44,609 bases of DNA from a virus (Duplodnaviria > Heunggongvirae > Uroviricota > Caudoviricetes), in the IMG/VR virus record IMGVR_UViG_3300045988_011059, positions 1 through 44,609 of that record; one strand, given 5' to 3'. Below the pieces are notes generated by a model. That model was not told the DNA's origin and searched no databases. It saw nothing but the letters and a program-made list of their open reading frames with translations. A program made the translations under genes and the position numbers. Below are positions 1 to 44,609 of this stretch, piece by piece (the first letter of the stretch is position 1; the number at the start of each line of letters is the position of its first letter).

Positions 1-89
1 ATTTTTTTTATCTATTTTCTGTAATGACTAGTTGACTATTACCTACGACCATATTATATCTACTCCATCGACAACGAGAACGGAGTAGA
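1..89. repeat. 89-bp direct terminal repeat, identical to 44521..44609
   Basis: Exact identity of the first and last 89 nt of the window, read directly; contains a promoter-like element and abuts a terminator hairpin. Confidence 0.95.
32..60 (+). promoter_or_regulatory. Sigma70-like promoter (TTGACT-N17-TATATC) inside the terminal repeat
   Basis: TTGACT at 32-37, 17-nt spacer, TATATC at 55-60; lies upstream of the first small gene (ATG 94). Confidence 0.5.
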
Positions 90-93
90 GAAG

Positions 94-243
94 ATGAAAA
101 TCACAGATATCGAAGCATTCAAAGACGCACAACTGATGGCGCGCATCGCCGTTAGCAACCTGAGCAGCAGTATTCCAGCGGACGCGTTCTGGTTTGCTGC
201 GATGCAGACACTGAAAGCAGCTTATGCAGGAGAGAAGAAATGA
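94..243 (+). CDS. Hypothetical small protein (49 aa)
   Basis: ATG with GGAG about 9 nt upstream; stop overlaps the next start as ATGA; below the ORF-track length cutoff, translated by hand. Confidence 0.45.
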   Translation: MKITDIEAFKDAQLMARIAVSNLSSSIPADAFWFAAMQTLKAAYAGEKK

Positions 244-524
244 TAAACCAACAGTTAATTAGCGCGGGTTATAGGGTTGTGTCGCGAAAGCATAAGACAC
301 TTTCTCGCATAGACCGCGCGGACTGGAAACAGGTGTTGGCTAAACATCAATGCCCGTGGGATGCAGACGGCGAAGGGATGGAGTGGGTTCTTAATCTAGG
401 TGAGCGCAATTCCGAAGATTATTACAGACGCTGTATAAGTAAGGACACGATAGTTGTTGATGATATAAACGGAATACCTAACAGCGGAAGCGCTGTAACC
501 GGATACAGAGGGGAGACGAAATGA
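240..524 (+). CDS. Hypothetical protein (94 aa)
   Basis: ORF track; ATGA coupling on both ends. Confidence 0.6.
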   Translation: MINQQLISAGYRVVSRKHKTLSRIDRADWKQVLAKHQCPWDADGEGMEWVLNLGERNSEDYYRRCISKDTIVVDDINGIPNSGSAVTGYRGETK

Positions 525-676
525 GCGAACAAGGCCCAGTAAGCCAGCCATTACGAGTAGGCCGTAAAGTCAGCAACACCCCGTTCCCGACACGCGAGGA
601 ACTGATGAAACGTAACAGTTTCCCGGGGCCGGACAAGAACAAGTATCTCAATCGCATGTGGGGAGAGAAGAAATGA
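521..676 (+). CDS. Hypothetical small protein (51 aa)
   Basis: Hand-translated; ATGA overlaps with both neighbours. Confidence 0.4.
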   Translation: MSEQGPVSQPLRVGRKVSNTPFPTREELMKRNSFPGPDKNKYLNRMWGEKK

Positions 677-912
677 AACATTTACGATATGACTGCATTG
701 GTGCGTATTATGCGGGTGAAACCCGACATCCACAAACCGTAATGCGTGAACTTGGTATTACCTACGAACTTGCAATCCCTCAAAGCATATGTGACCAGTG
801 GTGGCTATTTAATTGCCAGCACGGAGAACTTCCAAAGTTCATCGATGAGATGAAAGCAGACGAGCGGCTAGTCAACCAGTATAAACTGCCTAAGGGGTAT
901 AAAAATGACTGA
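673..912 (+). CDS. Hypothetical protein (79 aa)
   Basis: ORF track frame; ATG at 673 preceded by GGGAGAGAAG. Confidence 0.55.
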   Translation: MKHLRYDCIGAYYAGETRHPQTVMRELGITYELAIPQSICDQWWLFNCQHGELPKFIDEMKADERLVNQYKLPKGYKND

Positions 913-1090
913 CCGTGAATACGAAAAGATGATGGTAGAGGCCGTTAACAGCGGCGTAGACATCAGCCACGTGATGCACGTCCTGAATACTAAAATCGCG
1001 GTAGCCGAGCAAATGGTTGAGTCGCTTTATGAGACACGCCGTGAACTGATTAACCGCTTCAACCTGAACAAAGGTGACGCCAATGCCTAA
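905..1090 (+). CDS. Hypothetical protein (61 aa)
   Basis: ORF track; overlapping start. Confidence 0.5.
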   Translation: MTDREYEKMMVEAVNSGVDISHVMHVLNTKIAVAEQMVESLYETRRELINRFNLNKGDANA

Positions 1091-1319
1091 AATAACAATC
1101 GCATCACTCGAGCGCCGTATTCTGGTACTCGAGTCAGAGAAACAGACGTTAGGCGGACAACTGTCAATTAACGGTGAGTTTCAACTGGAGGCGTTTAAGC
1201 AGTTACTTGATAAGTTGAAAGCGGACGAAAGGCCTTGTGCACACGACTACTACATACATTTTGATGGGGTACATCGAGTGACATGCGTTAAATGTGGTAA
1301 AGCGTATGGAGTCTCCTAA
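1083..1319 (+). CDS. Hypothetical protein with C-terminal Cys/His cluster
   Basis: ORF track frame from ATG 1083; C-x-H...H...CxxC near the C-terminus suggests a zinc-binding fold. Confidence 0.5.
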   Translation: MPKITIASLERRILVLESEKQTLGGQLSINGEFQLEAFKQLLDKLKADERPCAHDYYIHFDGVHRVTCVKCGKAYGVS

Positions 1320-1488
1320 ACCAGTAGTTATCGATGGCGTTCTGTGGAAACCCTACTCGGTTAACCACATCGACGCCGACGGGAAGAAGTTCAGCTTCTA
1401 CATTTTTGCAATTAGCCGTGAGCACGCTGCTTGTGTGGTAGACGATATACGAGAAACGGCGTGGCTTGGTGATGAGATAGTAGGGTAA
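1306..1488 (+). CDS. Hypothetical protein (60 aa)
   Basis: ORF track frame; start ambiguous between GTG 1294 and ATG 1306. Confidence 0.4.
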   Translation: MESPKPVVIDGVLWKPYSVNHIDADGKKFSFYIFAISREHAACVVDDIRETAWLGDEIVG

Positions 1489-1490
1489 TT

Positions 1491-1661
1491 ATGTTCAGTG
1501 ACATCAACGCGGCAATCGAAGAAGCAATATGGCGTCGTTACAACGGCGAGCAACAACGGCACTTCTGCCTGGTGCAACGTGGGAACATGATTGCCGTAGT
1601 GCAGGACCGCGATAACAAATATCCGAATGCGATGTGGACAACGAGGAATTTCGTAGGATGA
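1491..1661 (+). CDS. Hypothetical small protein (56 aa)
   Basis: Hand-translated; stop overlaps the next ATG (ATGA at 1658-1661). Confidence 0.4.
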   Translation: MFSDINAAIEEAIWRRYNGEQQRHFCLVQRGNMIAVVQDRDNKYPNAMWTTRNFVG

Positions 1662-1894
1662 TTACCAGCATTCCGAACCTGATTAAAGAATACGGCACGA
1701 TGGCCGAGACATGCCGTCAAACCGGCATCAACGAAATGACGATTGCGAAGTACAGCAAAGACGTTGATTGCGAGCGCCACGTAATTTATAACAACCGTCT
1801 GATGACGCACGTTAAGACAAGCCCGGTGTTATTCACGCGACGCGGTATCACTAAAACCGAGCAACGCATTGCTAAAGAGGAGAGTGGGGAATGA
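1658..1894 (+). CDS. Hypothetical protein, possible helix-turn-helix
   Basis: ORF track frame from ATG 1658; a GINEMTIAKYSK stretch resembles an HTH. Confidence 0.5.
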   Translation: MITSIPNLIKEYGTMAETCRQTGINEMTIAKYSKDVDCERHVIYNNRLMTHVKTSPVLFTRRGITKTEQRIAKEESGE

Positions 1895-2163
1895 TTGAAT
1901 ATGATAATTACCACATAAACCGGTGTGAGGCACTTGAATTTTTGTCCAGAAACTTCCACGATTTCCCAGAACACATGCCTAATGTTCGCGAAGTTGCAGA
2001 GGGTATTTCCGAGAACATATTCAAAGGCTGGCGGTTCGTCGTTATTGATTCTGGTGAGTTGGTTTTCGCTGATTGCCTTTCACCATGTATTCGTAAAATA
2101 GACCTTGAGGAATTTAATGCGACTTTTAGTCTTTCCGAATGCCTGGACTATAGTCGTAGCTAA
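1891..2163 (+). CDS. Hypothetical protein (90 aa)
   Basis: ORF track; ATGA coupling. Confidence 0.55.
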   Translation: MIEYDNYHINRCEALEFLSRNFHDFPEHMPNVREVAEGISENIFKGWRFVVIDSGELVFADCLSPCIRKIDLEEFNATFSLSECLDYSRS

Positions 2164-2221
2164 CGACCATTACGGCGGCGATGGTAAAAGAGCACCACGA
2201 CACGGCCTATATAACTGATAC

Positions 2222-2245
2222 AAGCCCTCTACGGAGGGCTTTTCT
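2222..2245 (+). terminator. Rho-independent terminator
   Basis: AGCCCTC-TACG-GAGGGCT hairpin followed by TTTT. Confidence 0.6.
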
Positions 2246-2339
2246 GTACATCCCTCCCAATCCCCTTATATAATCCTTTTAGACGCGTAGGGCGCGTCTG
2301 ATGCGCTCTGATGGTCAGACGCATAAGCAAGGGGATTCT

Positions 2340-2885
2340 ATGAAGCTGAAACTTAAGCAGCCATCGCCAGAGGTGGTGCAAGCTGCACATGAAGAAGCGG
2401 TTAGCGCAAACCGTCGCCGTAGACGACCGCGTGGCAAACAGAGCCTTTATCAATCATCCCGTAATTCCGCCGCGTTGTGGGACCCGGACTATTGCGACGA
2501 ATTAATCGAGTTCTTCGACCGCACGTCGTGGGAACTGGTGCCTACGTCCAAAGGTGACGAACGTCCGCTGATTCAGGATAAGCCACCATCTCTGGCCCGC
2601 TTTGCCTTACATATCGGCGTCACTATCCCGATTATTAAGCTGTGGCTGCGCGAGATTCCCGCATTTGCCGAAGCCTATGAAACAGCACAGGCACTGGAAG
2701 AGGCATATTTCACTGAGACTGGGGCCGCGGGCATCTCTGCTACGTTTGCCGCCGCGAAGCTGGGACTCGGCAAAGAGAAACCGGTTGAATCGACCGAAGA
2801 AACAGCGCCAACAGAGATTATTTTCAGTGTTGCGGAGCCTGTGGGTAAAATCGTAACAACGAATATGGGTGAGGTAGAGGAATGA
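2340..2885 (+). CDS. Putative terminase small subunit
   Basis: Immediately upstream of and overlapping the large terminase; basic N-terminal region (RRRRRPRGK); AAGGGG RBS before ATG 2340; role inferred from position. Confidence 0.5.
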   Translation: MKLKLKQPSPEVVQAAHEEAVSANRRRRRPRGKQSLYQSSRNSAALWDPDYCDELIEFFDRTSWELVPTSKGDERPLIQDKPPSLARFALHIGVTIPIIKLWLREIPAFAEAYETAQALEEAYFTETGAAGISATFAAAKLGLGKEKPVESTEETAPTEIIFSVAEPVGKIVTTNMGEVEE

Positions 2886-4132
2886 GTATTCAGCTATCCG
2901 CGCCACAGGCTTTGTTCCTGAATTGTGACAATAAATACAAAGCATACGTCGGCGGCTTCGGCAGTGGCAAGACGTTTGTGGGCTGTCTGGACCTGCTTAC
3001 GTTCATGCTCAAGCATCCAGGTACGCGCCTTGGATACTTCGGCCCGACATATCCCGCTATACGCGACATCTTCTACCCGACATTCGAGGAAGCGGCTAAC
3101 CTGCTTGGCCTCGATGTGCTGGTTAAATCCGGCGACAAAGAGGTTGTGGTTACTCGCGGTAAGACGGTGCTCGGAACTGTTATCTGCCGTTCAATGGATA
3201 ACCCTGGCTCGATTGTGGGCTTCAAAATCGCCGCAGCTGTCGTGGATGAGCTGGACGTATTGAGTCGCGAGAAAGCTGAGCTGGCGTGGAACAAAATTGT
3301 AGCCCGTATGCGTCTGGTTATTCCTGGCATAACTAACCACATCTCTGTCACCACGACGCCAGAAGGGTTCAAGTTCGTCTACGCCAAGTTCAAAGAGAAC
3401 CCGACGCCTAGTTACTCGATGGTGCAGGCATCCACACATGAGAATGCGCGTTTTCTGCCGCCGGACTACATTAGCTCGCTGACCGAGACTTATCCGGCGC
3501 AACTGATTAACGCGTATCTGAACGGTGAGTTCGTCAACCTTACCTCCGGCAGCGTGTATTACGCGTATGACCGCCGTAAGCACCGCAGCAAAGAGACAAT
3601 TCAACCGGGCGACACGCTGTACATCGGGCAGGACTTCAACGTTACGAAGAACGCGAGCGCCGTATATGTACAGCGAAAAGACGGCTGGCACGCGGTGGCG
3701 GAACTGAAGGGCCTGTTCGATACACCAGACACCGTGCGTGTAATTACCGAGAAGTGGAAGTCGCAGGGCCACCGCATTGTCGTTTACCCCGATGCCAGCG
3801 GCAAGAACCGCAAGACAAACTCAGCGTCAATCTCTGATATTGCATTACTCCAGCAGGCCGGGTTCGATGTTCGCGCTAAATCCGCCAACCCTCCGGTTAA
3901 AGACCGTGTTTTAGCAGTGAATACCGCGCTGGAAAAAGGTAAGCTGTGGGTTAATGACCACTTATGCCCCGAGATAGCCAAGACGCTGGAACAGCAGGCA
4001 TACGATGATAACGGAGAGCCAGCTAAAGACGGCATCATTGACCATATGGCGGATGCTCTCGGCTACCCTGTAGTTTACGAGATGCCGGTGGTTAAACCAG
4101 TAATCAACATCCCGGTGACTTTCGCACTTTAA
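2882..4132 (+). CDS. Terminase large subunit
   Basis: Walker A GGFGSGKT near the N-terminus, about 416 aa, followed by the portal gene. Confidence 0.85.
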   Translation: MSIQLSAPQALFLNCDNKYKAYVGGFGSGKTFVGCLDLLTFMLKHPGTRLGYFGPTYPAIRDIFYPTFEEAANLLGLDVLVKSGDKEVVVTRGKTVLGTVICRSMDNPGSIVGFKIAAAVVDELDVLSREKAELAWNKIVARMRLVIPGITNHISVTTTPEGFKFVYAKFKENPTPSYSMVQASTHENARFLPPDYISSLTETYPAQLINAYLNGEFVNLTSGSVYYAYDRRKHRSKETIQPGDTLYIGQDFNVTKNASAVYVQRKDGWHAVAELKGLFDTPDTVRVITEKWKSQGHRIVVYPDASGKNRKTNSASISDIALLQQAGFDVRAKSANPPVKDRVLAVNTALEKGKLWVNDHLCPEIAKTLEQQAYDDNGEPAKDGIIDHMADALGYPVVYEMPVVKPVINIPVTFAL

Positions 4133-4144
4133 GAGGATTATTCA

Positions 4145-5626
4145 ATGTTAACTATGAACGGTCAGAATCAGGGTGTTAAGACAAAACACCGGGAATGGCT
4201 GCATCACTTCGATAAATGGCAGAAGGTACGCCACGCACTGGAAGGCGACCTTATTCGCTATCTTCGAAATGTCGGGAAGAACGAACCAGACCCGGCCTAC
4301 GCGGCACAGCGCCAGGAAGAATACGAGAACGGGGCTATCTGCTACAACTTCACTAAACGCACCCTGGCGGGGATGGTTGGCAGTGTCATGCGCAAAGACC
4401 CGGAACAGATCATTCCACCTGAACTGGAGTACCTGTTACGCAACGCTGACGGTTCTGGCGTCGGGCTGTGGCAGCACGCGCAGGACACGTTGATGGAGAT
4501 TGACTCGGTAGGGCGTGGTGGGTTGCTGGTGGACGCCCCGGAGACGGCTGCGGCGACGGCAGCTGAACAGAACGCCGGTTTATTAAACCCGGTCATCGCG
4601 TTCTATACCGCGGAGAACATCATCAACTGGCGACTGACCCGTATCGGTTCGGTTAACCGCGTGACAATGGTAGTGCTGCGTGAGGTGTGGGAATACTCAG
4701 AACCGGGTGCAGAGTTCGAAACAAAGTTCGGTGAGCAATATCGCGTCCTTGACCTTATTGATGGACGCTACCGTCAGCGCATTTACCGCTTCGATGCAGA
4801 AGGTGGCGCACAGGGTGAAGTAAAAGAAATCTTCCCGGAACTTGGCGAACAGTTGCGCGGCAAAATCCCGTTCACGTTCATCGGCGCAAGCAACAACGAT
4901 GCAACCATCGACGACGCACCTTTGCTGCCGTTGGCTGAGCTTAATATCGGACATTTCCGCAACAGCGCGGACAATGAGGAATCCAGCTTCGTTGTAGGCC
5001 AGCCCACTCTGTTCATCGCCCCGGGTGAGAACATGAGCATGGAACAGTGGGCAGAAGCCAACCCACACGGCGTGCGCATGGGGTCGCGCTCAGGCCATAA
5101 CATCGGTTACGGCGGCAATGCGTTTCTGGTTCAGGCGGGAGAGAACAACCTCGCCAAACAGAATATGCTGGACAAAGAGAATCAGGCCATCCAGATTGGT
5201 GCGCAGCTTATCACCCAGACGCAGCAAATCACCGCGGAATCGGCCCGGCTGCAACGCGGCGCTGATACGTCCGTTATGGCAACAATCGCACGTAACGTAA
5301 GCATGGCGTATACAGATGCGTTGCGCTGGGTTGCTGCGATGCTAGGGCTACGTGAAGGCACAGAGATTGAGTTCAAGCTGAATATGGAGTTCTTCCTGCA
5401 GCCTATGACCGCTCAGGACCGTGCACAGTGGATGGCGGACATTAACGCAGGCCTGTTACCGGCTACTGCTTACTACGCAGCGTTGCGTAAGGCGGGTGTA
5501 ACTGACTGGACGGATGAGGACATTCAGAACGCTATCGAGGATGCACCTCTGCCGATGGGCGCGGTTACCAAGGTAGCGGGGGAGATTCCGCAGTCGGCGC
5601 AGCAACAAGATACCATTCAGCGGTAA
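4145..5626 (+). CDS. Portal protein
   Basis: 493-aa ORF directly after the terminase with AAGAGGA RBS; call is by position and size. Confidence 0.75.
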   Translation: MLTMNGQNQGVKTKHREWLHHFDKWQKVRHALEGDLIRYLRNVGKNEPDPAYAAQRQEEYENGAICYNFTKRTLAGMVGSVMRKDPEQIIPPELEYLLRNADGSGVGLWQHAQDTLMEIDSVGRGGLLVDAPETAAATAAEQNAGLLNPVIAFYTAENIINWRLTRIGSVNRVTMVVLREVWEYSEPGAEFETKFGEQYRVLDLIDGRYRQRIYRFDAEGGAQGEVKEIFPELGEQLRGKIPFTFIGASNNDATIDDAPLLPLAELNIGHFRNSADNEESSFVVGQPTLFIAPGENMSMEQWAEANPHGVRMGSRSGHNIGYGGNAFLVQAGENNLAKQNMLDKENQAIQIGAQLITQTQQITAESARLQRGADTSVMATIARNVSMAYTDALRWVAAMLGLREGTEIEFKLNMEFFLQPMTAQDRAQWMADINAGLLPATAYYAALRKAGVTDWTDEDIQNAIEDAPLPMGAVTKVAGEIPQSAQQQDTIQR

Positions 5627-5636
5627 GTTCGCATAT

Positions 5637-5657
5637 AGCCCCGAAAGGGGCTTTCTT
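5637..5657 (+). terminator. Stem-loop / weak terminator
   Basis: GCCCC-GAAA-GGGGC followed by TTTCTT. Confidence 0.45.
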
Positions 5658-5695
5658 ATAGTATGCTATTAACTTTAGCACCACAGGGTTTATCT

Positions 5696-6739
5696 ATGAG
5701 CTTACTTACATCCCTAATAAGCCACCAGATATGGCTACAACGAGCCGCTTCCGGTGAAGTGAAAGACCTCACACCATTCATTCAGGAGATGCGAGACGAA
5801 ATCAAACGGCAGGTTCTGCTATTCGGTGACGACGGTCGCAGCACTGCGCGACTGAATAAACTGTTACGCGACCTCGAAGAAGCACTGGCAGGACTTACCG
5901 GTGACTGGCAAACAAAACTGACAGAAGACCTTAAGGAACTGGTGGCATATGAGGCTGAGTGGAACGTAAAGACGCTGACGGCTAACGTTAACGCGGAATT
6001 TGTTACGCCTACCGCAGAACAGGTGTGGGCCGCTGCCGAGTTTCAGCCATTATCGTTAAGTGACAAGCCTGTTGATTTCACGAAGCTGATGTCTGGCTGG
6101 GGTGAAACGGAGGTCGCGCGCCTGGTAACTGGCGTTAAGATGGGTTTCGTACAAGGCCAAACCACACGGCAGATTGTTAAAAATGTCGTAGGCGCTGGTG
6201 GACTGGCGGACATTTCAGAACGAAACGCTGCGACGGTAATCCGCACCGCTCTGTCTCACGTATCCAACGAAGCACGTAACGAGACGTACCGCCAGAACGA
6301 CGACATCATCGAGAAGTACGAGTGGGTGTCGACGCTGGACAGCCGTACCAGTACGATTTGCAGGGCCAGAGACGGGATGACGTGGGAAATCGGTAAAGGG
6401 CCGATGCCACCCGCCCATCCGAACTGCCGGTCGTGCACGGCTCCGGTAATCAGTTCCGAGTTCGACTTCCTTGATAAAGGTGCAAAACGCGCGGCTAAGG
6501 GTGCGGATGGCGGTACTCAGGTAAGCGCAGACACCACTTACTACGAGTTCCTGAAACAACAACCCGCATGGTTTCAGGACCAGGCGCTCGGCCCGGTGCG
6601 AGGTAAGATTTTCCGCAACAGCGGTATATCGCCGGAAGAGTTTCGCGTAATATCTGTAGATGGTTTCGGGAATCCGCTCACGCTTAAGCAGATGGCGGAA
6701 CTCGATAAACGTGTTGCTGATTATCTGAAAGGGGATTAA
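5696..6739 (+). CDS. Head morphogenesis / minor capsid protein
   Basis: About 350-aa ORF after the portal; start could be ATG 5663 or 5696; call mostly positional. Confidence 0.6.
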   Translation: MSLLTSLISHQIWLQRAASGEVKDLTPFIQEMRDEIKRQVLLFGDDGRSTARLNKLLRDLEEALAGLTGDWQTKLTEDLKELVAYEAEWNVKTLTANVNAEFVTPTAEQVWAAAEFQPLSLSDKPVDFTKLMSGWGETEVARLVTGVKMGFVQGQTTRQIVKNVVGAGGLADISERNAATVIRTALSHVSNEARNETYRQNDDIIEKYEWVSTLDSRTSTICRARDGMTWEIGKGPMPPAHPNCRSCTAPVISSEFDFLDKGAKRAAKGADGGTQVSADTTYYEFLKQQPAWFQDQALGPVRGKIFRNSGISPEEFRVISVDGFGNPLTLKQMAELDKRVADYLKGD

Positions 6740-7200
6740 TGATGGGCTTTTTCAAAGTAACTGATGTACCGTCGCGTCGCGTAGTTCAGTACGCCCGAGT
6801 GTCTGGTTCTGGTGAGAACGTGGTATTTATCGAAGATGAAAGTGTACTTGGTACACCAGTAGACGACATGCCGTTTGCAGATAAAACCGGTATTGCGCTG
6901 CCGGCGGCGGGTATGCTTTATGAAATTCCGTATCTGGCTGATGCTGGCGACGTGTATTTCTCGGTGCAACCGAAAGACACAGAACTGGCAGACGGCAGCG
7001 CAACTATCACGGTCGAAGTTAAGGCTGGTAAAGCGCCGTATGCTCTGACCTGGTACAAAGATGGTAAGGAAGTTGTAAACGCACCCGAAGAGGCTTTGTC
7101 TCTTACGGTTAACGCGGCAGGCGAATACTTCGTTAAAGTTACCGATGCCGATGGTGTAGAGGCCGTCAGTAAAGCGGCGAAGGTCACTAAGCCTGAATAA
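6739..7200 (+). CDS. Ig-like domain protein (capsid-associated?)
   Basis: C-terminal segment YALTWYKDGKEV...GEYFVKVTDADG is typical of a bacterial Ig-like beta-sandwich. Confidence 0.55.
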   Translation: MMGFFKVTDVPSRRVVQYARVSGSGENVVFIEDESVLGTPVDDMPFADKTGIALPAAGMLYEIPYLADAGDVYFSVQPKDTELADGSATITVEVKAGKAPYALTWYKDGKEVVNAPEEALSLTVNAAGEYFVKVTDADGVEAVSKAAKVTKPE

Positions 7201-7203
7201 ACT

Positions 7204-7225
7204 AAGGCCCCGAAAGGGGCTTTTT
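7204..7225 (+). terminator. Rho-independent terminator
   Basis: AAGGCCCCGAAAGGGGCTTTTT hairpin plus T-run. Confidence 0.7.
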
Positions 7226-7254
7226 AGCGCCTGTTATTATTCCAGTTATTCCTC

Positions 7255-7305
7255 CTAATTGTAAATGTTGGAATAAACTATTCGAATAGTTGACTTTTCA
7301 CTAAA
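7255..7305 (+). promoter_or_regulatory. Putative regulated promoter: ATGTTGGAATAA box, palindrome ACTATTCGAATAGT, then TTGACT
   Basis: Read directly; ATGTTGGAATAA recurs at 8045-8056 upstream of the scaffold gene. Confidence 0.35.
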
Positions 7306-7542
7306 AATGTGATAAGCTCCACCTGAGCTTGTGAAGTATGAACAAGCGACCGCGGCGCGGGCAGGTAACGGAGCGGGACGTAAGTCCTGAGTGTAGTTAC
7401 GCTGACGCGTTCGGAAGGGCCATACTCTATTGCTTGTGTAAAAAGGAACGGGTTTACTGAGATTACGCCGTTTCTATGTTTAAATGATAAGGACTAGCGC
7501 CCCGCTTTATGGCGGGGCTTTACTTATCGAGAAAGGAGAAAC

Positions 7543-7929
7543 ATGAATCTTAAAGCAACTGTCGTAGCAGGGGCATGTTTCATCATCCTGTTATATGCCC
7601 ACGGCTACTATCAATACCGCATCGGCTGGAACGAAGGCCGGGCGAATCTCGTTTCGCAGCAACAGCAGAAAGCACAGGCTGCGTTAGCGAAGAAAACACA
7701 ACGGCAGCAGCAGGATGAATCGAAGGCCGCAGCCGCTGACAACGAAGGCAAGACGAAATCAGAGGTGATCACCCGTGAAGTCGTTAAGTACATTAAAACG
7801 CCTGGTCGCAGCGTGTGCACTTTTGACCCTGAGCGCGTGCAGCTCAAGTCCCGCGCCGTCGCAAATGCCAATTCCATCCCCGGATACGACGATGATGCAG
7901 CCGCCGTGCAAACTGGCGGCACCAAGTAG
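7543..7929 (+). CDS. Rz-like inner-membrane spanin
   Basis: N-terminal transmembrane helix (VVAGACFIILLYA), Q/A-rich coiled-coil region, with an o-spanin embedded in the +1 frame. Confidence 0.7.
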   Translation: MNLKATVVAGACFIILLYAHGYYQYRIGWNEGRANLVSQQQQKAQAALAKKTQRQQQDESKAAAADNEGKTKSEVITREVVKYIKTPGRSVCTFDPERVQLKSRAVANANSIPGYDDDAAAVQTGGTK

Positions 7930-8038
7930 CGACGCGGACGAGGATTTAGCTATCGACGTTCAGAACGCTGAATGTGTACGGCAACTGAGACTGAAAGTGT
8001 TCATGTTGCAGGACTACGTGAGGAATATTCTGGAATAG
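7775..8038 (+). CDS. Rz1-like outer-membrane lipoprotein spanin
   Basis: Signal peptide with lipobox LSAC, proline-rich mature region; starts inside the Rz gene and extends past it; GTG start with AGAGG RBS. Confidence 0.7.
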   Translation: MKSLSTLKRLVAACALLTLSACSSSPAPSQMPIPSPDTTMMQPPCKLAAPSSDADEDLAIDVQNAECVRQLRLKVFMLQDYVRNILE

Positions 8039-8120
8039 TTGCCTTGCATGTTGGAATAATTTATTCTTGACATGTAAATCCGGGTGGCCCGGATTCCAAC
8101 GTCCAGGGGACATACTGACT

Positions 8121-8822
8121 ATGAATCGTTTTTTACGTTATCCGTTCCAGGAAGAAGCTGGGGCAGAAGATAAAGCCGGTGGCGGTGACGCGCCGAAAAT
8201 GTTCACCGCCGAAGAAGTTCAGGCGCTGATTGAGAAAGAAGTCGCCGGGCTTAAGGCCAATCAGGAAGCATTGCTGGCGGAGAAGAAAGAAGCCGCTCGC
8301 AAAGCAAAAGAGGCCGAAGAAGAACGGCAGCGCGCACACCAGGAGGCGTTAAAAGCCGCAGGTAAGATGGACGAGTTCGAAAAGACGATTCGTAGCCAGT
8401 ATGACCCGGTGTTAGCCGAGAAAGATGGCCGCATCTCCAGAATGGCAGAGCGCATCCTCGGCAGCGAACGTAAAGCGGTGTTAGGCTCTTTCGCGGGTGA
8501 CTTTATTACCCCGGAAGCAGTGGACATCCTTGCGCCGTTCGTTAAGACTGAGTTCGAAGGCGATGATGTGGTTACTAAGTTTGTCGGCGCAGACGGCAAC
8601 GTAATCACGACTGACCCGGAACAGTTCCGCAAATACCTGCGCGAACACAAAGCGTTTTCGCATTTGATTAAAGCAAATGCAGCTTCCGGCGGCGGGGCTT
8701 CCGGTAGCAAAGGCGGCGGGGCCGCACCAGCGTTTAAAGACATGAGTGAAGCAGAGCGTTTAGCACTGTATAAATCGAACCCTGCCGAATTTGAACGGCA
8801 ACTTAAAGCCCTGAGGAAATAA
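8121..8822 (+). CDS. Scaffolding protein
   Basis: Highly charged, alanine-rich helical protein immediately upstream of the major capsid gene. Confidence 0.65.
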   Translation: MNRFLRYPFQEEAGAEDKAGGGDAPKMFTAEEVQALIEKEVAGLKANQEALLAEKKEAARKAKEAEEERQRAHQEALKAAGKMDEFEKTIRSQYDPVLAEKDGRISRMAERILGSERKAVLGSFAGDFITPEAVDILAPFVKTEFEGDDVVTKFVGADGNVITTDPEQFRKYLREHKAFSHLIKANAASGGGASGSKGGGAAPAFKDMSEAERLALYKSNPAEFERQLKALRK

Positions 8823-8824
8823 TA

Positions 8825-9874
8825 ATGGCAATTACCACTATCGGCGATATCGTAACTGGCAACATCCCGGTCCTGGCGTCTTATATGACCGAGGACCCGG
8901 TAGAAAAAACCGCGTTTTTCCAGTCTGGTATTCTGTCCCCGACTCCATACGCTGCCGAGATTGCCCGCGGCTCGTCCAACATCGCTAATATTCCTTTCTG
9001 GAAAGCGATTGACACTTCTATTGAGCCGAACTACTCGAACGACGTATACCAGGACATCGCTACCCCGCGTAATGTCCAGACCGGCGAGATGATGGCGCGC
9101 GTAGCTTACCTGAACGAAGGTTTTGGCCAGGCTGACCTGACCGTTGAACTGACCAGCCAGAACCCGCTGCAATCTGTGGCTTCTCGCCTGGATAACTTCT
9201 GGCAGCGTCAGGCACAACGCCGTCTGATTGCTACCGCGCTCGGTCTGTACAATGACAACGTAGCTGCTACCGATGCTTACCACGAGCAGAATGACATGGT
9301 AATCGACGTGTCCTCTACTCTGGGCTTCGATGCAGGCGCGTTCATCGACGCTACCCAGACTATGGGTGATGCCCTGATGGGCAACGGCGGTGAAGTGCTT
9401 GGCGCTATTGCGATGCACAGCTTCGTTTATGCGCAGGCCCGTAAGCAGCAGCTTATTGACTTCATCAAGAACGCTGACAACGACACCCTGTTCGCCACCT
9501 ACCAGGGCTACCGCGTGATTGTTGATGACAGCATGACCGTAGTCGGTACTGGTGGCAGCCGTAAGTTCATCTCCATCATCTTCGGCAACGGCGCTATTGG
9601 TTACGGTGAAGGTTCTCCGTCCAACCCGCTGGCCTATGCGCGCGAAGAGTCTCGCGGTAACGGTGGTGGCGTCGAAACCCTGTGGACACGTAAGACTTGG
9701 TTGCTGCACCCACTGGGCTACAGCTTCACCAGCGCGGTGATCACCGGCAACGGCACCGAGACTACCCCGCGCTCCGCTTCCTGGCAGGACCTGGCGAACG
9801 CCTCCAACTGGAACCGTGTTGTTGACCGTAAGCATGTACCGATTGCCTTCCTGGTAACTGGTGTTGGGTCTTAA
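8825..9874 (+). CDS. Major capsid protein
   Basis: 349-aa ORF after the scaffold with strong expression signals; call is positional, no search run. Confidence 0.75.
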   Translation: MAITTIGDIVTGNIPVLASYMTEDPVEKTAFFQSGILSPTPYAAEIARGSSNIANIPFWKAIDTSIEPNYSNDVYQDIATPRNVQTGEMMARVAYLNEGFGQADLTVELTSQNPLQSVASRLDNFWQRQAQRRLIATALGLYNDNVAATDAYHEQNDMVIDVSSTLGFDAGAFIDATQTMGDALMGNGGEVLGAIAMHSFVYAQARKQQLIDFIKNADNDTLFATYQGYRVIVDDSMTVVGTGGSRKFISIIFGNGAIGYGEGSPSNPLAYAREESRGNGGGVETLWTRKTWLLHPLGYSFTSAVITGNGTETTPRSASWQDLANASNWNRVVDRKHVPIAFLVTGVGS

Positions 9875-9935
9875 GGTTAAGCTATAATCGAGAGGGACTT
9901 CGGTCCCTCTTTTCATTTACTAAGAGGATTCCTAA

Positions 9936-10277
9936 ATGGCAGACGTATTGAAGCGACGCATCACCGGCGTCTCCGCTGACGCCCCGGGTGCTAAGATTGA
10001 CATGGTGACTATTTCTCCTGCGTCTTTCTCGTCCGCGCTGGCGGCTACTACCTCCGTTACCGCAGGCGAAACCATGACACTGACCGTAACCGTAACTGGC
10101 GGTCTGGAGCCGTATTCCTACCAGTGGTATAAGAACAACAACGCCATCGCCGGGGCTACCGCGGCTACCTACGCTAAAGCGTCAACCACTACCGCCGATT
10201 CTGGTACGTATAAAGTGGTTGTTCACGATGCGTATGGTAATATTATCTCCAGCAGCACTGTAGCAACTGTGCCTTAA
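9936..10277 (+). CDS. Ig-like domain protein (possible decoration protein)
   Basis: YSYQWYKNNN...SGTYKVVVHDAYG Ig-like motif; sits after the capsid gene. Confidence 0.55.
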   Translation: MADVLKRRITGVSADAPGAKIDMVTISPASFSSALAATTSVTAGETMTLTVTVTGGLEPYSYQWYKNNNAIAGATAATYAKASTTTADSGTYKVVVHDAYGNIISSSTVATVP

Positions 10278-10282
10278 TACAA

Positions 10283-10298
10283 CGGCCCTTCGGGGCCG
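10283..10298 (+). terminator. GC-rich stem-loop (weak terminator)
   Basis: CGGCCC-TTCG-GGGCCG hairpin, no strong T-run. Confidence 0.35.
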
Positions 10299-10313
10299 TA
10301 ATAAGGAAAGGTC

Positions 10314-10493
10314 ATGGCAGATAACTATGTAATCCGAGAGAAATACACCCACGTTGATATTATTGACGGTCAGGTGATGCCCGTTCGCGGTGTGGTAGAA
10401 GCGGATGAACTGGTCGCAACCCAACCGGACAACGAAGAAGCGCACAACAACGGCGGTGGTGCCAAGCGCCGTCGCCGTAAGTCAGAGGAATAA
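10314..10493 (+). CDS. Hypothetical small protein (59 aa)
   Basis: Hand-translated; AAGGAAAGG RBS; basic C-terminus. Confidence 0.4.
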   Translation: MADNYVIREKYTHVDIIDGQVMPVRGVVEADELVATQPDNEEAHNNGGGAKRRRRKSEE

Positions 10494-10496
10494 TTT

Positions 10497-11009
10497 ATGC
10501 CGCTAATCGTGGAAGATGGGTCAATAGTACCTGGCGCTGACAGTTACATTAGTCTGGCTGACGCCCGCGCGTTAGCGGCTGATTATGGCCTGGAGTTGCC
10601 CGCGGACGATACCGCCGCGGAGGTGGCTTTGCGCAACGGCGCTACGTATGTCGGGCTTGCAGAACCGCAGATGTGCGGTCGTCGTGTATCCGCTGAACAG
10701 TCTCTGGCGTATCCGCGCACCGGCGTTACGCTGAACGGATTCCCTGTCGCGAACAATGTCATCCCGAAACAGGTGATTCTTGCGCAGGTAATCGCGTCCG
10801 CCACGTATGGTGCAGGTACTGAGGTGCGGGCTAACTCTGATGGGCGTTCTGTACAGACCGAGCGTGTCGAGGGTGCAGTAACAGTTACCTACTTCAACAA
10901 CGGCAACAGTGGCGCTACAACCGCGATTACCGCTGCGGACGACGCCTTACGCCCGTTACTGTGTGGCGGGCTTAACAATGGCTTCTCATTTAATGTGTAC
11001 CGGGGTTAA
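10497..11009 (+). CDS. Structural protein (head-tail joining region)
   Basis: ORF track; position between capsid and tail genes. Confidence 0.5.
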   Translation: MPLIVEDGSIVPGADSYISLADARALAADYGLELPADDTAAEVALRNGATYVGLAEPQMCGRRVSAEQSLAYPRTGVTLNGFPVANNVIPKQVILAQVIASATYGAGTEVRANSDGRSVQTERVEGAVTVTYFNNGNSGATTAITAADDALRPLLCGGLNNGFSFNVYRG

Positions 11010-11011
11010 AA

Positions 11012-11626
11012 ATGGCGAAGACTAAAACAGAGATGTTTACCCTTATCGGCGCGAACCTCCCTGATAACCCCACCGGACTTATTACCCCCGCCGCATTGCG
11101 CGAAGTAATGACACAGATGGCAGACTCACCTATTTACGCCACTCCGGGTGTTAAAGAGGTTGAAGTTCTCCGCGCTGCGTCTACCGTAACACAAACGCCT
11201 TCCGCAGTAGATACGGCGTTGCAGTTAACTTTCGGCTCCGCGCAGGGTAGCGCGTCAGACCCGGTAATGATTAATGCTGCGGGGCTTGTTACATTCAACA
11301 CCGCAGGTAACTATGCCGTTCGTATCAAGTTACAGGCGGGGCGTACAGGGGCGAGTGGTACATCAATCCTTTTATCACGCATTCTCCTTAACGGCGCTCA
11401 GTACGGCTCCCCCGCAGCTACTAAACTGGTCAGCGCCGACGTAACGATTCCGATTGAATCCCGCGTCGTTATTAACCCGACAGCAGGCCAGACGTTTGCC
11501 GTTCAGATTATGCGAGATAGCTCCGGAAGCAACTACGGCGGCGTATACCCGCAAGCGGCTACCGTGACCGCATGGGGCACAGCACCATCAGCGTTACTGG
11601 TTATCTCGAGACTGGAGGCCGCCTGA
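11012..11626 (+). CDS. Structural protein (head-tail joining region)
   Basis: ORF track; positional. Confidence 0.5.
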   Translation: MAKTKTEMFTLIGANLPDNPTGLITPAALREVMTQMADSPIYATPGVKEVEVLRAASTVTQTPSAVDTALQLTFGSAQGSASDPVMINAAGLVTFNTAGNYAVRIKLQAGRTGASGTSILLSRILLNGAQYGSPAATKLVSADVTIPIESRVVINPTAGQTFAVQIMRDSSGSNYGGVYPQAATVTAWGTAPSALLVISRLEAA

Positions 11627-11985
11627 TGAGCACCGCTTTCAGTAAACGTATGCAAGGCGTGGGTACGCGCCTGCTGACCAAATTCGGCAGTACGGTATCT
11701 CTTGTTCGCGCTGGTTCGAAAGTATGGGATGAAGTTCTCGGTGAGTACGTCTGGTCTGACGATGAAGTGTTGCCGTTGAAGGCCGTTCCAGTTCCGGTAA
11801 ACGCGGGACTGGTAAACGGTACGACGATCCAGGCTGGCGACATGATTGTCAAAGTGGATTGCAGTGTCGTTCCGAAGATGGAAGACAAGGTACAATTCGG
11901 CGGAGAGCAATGGTCCATCGAAGCCATCGAGAAGAAGATGGTTAACGACGATGTTGTGGCATACTTTATTCAGGTGAGAAAATGA
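11626..11985 (+). CDS. Head-tail adaptor / head closure protein (putative)
   Basis: ORF track frame from ATG 11626 (TGATG overlap with the upstream stop). Confidence 0.45.
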   Translation: MSTAFSKRMQGVGTRLLTKFGSTVSLVRAGSKVWDEVLGEYVWSDDEVLPLKAVPVPVNAGLVNGTTIQAGDMIVKVDCSVVPKMEDKVQFGGEQWSIEAIEKKMVNDDVVAYFIQVRK

Positions 11986-12377
11986 GTTTCGCGCTTGATG
12001 TCTCTAAGTTCGTGGAAAAGGCGAAGAAGAACCCTGAGAAGGTGATGCGTCAGGTGTCTATCAAGCTGTTTTCCGCTATCATAAAGGCGACGCCAGTTGA
12101 TACTGGTCGTGCGAGAAATAACTGGTTTGCGTCTGGCAGTACTCCGTCACAGGAAACTACCACCTACGGCGCACCGCAAGGAACAGCAACAATCCAGCGT
12201 GTTACTGCGGTTATAAACACCGCTACAGACTGGAGCGAGTTCACACTTACCAATAACCTGCCGTATATACAGCGTCTGGAGTACGGCTGGTCGCAACAGG
12301 CGCCGCAAGGATTTGTCCGGGTGAATATATCGCGTTTCCAGCAACTCATTAACGAAGAAGCCAACAAGGTGAAATGA
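11982..12377 (+). CDS. HK97 gp10-like tail component protein
   Basis: PVDTGRARNNW motif resembles the DTG-R-N signature of that family; ATGA-coupled. Confidence 0.55.
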   Translation: MSFALDVSKFVEKAKKNPEKVMRQVSIKLFSAIIKATPVDTGRARNNWFASGSTPSQETTTYGAPQGTATIQRVTAVINTATDWSEFTLTNNLPYIQRLEYGWSQQAPQGFVRVNISRFQQLINEEANKVK

Positions 12378-12790
12378 TGGGCTACTTTGAGGACTTAACA
12401 AAAGCGTTCGACGTGCCGCTGGTAGCCTTCGGAACCACCAACGGCATCAAGGTAGCACTTGAAAACATCGACGCGCCGACGTCAACCGATACGCCGTATC
12501 TGGCTAGTTACATGTTACTCGCGGATACGGAACAGGCTGATTTGTTCTTCACGGAACAACGCGCTGGCGTCTACCAGGTAGATATTAACTACGCATCGGT
12601 GAAAGGTAGCGCGCCGATCAATAAAATGGCAGACTTACTTAACACGGCGTTTAAAGCAGGTAAGTCATTTTCACGTAACAACATCTGCGCCGAGGTTCAA
12701 TCGGTTAGCCTGGGGCCACTGATTGTAGAAAACGGATGGGCAAAACGACCATTGTCAATTAACTTTATTGCATTCACCAAGAGGCTGTGA
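12374..12790 (+). CDS. Tail completion / terminator protein (putative)
   Basis: ORF track; directly precedes the major tail protein. Confidence 0.45.
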   Translation: MMGYFEDLTKAFDVPLVAFGTTNGIKVALENIDAPTSTDTPYLASYMLLADTEQADLFFTEQRAGVYQVDINYASVKGSAPINKMADLLNTAFKAGKSFSRNNICAEVQSVSLGPLIVENGWAKRPLSINFIAFTKRL

Positions 12791-12792
12791 AT

Positions 12793-13959
12793 ATGGCTAC
12801 AACTCCTTTTAAGGGCGCGAATACCGCGCAATTCTATGTGGCGGAAGTCACCCCGGGCGTAACACCGGCTAACCCGGTCTGGTCACCGTTGCGTAACACT
12901 GGCGGTGTTCCTGCTATCACCCGCGACACGCTGACCTCCAACGAACTGGACGGCAGCCGTGAAACTACATCCATCCGCACCGGTAACAAACAGGTTAGCG
13001 GTGAATACGCGATCGAGCTTAGCTCGAAAAGCCAGGATGACTGGCTGGCGGGTGCTTTAGGCTCTACGTGGCGATCCGGTGTTTCCCTGTCCAGTCTGTC
13101 GATTACCGTCGCACCCGCAGGCAAGACGTTCACACGCGCTACCGGCAGTTTTATCACTGACGGAGTTGTGGTAGGCGACCTGATTGCATTTACCGATTTA
13201 ACAGGCGATAACGCAAAACCATTTATTGTTACTGCAGTAACGGCTACGGTTGTTACTGGTGCAGGCATCCAACACACCCTGACCACCGAGACAAAAACTA
13301 GTAAGGCTAAAACCGGCGACACGCTGGAAACCGGTAACACGTGTAAGACGTTCTCTATCCTTACCTGGTACAAAGGCCAGTGCGGCGGTACTGACGCGTA
13401 CACGTTAACCAAAGGCGTGGAAGTTTCTGGTTTTACCATCGAACAGGCTGTTAACGCGATGGTAACTGGCAGCTTCCCATTCATAGGTCGCAGTCAGGAG
13501 ATTCTCACTACGCCGCCGACCGATTCCAACTTCTCATCTGTTACTTTTGGCGATGAGCCGTTCTCTTCGGTTGACGTTTCCGTGTTCGATGGCTCTACGC
13601 CGTTGCGTTGCGATAGCCTTACCATCACCAACGATAACAGCGCATCTGCGCAGTTCGAACTAGGCAACACTAACGTAGCGTTTGTGGAGCGTAGCCGTGC
13701 AGCTAACACCTTCTCCATCTCCGGTAAGCTGTATGACATGGCGATGATTCAGAAGTTTATCAACGAACAGCAGGTGGAGATTAACTCTATTCTGGCGGGG
13801 GTAAACGGAGCTATGTCTTTCAGTTTGAAACGTGCAGAACTCACGGCGGTTACACCAGAGATTGGGGGGCCTGAGTCAATCACTCAGTCCATTGAAGGCC
13901 AGGCTACCGGCAACCAGTACCAGTCGTCTATTGTTATCCAGCGTATCACCTACGCATAA
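12793..13959 (+). CDS. Major tail protein
   Basis: About 390-aa Thr/Ser/Gly-rich protein with AAGAGG RBS, followed by a strong terminator; positional. Confidence 0.7.
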   Translation: MATTPFKGANTAQFYVAEVTPGVTPANPVWSPLRNTGGVPAITRDTLTSNELDGSRETTSIRTGNKQVSGEYAIELSSKSQDDWLAGALGSTWRSGVSLSSLSITVAPAGKTFTRATGSFITDGVVVGDLIAFTDLTGDNAKPFIVTAVTATVVTGAGIQHTLTTETKTSKAKTGDTLETGNTCKTFSILTWYKGQCGGTDAYTLTKGVEVSGFTIEQAVNAMVTGSFPFIGRSQEILTTPPTDSNFSSVTFGDEPFSSVDVSVFDGSTPLRCDSLTITNDNSASAQFELGNTNVAFVERSRAANTFSISGKLYDMAMIQKFINEQQVEINSILAGVNGAMSFSLKRAELTAVTPEIGGPESITQSIEGQATGNQYQSSIVIQRITYA

Positions 13960-13963
13960 AACT

Positions 13964-13988
13964 AAGGCCCCGAAAGGGGCCTTTTCTT
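13964..13988. terminator. Bidirectional rho-independent terminator
   Basis: AAGGCCCCGAAAGGGGCCTTTT between convergent genes. Confidence 0.7.
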
Positions 13989-14163
13989 ACTCACTTTTGA
14001 ATGGCATTTCATAGAAGTTAGTTAACTGGCCTCGATCACTTCGTTCTGTCATTTCTTTTGAGGCCTCCTCCTTGCTACCAACGGCGTAAATATCGACCCA
14101 CTCGTCCCATTCTTCGTCGAATACGCGGATTACATATATTGTTTTCATAATGTTTTCACGCAT
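13987..14163 (-). CDS. Hypothetical acidic small protein
   Basis: ORF track frame; start at ATG 14163 or 14148; last gene of the minus-strand cassette. Confidence 0.4.
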   Translation of the reverse strand: MRENIMKTIYVIRVFDEEWDEWVDIYAVGSKEEASKEMTERSDRGQLTNFYEMPFKSE

Positions 14164-14725
14164 TTGGGTAAATCCCCAGGATTCTATTAGCAATCGCAGC
14201 CGCTGTTAATGTAATCTCGCCCGGAACGACGGCGACGTCATGGTGCACTACCCCATCAATATCGTACAGATAACCACGGCTGTCATCCTCAAACGTATAG
14301 CCGTCACGATGAAGGCGAACGATTCTCACGTCATGACCCGCGGCGACGATAGGAGTCACTTCACTGGCGAATCCGCCATCAGACACTACAAAAACTTCGT
14401 TGCCGTCTGGCAAGTTTTCAGCAAGATACTTACCGAAATAATCATTGCCAAGTACAGGCTTAATGAATTGCTCCGAGATAGCAATCATGAACTGACGTCG
14501 CGACAACCCATTAAGGAAACATTCTGGCTTTTCTTTCCGTGCCCGGTCGTCGTAGCCGTCGAGAAACTCATGGTAAGCATCCGGACCTAACGCCGCCAAA
14601 GCAATATTGAACATTGGATTCTTGAAACTGGTAGTTCCTTTCGCAAAGCCCATTTCTACCAGTGCCATAGCAAGCGTGTCTTTCCCGCAACCCGCAGGAC
14701 CATTAAGAATAATTACCTTAGCCAT
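14156..14725 (-). CDS. P-loop nucleotide / polynucleotide kinase-like protein
   Basis: Walker A GPAGCGKDT near the N-terminus, like the G-x-GKDT P-loop of T4 dNMP kinase. Confidence 0.65.
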   Translation of the reverse strand: MAKVIILNGPAGCGKDTLAMALVEMGFAKGTTSFKNPMFNIALAALGPDAYHEFLDGYDDRARKEKPECFLNGLSRRQFMIAISEQFIKPVLGNDYFGKYLAENLPDGNEVFVVSDGGFASEVTPIVAAGHDVRIVRLHRDGYTFEDDSRGYLYDIDGVVHHDVAVVPGEITLTAAAIANRILGIYPNA

Positions 14726-15210
14726 TATTTATCGCTCCCATGTGGCTTTAAGTGTGAAGAGTTCCCGTTACAGTCATATTCGGTAACCGCGTGAGTGGTT
14801 ATGCCGAGTTCGCGGAAATGCTTTATTACCGCGGGAGAGTCGTCGAATGCGCACAAGATTCTTTCCAGCCCGATAGCACGTAGCACCTCTTCCTTAATTA
14901 CGATGTCTTTTCTGTTGTCGTGTTTGCTGCGCATGATTAACTGGTAAAATTCGACGCGGTGGCGCTGCAACCACATTCTTGTTTCTTTTTCCGCGTCATC
15001 ACTGCGGCCCGTTAAAATAACAACGGCGTAGCAGCGATTAAGGGCGTTACACAGTTCGATGTTATCTATAATTGGTTCATCATCTTTGCACGCCATGTTA
15101 AATGGTTTCCACGCCCAGGTTTCGCCGTAGTTATCTTTCGGCAGCAGGTGTAAACGATGAGTACCATCCGCCAATGTCCCGTCTAAATCGAAAATCACAA
15201 TATCTTTCAT
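14725..15210 (-). CDS. HAD-superfamily phosphatase, T4 Pnk phosphatase-domain-like
   Basis: N-terminal IVIFDLDGTLA (DxDGT), then LTGRS and RKD...KEE...DD motifs in the same order as the T4 polynucleotide kinase 3'-phosphatase domain. Confidence 0.7.
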   Translation of the reverse strand: MKDIVIFDLDGTLADGTHRLHLLPKDNYGETWAWKPFNMACKDDEPIIDNIELCNALNRCYAVVILTGRSDDAEKETRMWLQRHRVEFYQLIMRSKHDNRKDIVIKEEVLRAIGLERILCAFDDSPAVIKHFRELGITTHAVTEYDCNGNSSHLKPHGSDK

Positions 15211-16337
15211 CCCAGCATCTCCGGTGAAATAGTTAAACGTGCGACCTCGCCAAATTCGGCGCTATAAGTAATTACATTTGCGCTACGGCCCGACATCCAA
15301 CCTCCGCGGGAGGCGTAGGCGTCTTTAGCCGCTAAGGTGCGGTGTTGCTCAACAATCATGTTACGGCTTTCCACAATCTTCTGATGGTGCAGGTGTCCTA
15401 CATGGGCGTAGCTGTAAACACTCTCACCGAACGCTTTGCGGAACTTGGCGATCATAACCGGTTCGATAGCGTCGAAGCGTGCTTTATGTCCGTGGTGAAA
15501 GAACAGCGTCGTTTTGCCGTGTTGCACCATCTTGTAAACATCCGGTGACGTATCGACGAACACACGCGGCTCATTGTCATACAGCGTACTGAACATCTCA
15601 GCCAACCAAATCATGCCACTTTCGTCGTGATTCCCTTGCACGATAAGCAAGCGAACATTTTTATGCTTAACCAGCGCCATATCGACAACACGGCGGACCA
15701 TGCGAATCATGTAGCGGACAAGTTTCTGGTAACGGGTGTCGGCGTCAAGGGCGTGACCGCTTGCAGGTGTAACGGCAACCAGACTATCGAAGTGCGCGAA
15801 GTCGCCCAGCAGGTTAATAACCCCAGTCCCCGCATCCGGTGCTTTCTGAAACGCCGCGTCGAACCAGCGAGAGAACAGGTCTTCCGCAATCTTCATATCC
15901 CAGTCGTCGCCGCTCTCGTCGGCCCAGGCCAGCATACCGAGATGAAAATCGGATACAGTGTAAAGATTAAGCAGTTTATCGTCGCGTTTGGCTCGGGTTG
16001 CTTTAACAGGTGCAACCGGAGTAATCTCTGACTTCATGCCTTCGATTACGGCTTTCATCAACTCGACCTGACGTTCTGCGTCTGTGTCGGTCTTAACCCA
16101 TTGCAACTTAGTGTTGCCGAACTCGTCCACAAGTGACGACGTTCCTTTAATCTTGTAGCCATCTGGCACAAGGTGACTAACGTCGCGCCCGTGGCCTACG
16201 CCTTTCTTAGCCAGCTTCGCTTTACGGATGCGAATAACGCGGTCTGAGATGCCGTATTTACGGGCGATGTCGATATTCTTCATACCGGCGTTCAATTCTT
16301 CCTGCAACTGTTCGTCGGTTATTTTCTTCCTGGCCAT
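15207..16337 (-). CDS. Calcineurin-like metallophosphoesterase with N-terminal HTH
   Basis: Motifs D-x-H (SDFHLG), GD (LLGDFAH), GNHD (QGNHDE), GHxH (HHGH / GHLHH); N-terminal NIDIARKYGISDRVIRIRKA resembles an HTH. Confidence 0.7.
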   Translation of the reverse strand: MARKKITDEQLQEELNAGMKNIDIARKYGISDRVIRIRKAKLAKKGVGHGRDVSHLVPDGYKIKGTSSLVDEFGNTKLQWVKTDTDAERQVELMKAVIEGMKSEITPVAPVKATRAKRDDKLLNLYTVSDFHLGMLAWADESGDDWDMKIAEDLFSRWFDAAFQKAPDAGTGVINLLGDFAHFDSLVAVTPASGHALDADTRYQKLVRYMIRMVRRVVDMALVKHKNVRLLIVQGNHDESGMIWLAEMFSTLYDNEPRVFVDTSPDVYKMVQHGKTTLFFHHGHKARFDAIEPVMIAKFRKAFGESVYSYAHVGHLHHQKIVESRNMIVEQHRTLAAKDAYASRGGWMSGRSANVITYSAEFGEVARLTISPEMLG

Positions 16338-16401
16338 GCTTATTCCTCGTGCTTAGGATTTGTCCTATTTAACCACAGTGCATTCCTTTAAATAAAGGCG
16401 A

Positions 16402-16728
16402 CTATTTACTTTCTGCGCCTATTGCCCACCCAGTCATTACCATTTGCAGGCGGGTGGCGGTCAGTAGGCTGTAAACCGCGTCTCCGTTTTTCTCTACAGA
16501 ACGTATTACCGTGTATGTTACGGCTTGCGGAGGCAGGCCCGATTTACCAACCTCTACGGCTGCCTCACACTCGCGAACGGTAGAGTCCTTAAATGCCTTT
16601 ACAATAGTAGGGTCGGCTCTATCAAGCACACCAGAAGTCATAAGAACGGATTCACTAAACACCTGTTCACACGGAGACCCAAAAGTAGCAAAAGACATAA
16701 AACCAAGAGCTAACACTAATTTACGCAT
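16402..16728 (-). CDS. Secreted / periplasmic protein with signal peptide
   Basis: N-terminal MRKLVLALGFMSFATFG is a classic signal peptide; no lipobox. Confidence 0.6.
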   Translation of the reverse strand: MRKLVLALGFMSFATFGSPCEQVFSESVLMTSGVLDRADPTIVKAFKDSTVRECEAAVEVGKSGLPPQAVTYTVIRSVEKNGDAVYSLLTATRLQMVMTGWAIGAESK

Positions 16729-16756
16729 AATTATTTCCTCAGTAAGTTACAGGTGA

Positions 16757-16785
16757 ATAGTACCCTATTATATCGGGGTGTGCAA
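16757..16785 (-). promoter_or_regulatory. Early-type promoter TTGCAC-N17-TACTAT (minus strand)
   Basis: Reverse complement reads TTGCACACCCCGATATAATAGGGTACTATTCAC, near-identical over about 33 nt to the promoter at 39230-39258. Confidence 0.55.
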
Positions 16786-16892
16786 GTAGTGTGCTAGAAT
16801 AAGTTTGCGCCTAGTGTCGCACACGAAAAGCGGGTGGTTCCCGTCTGGCGCGTCAACCTTAACCTGTAACCTCTTAACCAAAGGACTAAAGA

Positions 16893-17309
16893 ATGAAACT
16901 TTCTGATTTCTATTTTGCTGACCGACACGCTGCCGGTACTAAAATGCCTATCCTTCTGCCGAGTGGTAAAGACTCCGGAGAATGGTTGCAGGTCATTGGT
17001 CCTGATTGTGATGTCGGGGTTCGCGCGGGCCGCGCCTACACAACGGCAATTCGACGCCTTACGGAAGAACTTGCGCCATTAGATAAAGAGTGTGAGGCAC
17101 TGAATAACTGGGCGCGTTATAATGATGAGAAGGGCTGGCGGGTGATGGACCTGAACAAGCAGCTTGCCGTGGAAATCGTCACCGGTTGGTCATTCGACGA
17201 ACCGTTCAGCAAAGAGGCGCTGGCTAACCTGTTTGACCAGTACAGTGGGTTGGCAGAAGCCGTAGTTAAGCACCACACCGATAGCCGCGAGAAACTCTCG
17301 GAAAAGTAA
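16893..17309 (+). CDS. Tail assembly chaperone (G-like)
   Basis: 138-aa ORF immediately upstream of the tape measure gene. Confidence 0.6.
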   Translation: MKLSDFYFADRHAAGTKMPILLPSGKDSGEWLQVIGPDCDVGVRAGRAYTTAIRRLTEELAPLDKECEALNNWARYNDEKGWRVMDLNKQLAVEIVTGWSFDEPFSKEALANLFDQYSGLAEAVVKHHTDSREKLSEK

Positions 17310-17671
17310 AAGCGCTGTATGAATTTGCGCAATGGTGCTTTGTCGACCGCCAGAAACGTAAGCAATTCGACGACATCGCGGCGGGGCACCAGGCGGCTTT
17401 GATTGCAATGGGCGTGATTAAAGAACCGCAGATGAAAGAAGCGACGGGGCCAGAATGCCCCGTTTCTCTTATCGACGTGTTCGAGAAATACCGTGCCATT
17501 AAATTCCTACAGCGCGAAACAGATGATACTATCGTTATAATCCCGCGCGATGCGCTCAAATGGCAAGATTTGGTAGCGTTTCGTGATGTCGCCGGTTACG
17601 GCATAAGTTTGTTCGAAGCCGAGGTTATCATGGGCTTAGACGGAATATTTGAGGGCAGAGAAGATGGCTGA
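17285..17671 (+). CDS. Putative -1 frame extension of the tail assembly chaperone (T-like)
   Basis: The -1 frame is open from 17285 and overlaps the last 25 nt of the chaperone; no ATG or RBS of its own; ends overlapping the tape measure start. Confidence 0.4.
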   Translation, partial: PRETLGKVKALYEFAQWCFVDRQKRKQFDDIAAGHQAALIAMGVIKEPQMKEATGPECPVSLIDVFEKYRAIKFLQRETDDTIVIIPRDALKWQDLVAFRDVAGYGISLFEAEVIMGLDGIFEGREDG

Positions 17672-19976
17672 TACGGCTTCCCTAATCGCCAGAGTAAAAA
17701 CTGAAGGGGCTGACGTCGCTGCCAAACAGCTTGACGCTATGGCGGCATCCGCAGACCGGGCGGACACATCTGTAAACAAACTAACGCCGGATGTTAATAA
17801 AGTTAACACCGCCACCTCTAAAGCAGCGTCCGACGGTTTCGCTAAGTTCCGTAACGCTGCTGGGCAGGTTGGTTTCCAGGTGCAGGACATGGTAGTCCAG
17901 TTGCAATCCGGTACGTCTGCATTCGTTGCGATAGGGCAGCAAGGTTCCCAACTTGCTGGCGCTTTCGGCCCTGGTGGTGCGGTGCTCGGGGCGGTAATCG
18001 CTCTAGCATCAGCAATTGGTGGTGTCCTGTACAAATCACTAACCGAAGCAGAAGGCAGTTCAAAAGACCTCGAAGCTGCGCAGAAGCAGTTAAAGGATAC
18101 TTTCCAGCAAACGGCATCTGGCTCCCTCGAACTGACAGACGGCCTTATCCAGCTTACCCAAATCAGCAGAGAAGCGGCGGAGACTCAGCTTGCTCTGGCT
18201 AAGGCTAACGCAGACCTTATCGCGCAGCAAACAGCTAAAGCTGTCCGCGAGGACGCCGAGTCATGGGAGACATGGAAAGCCTCCACGGCATCCGCTATTA
18301 GCCAGTACGATGCATTGGTCTCTAAGGGTGCGGATGTAGGCGACACGTTAGAAAAACTTGGCGGCACTTACGAGGGTAACATCGTAGGCGTCAACATGCT
18401 GGCGCAGAATATAGCGGAGCTTAGCAGTAAGTTCGGGGTTAACCGTGACCAGGCGCTGGAGATGATAGCGGCGCAGAGCGCGTTTAACAAAGAGCCAACC
18501 GCCGAGAATGCCCGCCGCATCGCCGATGTGTTTACCGACTGGCTCGGTAACACAAAACAGTTGAACCCGGAACTTATCCGCCTGACTGACAACGCCAACA
18601 AGAACGCCACGGCACTGGAGAACGCGGAGAAGTCAGCAAACGCGGCAGCAGAGGCCCAAAAGAATCTCGGTCGTAACGTTAACTCAACCACGCAGAGGTT
18701 CCAGGAACAGAACGAAGCTATCGTCAAGAATCAGCAAATTGCCATCTTAAGCGACCGCGAACGCATCCGGGCGCAAGCTGAACTGGACAAGCAGGCATTC
18801 GCTAAGCGTGAAGCTGTCACCAAAGAACAGATAGCCGCGTATAACGCAGCCCGTGACACGGAAGCACAGCAAGACATCGCTCGCATCGACGCGACCGAAA
18901 AAGCGAAGGCAGACCGCGAGGCTAAATCGAACGAGAAACGTCTGGCGGCGCAGGCCAAACGTGAAGAAACGGCGGCACAACGCCAGAAGAAAGCCGCGGA
19001 AGATTTCCTCGCTACGGTTGACCGTACAACCGGAGATGAAATTTCTCGCATCACGGCGGCCGAAGAGCAGAAACTGGCGAAACTTGAAGAGTTCAACCGC
19101 GCCGGAACGATAAGCCAGCAGCAGTATGAAAACGCCAAAACTCAGATTATGCTGGAGGCGGATACCGCACGGCAGCAAGAATTGGATAAGCGCGAGAAAG
19201 AACGGCAGGAGAAAAAGCAGAAAGGCGACGACTTCATGGCTCAGATTATTGGCCAGAACGCTACTGAGCTTGAGCTTCTCGACATCCAGGAGCAGCAGAA
19301 ACTGGCGGTCGCAGATAAGTACCGTGAGCAAGGGCTTATTAGTGAGAAGCAGTATCAGGCCGCGCTTAACGCCATCAACGAGCAATACGCCACCAAGCGT
19401 GCCGACGCAACGGCAACCGCCTTCGGTAACATGGCGTCAAACATCGGGTCTGCGTTGGGCGAGGCCTCTGGTGCGTATAAGGCATTCGCTATCGTACAGG
19501 CCACCATAGCCACGTACACCGCAGCTATCGAGGCGTACAAGTCCACGGCGGCTATCCCTGTAGTTGGCCCGTTCCTGGCCCCCGTAGCCGCTGCCGCTGC
19601 CGTTGGGGCGGGTATGGCGCAGGTTTCCGCTATCCGGTCCGCGCGTGAACAGGGCGGACAGTTATCCGCAGGGCAGGCTTCCACCATCGCAGAACGCGGT
19701 AAACCGGAAGTTATCATGCCGGCCGGCGCATCCCGTGTGCGCACCGCCCAGCAGATGAAAGAAATTATGGGGCAAAACGGGTCTTCTTCAGGCCCGTCTA
19801 ATGTTACTATCGTAAACAACACGAGTTCTCAAATCAGCAACGTATCCACCGAACAAGATGATGAAGGGCGTCTTCGTATCATCATCGAAGAGCAAGTGGC
19901 AGCCTCTTTGCAGAACAGCAACAGTAAGATTAGCAAGGCCCGCAAGGCCACAAGAAATGCGCCGGGGTTCAAGTAA
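17664..19976 (+). CDS. Tail tape measure protein
   Basis: About 770-aa Ala/Gln/Glu-rich coiled-coil protein with a hydrophobic segment, directly after the chaperone genes. Confidence 0.85.
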   Translation: MADTASLIARVKTEGADVAAKQLDAMAASADRADTSVNKLTPDVNKVNTATSKAASDGFAKFRNAAGQVGFQVQDMVVQLQSGTSAFVAIGQQGSQLAGAFGPGGAVLGAVIALASAIGGVLYKSLTEAEGSSKDLEAAQKQLKDTFQQTASGSLELTDGLIQLTQISREAAETQLALAKANADLIAQQTAKAVREDAESWETWKASTASAISQYDALVSKGADVGDTLEKLGGTYEGNIVGVNMLAQNIAELSSKFGVNRDQALEMIAAQSAFNKEPTAENARRIADVFTDWLGNTKQLNPELIRLTDNANKNATALENAEKSANAAAEAQKNLGRNVNSTTQRFQEQNEAIVKNQQIAILSDRERIRAQAELDKQAFAKREAVTKEQIAAYNAARDTEAQQDIARIDATEKAKADREAKSNEKRLAAQAKREETAAQRQKKAAEDFLATVDRTTGDEISRITAAEEQKLAKLEEFNRAGTISQQQYENAKTQIMLEADTARQQELDKREKERQEKKQKGDDFMAQIIGQNATELELLDIQEQQKLAVADKYREQGLISEKQYQAALNAINEQYATKRADATATAFGNMASNIGSALGEASGAYKAFAIVQATIATYTAAIEAYKSTAAIPVVGPFLAPVAAAAAVGAGMAQVSAIRSAREQGGQLSAGQASTIAERGKPEVIMPAGASRVRTAQQMKEIMGQNGSSSGPSNVTIVNNTSSQISNVSTEQDDEGRLRIIIEEQVAASLQNSNSKISKARKATRNAPGFK

Positions 19977-21376
19977 TGAGCGACTTATATTTCCCACGTA
20001 GCCTTAAGCCAGTGGTGTCAAAAGGCTACTCAATGACCAGACGCAACAACGTCTGGAGTGTTGATTTAGCCGGTGGCGGGGTGCGTCAGGGCCGTGACAC
20101 GTATTACGACGTGTTCCCTGTTAGCGTAACCCTGATTACATCCGCAATGGGGCGACAGGCGTTTCTGTCGTTCCTCGAAAAAGTAGACGGCGGTGCGTCA
20201 AGTTTCTGGATGGCGCACGACTTCGGCATGGGCATCGAAGATTATCAGGTAACAATCACATCCACCATCGCGGAGTCCACCGAAGACGGCATTAACTGGA
20301 CGATTACCTTCACGGCAACCGCCGAGAAATCGCCGTTCCAGGACCAAGAGAACCAGTGCCTGATTAACAATCTTCCAGATTTGTACGGTTGTTACGGGGA
20401 TTGTCTGGGTAGTTTCCTGAAAATATATGCGAACTATGAGACGACGTTCCCTCGCATCTGGAGCAATGAAGGGCCTGCAGGATACCCGCCGATTAACCTT
20501 CTGGCGTCGACTCTTGATAGCCGCATTGTGTATGACGGGCCGCAGGTTTATTACATCAACCGCAACGGCAATCTTGTGCAGTCCGCTGCCGATGAATGGC
20601 CTCTTACGTTTATCGATGGGGTTGCTGTCGGGCGCGTACCTCCTGACAATGGGGTGGTCAATTTTCTAACACAATCATCTAATCTTTCCGAAACATCGTG
20701 GAGCAGGACAAGAGTAAACGTGATTTGGGCCTCTGACGAACTGTCTACGGACTACACGTACAGCCTGATACCAACTGCGGTATCCGGAAGTCATTCTGTA
20801 CAACAGATAGTTACCGGTAGTTTTATGGATGGATCAAAGTATACATTCTCTTGGTGTTTCAAGTCTTACGGGTACAGGTTTATACGGTTGCGCGTATATG
20901 ATGATATAGGGGTACTAGGCGATTCTGTTGTAGACCTGTCTGACGGCGAGGTGTCTTCCGGGGCGAGCGGCACTACTGTGACTAACCTCGGTAGCGGATG
21001 GTTCCGCGTAACAGAAACAATAACATTCTCGTCAGCTAAAGGGTCGGCATACTTAGGCATAATGGCATGGGTGTATAACTCCGCAACAGGGTCATCATTC
21101 ATCGGAGATGGGGTTAGTGGGGTACTGTCTTGTGCCCCGCAAATGGAGCGTAGTAGTTTCGCGACATCACCTATAATCACAGGACCATCGCCCGTTACTC
21201 GGTATTCCGCAACTGCAAAAGTAGCAATGAACGGCGCAACAAGTATCGACATCACCTACTCCGACAGCTCTGTGGTAAACGTTCAGGCTGTTGATGGCTA
21301 CGCCGCCATACCACGGGCTAATTCAGCGTGGGGGAGTAAATATATCACCCGTATTGATTTTAATGTGGACGGTTAA
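19976..21376 (+). CDS. Minor / distal tail protein
   Basis: First gene after the tape measure (TAATG overlap); C-terminal two-thirds visibly more AT-rich. Confidence 0.6.
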   Translation: MSDLYFPRSLKPVVSKGYSMTRRNNVWSVDLAGGGVRQGRDTYYDVFPVSVTLITSAMGRQAFLSFLEKVDGGASSFWMAHDFGMGIEDYQVTITSTIAESTEDGINWTITFTATAEKSPFQDQENQCLINNLPDLYGCYGDCLGSFLKIYANYETTFPRIWSNEGPAGYPPINLLASTLDSRIVYDGPQVYYINRNGNLVQSAADEWPLTFIDGVAVGRVPPDNGVVNFLTQSSNLSETSWSRTRVNVIWASDELSTDYTYSLIPTAVSGSHSVQQIVTGSFMDGSKYTFSWCFKSYGYRFIRLRVYDDIGVLGDSVVDLSDGEVSSGASGTTVTNLGSGWFRVTETITFSSAKGSAYLGIMAWVYNSATGSSFIGDGVSGVLSCAPQMERSSFATSPIITGPSPVTRYSATAKVAMNGATSIDITYSDSSVVNVQAVDGYAAIPRANSAWGSKYITRIDFNVDG

Positions 21377-21379
21377 CTT

Positions 21380-21895
21380 ATGAGCCAGGAATCAGTAGAA
21401 GCAGCCTACCGCCGTAAGCTGGCCTCAAACCCCGACGGCGAGATGGACTACATCACGTTGCAAATCAGCCACCCGTTGCTATCGAAGACGTATTATCTTG
21501 TGCGCGGGCTACAGGAACTTACGGCAACACTGGAGACGGGCGAAACTATCACATTCGAACCCACCCCGATGGAAGCGTCGGGGGCGGCTAATAATAGCGA
21601 TATGGACCAGACGACGACGTTTACTTTACCGGATATTCTCAATCAACTTGATGATGAGATGGATAAAATCCCGATGAGTAACACCGAGTTGCCAAAGTTC
21701 GTATTCCGCCGGTATGTCAGCACCGACCTGTCCTATCCCGCGGACGGCCCTGTCGTGTACGAGTTACAGGCTATCAACCAGGAGAAAGGCGAGTTCTCCG
21801 CGGATGTCGGTACACCTATGCTGAACCAACGAAGCACTGGTATACTGATGACACCTAAAGAGATACCGTTATTACGCGGCCTGTTGACCACATGA
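21380..21895 (+). CDS. Minor tail protein
   Basis: ORF track; position in tail tip cluster. Confidence 0.55.
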   Translation: MSQESVEAAYRRKLASNPDGEMDYITLQISHPLLSKTYYLVRGLQELTATLETGETITFEPTPMEASGAANNSDMDQTTTFTLPDILNQLDDEMDKIPMSNTELPKFVFRRYVSTDLSYPADGPVVYELQAINQEKGEFSADVGTPMLNQRSTGILMTPKEIPLLRGLLTT

Positions 21896-22257
21896 ATATT
21901 AACGACTACACGGGTATACCTTACGACTTTCGCAAGCGCAATTGCTGGCATCACGTGCGCATTGTACGGGCAGATGCTGGGTTAGAAACTCCGGCGTTCG
22001 ACGTTACAAGCCCCACGGCAATTAACGAAGCGTTTGACGAAGGCCACCGCAACACGAAGGGGCTTACGAAAATCGATAAGCCTGAAAACTTCTGTGCGGT
22101 GCTTATGGGGTACCGCCGTGGTGGGCGTATCGTGTGGCACGCGGGAGTTTACTTCGACGGGATGGTGAGCCATTGCGAGCTTGCGTCCCGTCAGGTACGG
22201 CTTGACAGGCTGGTGGACCTCAGAGACACGTACACGGAGATTGAATTTTGGCGATAA
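21892..22257 (+). CDS. Tail assembly protein with NlpC/P60-like Cys-His motif
   Basis: NCWHHV...H motif typical of NlpC/P60 cysteine peptidases, as in lambda gpK-type proteins. Confidence 0.6.
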   Translation: MNINDYTGIPYDFRKRNCWHHVRIVRADAGLETPAFDVTSPTAINEAFDEGHRNTKGLTKIDKPENFCAVLMGYRRGGRIVWHAGVYFDGMVSHCELASRQVRLDRLVDLRDTYTEIEFWR

Positions 22258-24803
22258 TCCTGCACTACACGCGAAATGCCGACGGGGCTTTCGACCGTAC
22301 AAAACACGTTGGGATGCCGATGGAGTTTGTTGTTAACCGTATTCCTGACGGTGTGCCTGTGCGCGTCTACCTCGGCGAGATTGGCGATGACACGGACGTA
22401 ACGGACGACTTCGACGCGCTTAAAGACGAAGACGCTGTGTACCACATTATAGAGGGTGCTGGCAGCGGCGCGCTTGGCGCAGTTAGTAAGGTGTTCGGCT
22501 TTATCCTTAAGCCAATTGCTAAGTTGTTTGGTCTGAACACGGCAGCCAACGCCAACTACACGGCGACTAACAACCAGACAACATCACCGAATAACAGCCT
22601 CACAGACCGCTCCAACAAGCCGCGTCCTTACGCGCGCTCTTATGACATCTGCGGGACTGTGCAGACAATCCCCAACGACCTTATGCAGACGTATAAGGCG
22701 TTCAACTCCACTGGTGCTTTGCTGGAATATTCGTACTATGACGCAGGGCGCGGGCATCTGCATATTGAGGCTGATGGCGTAACAGAGGGCGACACCCTGA
22801 TAAGCGACATCACAGGTTCCTCTGTTGCCGTATACGCGCCGTATACGTCACCGAACAACACCACATCGCCGCAACTACAAATCGGCGACGTCATTGACCA
22901 GAAACTCTATGTAACATACTCCAACGACGACGTTGACGGTATCGTACTGAAAGCGCCAAACGACATCGGGGCTAACCCAAGCTCCGGTGGAACCGCCAAA
23001 CGTATTTCAACCACCGGCTATATCTATGACCCGTCTGGTGACTCTGCTTTTTCTGAGTTTCTTAGCGTCGGTGGTGTCGCGGTGCTGAGCAACTTTGACG
23101 TTAAGGACGTCACTAACCTGAACGGCTCGTTTGAGGTTTTATACGTTGACGACTTTGAGGTTCGGTTGTATGTCGGGGATATAGGTAACTGGGGCAACCT
23201 TAATAACGGAGAGACTTACGCGCTTACAGAGCGTTCAGATACGTTTATCGGTCCGAGCAACACCTATGACGTCTCTCTTACGGACTGGTATTACATGGTA
23301 CGCGGAGAAGTTGACCGGGTGCTTGCTAACGTTGCCGGGCAAAACGGCCTCTACAAATACGACGGCGGCTATAACCGCACCAGCGTAACCGTAGAACTCC
23401 AGTACCAGATGATTGATTCTCAGCGCAACCCATTGAGCGATATTTACACGGTACAGGCCACAATTACAGGTAACAATACTGACTACGTCGGCACGTCCAT
23501 TTATGGGCAGTTGCCAACTGCATCGCGTTTCCGCGCCCGTATGCGTCGTGTAACTAATTTCGATAAAGACTACGACGGTACGGTAAGTGACGAGATAACC
23601 TTCATAAACCTGTATGGCCAGTCGCTGGATACAACCCCTCACTACGGAAACCGAACTACCGTACACTGCGCCCGTAAACAGACGCCGCGCGCCGCCAGTA
23701 TCGATAACCCTGAACTGCGCATGATTGCAACCGAGATGTGCTACAAATACTTAGGCAATGGGGTATTTGATACGGTAATGTCACCAAATACTCAGGCTGT
23801 GCAGTCACTAATTCGACTGGCACGTGACCCTGCGGTAGGTAATCTGGAACTGACAACGGCAAACATGGACAAGTTACTCGCCGTGCAGGAAGAGATTGAG
23901 TCCTATTTCGGAAGTGAATTGGCGGGGCAGTTCTGCTACACGTTCGACGACTACGACACTACGATGCAGGACATCGTTCAGACCATAGCGGAAGCCGTGT
24001 TCTGTACTGCGTACCGTAAAGGCGCGGATATTATGCTTCGATTTGACCGTCCGGTCGCTGGACCAGAGATGGTGTTCACCCACCGCAGCAAAACGACCGG
24101 TACGGAGAAATGGACCCGCACGTTCAATGATTCGACAACCTACGATAGCCTGTCGTTCTCGTACATCGACCCGGATACTAACGTACAGGAAACTATTTAT
24201 ATCCCGGAAGAACTCGGTGCAAACACTGAGGAATACGAATCAAAGGGCGTGCGCAACTATCAGCAAGCGTACTGGCTGGCGTGGCGTCGCTACCAACGCA
24301 ATGCGTTAAGTAAAGTTGTCGTAGAGTTCGAAGCTACGGAAGAAGGTGCGCTCGCTACCCCCGGCGGGGTAATCAGCGTGGTTAAAGGCTCTCGCATTGC
24401 GCCGCAAGATGGTTATGTTGTTGCCGTTAATGGGCTTACACTGACACTGTCCCAGCCTGTTACGTTTACTCCCGGTGATGACCACTCCATCATCCTCAAG
24501 AAGCGCGACGGCTCCGTACAGAGTATATCTGTTATCAAAGGAAGCCACGACCGCGAGGTGATTATGCTCTCTGCGCCGGAGGAGGCAATCTACACAGGGA
24601 ATAGCGCGCTAAAAACTGAGTTTTCATTCGGTAACGAAGCAAGGCATAATGCTCAGAAGATAGTTGTTTCTTCAATAGACCCTGGCGACGACCGCACGGT
24701 CAAGATTACGGGTTACAACTATGACGACGGATTCTACAAATACGACGGCGTCGCGCCATACGGCAGCGGTTTCTCCGACGGATTCAGCAACGGTTTTAAT
24801 TAA
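22248..24803 (+). CDS. Tail tip / host specificity protein (gpJ-like)
   Basis: 851-aa ORF after the gpK-like gene; TTG start with GGAGA RBS. Confidence 0.7.
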   Translation: MAIILHYTRNADGAFDRTKHVGMPMEFVVNRIPDGVPVRVYLGEIGDDTDVTDDFDALKDEDAVYHIIEGAGSGALGAVSKVFGFILKPIAKLFGLNTAANANYTATNNQTTSPNNSLTDRSNKPRPYARSYDICGTVQTIPNDLMQTYKAFNSTGALLEYSYYDAGRGHLHIEADGVTEGDTLISDITGSSVAVYAPYTSPNNTTSPQLQIGDVIDQKLYVTYSNDDVDGIVLKAPNDIGANPSSGGTAKRISTTGYIYDPSGDSAFSEFLSVGGVAVLSNFDVKDVTNLNGSFEVLYVDDFEVRLYVGDIGNWGNLNNGETYALTERSDTFIGPSNTYDVSLTDWYYMVRGEVDRVLANVAGQNGLYKYDGGYNRTSVTVELQYQMIDSQRNPLSDIYTVQATITGNNTDYVGTSIYGQLPTASRFRARMRRVTNFDKDYDGTVSDEITFINLYGQSLDTTPHYGNRTTVHCARKQTPRAASIDNPELRMIATEMCYKYLGNGVFDTVMSPNTQAVQSLIRLARDPAVGNLELTTANMDKLLAVQEEIESYFGSELAGQFCYTFDDYDTTMQDIVQTIAEAVFCTAYRKGADIMLRFDRPVAGPEMVFTHRSKTTGTEKWTRTFNDSTTYDSLSFSYIDPDTNVQETIYIPEELGANTEEYESKGVRNYQQAYWLAWRRYQRNALSKVVVEFEATEEGALATPGGVISVVKGSRIAPQDGYVVAVNGLTLTLSQPVTFTPGDDHSIILKKRDGSVQSISVIKGSHDREVIMLSAPEEAIYTGNSALKTEFSFGNEARHNAQKIVVSSIDPGDDRTVKITGYNYDDGFYKYDGVAPYGSGFSDGFSNGFN

Positions 24804-24815
24804 AGAGGACTCTAT

Positions 24816-26735
24816 ATGTCAAGCGGATGCGGTGACGTTTTAAGCCTGGCGGATTTACAAACCGCTAAGAAACACCAGATTTTCGAAGCTGAGGTAATTA
24901 CCGGGAAACAAGGTGGTGTCGCTGGTGGCGCTGATATCGATTACGCGACCAATGCCGTTACAGGGCAGACCCAGAAGACACTGCCGGCGGTGTTGCGTGA
25001 CGCCGGGTTCAGGCCAGCTTCTTTTAATTTCACCACCGGCGGCACCTTAGGCGTGAACGACGCTGACCTGGCCGTTCTGTGGCCGGAGTCCGACGGCGGG
25101 GACGGTAACTATTACGCATGGAAAGGGTCACTGCCTAAAGTAATCCCGGCGGCATCCACACCTGATTCAACCGGAGGTATCGGTAGCGGGGCCTGGTCAG
25201 TGGTTGGCGATGTCACTTTGCGCAGCGACTTAAAATCTCCTGATGGGATGTACATGGTCGGAGGTGACCTAAAATCCTACGGTGCTGATGCTTCTGGGGT
25301 ATTGCCGTGCGACGCCTATATTTCGCAAATGCTAGCTGATAAAAAATTCATAGTTAACTCTGGTACTTACCTAATAACATCATCTCATGAGGTGGATATT
25401 TCATCCCTTGAATATGTCGAGGTTGGCCCGGACGTTGAATTTATCATTAGAAGCAACATCAACGGATTTATATTTAAGAATCCAAACGCCAATTTCGACG
25501 CAAACGGCATGCGGATAACAGTAGACATCCCCGGCGGTGGATACAGTAGGATAGCCTTAACTTTAAGAGGTAGCAAATACTACACCGGACCTTCTAACCT
25601 TGGGCGATTAACCCAGAAGAATAAATTCGGTCCGTTTTACGTGTTTAACCGACAAGGGGCTGTTAAACAAGAATCAGCGTCTGCTCCTGTTACCGATGAG
25701 GGGTACGGCTTCTCCATAGACTGCAACTCAGCAGATGAAGAAATACTGATATGGAACGAAGTTGATGTCTCATCCACTGGGTTTACTGTGGCTCATGCAA
25801 TAGGCGTAGGAACAAATCCACTTAACTTTATTTCATCTCTTGACCTTAAGTTGGTATCCTGGTTCAGTACATATCATTTCAGGGATACCAGCATCCCGCA
25901 ATCTGGTGGCAACGTAGCTGGAGGAATTGGTGATGTGCATGTGCGATTACAATCACAACCTCACGCTCAGATGGTTAAGGTTGTGCATATGGAACACGCG
26001 CCGGGGTTCATGAGCGGCTGCCGATTTGACCTATCAATCTGGGACCCTAACGCCTACGGCTATACCGCTAATGTGGTAGATGCATCCGTGACAAACGAAT
26101 ATACAAATACTATGGAGCGGAAATCGTACCCGTTAACTCGAGTGCTGAATATGGTAGATGGTAGTATATTCCCGGTAGTGAATTACACCAGTAGTATCCA
26201 GCAGTCGGATATACTTTCCAGTAGTGACCCTGAGCTGGCTAAGTACTTGTACCTGTCAACAGTAACTCCAGAAATGACGGTGATACAGGCGTGTAATGCC
26301 ATTAAAACATGGTGTAACGAAAATAACATCCGTAATAATTTTGAATTCAAAGTGTTTTTAGGTGACTCTACCGTCGATATACGTAACGTTTTTCTCCCGT
26401 GGATAACAGCTATAGGTGACTACTCCGGATACTTACATCTATATGCTACTTTTTACAATGGCATTATAAATACAGTGCGTGTCGAGTACGAGGTTAATCC
26501 TATAACCAGCGGGGGAAAGACAGAGAAACACGAAATATTATGGACAAACACAACAGGTCTTGTGTCGCATCGCCTGATTGAGTACTCATTCGGCACCACT
26601 GCTGAGATAAAAAGCAAGGTAGCCATACAGGCAAAAGGGTTCACAACTTTCGACTCTACTTTTAACCTCCCTGTTTGGTATAATGGAAATAATTCATGGC
26701 TTAAAGCAGACGGTTCTGTTGCGTACACCCTATAA
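24816..26735 (+). CDS. Tailspike / tail fibre protein
   Basis: 639-aa last gene of the tail operon; GC-richer N-terminal part, AT-rich C-terminal part; followed by a strong terminator. Confidence 0.7.
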   Translation: MSSGCGDVLSLADLQTAKKHQIFEAEVITGKQGGVAGGADIDYATNAVTGQTQKTLPAVLRDAGFRPASFNFTTGGTLGVNDADLAVLWPESDGGDGNYYAWKGSLPKVIPAASTPDSTGGIGSGAWSVVGDVTLRSDLKSPDGMYMVGGDLKSYGADASGVLPCDAYISQMLADKKFIVNSGTYLITSSHEVDISSLEYVEVGPDVEFIIRSNINGFIFKNPNANFDANGMRITVDIPGGGYSRIALTLRGSKYYTGPSNLGRLTQKNKFGPFYVFNRQGAVKQESASAPVTDEGYGFSIDCNSADEEILIWNEVDVSSTGFTVAHAIGVGTNPLNFISSLDLKLVSWFSTYHFRDTSIPQSGGNVAGGIGDVHVRLQSQPHAQMVKVVHMEHAPGFMSGCRFDLSIWDPNAYGYTANVVDASVTNEYTNTMERKSYPLTRVLNMVDGSIFPVVNYTSSIQQSDILSSSDPELAKYLYLSTVTPEMTVIQACNAIKTWCNENNIRNNFEFKVFLGDSTVDIRNVFLPWITAIGDYSGYLHLYATFYNGIINTVRVEYEVNPITSGGKTEKHEILWTNTTGLVSHRLIEYSFGTTAEIKSKVAIQAKGFTTFDSTFNLPVWYNGNNSWLKADGSVAYTL

Positions 26736-26740
26736 AACTA

Positions 26741-26762
26741 AGGCCCCAAACGGGGCCTTTTC
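26741..26762. terminator. Bidirectional rho-independent terminator
   Basis: AGGCCCC-AAAC-GGGGCCTTTT between convergent operons. Confidence 0.7.
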
Positions 26763-26763
26763 T

Positions 26764-26901
26764 CTACTCTTCTGATAACTTCTCCAGTACATACGCCAGT
26801 TGCGCATTAGCGGCGTCTCGCTGTTGTCGTAGTCGTAGAACCTCTTCTTCGAGTTCTTTGATACGTTTTTGCAATGCCGGAATCGTGGATATGATGTTCA
26901 T
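26764..26901 (-). CDS. Hypothetical coiled-coil small protein (45 aa)
   Basis: Hand-translated; ATG overlaps the helicase stop (ATGA). Confidence 0.35.
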   Translation of the reverse strand: MNIISTIPALQKRIKELEEEVLRLRQQRDAANAQLAYVLEKLSEE

Positions 26902-28322
26902 TTCTTACTCCTTCTCTTCATATAATTAAGTAGTTCGTCCTGTACGGACCTTTTCTCGTCTGTACGCGCGGCGACAACTTCATCAAGAGTATCTCTGGCT
27001 ATTATTTGATAAATGAATACAGACCGTTTGTATCCAGATTGCATCTGCCTTACCGGGCCTATACGCTCGATAACCTGCAAATAATGTTCAAGGTTCCACC
27101 CCTGACTCATAAAGGCCATGTGGTGCCCGCCGTGTTGTAGCGACAGTCCGTGGCCTGCGGAGGCTGGGTGTATCAGGAGCATTGGTATTTCCCCGCGGTT
27201 CCACGCGTCCATCTGCTTATTACCCTTAGCGCCTTTAGAAAATGCCTGGGCCTGAGGGAATCGCTTAAGGATGCGCTCCAGTTCGTGCTTGAACTGATAC
27301 GCCACCAGTAACGGCGCACCCTGTAGCTCCTCAACAATTGACTCGAGTGCATCCAGTTTCGTGTCGTGCACTTTCTCCCAGTCTTTCGTTGCTTCACCAT
27401 CCGGCCCTGATACATACACGGCACCGGATGCGATCTGCAAGCACTTTGAGGTCTTCGCCGCGGCGTTAGCCGCTTCAACTTCTCCGCTCTCCAGTTCCGC
27501 GAATAACTTCTCCTCCATATCTATGTATGCCTGACGCGCTTTCTTCGGCAGGTCGATTTCAACCGGTACAATAATCGGCGCCTCGCAACCGAACCACTCG
27601 GCGGCGTCAATCGTGAGACTGATGTCCTTCATCTTCTGGTGAATTTCATTATCCGCACCAGGGCGGGCGTGGTATTCGCGCGCCATCGCCGACTTACCTT
27701 TCTGTACCGAGTTAAACCAGCGGTCCGTGAACGCTGTGTACGAAGAACCGAGGCGCTCACCCGCGTCGATAAACCAGTTCTGCCCCCACAAGTCTTTTAG
27801 TCCGTTTGGCGACGGCGTACCCGTCAGGTTGATGAAACGCTTAACCTTACCGAACGCAACCTTACTGAGCGCCTTCGCCCTCTTACTACCGCCTGAACGG
27901 CTGCGGAATGATTTCAGCTTCGTGCTTTCATCGGCGACAATAACCGTAAAAGGCCAGTCGTCTTTGCCGTAGTAGTCAATCAGCCACTCGATAACTTCGT
28001 AGTTGGTGCACACCACGTTAGCGTCAGACTCCAGCGCCGCGATGCGGCGCTTCTCTGAACCTGTTGCGTCTACAACATTCAGACACGGGAACCGCCATTT
28101 CTCTTGTTCTGCGGGCCACGTACCGGACGCAACTCGTAGCGGGGCAAGGATTAACACACGGTCGTCATCATTAAGTTGGCCGTTGCGGAACAGTCGGTTT
28201 AAAGCCCACAGTACGCTGCCAGTCTTCCCGGCACCCATGCTTGCCCATATGTTGCAGCGATGGTGCCGCAGCATGAACGAAGTCATGAGCTTCTGGTACT
28301 CTCGCCTTTGAAACTTAGACAT
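26898..28322 (-). CDS. SNF2-family helicase
   Basis: Walker A MGAGKTGS and DEAH-like DESTK motif; start at ATG 28322, not the track start. Confidence 0.8.
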   Translation of the reverse strand: MSKFQRREYQKLMTSFMLRHHRCNIWASMGAGKTGSVLWALNRLFRNGQLNDDDRVLILAPLRVASGTWPAEQEKWRFPCLNVVDATGSEKRRIAALESDANVVCTNYEVIEWLIDYYGKDDWPFTVIVADESTKLKSFRSRSGGSKRAKALSKVAFGKVKRFINLTGTPSPNGLKDLWGQNWFIDAGERLGSSYTAFTDRWFNSVQKGKSAMAREYHARPGADNEIHQKMKDISLTIDAAEWFGCEAPIIVPVEIDLPKKARQAYIDMEEKLFAELESGEVEAANAAAKTSKCLQIASGAVYVSGPDGEATKDWEKVHDTKLDALESIVEELQGAPLLVAYQFKHELERILKRFPQAQAFSKGAKGNKQMDAWNRGEIPMLLIHPASAGHGLSLQHGGHHMAFMSQGWNLEHYLQVIERIGPVRQMQSGYKRSVFIYQIIARDTLDEVVAARTDEKRSVQDELLNYMKRRSKK

Positions 28323-28998
28323 GATTAGCCTCGTAAACTGCTTTTGCGAAACCTCGCGGGGTGAGGCTGCGGATTGTTTTTGTTCTGGCGCTCTTGCCGC
28401 CCAGTTTAGCCCAGCCCGGATTATCTCCACTACCCGCGGCAACATCGGCAACGTCGGGCATAACAAACCCATTGCCCGCCCACAGGCACGTCTTTTTAAC
28501 ATAGGCATCTCGCGCTGGAATAACATCCGGAAACATTGGATGTGTGTCGTCTTCCGGTAGATAGCCGCCGTAATCGTGTGGGTCGAATACATAATCGGGC
28601 TTACGCCATAAAGATGAAAGAACGCTAACTGGGTTCTCAATCATATAAGGTACGTTGTACTTTTTAGCCAGACGCGCTGCCACTTTGCATGTAATCACGG
28701 CCTCTACCTGAAACGTTGGGTTCTTCTTGCGCTTAGCCTCGAAATGACGCGACCCACTAACGGCTAAATCTGTGCAAGGAGGGAACGCAAAAATAATATC
28801 CGGCGCGGCTTCGAAGTCGAATTTATTATCAATCCACGCGTTTATATAGTGGATGTTCTCGTGTTCAACCTTTGCACCCAATAGTGCGTAGTCGCCGTGG
28901 TCAGCGCCGTCGTAGTTGAAACAGTAGCAAGTATGGCCCGCTTCCGCCCACGGCTGGGCCATAAGGCCCGAACCGTCAAATAATGACCAGACAATCAT
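28315..28998 (-). CDS. DNA (cytosine-5)-methyltransferase-like protein, compact
   Basis: Motif I LFDGSG, motif IV PPCTD, motif VI ENP in canonical order; only 227 aa. Confidence 0.65.
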   Translation of the reverse strand: MIVWSLFDGSGLMAQPWAEAGHTCYCFNYDGADHGDYALLGAKVEHENIHYINAWIDNKFDFEAAPDIIFAFPPCTDLAVSGSRHFEAKRKKNPTFQVEAVITCKVAARLAKKYNVPYMIENPVSVLSSLWRKPDYVFDPHDYGGYLPEDDTHPMFPDVIPARDAYVKKTCLWAGNGFVMPDVADVAAGSGDNPGWAKLGGKSARTKTIRSLTPRGFAKAVYEANHV

Positions 28999-29186
28999 TT
29001 CAACACCAGAACTAACTCTTTACGCCCGAACGCCGTAATATTGCCGGTTACATCTTCGATAACCAGTTTACCGTTCGACTCGACGTACACCGTATCAACG
29101 GCAACAGGACGACGGGTCTTAACGTTGAAAATCATGTCGCCCGGTACGATGTCACGTGCTGGTTTGCGGTCATATTCGTGTTTCAT
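28995..29186 (-). CDS. Hypothetical protein (63 aa)
   Basis: ORF track; ATGA coupling. Confidence 0.5.
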   Translation of the reverse strand: MKHEYDRKPARDIVPGDMIFNVKTRRPVAVDTVYVESNGKLVIEDVTGNITAFGRKELVLVLK

Positions 29187-29206
29187 TTCTCAATTCCTTA
29201 TAGTTA

Positions 29207-29222
29207 AGGCCCCGAAGGGCCT
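29207..29222. terminator. GC-rich stem-loop between minus-strand genes
   Basis: AGGCCC-CGAA-GGGCCT hairpin. Confidence 0.35.
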
Positions 29223-29225
29223 GTA

Positions 29226-29480
29226 TTAGTTAGATAATTCTGCTTGAACTTGCTTAATAAGTTCCCCAGCCGTTGTGAAGTCTACCGACAGCCCTTTAGC
29301 GACGTCTTCTGCCAGCACTTTGCGGCCAACTGACCCGAAACCCAGGATACGGTTTACTTCCGAAACCTTCATAGACCATGAGTAATTAACTGACGCCCCT
29401 GTGTATTTACCGATACGAACAGATGAGTCGATTGAACCAATAATCATAGTGTTTACTGACAGTTGAAGTTCGATAGCCAT
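29226..29480 (-). CDS. Hypothetical protein (84 aa)
   Basis: ORF track. Confidence 0.5.
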   Translation of the reverse strand: MAIELQLSVNTMIIGSIDSSVRIGKYTGASVNYSWSMKVSEVNRILGFGSVGRKVLAEDVAKGLSVDFTTAGELIKQVQAELSN

Positions 29481-29481
29481 T

Positions 29482-29799
29482 TTATAATTCCTTATATTGT
29501 TGGGGTATGTACTTACTATAATAGTCCGCTACTAGGGTGTCAACCTGTTTTATCGAACCAACTACAAAAACATTTGCGCCACGTTTACGCATCCGCTCGT
29601 GTTCCCGTAACTGGTGAGGGTCTGGCTTCGTGTTTTCGTCTTTCTTAACCTCGACGAACCAGACGATGCCGTTGGGGAGAATTACCAGCAGGTCGGGAGC
29701 GCCGGAACGTCCTTCGTAGGAAAGTTTACGAACGAGGCCGCCAATGGCCTCGAATCGGTCTTTTGCGTATTTCTGGATGCGCCCCTCAGGCGTACTCAT
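29482..29799 (-). CDS. VRR-NUC domain nuclease
   Basis: PD-(D/E)XK-type motif PDLLV...FVEVKK in a roughly 105-aa protein. Confidence 0.75.
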   Translation of the reverse strand: MSTPEGRIQKYAKDRFEAIGGLVRKLSYEGRSGAPDLLVILPNGIVWFVEVKKDENTKPDPHQLREHERMRKRGANVFVVGSIKQVDTLVADYYSKYIPQQYKEL

Positions 29800-29883
29800 C
29801 TATACACCCCTCGCGTTTCGTGTGTTCAATCCCGCAGCGCGGACAGATTCGACAGTCTTCTTCGTAGAACCAGTAGATTTTCA

Positions 29884-30012
29884 TTCCAGCACCCACAGAT
29901 AAATTGCGATGAACATACCCAATATGGCAACCATCATGCCGTATTGACCCTCGTGACAGTAGACACCGGCGGCGAATCCCGCCAGTACCGCGATAATCAG
30001 TTTACTTAGCAT
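29884..30012 (-). CDS. Putative small membrane protein (42 aa)
   Basis: Hand-translated; two hydrophobic segments; ATG overlaps the polymerase 3' end; a 32-aa CxxC ORF (29789..29887) follows with ATGA coupling. Confidence 0.3.
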
Positions 30013-32254
30013 AACGCTTCATCTCAGCACCTTCCGCTACAAGAGGGAACCCCTCTGCCCATTCCGGTAATTCGCACATCAACCGCCCAAGCTCTGCGAC
30101 ATTGTATTCCGGTGCATCTGGTGTCTCGCAGATAATTTCATCGTGAACATGAAGTACAATTGGGTAGCCGTTTGCCTCTACGTTCAGCAGCGCATTAGCC
30201 AACAAATCACGGCACAGCGCTTGGGTGCAGTTTTCCACGAGTTTACCGGAATATGTGTACTGGAAACCCCACTGACGGGTTAACTGATTCTCCCCCTGGT
30301 ACTTGATGCGCACGTTAGTAGTCACCTTTCCATCTTCGTCTGTCTCTTTCGACACGCTTAACCCGACGCCCGGGTATGACATAACGCGCCCCGACGGCAA
30401 CGTCATGCGCAACCACCAGCCCGCGACTTTGTTGCCGTTGTTGTCTGTCTCTACGTTGCGCGAAAATTTAACGCCGCGCGGCCCTGCGGTGAACTCTTTG
30501 CCTGGATTGCGGATAGCCGCCATAGCTGCATCTTCAATATCTCGCCAGAACGCTACTGTTTCCGGGTGAGACTCGCGCCACATGCGCTTGATAGCGTCAC
30601 AGGTACGCCACACTTTCTTATCAAGAATATACGATGGTCGGTCATCCTTTTCACCAGGCCGCGGCGGTCGCTTGGCTTCCTGAATACGCGCCCACTCATA
30701 GCCCCGTGCAGTAGCCGCCCATATGTGGTCGGGGAAAGTTCCGTCCATTGTTTTAGCCATATCAACAAGGTTTAAGCCGAGGTTTTTAGCAAACTGAACG
30801 AAAGCACCAACGCCACCCGCATAGCCGAGGCCCAATTCACATGCTTTGCCAATCTGGCGCAGGTCACTACGGCTTTCGAGAATGTAATCGGGGTCCATTC
30901 CGAACATCTTACCTGCGGTTACGCAGTAAATATCCAATCCCGCACGGAAGGTATCGAGAGCGGTTTCTTCTCCCGCCAGCCAGGCCAACCCACGACCCTC
31001 AACGTTAGAGTAGTCGGCAACGACAAACTTATGCCCAGCCTCAGGTATAATGCAGCTACGCACCGTCGATGCCGTTAGCTTGGCTACGTCAAAACGGCGA
31101 TGAGCACGGCCTTTAAACAACAGGTCGATTCCGTAGGACAATGGGTGTGTTACTCTCCACCAATCCTTCTCTGACATCCAGTCATAACGGACTTTCTTCT
31201 TTTTATTCTTCGGGTCGTCGTGATAGTACCCGCGCGCCAGGTTCTGCGGCTGGAAGCCTTTGCCAGCAAATCGTAACGTACGCTTAGCCCCGCCGTACTG
31301 GATGCAACCGCGGCGACGGTCGTCCGACGAGCGGCCTAATAGCAATGGGTTATATTTCGTTGACGCGGTGGACGCGGCCCCGAGGCGCATTTCGATAATC
31401 GCGCGGGCGTCGTCCGGTAAATCATCGTCTGCCAACAGGTCGTTAAGCGTCGACTTCTGCGCGTTGTGGATGCGGTGCGCCGGTGCTAGTTCACGTAGAA
31501 TCGGAAGGAAGTCTTTACCTGTGAGCGAGCCGCCGTATTTACGTTGGGCTTCTTCCTGTAACTGTGCCTTGTGCTTCTCCACGGCTTCAATCGCGGCTTC
31601 CGCCAGCGCTACGTCAACCTTAAACCCACGATCGTTGATTAGCTGGTCGAGTTCCAGTACACGGTCCTCGAACTCAGAGTTACCCCAACACGGCAGCTTA
31701 TGGAAGACTTCACGCACCGATGTAATGTCGCTAATACCATACTTAATAAACCAGGCCCACTCTTCTGGGTGCGTATCCGCGGTGTAGCGACGTATTTTGT
31801 AGTTCTTCGGCGTCGGTTTAGAAAAACGCTGAATCAGAGCCTTGCCGCGTTTATCCTTCGCGTTTTCTGCTGACACACCAAGTACTTCGCACAACGCCGC
31901 CAGTGACCCGGGTAGCGCGTGTCGAAACGCAAGAATCATCGTATCAATGATGTTAGTTGGGTGAATTTTGTAACCCCAGCAGCGCTCTATGACGAGCCTG
32001 TCAAATTGAAGGAAATTGTGCCCAACAAGTTTCAACCCGTAATTCGGCTTTTCAAGGCCCGCAAGGCAACGTCGCAGTTCTCTCGGTATATTTCTGCCTT
32101 TTGTGGGGTCGTAAACCTCCACTGGCTCATCGTTAAACGCGTAAGTGGCGAGAATAATCTCTGTTGACGGGTCTTCCGAGTACCGGTAAGCCCCAACCTT
32201 TTTCAAATCGGCTTCGCTAAAAGTTTCAGTATCTTTAAACAGTAAGTCTTGCAT
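30002..32254 (-). CDS. DNA polymerase, family A, with 3'-5' exonuclease domain
   Basis: Exo motifs FKDTETF and HNFLQFD; polymerase motif A DYSNVEGR, motif B RQIGKACELGLGYAGG, motif C LHVHDE. Confidence 0.9.
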   Translation of the reverse strand: MQDLLFKDTETFSEADLKKVGAYRYSEDPSTEIILATYAFNDEPVEVYDPTKGRNIPRELRRCLAGLEKPNYGLKLVGHNFLQFDRLVIERCWGYKIHPTNIIDTMILAFRHALPGSLAALCEVLGVSAENAKDKRGKALIQRFSKPTPKNYKIRRYTADTHPEEWAWFIKYGISDITSVREVFHKLPCWGNSEFEDRVLELDQLINDRGFKVDVALAEAAIEAVEKHKAQLQEEAQRKYGGSLTGKDFLPILRELAPAHRIHNAQKSTLNDLLADDDLPDDARAIIEMRLGAASTASTKYNPLLLGRSSDDRRRGCIQYGGAKRTLRFAGKGFQPQNLARGYYHDDPKNKKKKVRYDWMSEKDWWRVTHPLSYGIDLLFKGRAHRRFDVAKLTASTVRSCIIPEAGHKFVVADYSNVEGRGLAWLAGEETALDTFRAGLDIYCVTAGKMFGMDPDYILESRSDLRQIGKACELGLGYAGGVGAFVQFAKNLGLNLVDMAKTMDGTFPDHIWAATARGYEWARIQEAKRPPRPGEKDDRPSYILDKKVWRTCDAIKRMWRESHPETVAFWRDIEDAAMAAIRNPGKEFTAGPRGVKFSRNVETDNNGNKVAGWWLRMTLPSGRVMSYPGVGLSVSKETDEDGKVTTNVRIKYQGENQLTRQWGFQYTYSGKLVENCTQALCRDLLANALLNVEANGYPIVLHVHDEIICETPDAPEYNVAELGRLMCELPEWAEGFPLVAEGAEMKRYAK

Positions 32255-32315
32255 ATTATTTTCGACCCTTAGTAAAAAGGCCCAATGAAGGGCCTTAGTT
32301 AAATTGATTCAGATA

Positions 32316-32942
32316 TTAGCGGCGACGACGCTCGCGGCGTGGTGCTTCATCTTCTTCGTCATCTTCCAGGTCATCAACACTCGCGGCGACTTTAGAGCCC
32401 CCGAATGCTTTACCCTCACCAACGTACTTAATTGCCAGCAGGTTAACGCCGAGGACTTTGTATTTCTGGCTGAACCAGATTTCAACGCTTACGTTAGCCA
32501 CACAGCCGCTGTAAACCTGTTCGCCTTCAATCTGTTCGCCGTCTACATTGAAGTCCTGTTCTACCTGAGTCTCACCTTTTTTAGAGGTTACAATCAGCGG
32601 CTGTTTCTGTGCCTTCGCTTTGAAGTAGAAGCCCTCCGGGAAGTCTTCAAACGGATTGTCGCGCTCGGCAATGTCTTTAATCGCGCATTTATCCATGTGC
32701 TTACCTTCGCCGTAGTTGGACTTCATCCACTTCTCGGCAGCGGCTGCACCCAACGCTTCTTCAACTACAGCGTAGACAGTGTCGTATAGCGCGTCGATTT
32801 GAGCATGGTCAGACGGCAGGATAATAGTCGCGCTGTACTGCCCTTTAGTGATTGAGCCATCATCGTTTTCACGGTCTTTTTCACGTTCGAATACGTTAAC
32901 CCATGCAGTGTTTACTTTACGCAGATTCAGTTTCAGTCCCAT
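32316..32942 (-). CDS. Putative single-stranded DNA-binding protein
   Basis: 208-aa protein with acidic C-terminal tail (DDLEDDEEDE) next to the polymerase; family assignment by context. Confidence 0.45.
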   Translation of the reverse strand: MGLKLNLRKVNTAWVNVFEREKDRENDDGSITKGQYSATIILPSDHAQIDALYDTVYAVVEEALGAAAAEKWMKSNYGEGKHMDKCAIKDIAERDNPFEDFPEGFYFKAKAQKQPLIVTSKKGETQVEQDFNVDGEQIEGEQVYSGCVANVSVEIWFSQKYKVLGVNLLAIKYVGEGKAFGGSKVAASVDDLEDDEEDEAPRRERRRR

Positions 32943-32998
32943 TTCTCGATTCCTCAGTTTTCAGTTTACTCCGGGAAGCTGCCCGGCCAGTGATTAGA

Positions 32999-33027
32999 AC
33001 TATAATAGCTAACTATTCAGGTGTCAA
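32999..33027 (-). promoter_or_regulatory. Sigma70-like promoter TTGACA-N17-TATAGT (minus strand)
   Basis: Reverse complement TTGACACCTGAATAGTTAGCTATTATAGTT; spacer carries the GAATAGT motif. Confidence 0.55.
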
Positions 33028-33031
33028 CACT

Positions 33032-33205
33032 TTATTTAAGTTTCTTCGGAACTACCTTATAAATATAGGGCTGCACCGCCTCATGCTTCGAGTTCTTCTC
33101 TTCTGCAATTTTGTCGGCGTCGGCGCGTTTAGCGTGAACAGAAACAATATCAAGTTCTTGAATAGAATATCGGCGGTGATACCGCGTGAGAATATAAACC
33201 ATCAT
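33032..33205 (-). CDS. Hypothetical protein (57 aa)
   Basis: ORF track frame from ATG 33205 (ATGA overlap with the exonuclease stop). Confidence 0.45.
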   Translation of the reverse strand: MMVYILTRYHRRYSIQELDIVSVHAKRADADKIAEEKNSKHEAVQPYIYKVVPKKLK

Positions 33206-34443
33206 TCCAAATCCTCCTCTGTTACCTGATTCCACTCAGGACGCTTGTCGTCCGCCGTTGCAACACATGGTGCGCCAGGCTTACGGGTAATGAAGTCTTT
33301 TAGCTCCTCCTCCGGTATGACTTTAACCGCTTCGGTAGGTGACATGAGCACGTCTTTAGTCAGCTTGTAGCCGTATTTCTCGTATACCGCCTCAGCATCC
33401 TTCCACGCACGATTGCCCATCTTACCTTCAACCAGCTTGTACCCCGGCACTTTCTTACCGGAATGCAACGCGGCGGACATCGCTTTCTCGACCTTGTCGA
33501 TGTGCTGGCGCAACAATGGCAACTTCTCATACTCAGCTACGAGTTGCTCTGGTGTCAGTTCCAGCGCAAAGTCGTCTTCAAGTTCTTCCGCCAGCACCGC
33601 GTTAACGGTTTTTGTACGCGCGGCACACTGTTCCGAGAACCGGCACCACTGACAACCGTCTACTGACGGCTTGAAGTCAGATGCTTTCAGGTTCTTCTTG
33701 CCTCGGTAATACGCGTCAAGAGCTAACAGTGCGCGTTTCTGTGCAAACTTAGCGAACAGTTCCAGACCTTCAACCGAGATGTCCCACTCCGACGCACCGC
33801 CCGCGTACGGCTGAAAGATGACCAGGCGAACAACTGTGATGTTATAACGTCTCTTGAGTCGGCGATAAACACCGAGAGCGTAAAGCATAAGCTGCTTGTT
33901 TTCTTTCGCTTCAACACGATGCCGTCCAGTTTTAAGGTCGCCAATAATGAGCATGTGCTCGTCGGTGTTCGCCAGTTCCTGAACGGCAACAAGGTCGGCG
34001 GTTCCGAATGTCTCAACGCCTTCGTAGCCTGGATGCAATACCTCAGTAAGATTGACACGCATCTCGAGTTTGGCGTAAGTCGCTACATCGATAACAGCTT
34101 TGCAGTAGTCTGTGTACTTGCGCACCTGCTCAATCATGTCAGCCGTAATCAGTACCGCGCATTTCATCGGGCTGATTAGCGCCTTAATCTGGCCTTTACC
34201 CTCGTCCAGCACGTAAGCACCGACTTCACGCTCTAATGGTAGCGCAGTGCCGCGGATATAGGCGTTGAGATGTACCTCAGCTATGGTGTGCATAGCCGTA
34301 CCTAATACCGCGGCTTTACCGGACGTGTTAGGAATATCTTTTTCACAGGCCAGAGAAGCCGGGCAGGTTAACCACTTTTTAGCGCCTGACGGTGATAGTA
34401 ATGCGTGTACATCGTTATTGCCACCGCGTTCTTTTAGAATCAT
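33202..34443 (-). CDS. PD-(D/E)XK exonuclease with Cys4 cluster (Cas4/RecB-like)
   Basis: GTADLVAV...IGDLKTG...QLMLYALG nuclease core; N-terminal Cys and C-terminal CQWC...C cluster; start at ATG 34443. Confidence 0.75.
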   Translation of the reverse strand: MILKERGGNNDVHALLSPSGAKKWLTCPASLACEKDIPNTSGKAAVLGTAMHTIAEVHLNAYIRGTALPLEREVGAYVLDEGKGQIKALISPMKCAVLITADMIEQVRKYTDYCKAVIDVATYAKLEMRVNLTEVLHPGYEGVETFGTADLVAVQELANTDEHMLIIGDLKTGRHRVEAKENKQLMLYALGVYRRLKRRYNITVVRLVIFQPYAGGASEWDISVEGLELFAKFAQKRALLALDAYYRGKKNLKASDFKPSVDGCQWCRFSEQCAARTKTVNAVLAEELEDDFALELTPEQLVAEYEKLPLLRQHIDKVEKAMSAALHSGKKVPGYKLVEGKMGNRAWKDAEAVYEKYGYKLTKDVLMSPTEAVKVIPEEELKDFITRKPGAPCVATADDKRPEWNQVTEEDLE

Positions 34444-34712
34444 GCCCTGCTCTCCCACTGGTCAATTAAATGCCGTGTCTTATGCTCGCAGTGCATAGCC
34501 CAGCCATACATCGACTCAAAGACATAAAAGTCAGGTTTGGCGAAAGTCGTGCGCTTAATCTGCGACACATGACGGCCTATGTCTTTAGGCCGCGGTACTT
34601 TGCCTAAGTACGCCATCTCTTCCATCTGGTGTGCCTCTGACGGCGCACGCAATAACCATAGCGCCTCTGTGTTATCTCGCCTGTCTACGGCGCGGTAGAG
34701 TTGGTAAATCAT
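34440..34712 (-). CDS. Hypothetical protein (90 aa)
   Basis: ORF track; overlapping starts and stops. Confidence 0.5.
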   Translation of the reverse strand: MIYQLYRAVDRRDNTEALWLLRAPSEAHQMEEMAYLGKVPRPKDIGRHVSQIKRTTFAKPDFYVFESMYGWAMHCEHKTRHLIDQWESRA

Positions 34713-34996
34713 TGCGCCTTCTCCCGCATTTTCAGAAAGACAATCATAGCGGCGCGTAGGGGGTTTTCGTGCGTACTTTTGGTGAAAGATGCAGAGTGGT
34801 ACGCGCGATATGTAAACGTATGCCGGTTAGCCGTAACGCATTCAATTGATATGTGATTATCAATTATTATGGGCCATGCATCAGATGGGTTGTTGCAGTA
34901 GTCTTTGGCCTTAAACGAATTCAATCCTGAAATTTGCATAACCTCTGCGTGTACACAGCAGTTAATCTCAAAATCGCTCATATCTTCGTATTTCAT
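34709..34996 (-). CDS. Hypothetical protein (95 aa)
   Basis: ORF track. Confidence 0.5.
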   Translation of the reverse strand: MKYEDMSDFEINCCVHAEVMQISGLNSFKAKDYCNNPSDAWPIIIDNHISIECVTANRHTFTYRAYHSASFTKSTHENPLRAAMIVFLKMREKAQ

Positions 34997-35039
34997 ATTT
35001 CCGACCCTCAGTTAAAGCGGCCCGAAGGCCGCAAGATAG

Positions 35040-35537
35040 TTATTCTTCTTCGAAATACTTGTTCTTGATTGCCGTCAGGCGTTCCAGATATTCAGCCAGG
35101 TCTTCGTCTTTAATCGCGGCAATCTTCATTTTCTTACCGGTGAACTCTTCCAGTAGTTCATCAGAATCGTCGCACGCGGCGTCGCTCGGACCTTCGTTAA
35201 TGGCGTCGTCGATAGCCTGAATCTGGTCACGCAGAGACTGATAATCGACTTCTTCTTTCTCTTCTTCCGGCTCTGGCGTAGGTTCCTCTACTTTAGCTTT
35301 ACGCGGCTTGCGTTTTGGCTTCTCTTCTTCTGCCGGTTTAGTGTCTACGAGGTCTTCACCTTCGACCGGGATTTCTTTTGTTTCTTCGGCTTTTACAACG
35401 GCACGAACTACGTCGGCTTTAGTCTCTGCGGGTAACCCATCTACTTCGGAAACGACAACTTGTTTCGCGCTATTCGCAGCAATAAGTTCATGTGCAACTA
35501 CGAAACGTTCCAGTAATACTAAGAATTTCTCTAACAT
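35040..35537 (-). CDS. Highly acidic protein, possibly disordered
   Basis: 165 aa with long Glu/Asp/Pro/Lys-rich tracts; promoter-proximal in the leftward operon. Confidence 0.55.
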   Translation of the reverse strand: MLEKFLVLLERFVVAHELIAANSAKQVVVSEVDGLPAETKADVVRAVVKAEETKEIPVEGEDLVDTKPAEEEKPKRKPRKAKVEEPTPEPEEEKEEVDYQSLRDQIQAIDDAINEGPSDAACDDSDELLEEFTGKKMKIAAIKDEDLAEYLERLTAIKNKYFEEE

Positions 35538-35710
35538 TTTTCTTTCTCCAGTTCTCGTTTAATCATTTCTGTCGTTCTGATGGCCCAGCGGTCTACCGGT
35601 TTACCATCTTCGAACACTATAAAAAGCTCTTCTGGCCTTACGGCGCATTCTGATTGAAGTTTGCAACCGTCACATTTGCTAAACCTCCCGCACCAGTCTT
35701 TAACATCCAC
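35531..35710 (-). CDS. Putative Cys-rich small protein (59 aa, GTG start)
   Basis: Hand-translated; GAGAGGA RBS before GTG; CGRFSKCDGCKLQSEC; stop overlaps the acidic-protein start. Confidence 0.3.
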   Translation of the reverse strand: MDVKDWCGRFSKCDGCKLQSECAVRPEELFIVFEDGKPVDRWAIRTTEMIKRELEKEKC

Positions 35711-35740
35711 GCTATGTATCCTCTCGTTTGGTATGGGTTA

Positions 35741-35769
35741 ACTATAATAGCGAACTATTCACGTGTCAA
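35741..35769 (-). promoter_or_regulatory. Sigma70-like promoter TTGACA-N17-TATAGT (minus strand)
   Basis: Reverse complement TTGACACGTGAATAGTTCGCTATTATAGTT; near-identical to the promoter at 32999-33027. Confidence 0.55.
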
Positions 35770-35833
35770 TGGGCTTTTCTAAAATAATTAATATGGTACT
35801 ATTCACATATCAACTGACTAAGGAGTAAATGAC

Positions 35834-36049
35834 ATGCAACCATCTGAACTAGGTATCCGCGTAGAACAACGCCGTAAAGAACTCGGCATCTCCCAGCGCC
35901 GTCTGGCGGTCCTGGCTGGCGTTTCCCAGGGCGCGATTAACCAGCTTGCGCTCGGGGTAACTCAGGACGTCCGACCGGCGACGCTGTTCAAGCTGGCGGA
36001 AGTGCTACAAGTAGACGCCAAGTGGCTGGCGTTCGGTGAAGGGGCTTAA
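35834..36049 (+). CDS. XRE-family helix-turn-helix regulator (Cro/CI-like)
   Basis: GISQRRLAVLAGVSQGAINQL is a canonical HTH; AAGGAG RBS; only plus-strand gene inside the leftward block. Confidence 0.8.
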   Translation: MQPSELGIRVEQRRKELGISQRRLAVLAGVSQGAINQLALGVTQDVRPATLFKLAEVLQVDAKWLAFGEGA

Positions 36050-36064
36050 TGCCCCTTTCTTTTT
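36041..36064. terminator. Bidirectional rho-independent terminator
   Basis: GGGGC-TTAAT-GCCCC plus T-run; the regulator's stop codon lies in the loop. Confidence 0.65.
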
Positions 36065-36066
36065 AC

Positions 36067-38334
36067 TTATTCCAAATCATCCTCGGTCACCACCAGCATT
36101 TCATTCGGTTCGTATAGTGTCTTCGGAATCTTGTTATCCGTTATCCGGGTATTCAGCCTGTAACGGCCTGGTATTATCTGATTGTTTTCGTCGGTCCCTG
36201 GCACAAGATACCCCGCCTCAACCATTTTCTTAATCTTCCCGCGTTCTATGGCTTCTTTGGAGTTAAACGCCTTTGCGTTAGGGTCGGACTGTGCGAGCTT
36301 ATTCGCTGCGGCTACCGTGATGCCCTCGTTGCCGTTGTAGGTTCCTTCCGCCAGTTCAAACGCCGCCAGTATCGTGGCTTCTGAACTGTTGACGGCGTTC
36401 TCTACGGTTTTACGTACGTTTTCTTTACCTTCCTTCGTCAGTCCTTCTTCCCGCTCTTTCTCCTCGTCAGTCTTAAACGGCTCGAAGCCCCACGGCATCA
36501 GCACAAGCGCCTTGTGTGGCTCAGGCAGGTCCAGGTTTACGATTGTGCCGTATTCCTCTGTGCTACCCAGGAACTCAACTGCACGGTACTCTTTCGGCGG
36601 CGGGGCTTCACGGAACTGTACCGACTCCAGAACCATGCCAACTGTCTTCTGTTGTGGCCCGTGCTTAAATTTCGAGTGATATACGTTTATCTGACGGTCG
36701 GTAGCGCGTTCAATTGTCAGTTCCACGTCGACGCCAGCGTACAGCGCCCCACTACCACGGGCTTTCTTTCCGCCCTTCGGTGTGTGGTGGACAACACCTA
36801 CCGCGGCTTTAGTCGCATCACGTACTTCTTTCAGGATGGCGATAACTTTACCCATACCGATTGCCGTTGATGAGCTGTTCTCGTCGAACTTATCAATCGT
36901 CAGGGCCAGCGTCTGGTTAAGGGTGTCGAACGCAACCATGCCGATTGGCTCGTCGCCAGCAGTTTCGCGCATTAACTTAATCAGGCTTTTAAGTTTTCCG
37001 ACCTCACCCATGTCTATGACATGTACATAATCTTTACCCTCCACGCCGTATTTAGCCGCGAGCGCATCAATACGTGTACGTGTGGCCGCGCCGCCCTCAC
37101 CGTCTATATAGAAATGGTGGCAACGCTGGGTGTCCGCCCCCGCGAACCGGTATCCGGCGGCGCTGAGGTACATCATCCCCAGCGTATAAAACGATTTGTA
37201 CGTGCCAGATTCCCCGACGATATCCCAGATACAATCCGACGGCATGTACCCTTCGACGACGAAATCAGCCTTTACCGGTTCTGGTAACTCGTCCTCCTCT
37301 GAGTCCTCGTCGTCTTCCAGGTCGTCGAGACTGCATGAAACAGATTCACGTGCACCCCAGCCGATTGCCTCGGCTACTTCACTGAACGGCAGACCAGTCG
37401 CATCGCACGCGTATTTCCACACCTCTTTCGGCGACATGCCTTCGGTTGCCGTAATGTCGGTGTCGTGAATCATGGTTACGTTCGGCGCTTCGTACCCCTC
37501 TCGCGGGAAACACAGCAGAAAGTCATCCGGGCGCGGCGTCGGGTCGCTGTAGTTCTCTGCGTGTTCCGGTGTAGCTGGCATCTTAAGGCCGCGCGGTGTC
37601 ATGATGCCGCCGTACTCGAACGCCAGTGCTTCGAACGCATCTGTAAACGCGGTGCGCAGTTCTTCTGGTATCTGGTAATCCGATGCGCTGCTAACGTCAA
37701 CGGCGGGGATGCCTTCCAGTAATTCGTCCGGGTCAATCAGGTCGTTGCGGCGCGACCAGATAACATGAGAGCCAACTGGCGGCAGGTACATCGGCTGCGA
37801 CAGAGTGAACCCGCTGCGGTCCGCGCCCATGCCTTTGAAGAAGTGCTCAAGCAACCCATGACGAACACGGATGATGTCGCCGACTTCAACCGGACGGGCC
37901 AGCGGCATGACGACGCGAAAGCGCGGGGACTCGTCGGTATGTGATGCCGTGGTATAGAGGCACATCGCACGGCGGCTTCGCTTAACCAGACGCACCGCTT
38001 CCTGATACTCTTCCGGCGTTGCGCTGTCGAAGTCCAGATACGCCAGCGACGATTTGCTTACAGATGCGTCGCAGCGATAGAAAAAGCCTTTACGCGCTTG
38101 CTTAAAGTCACCGGTTTCCGGGTCTTTCACGGTGCTGTGTGTAGAGTCACACGCGGCGGTGATATAGCCGGGCGCTGTCTTCGGGTTAATCCCATCACGA
38201 ACAGCATCAAGCGGCTGGATTAACGCTTTCAGGTCGTCCAGTGTTGCCGTGTGTGTGGTTCTGACGTTTATATCCTTTTTCTCTGCTCGCGCGTTGCGGC
38301 GTGACCACGAGTAGGATAAAATTACATCGGACAT
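36067..38334 (-). CDS. Primase-helicase (primase/polymerase N-domain plus RecA-like ATPase)
   Basis: Walker A GESGTYKSF and Walker B MVAFD in the central domain; 755 aa; AAGGA RBS. Confidence 0.8.
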   Translation of the reverse strand: MSDVILSYSWSRRNARAEKKDINVRTTHTATLDDLKALIQPLDAVRDGINPKTAPGYITAACDSTHSTVKDPETGDFKQARKGFFYRCDASVSKSSLAYLDFDSATPEEYQEAVRLVKRSRRAMCLYTTASHTDESPRFRVVMPLARPVEVGDIIRVRHGLLEHFFKGMGADRSGFTLSQPMYLPPVGSHVIWSRRNDLIDPDELLEGIPAVDVSSASDYQIPEELRTAFTDAFEALAFEYGGIMTPRGLKMPATPEHAENYSDPTPRPDDFLLCFPREGYEAPNVTMIHDTDITATEGMSPKEVWKYACDATGLPFSEVAEAIGWGARESVSCSLDDLEDDEDSEEDELPEPVKADFVVEGYMPSDCIWDIVGESGTYKSFYTLGMMYLSAAGYRFAGADTQRCHHFYIDGEGGAATRTRIDALAAKYGVEGKDYVHVIDMGEVGKLKSLIKLMRETAGDEPIGMVAFDTLNQTLALTIDKFDENSSSTAIGMGKVIAILKEVRDATKAAVGVVHHTPKGGKKARGSGALYAGVDVELTIERATDRQINVYHSKFKHGPQQKTVGMVLESVQFREAPPPKEYRAVEFLGSTEEYGTIVNLDLPEPHKALVLMPWGFEPFKTDEEKEREEGLTKEGKENVRKTVENAVNSSEATILAAFELAEGTYNGNEGITVAAANKLAQSDPNAKAFNSKEAIERGKIKKMVEAGYLVPGTDENNQIIPGRYRLNTRITDNKIPKTLYEPNEMLVVTEDDLE

Positions 38335-38392
38335 ATTATAATTCCTTCAGCAAGTAATTTGGCCTCGGCGTTCACCGCGTCGGGGCTTTCTT

Positions 38393-38626
38393 TTATTCCA
38401 GGTCTTCTAAAGTAGCGGTCATTCCGCGAACTTCAGCAACAGCACTATATTTCCCACCAACATTTTTCACGACACCAGATTTAACCAGCACCTTCAACGA
38501 CCCTTCAATAATGGCGGAACTATAGTACCTAAAATAACTACGACGCAAGTCCATAACGCTGCACGACCCTTTTTTACGTGTTAGCGAAACGACAGCCGTA
38601 AATACCCGGGACTGGAACTCGGTCAT
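38393..38626 (-). CDS. Hypothetical protein (77 aa)
   Basis: ORF track; ATGA-coupled to the upstream HTH gene. Confidence 0.5.
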   Translation of the reverse strand: MTEFQSRVFTAVVSLTRKKGSCSVMDLRRSYFRYYSSAIIEGSLKVLVKSGVVKNVGGKYSAVAEVRGMTATLEDLE

Positions 38627-38793
38627 TTTACATTCTCCTTAATCCACGCTTCCACTTTCTCCGGGTCAAACGTACCTGGCTGCCGGCGGCCCATAATGCG
38701 GGTACAACAATCAGGGAACTTCCCACTCTTTAACCAGTTATTAAGCGTACGACGAGTAACCCCAATACGCTCAGCTACCTCATTCTGCGTCAT
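38623..38793 (-). CDS. Small HTH DNA-binding protein (AlpA/excisionase-like)
   Basis: MTQNEVAERIGVTRRTLNNWLKSGKFP HTH; ATG 38793 lies downstream of the predicted promoter, the track TTG start does not. Confidence 0.6.
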   Translation of the reverse strand: MTQNEVAERIGVTRRTLNNWLKSGKFPDCCTRIMGRRQPGTFDPEKVEAWIKENVK

Positions 38794-38825
38794 TCTCAAA
38801 CCCTCATTATCAGTTAACGAAACCA

Positions 38826-38854
38826 AGTATACATTGCGAATAATGGGAAATCAA
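38826..38854 (-). promoter_or_regulatory. Sigma70-like promoter TTGATT-N17-TATACT (minus strand)
   Basis: Read on the reverse complement; sits just upstream of the first leftward gene. Confidence 0.5.
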
Positions 38855-39150
38855 ACATAATCGCACCTATTGACATTATGAAAATCTTCGTTTAAGGTGC
38901 TTCTATATCTTAGTTACTTTGATTCCTGTTCACCTTGTAATACCCGCTTGAAACGCAGCGGCGCACCAGCGCCAGCGAAGTGTTAAGCGGCAGATTACTG
39001 AACATAAGAATTATCGTAACTTTCCTTCCTTAGTATCTCCGGTTGCCCTGGGCAAGCTCTATTCTCATCGGCAGCATATCTCTTAAGTATATGATAATTA
39101 AAAGTTTCTATAGTTGCCGTAAGCAAGGTAGAGAGTACTTCACTCCGCTG

Positions 39151-39170
39151 GGGTGGGCTAACGCCCACCC
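39151..39170. other. Perfect GC-rich hairpin GGGTGGGC-TAAC-GCCCACCC
   Basis: 8-bp inverted repeat read directly, inside the 465-bp divergent control region. Confidence 0.6.
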
Positions 39171-39229
39171 ACTGCGTTGCGTACTCTTTTAAGAAACGAA
39201 CGAATCACAACGGCAACGTAACTATTCTC

Positions 39230-39258
39230 TTGCACACCCCAACATAATAGGATACTAT
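39230..39258 (+). promoter_or_regulatory. Early-type promoter TTGCAC-N17-TACTAT
   Basis: TTGCAC 39230-39235, TACTAT 39253-39258; flanked by ACTATTC motifs. Confidence 0.55.
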
Positions 39259-39292
39259 TCACTTATCGAAACGAGACATAAGGAATTTAGAA

Positions 39293-39511
39293 ATGAACAA
39301 AGCGACCGCAAGCGTAGTTTCCGCAATAAAAGAAGTTTACGGCATCGATATCTCAGAGCGAGTAATCATCGGGAACAAACGAAACTTCTTTACGTTCGAC
39401 ACCGACGGAATGGATGAAAATGATTTTATTAACGTACAACGTTTCGCCAACGGTAAAGGGCTTCGTAACGAGCCTGCGGGTTACAAGAAATTCGCTATCT
39501 ACTTTAAATAA
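39293..39511 (+). CDS. Hypothetical protein (72 aa)
   Basis: ORF track; AAGGA RBS; AT-rich. Confidence 0.6.
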   Translation: MNKATASVVSAIKEVYGIDISERVIIGNKRNFFTFDTDGMDENDFINVQRFANGKGLRNEPAGYKKFAIYFK

Positions 39512-39529
39512 GACAGAGGGGTGAGGGTT

Positions 39530-39709
39530 ATGTTTAAGCACGGTCAGTTGGTTAAAACGAAAGACTGCGGGTACGGCGTCATTGTGCGAGGTTCTAAAAT
39601 ACCAGGGAGATATTTTTTGACTAATCCGTACTGGGATTTTGATATGTGGTTTTACGAGTACGAGCTAACACTCATCGGCAACAATTTTAAATTCAAAGGG
39701 GCAAAGTGA
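39530..39709 (+). CDS. Hypothetical protein (59 aa)
   Basis: ORF track frame from ATG 39530 after a GAGGGGTGAGGG RBS. Confidence 0.5.
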   Translation: MFKHGQLVKTKDCGYGVIVRGSKIPGRYFLTNPYWDFDMWFYEYELTLIGNNFKFKGAK

Positions 39710-39942
39710 TGCAAATCATAATTACAGATAACACCGTTACCTATGAAACAGCTAACGATACTCTGGAAAGCATAGGCGTAAATATTGGCGATGTTTTTGA
39801 TGTGCTGGACTCCTGCGAGTACGGCTGGTGGATTAAGGTCAGGCATTACAAAGTGCCAGTAACTAAGGCCGAAGCGGAAATATACACAACGGCATCGAAT
39901 CATGATGCTCGTGCCGACGACTCCGAGGGAGGTTGCCGTTAA
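39709..39942 (+). CDS. Hypothetical protein (77 aa)
   Basis: ORF track frame; ATG 39709 overlaps the upstream stop. Confidence 0.5.
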   Translation: MQIIITDNTVTYETANDTLESIGVNIGDVFDVLDSCEYGWWIKVRHYKVPVTKAEAEIYTTASNHDARADDSEGGCR

Positions 39943-40199
39943 TGAATAATACTGAACTGAAAACAGTAGCGGAATATAACCGTAAAATACGGGTCATGCG
40001 TCGGGGTGCGGGGCTGGAGCAGTTCTATAACATGTGGCGCATTGCGACGCGCGACCCTGAGTTTCTTCAGACAGGTTATTATTCCATTAAAGGCATTATC
40101 CCGATTCGTGCACGTAAGGATTATGGTTGGGTTCGTGAGACCCCTAATCTTTTGTGGTGCTGGTATTGTGGTGAATTCTGGGTAAAGGTTAAGGACTAA
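39942..40199 (+). CDS. Hypothetical protein (85 aa)
   Basis: ORF track frame from ATG 39942 (TAATG overlap). Confidence 0.5.
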   Translation: MNNTELKTVAEYNRKIRVMRRGAGLEQFYNMWRIATRDPEFLQTGYYSIKGIIPIRARKDYGWVRETPNLLWCWYCGEFWVKVKD

Positions 40200-40202
40200 G
40201 TT

Positions 40203-40346
40203 ATGAGAGAAGCATTTGAACGGTGGGCCGTCGTCGAGGGTCTGCCGGTTAACAAGGGTTCTAAGAAAGAGTACCTTAACGTTAAGACACGTCTCGCGTG
40301 GCGGGCGTGGAAAGCTGGTGTGCAATATGCGATGAATACGAGGTGA
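40203..40346 (+). CDS. Hypothetical small protein (47 aa)
   Basis: Hand-translated; AAGGA RBS. Confidence 0.35.
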   Translation: MREAFERWAVVEGLPVNKGSKKEYLNVKTRLAWRAWKAGVQYAMNTR

Positions 40347-40349
40347 GAT

Positions 40350-40655
40350 ATGAGCGAAGAACTTAAAGCATTTTATAAAGCCTACGCTGCGTGGCTCGAT
40401 GCTGGTGCGGTTAACAATGGCGTATTCACATGTTGCACCGGACTATGTTTCGCATTGCATAAGTGGGCAGGTGATAAAGGTTACAACCTCCGCGCTCTGC
40501 GCCTGGAGTTGAAAGCACAGTTTACCAACGCTGGGTTAGATTCGGGCTACCCGTTTAACCACGGCGAACCTAACTATGACGTCGAGTGCGATGATGGAAC
40601 AATCCACCTAAATCCGGCACGCATCGCCTGGGTACGTAAACACGCGACTGATTGA
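40350..40655 (+). CDS. Hypothetical protein (101 aa)
   Basis: ORF track; GAGGTGA RBS. Confidence 0.55.
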   Translation: MSEELKAFYKAYAAWLDAGAVNNGVFTCCTGLCFALHKWAGDKGYNLRALRLELKAQFTNAGLDSGYPFNHGEPNYDVECDDGTIHLNPARIAWVRKHATD

Positions 40656-40725
40656 TACGTATAACACACTGGATGCCGTTACCCGAGCCGCTGGAAGTGT
40701 GATGTTCAATAGTTTGGGATTTTAC

Positions 40726-40763
40726 TGAGTGACTTACGCTGCTACACAGCAGCGTATCATTTT
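40726..40763 (+). terminator. Rho-independent terminator
   Basis: ACGCTGCT-ACAC-AGCAGCGT hairpin followed by a T-rich run. Confidence 0.6.
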
Positions 40764-40826
40764 TCTCATTTTTGTTCTATTTCACCAAACGCAACAATCG
40801 AAGAGACTATTGCAGGAGATGCAACA

Positions 40827-41000
40827 ATGATTACTAAAGAACAGGCCGAACGACTAATCACGTTAATTGACACGATGATTGATGTAAAAACCGATTTAGC
40901 AACGGCAACAGAGGAGTCCGCTACCTGGTCACTTGAGGAAAGAGAAGCAGAAGCGGAGCGCGCGTTACTGGCGTTCATCGACTCTATAACACACCAATAA
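40827..41000 (+). CDS. Hypothetical small protein (57 aa)
   Basis: Hand-translated; strong AGGAG RBS 8 nt upstream; preferred over the antisense track ORF 40766..40978. Confidence 0.45.
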   Translation: MITKEQAERLITLIDTMIDVKTDLATATEESATWSLEEREAEAERALLAFIDSITHQ

Positions 41001-41007
41001 AATTTAC

Positions 41008-41036
41008 TTGCACGCTGAAATAGAATAGGCTACTAT
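41008..41036 (+). promoter_or_regulatory. Early-type promoter TTGCAC-N17-TACTAT
   Basis: TTGCAC 41008-41013, TACTAT 41031-41036; same architecture as 39230-39258. Confidence 0.55.
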
Positions 41037-41067
41037 TCATTTACACAGACGAGAGGAGAGACAGAAG

Positions 41068-41286
41068 ATGTTCCTGGAATGCAAATCCCACGATGACTAT
41101 TGGGTGCTGACTAAAAACGACTTATACCATCTCAAAGAAGACGGCGACGAGAGCCGCTGCTACGTAATAGACGACAACGGCACTGAACTTGATGTCTACT
41201 ACGCGGGGTATGGTCGATGGGCGCTATCCGCAGACGATGACTTTGTGTTCGAAGAATATAATGGGGAGGAACCAGAAGATGAGTAA
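41068..41286 (+). CDS. Hypothetical acidic protein (72 aa)
   Basis: ORF track; GAGAGGAGAG RBS. Confidence 0.55.
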   Translation: MFLECKSHDDYWVLTKNDLYHLKEDGDESRCYVIDDNGTELDVYYAGYGRWALSADDDFVFEEYNGEEPEDE

Positions 41287-41971
41287 CAAAAACGAAGTAT
41301 TCGAGTACCTGATTGACCAACTACGGCAGCAGCTACCGGTCGCAGATGTAATGGGTGAAATTAAACGGTGGAGTATCGACCGTAGTATTGCTGGTCGCGG
41401 TAACTATACCGACGAGGAAAATGCCGTAATCGATGCCTACATCGGCCTGGAGCACAACCAGTACAAGCAACAGTGCGAAGACCTGGCGCATGAGGTGCAG
41501 TCACTTAAGAATCAGTTACGTGATGCGTCGGCGCAGATTAAGGAGTTGCGGGAAGACAACATTAAGAAATCTGAGCACATATCGCACCTGACAGGGCAAT
41601 CGTCAGCATATCGCGGCGATGCGTTGCGCTTTCAAGCGCAAGTTGATGACCTGGTAAAACGACTGGCTACCGGTGACGTGGAGGCGTACAAACTTATCCG
41701 TAAAGGTGCGCTTGGCACTGAGAAATCCGGTTGCCGTAAAGAAGATACCCAGGAATGTGACCACAATTGGCTTATCGCTCCAGGATTGTTTATCGCCGAA
41801 GGCCACAAGGGCAACGTGCCCGGTAGTCTGTTTTGCTGCGAATGCGGTGCGCGTGAGTGGGATGACCCGGAGTATGAGCCGAAAGCCTATACGCAGAAAT
41901 GCAAACATGAGTGGGAATATTATTACCCCAACGGGCGGCGTTGTACCAAATGCGGGGTGATAAACTTATGA
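41279..41971 (+). CDS. Coiled-coil protein with C-terminal Cys/His zinc-ribbon-like cluster
   Basis: ORF track frame from ATG 41279; central coiled coil; C-terminal CDHNW...CCECG...CKHEW...CTKCG. Confidence 0.55.
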   Translation: MSNKNEVFEYLIDQLRQQLPVADVMGEIKRWSIDRSIAGRGNYTDEENAVIDAYIGLEHNQYKQQCEDLAHEVQSLKNQLRDASAQIKELREDNIKKSEHISHLTGQSSAYRGDALRFQAQVDDLVKRLATGDVEAYKLIRKGALGTEKSGCRKEDTQECDHNWLIAPGLFIAEGHKGNVPGSLFCCECGAREWDDPEYEPKAYTQKCKHEWEYYYPNGRRCTKCGVINL

Positions 41972-42244
41972 CCAGCATCCTCTTTATCTGGGTACTGTCC
42001 GCAGGCCAGATGCACCTCGCGGCATCAGAAACGTTTTACTCTATGGAGGCGTGGTGATGATTAAACTATTCGACTGGCGTACACTGCCGCCGGAGGCCTG
42101 ATATAGCGGCGAGTATGTGCGCGTGCGGTACTCTGATTTAATGGCTCTCGAAGCCGAGTTACAGAAATACAAAGACCAGTTCCCGGATTACGTCGAGTGC
42201 GCGAACTGTGGGTCGGTTACACATGTGGAAGGGGTGGAGTGATT

Positions 42245-42463
42245 ATGATATTCAGAGACCGTAGCAGCCTAAGAACGCCGGATTGTCCTACGTTCGAGTT
42301 CGAAGACAAAGACGGGGATGTCTGCTGTATTCAATTTTATAAAGACGATGAAGGCGAGTGTGGGCTTGTAGAGTTGCAGGTTTACAGCGAAACCGGTTGT
42401 GTTGTATTAAGTGCAGACGATGCTGAATCACTAGCTCGTAAGATACTTGAGGGTGTTAAATGA
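42245..42463 (+). CDS. Hypothetical protein (72 aa)
   Basis: ORF track frame from ATG 42245 with GGAGTG RBS. Confidence 0.5.
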   Translation: MIFRDRSSLRTPDCPTFEFEDKDGDVCCIQFYKDDEGECGLVELQVYSETGCVVLSADDAESLARKILEGVK

Positions 42464-42753
42464 GCCTTGCAACTGACATCCTGAAACGAAGAGGCCTTGA
42501 GCCGCTGTCACCGAGAGCTAAGACGCGCATACACAAGCGCCGCCATAACGCGCTGTACCCGGAGATTCAGGCCAGACGCAAAGCTGTCCGCGCCTGTGGG
42601 TTCCAGAACGGGAAGGCCGTAAATCTCGGTGAGTTCAAAACACAGGAACGTGCAGCTATCGCTAACCGGTTATTTAATTACTGGAAATCTCTGGGATACG
42701 ATGATATTCCGACGAAACCGCAGAGACGACAATACATCTGGAGACACAAATGA
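42460..42753 (+). CDS. Hypothetical basic protein (97 aa)
   Basis: ORF track; ATGA coupling on both sides. Confidence 0.55.
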   Translation: MSLATDILKRRGLEPLSPRAKTRIHKRRHNALYPEIQARRKAVRACGFQNGKAVNLGEFKTQERAAIANRLFNYWKSLGYDDIPTKPQRRQYIWRHK

Positions 42754-43190
42754 CTACTATCGCGTTTGACGGAAAGACAATGGCTTGCGACACGCGTGTT
42801 GTGTGCGGAAGTAACTGCTACAACACTGGCACTAAGATATACGAGAATGATTTTGCTGTTATCGGGGTGGCGGGTGATGCGGGGGTAGGCGCTATGCTTA
42901 TCGATTGCCCCGGTATCCTTCGGGCAAAGCACTATGACTTCGATTTCGAAGCCCTGGTGTTCGTGAAAGACACAGAAAAGGTGTATAAAGTCGCGTTTTA
43001 TAAATCATGGGATTGTGCCCTTAGTTCGGTTATCCCTGTCGCCGATAGCTTTGCCGCCGTTGGGTCCGGCTCGCCCTATGCGTTAGCGGCTATGTATTTG
43101 GGCGAAACCGCAACACGCGCGATTACTGTAGCCTCTCAATTCGACATTAACACCGGCGGCAAGATTATTACCAAACAACTATTAGGATAA
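42750..43190 (+). CDS. HslV / proteasome beta-type Ntn-hydrolase-like protein
   Basis: N-terminal MTTIAFDG matches the Thr1 nucleophile context of HslV (MTTIVS); IYENDFAVIGVAGDAG parallels LYNDKVIAGFAGGTADAF; AAVGSGSPYALAAMYL parallels IAIGSGGPYAQAAARAL; compared from memory. Confidence 0.65.
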   Translation: MTTIAFDGKTMACDTRVVCGSNCYNTGTKIYENDFAVIGVAGDAGVGAMLIDCPGILRAKHYDFDFEALVFVKDTEKVYKVAFYKSWDCALSSVIPVADSFAAVGSGSPYALAAMYLGETATRAITVASQFDINTGGKIITKQLLG

Positions 43191-43204
43191 TTCCTAACCG
43201 TGCT

Positions 43205-43244
43205 ATCCTCCAGTTACTGCATACTTAATACGCACCTGGAGGAT
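43205..43244 (+). promoter_or_regulatory. Hairpin sequestering the holin ribosome-binding site
   Basis: ATCCTCCAG (43205-43213) is the exact complement of CTGGAGGAT (43236-43244), which contains the GGAGGA RBS of the holin. Confidence 0.4.
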
Positions 43245-43249
43245 TCATC

Positions 43250-43558
43250 TTGGATAAATTTACTGAAACTGTGACAGGCTGGCTTCTGGCTGCCGCACTC
43301 GCTGGTGGGGTAATCGGACTACGGCAGCATAAGTCCGTTATTTCTGGCCCCATCGACGGCTTCTGCTTTATTGCAACTGGCTTCACTTGCGCCGTATTTG
43401 GCGCACCCCTCGCGGCACAATGGTTCGGCATTACTGGCGACCGTGAAATCGCCGGTCTGGGCTTCATTATCGCTATTCTCTGGATGCCTATCTATTCCCG
43501 CCTCTCTGGTATCGTTGCCGGAGAATACATCGCACGTCGAGGGGGTACAGATGAATGA
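43250..43558 (+). CDS. Holin
   Basis: 102 aa with three predicted transmembrane segments; TTG start with GGAGGA RBS; immediately upstream of the endolysin. Confidence 0.65.
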   Translation: MDKFTETVTGWLLAAALAGGVIGLRQHKSVISGPIDGFCFIATGFTCAVFGAPLAAQWFGITGDREIAGLGFIIAILWMPIYSRLSGIVAGEYIARRGGTDE

Positions 43559-43823
43559 GTTATTCTGGTTCGGCGGTATGCTGGCAATCGGGGGCACATC
43601 GCTGTTTAATGTATACCACCCAAGCGTTGACGACGGACTATTTGGCCGGGTGCTCTATATCCTGACCGCTATTGTCTGCGCTGCCGGGTGCATCCACCTG
43701 TTACAGGGCAGCATGTCCCCCACGCTGCCAGAGACATTAATCACATTAGTTGCGCTGCGTCAGATTCGTCAGGCGTGGCTATCGTACGGAGGACATAAGC
43801 GTGTCTCGAAACATTTCAGATAA
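43551..43823 (+). CDS. Holin-like / antiholin membrane protein
   Basis: ORF track frame from ATG 43551 (ATGA overlap); two hydrophobic helices. Confidence 0.55.
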   Translation: MNELFWFGGMLAIGGTSLFNVYHPSVDDGLFGRVLYILTAIVCAAGCIHLLQGSMSPTLPETLITLVALRQIRQAWLSYGGHKRVSKHFR

Positions 43824-44286
43824 TGGACTGCATTTCACCGCTGCGTTCGAGGGATTCCGCGGAACTGCGTATCGTGCTACACCAAACGAGAAGTACCTTA
43901 CTATCGGATATGGAAGCTATGGCCCTCATGTTAAGGCAGGACAGACCATCACCCCCGGACAAGGCCTCCTGTTACTGAATCGCGATATGGCTAAGGCCGT
44001 AGCTGCGGTTGACGCCGCAGCGCACCATTCCCTTACACAGGCACAGTTCGACGCAGTGTGTGACCTGGTGTATAACGCCGGTGCTGGCGTGATTGCCGCT
44101 ACCACTGGTACGGGTAAAGCGCTGCGTTCCGGGGATATTGCGACGCTGCGGGCTAAGCTGGCGCTGTTCATTAACCAGAACGGCAAACCATTACTAGGCC
44201 TGCGTCGCCGTACTGCCGGACGTCTGGCACTGTTCGACGGTAAACCGTGGCAGGAGGCTGAGGCTATTGGACGCGCGGTGAAATGA
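43801..44286 (+). CDS. Endolysin, GH24 lysozyme
   Basis: AAFEGFRGTAY catalytic Glu context and TIGYG motif as in lambda R / P22 gp19 / T4 e; GTG 43801 with GGAGGA RBS. Confidence 0.85.
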   Translation: MSRNISDNGLHFTAAFEGFRGTAYRATPNEKYLTIGYGSYGPHVKAGQTITPGQGLLLLNRDMAKAVAAVDAAAHHSLTQAQFDAVCDLVYNAGAGVIAATTGTGKALRSGDIATLRAKLALFINQNGKPLLGLRRRTAGRLALFDGKPWQEAEAIGRAVK

Positions 44287-44499
44287 TGGACGAATCCGAA
44301 GGCATTTAGTATTCTGGTTAGGCCAAGTTTTTCGTATTTGCTAATGGAGACCATTATGGCACTGCAAGAGTTCACCAGCCCAGTTAAATCTCGTGACGAT
44401 ATTGACGAGTCTATTGGTTACGGCGAAGGTTGACACCTAAGGCCAATCCTACGATACTTAAATCACCTCCTGCTCCATCCCTCTGCTCTCCAGTTTTAT

Positions 44500-44529
44500 C
44501 CCGGCCCTGACCCAGCCGGGATTTTTTTT
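44500..44529 (+). terminator. Rho-independent terminator abutting the terminal repeat
   Basis: CCCGGC-CCTGACCCA-GCCGGG hairpin followed by ATTTTTTTTA, which is the start of the 89-bp repeat. Confidence 0.7.
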
Positions 44530-44609
44530 ATCTATTTTCTGTAATGACTAGTTGACTATTACCTACGACCATATTATATCTACTCCATCGACAACGAGAA
44601 CGGAGTAGA
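44521..44609. repeat. Second copy of the 89-bp terminal repeat
   Basis: Identical to 1..89. Confidence 0.95.

Follow-up and report, generated by a model that had tools for sequence, protein, structure and literature searches.

The window, as the whole stretch of 44,609 nucleotides analysed here is called, is the complete genome of a Kagunavirus-like siphophage (Guernseyvirinae). A 146-aa protein encoded immediately upstream of its lysis cassette was placed by both profile and fold searches in the proteasome/HslV superfamily of Ntn-hydrolases. The best explanation of the results, to which a probability of about 0.65 was assigned, is that this protein is an accessory threonine peptidase of the PPH family, acting independently of HslU. 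An earlier note on this DNA had described it as a phage HslV/proteasome-like enzyme, starting with MTTIAFDG, about 30 residues shorter than HslV, lacking an HslU-like ATPase and encoded by the last gene before the holin. The reading frame was present exactly as described, the shorter length was borne out by the HMM alignment and the position before the holin by the gene order, and no such ATPase was found in the genome. The proteasome/HslV fold was thus upheld, but orthology to HslV was not, since the protein scored about 140 bits under both HslV cut-offs (see below). The features of the locus are collected in the table.

Table. Features of the peptidase gene and its surroundings (window coordinates)
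Feature	Position	Strand	Basis or conservation
97-aa ORF, PHROG 9632, upstream of the peptidase gene; start/stop overlap ATGA	42460..42753	+	
Ribosome-binding site GGAG, 6 nt 5' of the peptidase ATG	42740..42743	+	Read from sequence
PPH-family proteasome-like Ntn peptidase gene, 146 aa plus stop	42750..43190	+	
Thr2 codon, predicted N-terminal nucleophile (Thr1 once Met is removed)	42753..42755	+	Thr 244/253, Ser 7/253
Asp14 codon, equivalent to Asp17 of HslV/proteasome	42789..42791	+	Asp 252/253; aligns with D17 of E. coli HslV
Lys29 codon, Lys33 equivalent	42834..42836	+	253/253, invariant
G39-V-A-G42, equivalent of the oxyanion-hole Gly (HslV Gly45, proteasome Gly47) and next conserved Gly	42864..42875	+	
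Residues 44-66, short H1 helix and 5-residue helical turn; H2 missing	42879..42947	+	Model DSSP, hmmalign
G105-S106-G107 loop; Ser equivalent to HslV Ser124/proteasome Ser129	43062..43070	+	
D132-I-N-T135-G136 motif	43143..43157	+	Conservation in relatives
Hairpin AUCCUCCAG...CUGGAGGAU, pairing the holin GGAGG Shine-Dalgarno; outside the peptidase gene	43205..43244	+	
Holin, class II-like, TTG start	43250..43558	+	PHROG 2359, E 4e-29
Second holin, class I-like	43551..43823	+	Synteny with Bas73
Endolysin, longest ORF	43750..44286	+	Pfam Phage_lysozyme, E 8e-26

The peptidase gene stands at the end of a run of small genes 5' of the lysis cassette and is accessory in this phage lineage. Over the surrounding 3.6 kb, nucleotide identity with many E. 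coli phages was ~85–90%. The adjacent 97-aa ORF had no Pfam match and, as it was also present in relatives devoid of the peptidase, it is not an obligate or dedicated partner. The only P-loop proteins of the genome were an SNF2 helicase, a helicase-primase and the terminase, with no Clp/HslU-type unfoldase among its genes, and no match was obtained with the PADLOC defence models.

The family assignment was made through the features given in the published family description (reference sequence WP_042125023.1). This description presents PPH as proteins of ~140 residues from Caudovirales and prophages, classified in group I beside BPH and HslV, without helix H2 and without the S12/H5 elements, the absence of H2 being specific to PPH and RPC. 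The window protein likewise was a single domain of ~140 residues (146 aa, the median length of its relatives) with the Thr1/Asp17/Lys33 triad and the equivalent of Gly47, and without a propeptide. The DSSP assignment of the predicted model showed helices only at residues 44–52 and 54–58 before the strand at 66–72, and the H1/H2 region had a deficit of 18 residues when aligned with E. coli HslV (hmmalign); hence H2 was missing. The model ended in the strand at 139–143, so that the C-terminal S12/H5 elements were absent as well. The gene is borne by a Caudovirales genome, relatives were found in many isolated phages, and no material difference from the published description of PPH was found. The window protein therefore fits this separate family, a minimal form (~145 aa) of the proteasome-beta/HslV fold.

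The match to the Pfam Proteasome model PF00227 stayed at 14.9 bits, below the gathering threshold of 22.4, and a precomputed match to this model was present in some relatives. The top single-sequence match in the PDB, a 4-carboxymuconolactone decarboxylase (E 9e-4 over 59 residues), was supported by neither the profile nor the fold searches and was rejected as spurious. Viral homologues of almost double the length were also seen in BFVD, namely A0A1W6DWU9 (263 aa, 55% identity) and A0A2I7R6C7, A0A5B9NBU4 and A0A6G5YGZ5 (275–279 aa); they may be RPC-like forms with a C-terminal extension, or fusions created by gene calling. Another member (115 bits, 147 aa, starting with MTTCAWDG) was located on a contig binned to a Candidatus Saccharibacteria MAG (L211, 6856–7299), a CPR lineage that is absent from the PPH hosts tabulated in 2021.

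The window protein stayed far below the thresholds of both curated HslV equivalog models, with 16.9 bits for TIGR03692 (cut-off 157.75) and 16 bits for NF003964 (cut-off 137), while the E. coli HslV control reached 288 and 304 bits, respectively; it is therefore not an HslV orthologue. The two proteins share the Ntn fold, the N-terminal Thr and the equivalents of Asp17, Lys33 and Ser124. In contrast, HslV is ~30 residues longer, the window protein being devoid of H2 and shorter in the H3/H4 region, and HslV carries Cys159 where the window protein has an Asp belonging to a proteasome-like D-x-x-T-G motif; it also has hslU as a partner, while none accompanies the window protein. BPH, the Betaproteobacteria proteasome homologue (PDB 5ovs), differs in being bacterial and longer (~185–200 aa), in keeping both H1 and H2, and in having a long acidic pore loop and double heptameric rings. 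Compared with the beta subunit of the 20S proteasome, the window protein lacks a propeptide, an alpha-subunit partner, H2 and H5. Its scores with the NCBIfam proteasome beta models were far below the cut-offs (15.1 vs 191.9 and 13.5 vs 224 bits), and no second proteasome-like gene was annotated in a related genome. A reduced fold, with the H1/H2 pair partly or wholly missing, is also found in connectase, the archaeal proteasome-like protein ligase, an example of such a protein serving one specific substrate unaided. Without HslU, only very weak peptidase activity is known for HslV, and little or none has been seen in vitro with BPH and Anbu, which counts against PPH being active by itself.

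The residues of the active site were mapped in an hmmalign alignment, built on the family HMM, of the window protein, E. coli HslV (its sequence checked against PDB 1e94_A) and a diverse set of 253 relatives, so that the equivalences with HslV are those of an HMM alignment and not of a structural superposition. The Thr-nucleophile context and the GSG block that the earlier note had pointed out were recovered in it, with Thr after Met, the equivalents of Asp17 and Lys33, and the GSG loop. Their conservation was almost complete: Thr or Ser occupied the nucleophile position in 251 of the 253 relatives, and the Lys and both glycines of the GSG loop (G105 and G107) were present in all of them, with S106 in 229. 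G39 was Gly in 177 and Ala in 71, and G42 was Gly in 251. Towards the C-terminus, D132 was Asp in 232 relatives, T135 was Thr, Cys or Ser in all 253 and G136 was Gly in 237; we take this D132-x-x-T135-G136 motif to correspond to Asp166-x-x-Ser169-Gly170 of the proteasome. An MT start was found in 240 of 259 relatives, and the presence of Thr or Ser directly after the start residue in 252 of them indicated that the family has no propeptide. Two members (P0220 and P0201) carried N-terminal leaders which, by eye, resembled signal peptides and ended just before the nucleophile (…NQSANA/TTIAWDG and …AQPGHC/TTIAWDG, the slash marking the end of the leader). If these leaders are real, cleavage by signal peptidase would expose Thr1 outside the cytoplasm. 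The window protein had no signal peptide.

HslV forms a double hexameric ring that is stimulated by HslU and ATP. Its activation by HslU involves the insertion of the C-terminal tails of HslU into pockets between HslV subunits, which are formed in the E. coli and H. influenzae proteins by Phe54, Phe57, Ala79, Lys80 and Gln114, according to published work. When these positions were followed in the HMM alignment, F54, F57 and Q114 corresponded to A48, I51 and P96 of the window protein, and the equivalents of A79 and K80 were deleted because both belong to the missing H2 segment. An unfoldase was also sought beside the gene in other viruses, namely on five long contigs from metagenomes, in eight phages with annotated genomes outside Kagunavirus and, up to four genes away, in 54 viral lineages left after dereplication. 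None was found; the only neighbours with a Walker-A motif in the 54 lineages were terminases and one PhoH. Bas73 had no HslU. Furthermore, a phage of Microbacterium, an actinobacterium, has a member of the family that scored 86.8 bits with the family HMM (43.6 for E. coli HslV), and a published survey did not record HslV for Actinobacteria. Regarding Microbacterium phage Cassita (L003, 4864–5457), the annotated GTG start of gene 16 (“protease”) truncates the N-terminus. An upstream extension of the frame, …IITTIAAKATNGK…, follows a GGAG site and points to a non-canonical ATC start that would leave the TTIA nucleophile motif intact.

Two of the roles proposed in the earlier note depend on host HslU. 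One is a hijack, by which PPH would dock on HslU (ClpY) of the host and form a hybrid ATP-dependent protease of redirected specificity. The fold and the MTTI N-terminus shared with E. coli HslV agree with it, as does the fact that HslU is encoded by the host E. coli and that the phage has no unfoldase of its own. Nevertheless, the loss of H2 and of all five pocket residues, by substitution or deletion, the lack of an accompanying unfoldase, the member in a Microbacterium phage and the export-like leaders, which would separate those two proteins from ATP and HslU, made canonical docking, and hence the hijack, very unlikely, and the large shortfall from the HslV cut-offs points the same way. PPH might still contact HslU, or some other AAA+ protein of the host, in a non-canonical way. 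The other role is that of a dominant-negative decoy poisoning HslVU, either through mixed rings with HslV or by titrating HslU, for which catalysis would not be needed. PPH is homologous to HslV and phages do inhibit host proteases, as T4 PinA does with Lon, but every catalytic residue is strictly conserved, which argues for catalysis and, together with the altered HslU-tail pocket, makes the decoy hardly credible.

The presence of the gene was polymorphic within Kagunavirus. Comparison of phage fTaEco01 (L136, 1834–1982) with the window (42700–43270) revealed a clean loss of the whole peptidase ORF, the 97-aa gene abutting the pre-holin spacer and the hairpin, both holins and the endolysin remaining intact. 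The junction retains an apparent, diverged remnant of the last PPH codons, and this sequence trace suggests a deletion rather than a primitive absence. An evenly spaced sample was taken from 119 matching records, and 53 records of this sample covered at least 90% of the query. The contiguous arrangement without PPH was observed in 37 of the 53 (~70%), including K1G, K1H, K1ind1-3, Golestan, Bas71 and Bas75, and an insert of ~440 bp containing the gene in the other 16, including Bas73, 590B, NTEC3 and RP180. Records of Escherichia phages numbered 106 for the portal and 30 for the peptidase, and those of Salmonella phages 361 and 258, respectively. Since lytic Kagunaviruses without PPH keep an intact cassette, the gene is dispensable for lytic growth and lysis. 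Where kept, it evolved under purifying selection (dN/dS 0.07–0.21 at dS 0.4–1.0), and thus behaves as a conditionally useful accessory gene.

Downstream of the gene, the 86-nt region containing the hairpin (43180–43265) had a folding energy of -22.4 kcal/mol (z -3.8), and the hairpin sequence was near-invariant across five Kagunaviruses, one of them without PPH. As it pairs the Shine-Dalgarno sequence of the holin, it may slow down translation of the holin. The longest ORF of the endolysin has a TTG start overlapping the second holin; judging from Bas73 (486 nt), translation probably begins instead at the GTG in position 43801. No terminator-like site was present between the PPH gene and the holin, the nearest one upstream on the same strand being at 40735–40756, and co-transcription of PPH and late co-expression with the lysis genes are therefore plausible.

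The genomic contexts of the family were surveyed in viral loci retrieved with a degenerate motif at the DNA level. In bacterial genomes this motif recovered chiefly genuine HslV, with 80 bits or more for the family HMM in no more than 12 of 120 loci, and the viral set was consequently re-thresholded at 80 bits with this HMM. Within four genes of PPH, the most frequent neighbours in 54 lineages were the portal (7), the endolysin (6), the head-tail adaptor Ad1 (6), and the terminase, ribonucleotide reductase and metallophosphoesterase (4 each). No neighbour family recurred in more than 7 of the 54–67 lineages, and no conserved partner or substrate gene was thus revealed. The gene lies in the early region of Xop411, in a small island within the tail module of Jedunavirus and PEi21, and in a nin-like region of a lambdoid contig. 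A placement in the connector module, between Ad1 and the head-closure gene Hc1, was observed as well (L009, 6001–6435, and loci L024, L035, L056 and L112), with Ad1 at position -1 in 5 lineages and Hc1 at +1 in 3, which hints at a morphogenetic role in those lineages. A capsid-maturation protease, an idea raised by this placement and by Bas73 having no annotated prohead protease, was rejected for the present phage, as Kagunaviruses without PPH are viable.

The earlier note had further proposed a standalone peptidase timed with lysis, which might process the holin, antiholin or endolysin or degrade envelope proteins. In Kagunavirus as in Jerseyvirus the gene immediately precedes the holin, without a terminator in between, which speaks for it, together with the Xylella phage Paz gene directly 3' of the o-spanin, the Stenotrophomonas phage BUCT627 gene ~1 kb 5' of the holin and the export-like leaders of two family members. 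However, the adjacency does not hold across the family: an endolysin within four genes in 6 of the 54 lineages is about what chance gives (8 of ~70 genes, a rough base rate), and the other contexts are many. Moreover, ~70% of the sampled E. coli Kagunaviruses, viable lytic isolates, keep the hairpin, holins and endolysin without PPH, and the window protein has no signal peptide. The link with lysis thus appears positional, and a function in lysis is quite unlikely. A non-degradative Ntn enzyme, either a sequence-specific transpeptidase or ligase similar to connectase or an amidohydrolase of small molecules, is also unlikely. The most novel suggestion, a tentative one, is a self-sufficient, unfoldase-independent and substrate-specific protease (or connectase-like transpeptidase) that would cut one host protein, such as a defence or stress-response factor.

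The preferred reading, an accessory, HslU-independent threonine peptidase, would work as follows. The initiator Met would be cleaved off by the methionine aminopeptidase of the host, which also processes E. coli HslV with the same MTTI start. Thr2 would then become the N-terminal nucleophile; the triad would be completed by Asp14 and Lys29, the backbone of Gly39 would provide the oxyanion hole, and Ser106, Asp132 and Thr135 would support the active site. As H2 and the pocket for the HslU tails are missing and no unfoldase accompanied the gene in the phages examined, the enzyme most likely acts without HslU, and we infer that its substrates would be peptides, unfolded chains or one specific protein. 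The gene would probably be co-transcribed with the lysis cassette yet be functionally separate from it.

The feature itself is already known, as the family is named and widely annotated, and the window adds no new kind of element. Relatives in GenBank are labelled “peptidase HslV family”, “ATP-dependent protease”, “protease” or “Ntn hydrolase”, and the occurrence of HslV genes in the absence of HslU was commented on in a phage genome paper of 2020. No experimental work on the function of PPH was found in the literature; a transcriptomics paper on K1B4 gave no timing for the gene and the BASEL paper linked no phenotype to it. The nearest functional datum concerns gp116 of Erwinia phage RAY, an accessory protease labelled “HslVU-family” that localises to the phage nucleus. 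New here are the neighbour statistics and the finding that the gene is polymorphic in Kagunavirus, present in some genomes and absent from others.

PPH is the only genuinely viral relative of the proteasome, with BPH and Anbu as its unfoldase-less bacterial cousins. If the protein does cut a single host protein, this would explain a mobile accessory gene that is kept under purifying selection in some phages and lost in others. A test bed is provided by the BASEL phages, as Bas73, which has the gene, and Bas71 and Bas75, which do not, are otherwise collinear at the locus and infect derivatives of E. coli K-12. The present results narrow the options for the family to a gene for which canonical docking on HslU and a role in lysis are both unlikely, and which is dispensable yet constrained.

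Follow-up and report, generated by a model that had tools for sequence, protein, structure and literature searches.

The stretch of DNA analysed here, which we refer to as the window, is 44,609 nucleotides long and is the complete genome of a Kagunavirus-type siphophage (Guernseyvirinae); over 42700-44609 it shares 84-90% identity with many phages, among them Escherichia phages UTEC10, G AB-2017 and phiEc3. Bases 1-89 are identical to bases 44521-44609, owing either to an overlap left in the record of a circular assembly or to a terminal repeat, and the unique length is 44,520 nucleotides. All genes around the hairpin that is the subject of this study lie on the plus strand (Table 1), and the product of the first holin gene matches the profile phrog_2359, 'holin', with E = 4e-29. 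The lysis genes (43250-44286) begin, in order, with TTG, ATG and GTG, two of the three starts being non-ATG, and the second and third of them each begin within the end of the gene before. Behind the endolysin there is no spanin-like gene, only an ORF of 25-31 codons (44338-44433). The top sigma-70-like promoter of the window (TTGACA-17-GATACT, 44430-44458, plus strand) is followed, about 40 nt further 3', by its strongest terminator (44499-44521 and T8), a layout that would yield a transcript of about 60 nt located between the lysis cassette and the operon after it and that resembles the pR'-6S RNA-tR' arrangement of lambda; Rfam matches at 44430-44529 were weak and sRNA-like, all of them below threshold. 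Upstream of the lysis genes, the plus-strand segment 40729-40760 holds another of the window's four perfect inverted repeats of 9 bp (TACGCTGCT/AGCAGCGTA); with its 4-nt loop and T-rich tail it looks like a terminator within the rightward operon.

Table 1. Genes and sequence features at the holin hairpin and in the adjoining lysis cassette, counted from the first base of the window.
Feature	Coordinates	Strand	Remarks
97-aa gene, function unassigned	42460-42753	+	From the ORF list
HslV-family peptidase gene	42750-43190	+	Upstream of the hairpin; many relatives are without this gene
Candidate extended -10, TG-n-TATCCT	43201-43209	+	Overlaps the foot of the 5' arm; hypothetical
Near-invariant block	43204-43270	+	-46 to +20 relative to the TTG; hairpin, start and first 7 codons
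Hairpin 5' arm, ATCCTCCAG, anti-Shine-Dalgarno	43205-43213	+	From the repeat search
Hairpin loop, 22 nt	43214-43235	+	Predicted inner 3-bp helix, UGC 43218-20 with GCA 43232-34
Hairpin 3' arm, CTGGAGGAT, including the GGAGGA Shine-Dalgarno	43236-43244	+	Invariant in Kagunaviruses
Remainder of spacer	43245-43249	+	Degenerate counterpart of the U-tract of relatives
Holin gene 1	43250-43558	+	TTG start, 102 aa, three predicted membrane helices
Second holin-like gene (holin 2)	43551-43823	+	phrog_2508; ATG overlaps the holin 1 stop
Endolysin, last gene of the lysis cassette	43801-44286	+	GTG start; PF00959
Strong terminator	44499-44529	+	From the genome terminator scan

The initial annotation had described a 9-bp inverted repeat ahead of the first holin gene, together with a TTG start for that gene, and both are real. 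ATCCTCCAG is the exact reverse complement of CTGGAGGAT, and the repeat search of the window gave arms that are 100% complementary over 9 bp with 22 nt between them. The GGAGGA Shine-Dalgarno sequence (43238-43243) lies inside the 3' arm and is separated from the TTG at 43250 by a 6-nt spacer, TTCATC (43244-43249); the Shine-Dalgarno:anti-Shine-Dalgarno duplex amounts to -9.3 kcal/mol. An in-frame TAA at 43226-43228 makes the TTG the earliest start available, and the only alternative, a GTG at 43271 (codon 8), has no Shine-Dalgarno sequence. The protein begins MDKFTETV, the TTG-encoded Met-Asp-Lys aligning with the ATG-encoded MDK of the Dhillonvirus homologues, and the same 309-nt coding sequence with its TTG is annotated in the relatives Shashou and fBC-Eco01.

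Calculation of the folding energy, proposed at the outset as a check on the structure, came out in its favour: the segment 43195-43260 folds with -16.7 kcal/mol (z = -2.9, with one of 200 shuffles as good) and the hairpin alone with -14.2 kcal/mol, and the MFE fold adds a 3-bp lower helix between GUG 43200-02 and CAU 43246-48. Opening of 43236-43252 was predicted to cost 10.2-13.8 kcal/mol in the presence of the 5' arm; the prediction falls to 6.4 kcal/mol for an RNA that begins at 43216, and to 5.3 kcal/mol with a mutated arm. The Rfam 15 covariance models gave nothing overlapping 43190-43260, even at E <= 10. An RNase III processing site comprises about two helical turns (~20 bp) of double-stranded RNA, and the helix falls short of this, with 9 bp in the window and at most 13 bp in a relative (Salmonella phage LSPA1). 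Two further elements at the locus were considered and rejected. One is a small hairpin, TTAGGA/TCCTAA (43182-43197), in which the variable positions 43185 (G/A) and 43197 (A/C) do not compensate; the other is an upstream ORF of 24 codons on the plus strand, from GTG 43200 to TGA 43274, which has no Shine-Dalgarno sequence and is not kept in Dhillonvirus and the L115 type. The counterpart of its GTG is ATG in the distant relative L102 and in Jerseyvirus, reads GTG ATA TAG in Dhillonvirus and is CTG in the L115 type. This ORF covers the conserved block of Table 1 almost exactly.

The 9-bp repeat by itself is not above chance. With loops of 3-30 nt allowed, the window has 4 perfect inverted repeats of 9 bp, against 5.4 +/- 3.2 expected from Markov-1 simulations, and since the count equals the chance expectation the repeat alone proves nothing. 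The predicted pairing of the holin Shine-Dalgarno sequence, 0.89, ranks third among 54 candidate gene starts, with equal or higher pairing at two others, and is therefore high without being unique. The same arm pair was found in at least 120 unrelated viral contigs in an IMG/VR scan, which is about the number expected by chance on our own estimate and is uninformative. The case for the hairpin rests on its position and on its conservation and covariation in relatives, not on the repeat itself.

The conservation was assessed in 39 IMG/VR loci and two GenBank phages that carry the same holin, giving with the window 41 distinct sequences. The mean pairwise difference is about 0.01 in 43204-43270 against about 0.2 in the holin coding sequence, and this block stays near-invariant while the coding sequence diverges by up to 27%; in L032 and in L040 (Shashou) there are 0 differences in 75 positions upstream, against 83 of 306 and 75 of 306, respectively, in the holin coding sequence. 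The 5' arm shows a single change among the 41 sequences, A43212>G in L038, by which an A-U pair becomes G·U. In L102, which is more distant (its holin is 66% identical and also has a TTG start), the 5' arm is ATCCTCTGG, with C>U and A>G giving two wobble pairs and the 3' arm unchanged, and the loop is wholly replaced by one of 9 nt in a stem of 12 bp, whereas in LSPA1 changes in the loop lengthen the stem to 13 bp. L102 and LSPA1 show that the helix can do without this loop. The arm changes fit pairing in the plus-strand RNA only, as the minus strand would give A·C mismatches, and they speak against both a DNA palindrome and a protein operator. In the copy of Salmonella phage VT223 that precedes a 48-codon holin remnant, one stem pair and the upstream TG are lost. 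Among the E. coli Kagunaviruses the 22-nt loop is near-invariant and the synonymous sites of codons 1-7 are invariant, and this conservation of the loop and of synonymous sites is not accounted for by a simple stem. The motif TTACTG, present in the loop at 43214-19, recurs at 43260-65 in the holin coding sequence.

The locus also varies in its gene content. In relatives that are without the HslV-like gene, the stop of the 97-aa gene is followed directly by sequence homologous to 43173 onward, identity resuming at 43173-43180. The presence or absence of the HslV gene occurs with holin alleles A and B in all four combinations, and these combinations indicate that the conserved block is also a site of module exchange. 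Two Salmonella phages are reciprocal mosaics, with both joins just past a shared LAGG motif: in LSPA1 (L028/L104, 1293-1503) a holin remnant of 32 codons, headed by a Jersey-type hairpin and a GTG, precedes a full holin with a Kaguna-type hairpin, and in VT223 (L103, 1261-1504) the 48-codon remnant, headed by a Kaguna-type hairpin and a TTG, precedes a full holin with a Jersey-type hairpin.

Homologous holins of other siphophage groups are preceded by a hairpin at the same place, and the sole Shine-Dalgarno-like sequence lies in its 3' arm. In Dhillonvirus (HK578 group) the arms AGTCCCAGTGAG and CTTACTGGGACT enclose 6 nt and are followed by T6 and an ATG; in the KW1E-like phages TTCCCCGGA and TTCGGGGA enclose 7 nt and are followed by T8 and an ATG, with a compensatory variant, ATCCCCAAA/TTTGGGGAT, in L130; in Jerseyvirus AATCTCCGAAGG and CTTTCGGAGATT enclose 8 nt and are followed by a T-run and a GTG; and in L115, L117 and L119 the arms CTCCGTATGG/CTATACGGAG, and compensatory variants of them, precede an ATG without a U-tract. 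The spacer tails read TTTATTTTG in L102, TTTTTTATG in Dhillonvirus, TTTTTTATTGTG in Jerseyvirus and TTTTTTTTATG in KW1E. Compensatory changes within clades were found in L100, in L115/117/119 and in L130. The Kagunavirus and Jerseyvirus elements align column for column, and in their alignment (A3) pairing is kept in 97.3% of cells, with both partners changed at 5 of the 10 pairs; in slid controls, in which the partner was moved by 1-3 columns, the paired share is 32-64%. RNAalifold found the same helix unaided. As the stem does not vary within the Kagunaviruses, the covariation comes from a small number of independent events, chiefly the one deep split between Kaguna and Jersey and three wobble changes. 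The covariance model (R1) matched only one site in the window and failed to recover the Dhillonvirus and KW1E hairpins, and the comparison across clades was therefore carried out by hand and by script. Taken together, the invariant block, the wobble-only changes in the arms and the compensatory changes relative to Jerseyvirus support the view that the helix is under selection. In more distant homologues, from the Ounavirinae and contig L129, a terminator lies further upstream and the Shine-Dalgarno sequence is free, so that occlusion is not universal in the holin family and the arrangement is specific to these siphophages of ~41-45 kb. A search of bacterial genomes for holin homologues found none.

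The hairpins of the Dhillon, Jersey and KW1E types score as canonical intrinsic terminators abutting the holin start, with d'Aubenton-Carafa d values of +25 to +28 and 6-8 T. The hairpin in the window fails this score (d = -42 to -55, with a 22-nt loop and a tail score of 1.5-2.3), its tail, TTCATCTT / UUCAUCUU, being an interrupted U-tract with 5 T in 8, and L102 is intermediate, with its 12-bp stem, a U-rich tail (UUUAUUUUG) and d = -8, similar to the terminator at 44499. Two terminator scans of the window did not report the holin hairpin, and of the 12 compact GC-rich terminators of the tetraloop type with a T-run on the plus strand none is at the holin. We propose that a terminator/RBS module once preceded the holin and that the Kagunavirus lineage would have kept the Shine-Dalgarno lock and lost the terminator features; the Kagunavirus hairpin is thus probably derived from such a module, and translational occlusion would be the function left once the tight loop and the U-tract had decayed. 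The TTG start, itself U-rich, may be what remains of that tract. The initial annotation overlooked these terminator-like counterparts in sister groups, as well as a possible extended -10 that overlaps the 5' arm.

Several other explanations have to be weighed against translational occlusion. The 5' arm could be a chance complement of a strong Shine-Dalgarno sequence, in a block that is kept as a junction for homologous recombination between modules or as the DNA site of a dimeric protein, and this would agree with the chance rate of inverted repeats of this size in the window, with the roughly chance number, on our own estimate, of unrelated viral contigs that share the arm pair, with the four HslV/holin-allele combinations, which imply crossovers in or near the block, and with the reciprocal holin-module joins of LSPA1 and VT223. 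Nevertheless, the substitutions in the arms are wobble-compatible on the plus-strand RNA only, the helix is kept with differing sequences and compensatory changes in the Jersey, L115, Dhillon and KW1E clades and with a replaced loop in L102, and a protein operator would not tolerate a change of the loop from 22 to 9-15 nt; we consider an absence of any RNA function highly improbable. It also appears very unlikely that the hairpin acts on transcription, as a leaky terminator or attenuator or as a 3'-end stabiliser of the upstream operon, with an incidental Shine-Dalgarno overlap. The terminator scores of the Dhillon, Jersey and KW1E counterparts, the U-rich tail of L102 and the 5 T in 8 that the window retains would be in line with such a role, but the d value, the 22-nt loop and a tail score of at most 2.3 in the window are not, and both scans miss the hairpin yet find the 12 plus-strand terminators elsewhere. 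Moreover, the L115 type keeps the helix with its Shine-Dalgarno sequence though the U-tract is entirely absent, and in the Kagunaviruses the stem is perfectly conserved and the U-tract degenerate.

The remaining explanation, which we regard as doubtful, is modelled on T4 gene e, which together with soc, 49 and I-TevI provides an established precedent (PMC3014915). Arm-less transcripts, from which holin is freely translated, would start at a weak promoter of the sigma-70 extended -10 type that overlaps the 5' arm, and the read-through RNA would be silenced (or, in the relatives, terminated); the hairpin would then insulate holin from early read-through rather than throttle the real holin mRNA. 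The candidate has one freely variable base, n at 43203 (C or G), and predicts a transcription start near 43216, about 7 nt past the -10; it reads TGcTATCCT in the window, and the Dhillonvirus and Jerseyvirus counterparts are TGATATAGT and TGTTAATCT, respectively. TGnTA shows little or no variation among the Kaguna, L102, Jersey, L115 and Dhillon types, the variation falling in n and in the flanks, and the L115 type keeps TGATAAT although it lies outside the stem; the TG is lost in the VT223 remnant copy. On the other hand, the KW1E-type phages have no TG, and in the window the TG may instead serve the lower helix of the MFE fold. The match TTAGGA-16-TGc-TATCCT is the best by PWM in the 160-nt neighbourhood and is in the top 0.23% genome-wide, but some 200 genome positions reach or exceed its score and a sigma-70 consensus scan reported no promoter at the hairpin. 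The -10 hexamers are poor, TATCCT having 4 of 6 matches and TAATCT and TAACCT 3 of 6, and the -35 is weak, with a spacing of only 15 in L102; the motif TGNTATNNT occurs in the window at chance frequency (19 observed against 18 expected), and CGTGNTATCCTCC is not enriched there. In the sister groups, where a strong terminator abuts the start codon, the polymerase must read through or start inside, and a promoter inside the hairpin would explain how it gains access to the lysis genes behind the terminator. In L129 a terminator is followed directly by TATAAT before the holin, and in the window the predicted drop in opening cost to 6.4 kcal/mol without the 5' arm is what such a start would bring about. 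If the lysis mRNA did start inside the hairpin, the main holin message would be without it, which is a possible limit on the role proposed here. It is just as tentative, and in our view improbable on balance, that a three-in-one module combining a terminator or translational lock, an embedded extended -10 promoter and the RBS is common to the Guernseyvirinae (Kagunavirus, Jerseyvirus), Dhillonvirus and the KW1E-like holins. If true, it would be a sigma-70 analogue of the T4 gene e switch that governs the onset of the lysis genes, and a further regulator of the short leader could lie behind the lack of variation in the loop and in the first 20 nucleotides of the coding sequence.

The reading that we favour, with a probability of roughly 55%, is that a cis-acting hairpin in the plus-strand mRNA hides the Shine-Dalgarno sequence of the holin and lowers holin translation on transcripts reading through from upstream. 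Transcripts that read in from the upstream rightward operon would carry both arms, and a 30S subunit would have to open a helix of about -14 kcal/mol before it could bind the Shine-Dalgarno sequence; the helix and the weak TTG start would together keep holin synthesis low, and low synthesis would delay the reaching of the triggering level. The cost of the hairpin together with the TTG points to selection for low holin output. The initial annotation had suggested that holin translation is throttled, possibly as a lysis-timing device. Of this suggestion, the location of the Shine-Dalgarno sequence in a stable, selected helix and the cost of opening it in silico hold, and it is from the sequence, predicted stability, conservation, covariation and homologous position of the hairpin that we infer the reduction in translation itself, its size and an effect on the timing of lysis. 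On the thermodynamics of initiation, an extra opening cost of 5-8 kcal/mol should lower translation by one to two orders of magnitude.

Melting of the hairpin by translation of the upstream gene, which had also been put forward, is unlikely. The upstream TAA (43188-43190) ends 14 nt before the 5' arm, and on the geometry of the ribosome footprint 14 nt past the stop is beyond the reach of a terminating ribosome. In addition, the distance from the upstream stop to the hairpin is 14 nt in the window, ~30 nt where the HslV-like gene is absent and 108 nt in L102, and a distance that varies in this way while the hairpin stays the same argues against such a coupling.

In phage lambda, a stem-loop upstream of S controls the access of ribosomes to the Shine-Dalgarno sequence, and the rate of holin translation sets the time of lysis (bioRxiv 10.1101/2025.05.14.654169). 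The window is like lambda S in that a stem-loop lies immediately 5' of the holin start, where it would control access to a G-rich Shine-Dalgarno sequence, but the lambda structure splits initiation between the Met1 antiholin and the Met3 holin, whereas the window has one TTG start, no Met-Lys-Met motif and no second Shine-Dalgarno sequence, with the next in-frame GTG at codon 8. The stem is longer in the window, with 9 bp against a lambda structure, known as 'sdi' in the older literature, that spans -21 to -7; the holin proteins are unrelated and, unlike the dual start of lambda, the window has a separate second holin-like gene downstream. In phage T4, inhibitory hairpins in the leaders of e (lysozyme), soc, 49 and I-TevI hide the Shine-Dalgarno or start sequence when the transcript is a long read-through product, and in the gene e class the DNA of the 5' strand carries a promoter whose late transcripts are without the inhibitory arm (PMC3014915). 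The window shares with gene e a lysis gene with a sequestered Shine-Dalgarno sequence, but the counterpart of the promoter in the arm is only a candidate: T4 has a gp55-dependent late promoter, TATAAATA, with mapped 5' ends, whereas the window has a weak sigma-70-like TGnTATCCT predicted from sequence. With the Dhillonvirus, Jerseyvirus and KW1E hairpins the window has in common the order of anti-Shine-Dalgarno arm, loop, Shine-Dalgarno arm, U-rich spacer and start, although those have stems of 9-13 bp, loops of 6-8 nt, 6-8 U and ATG or GTG starts, in place of the 22-nt loop, broken U-tract and TTG of the window. In MS2, local RNA structure blocks the start of the lysis gene and so limits the amount of lysis protein, and this structure is opened by ribosomes terminating in the overlapping coat frame; in the window, unlike in MS2, the upstream stop is too distant and its position is not conserved.

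An RBS occluded by structure is long established for phage lysis genes, and the advance made here is incremental. Our literature search found no paper describing this hairpin, and no transcriptome or transcription start-site paper for Kaguna-, Jersey- or Dhillonviruses; the type of control is known and, on this search, has not previously been described in this phage group. The level of holin sets the moment of lysis and hence the burst size, and Kagunaviruses and Jerseyviruses have been isolated widely with a view to therapeutic use against E. coli and Salmonella. The analysis defines a conserved control region of 66 nt and within it a specific helix that could be mutated to change the timing of lysis, and it shows that in several siphophage genera a hairpin with the Shine-Dalgarno sequence inside it lies directly against the start of the holin.
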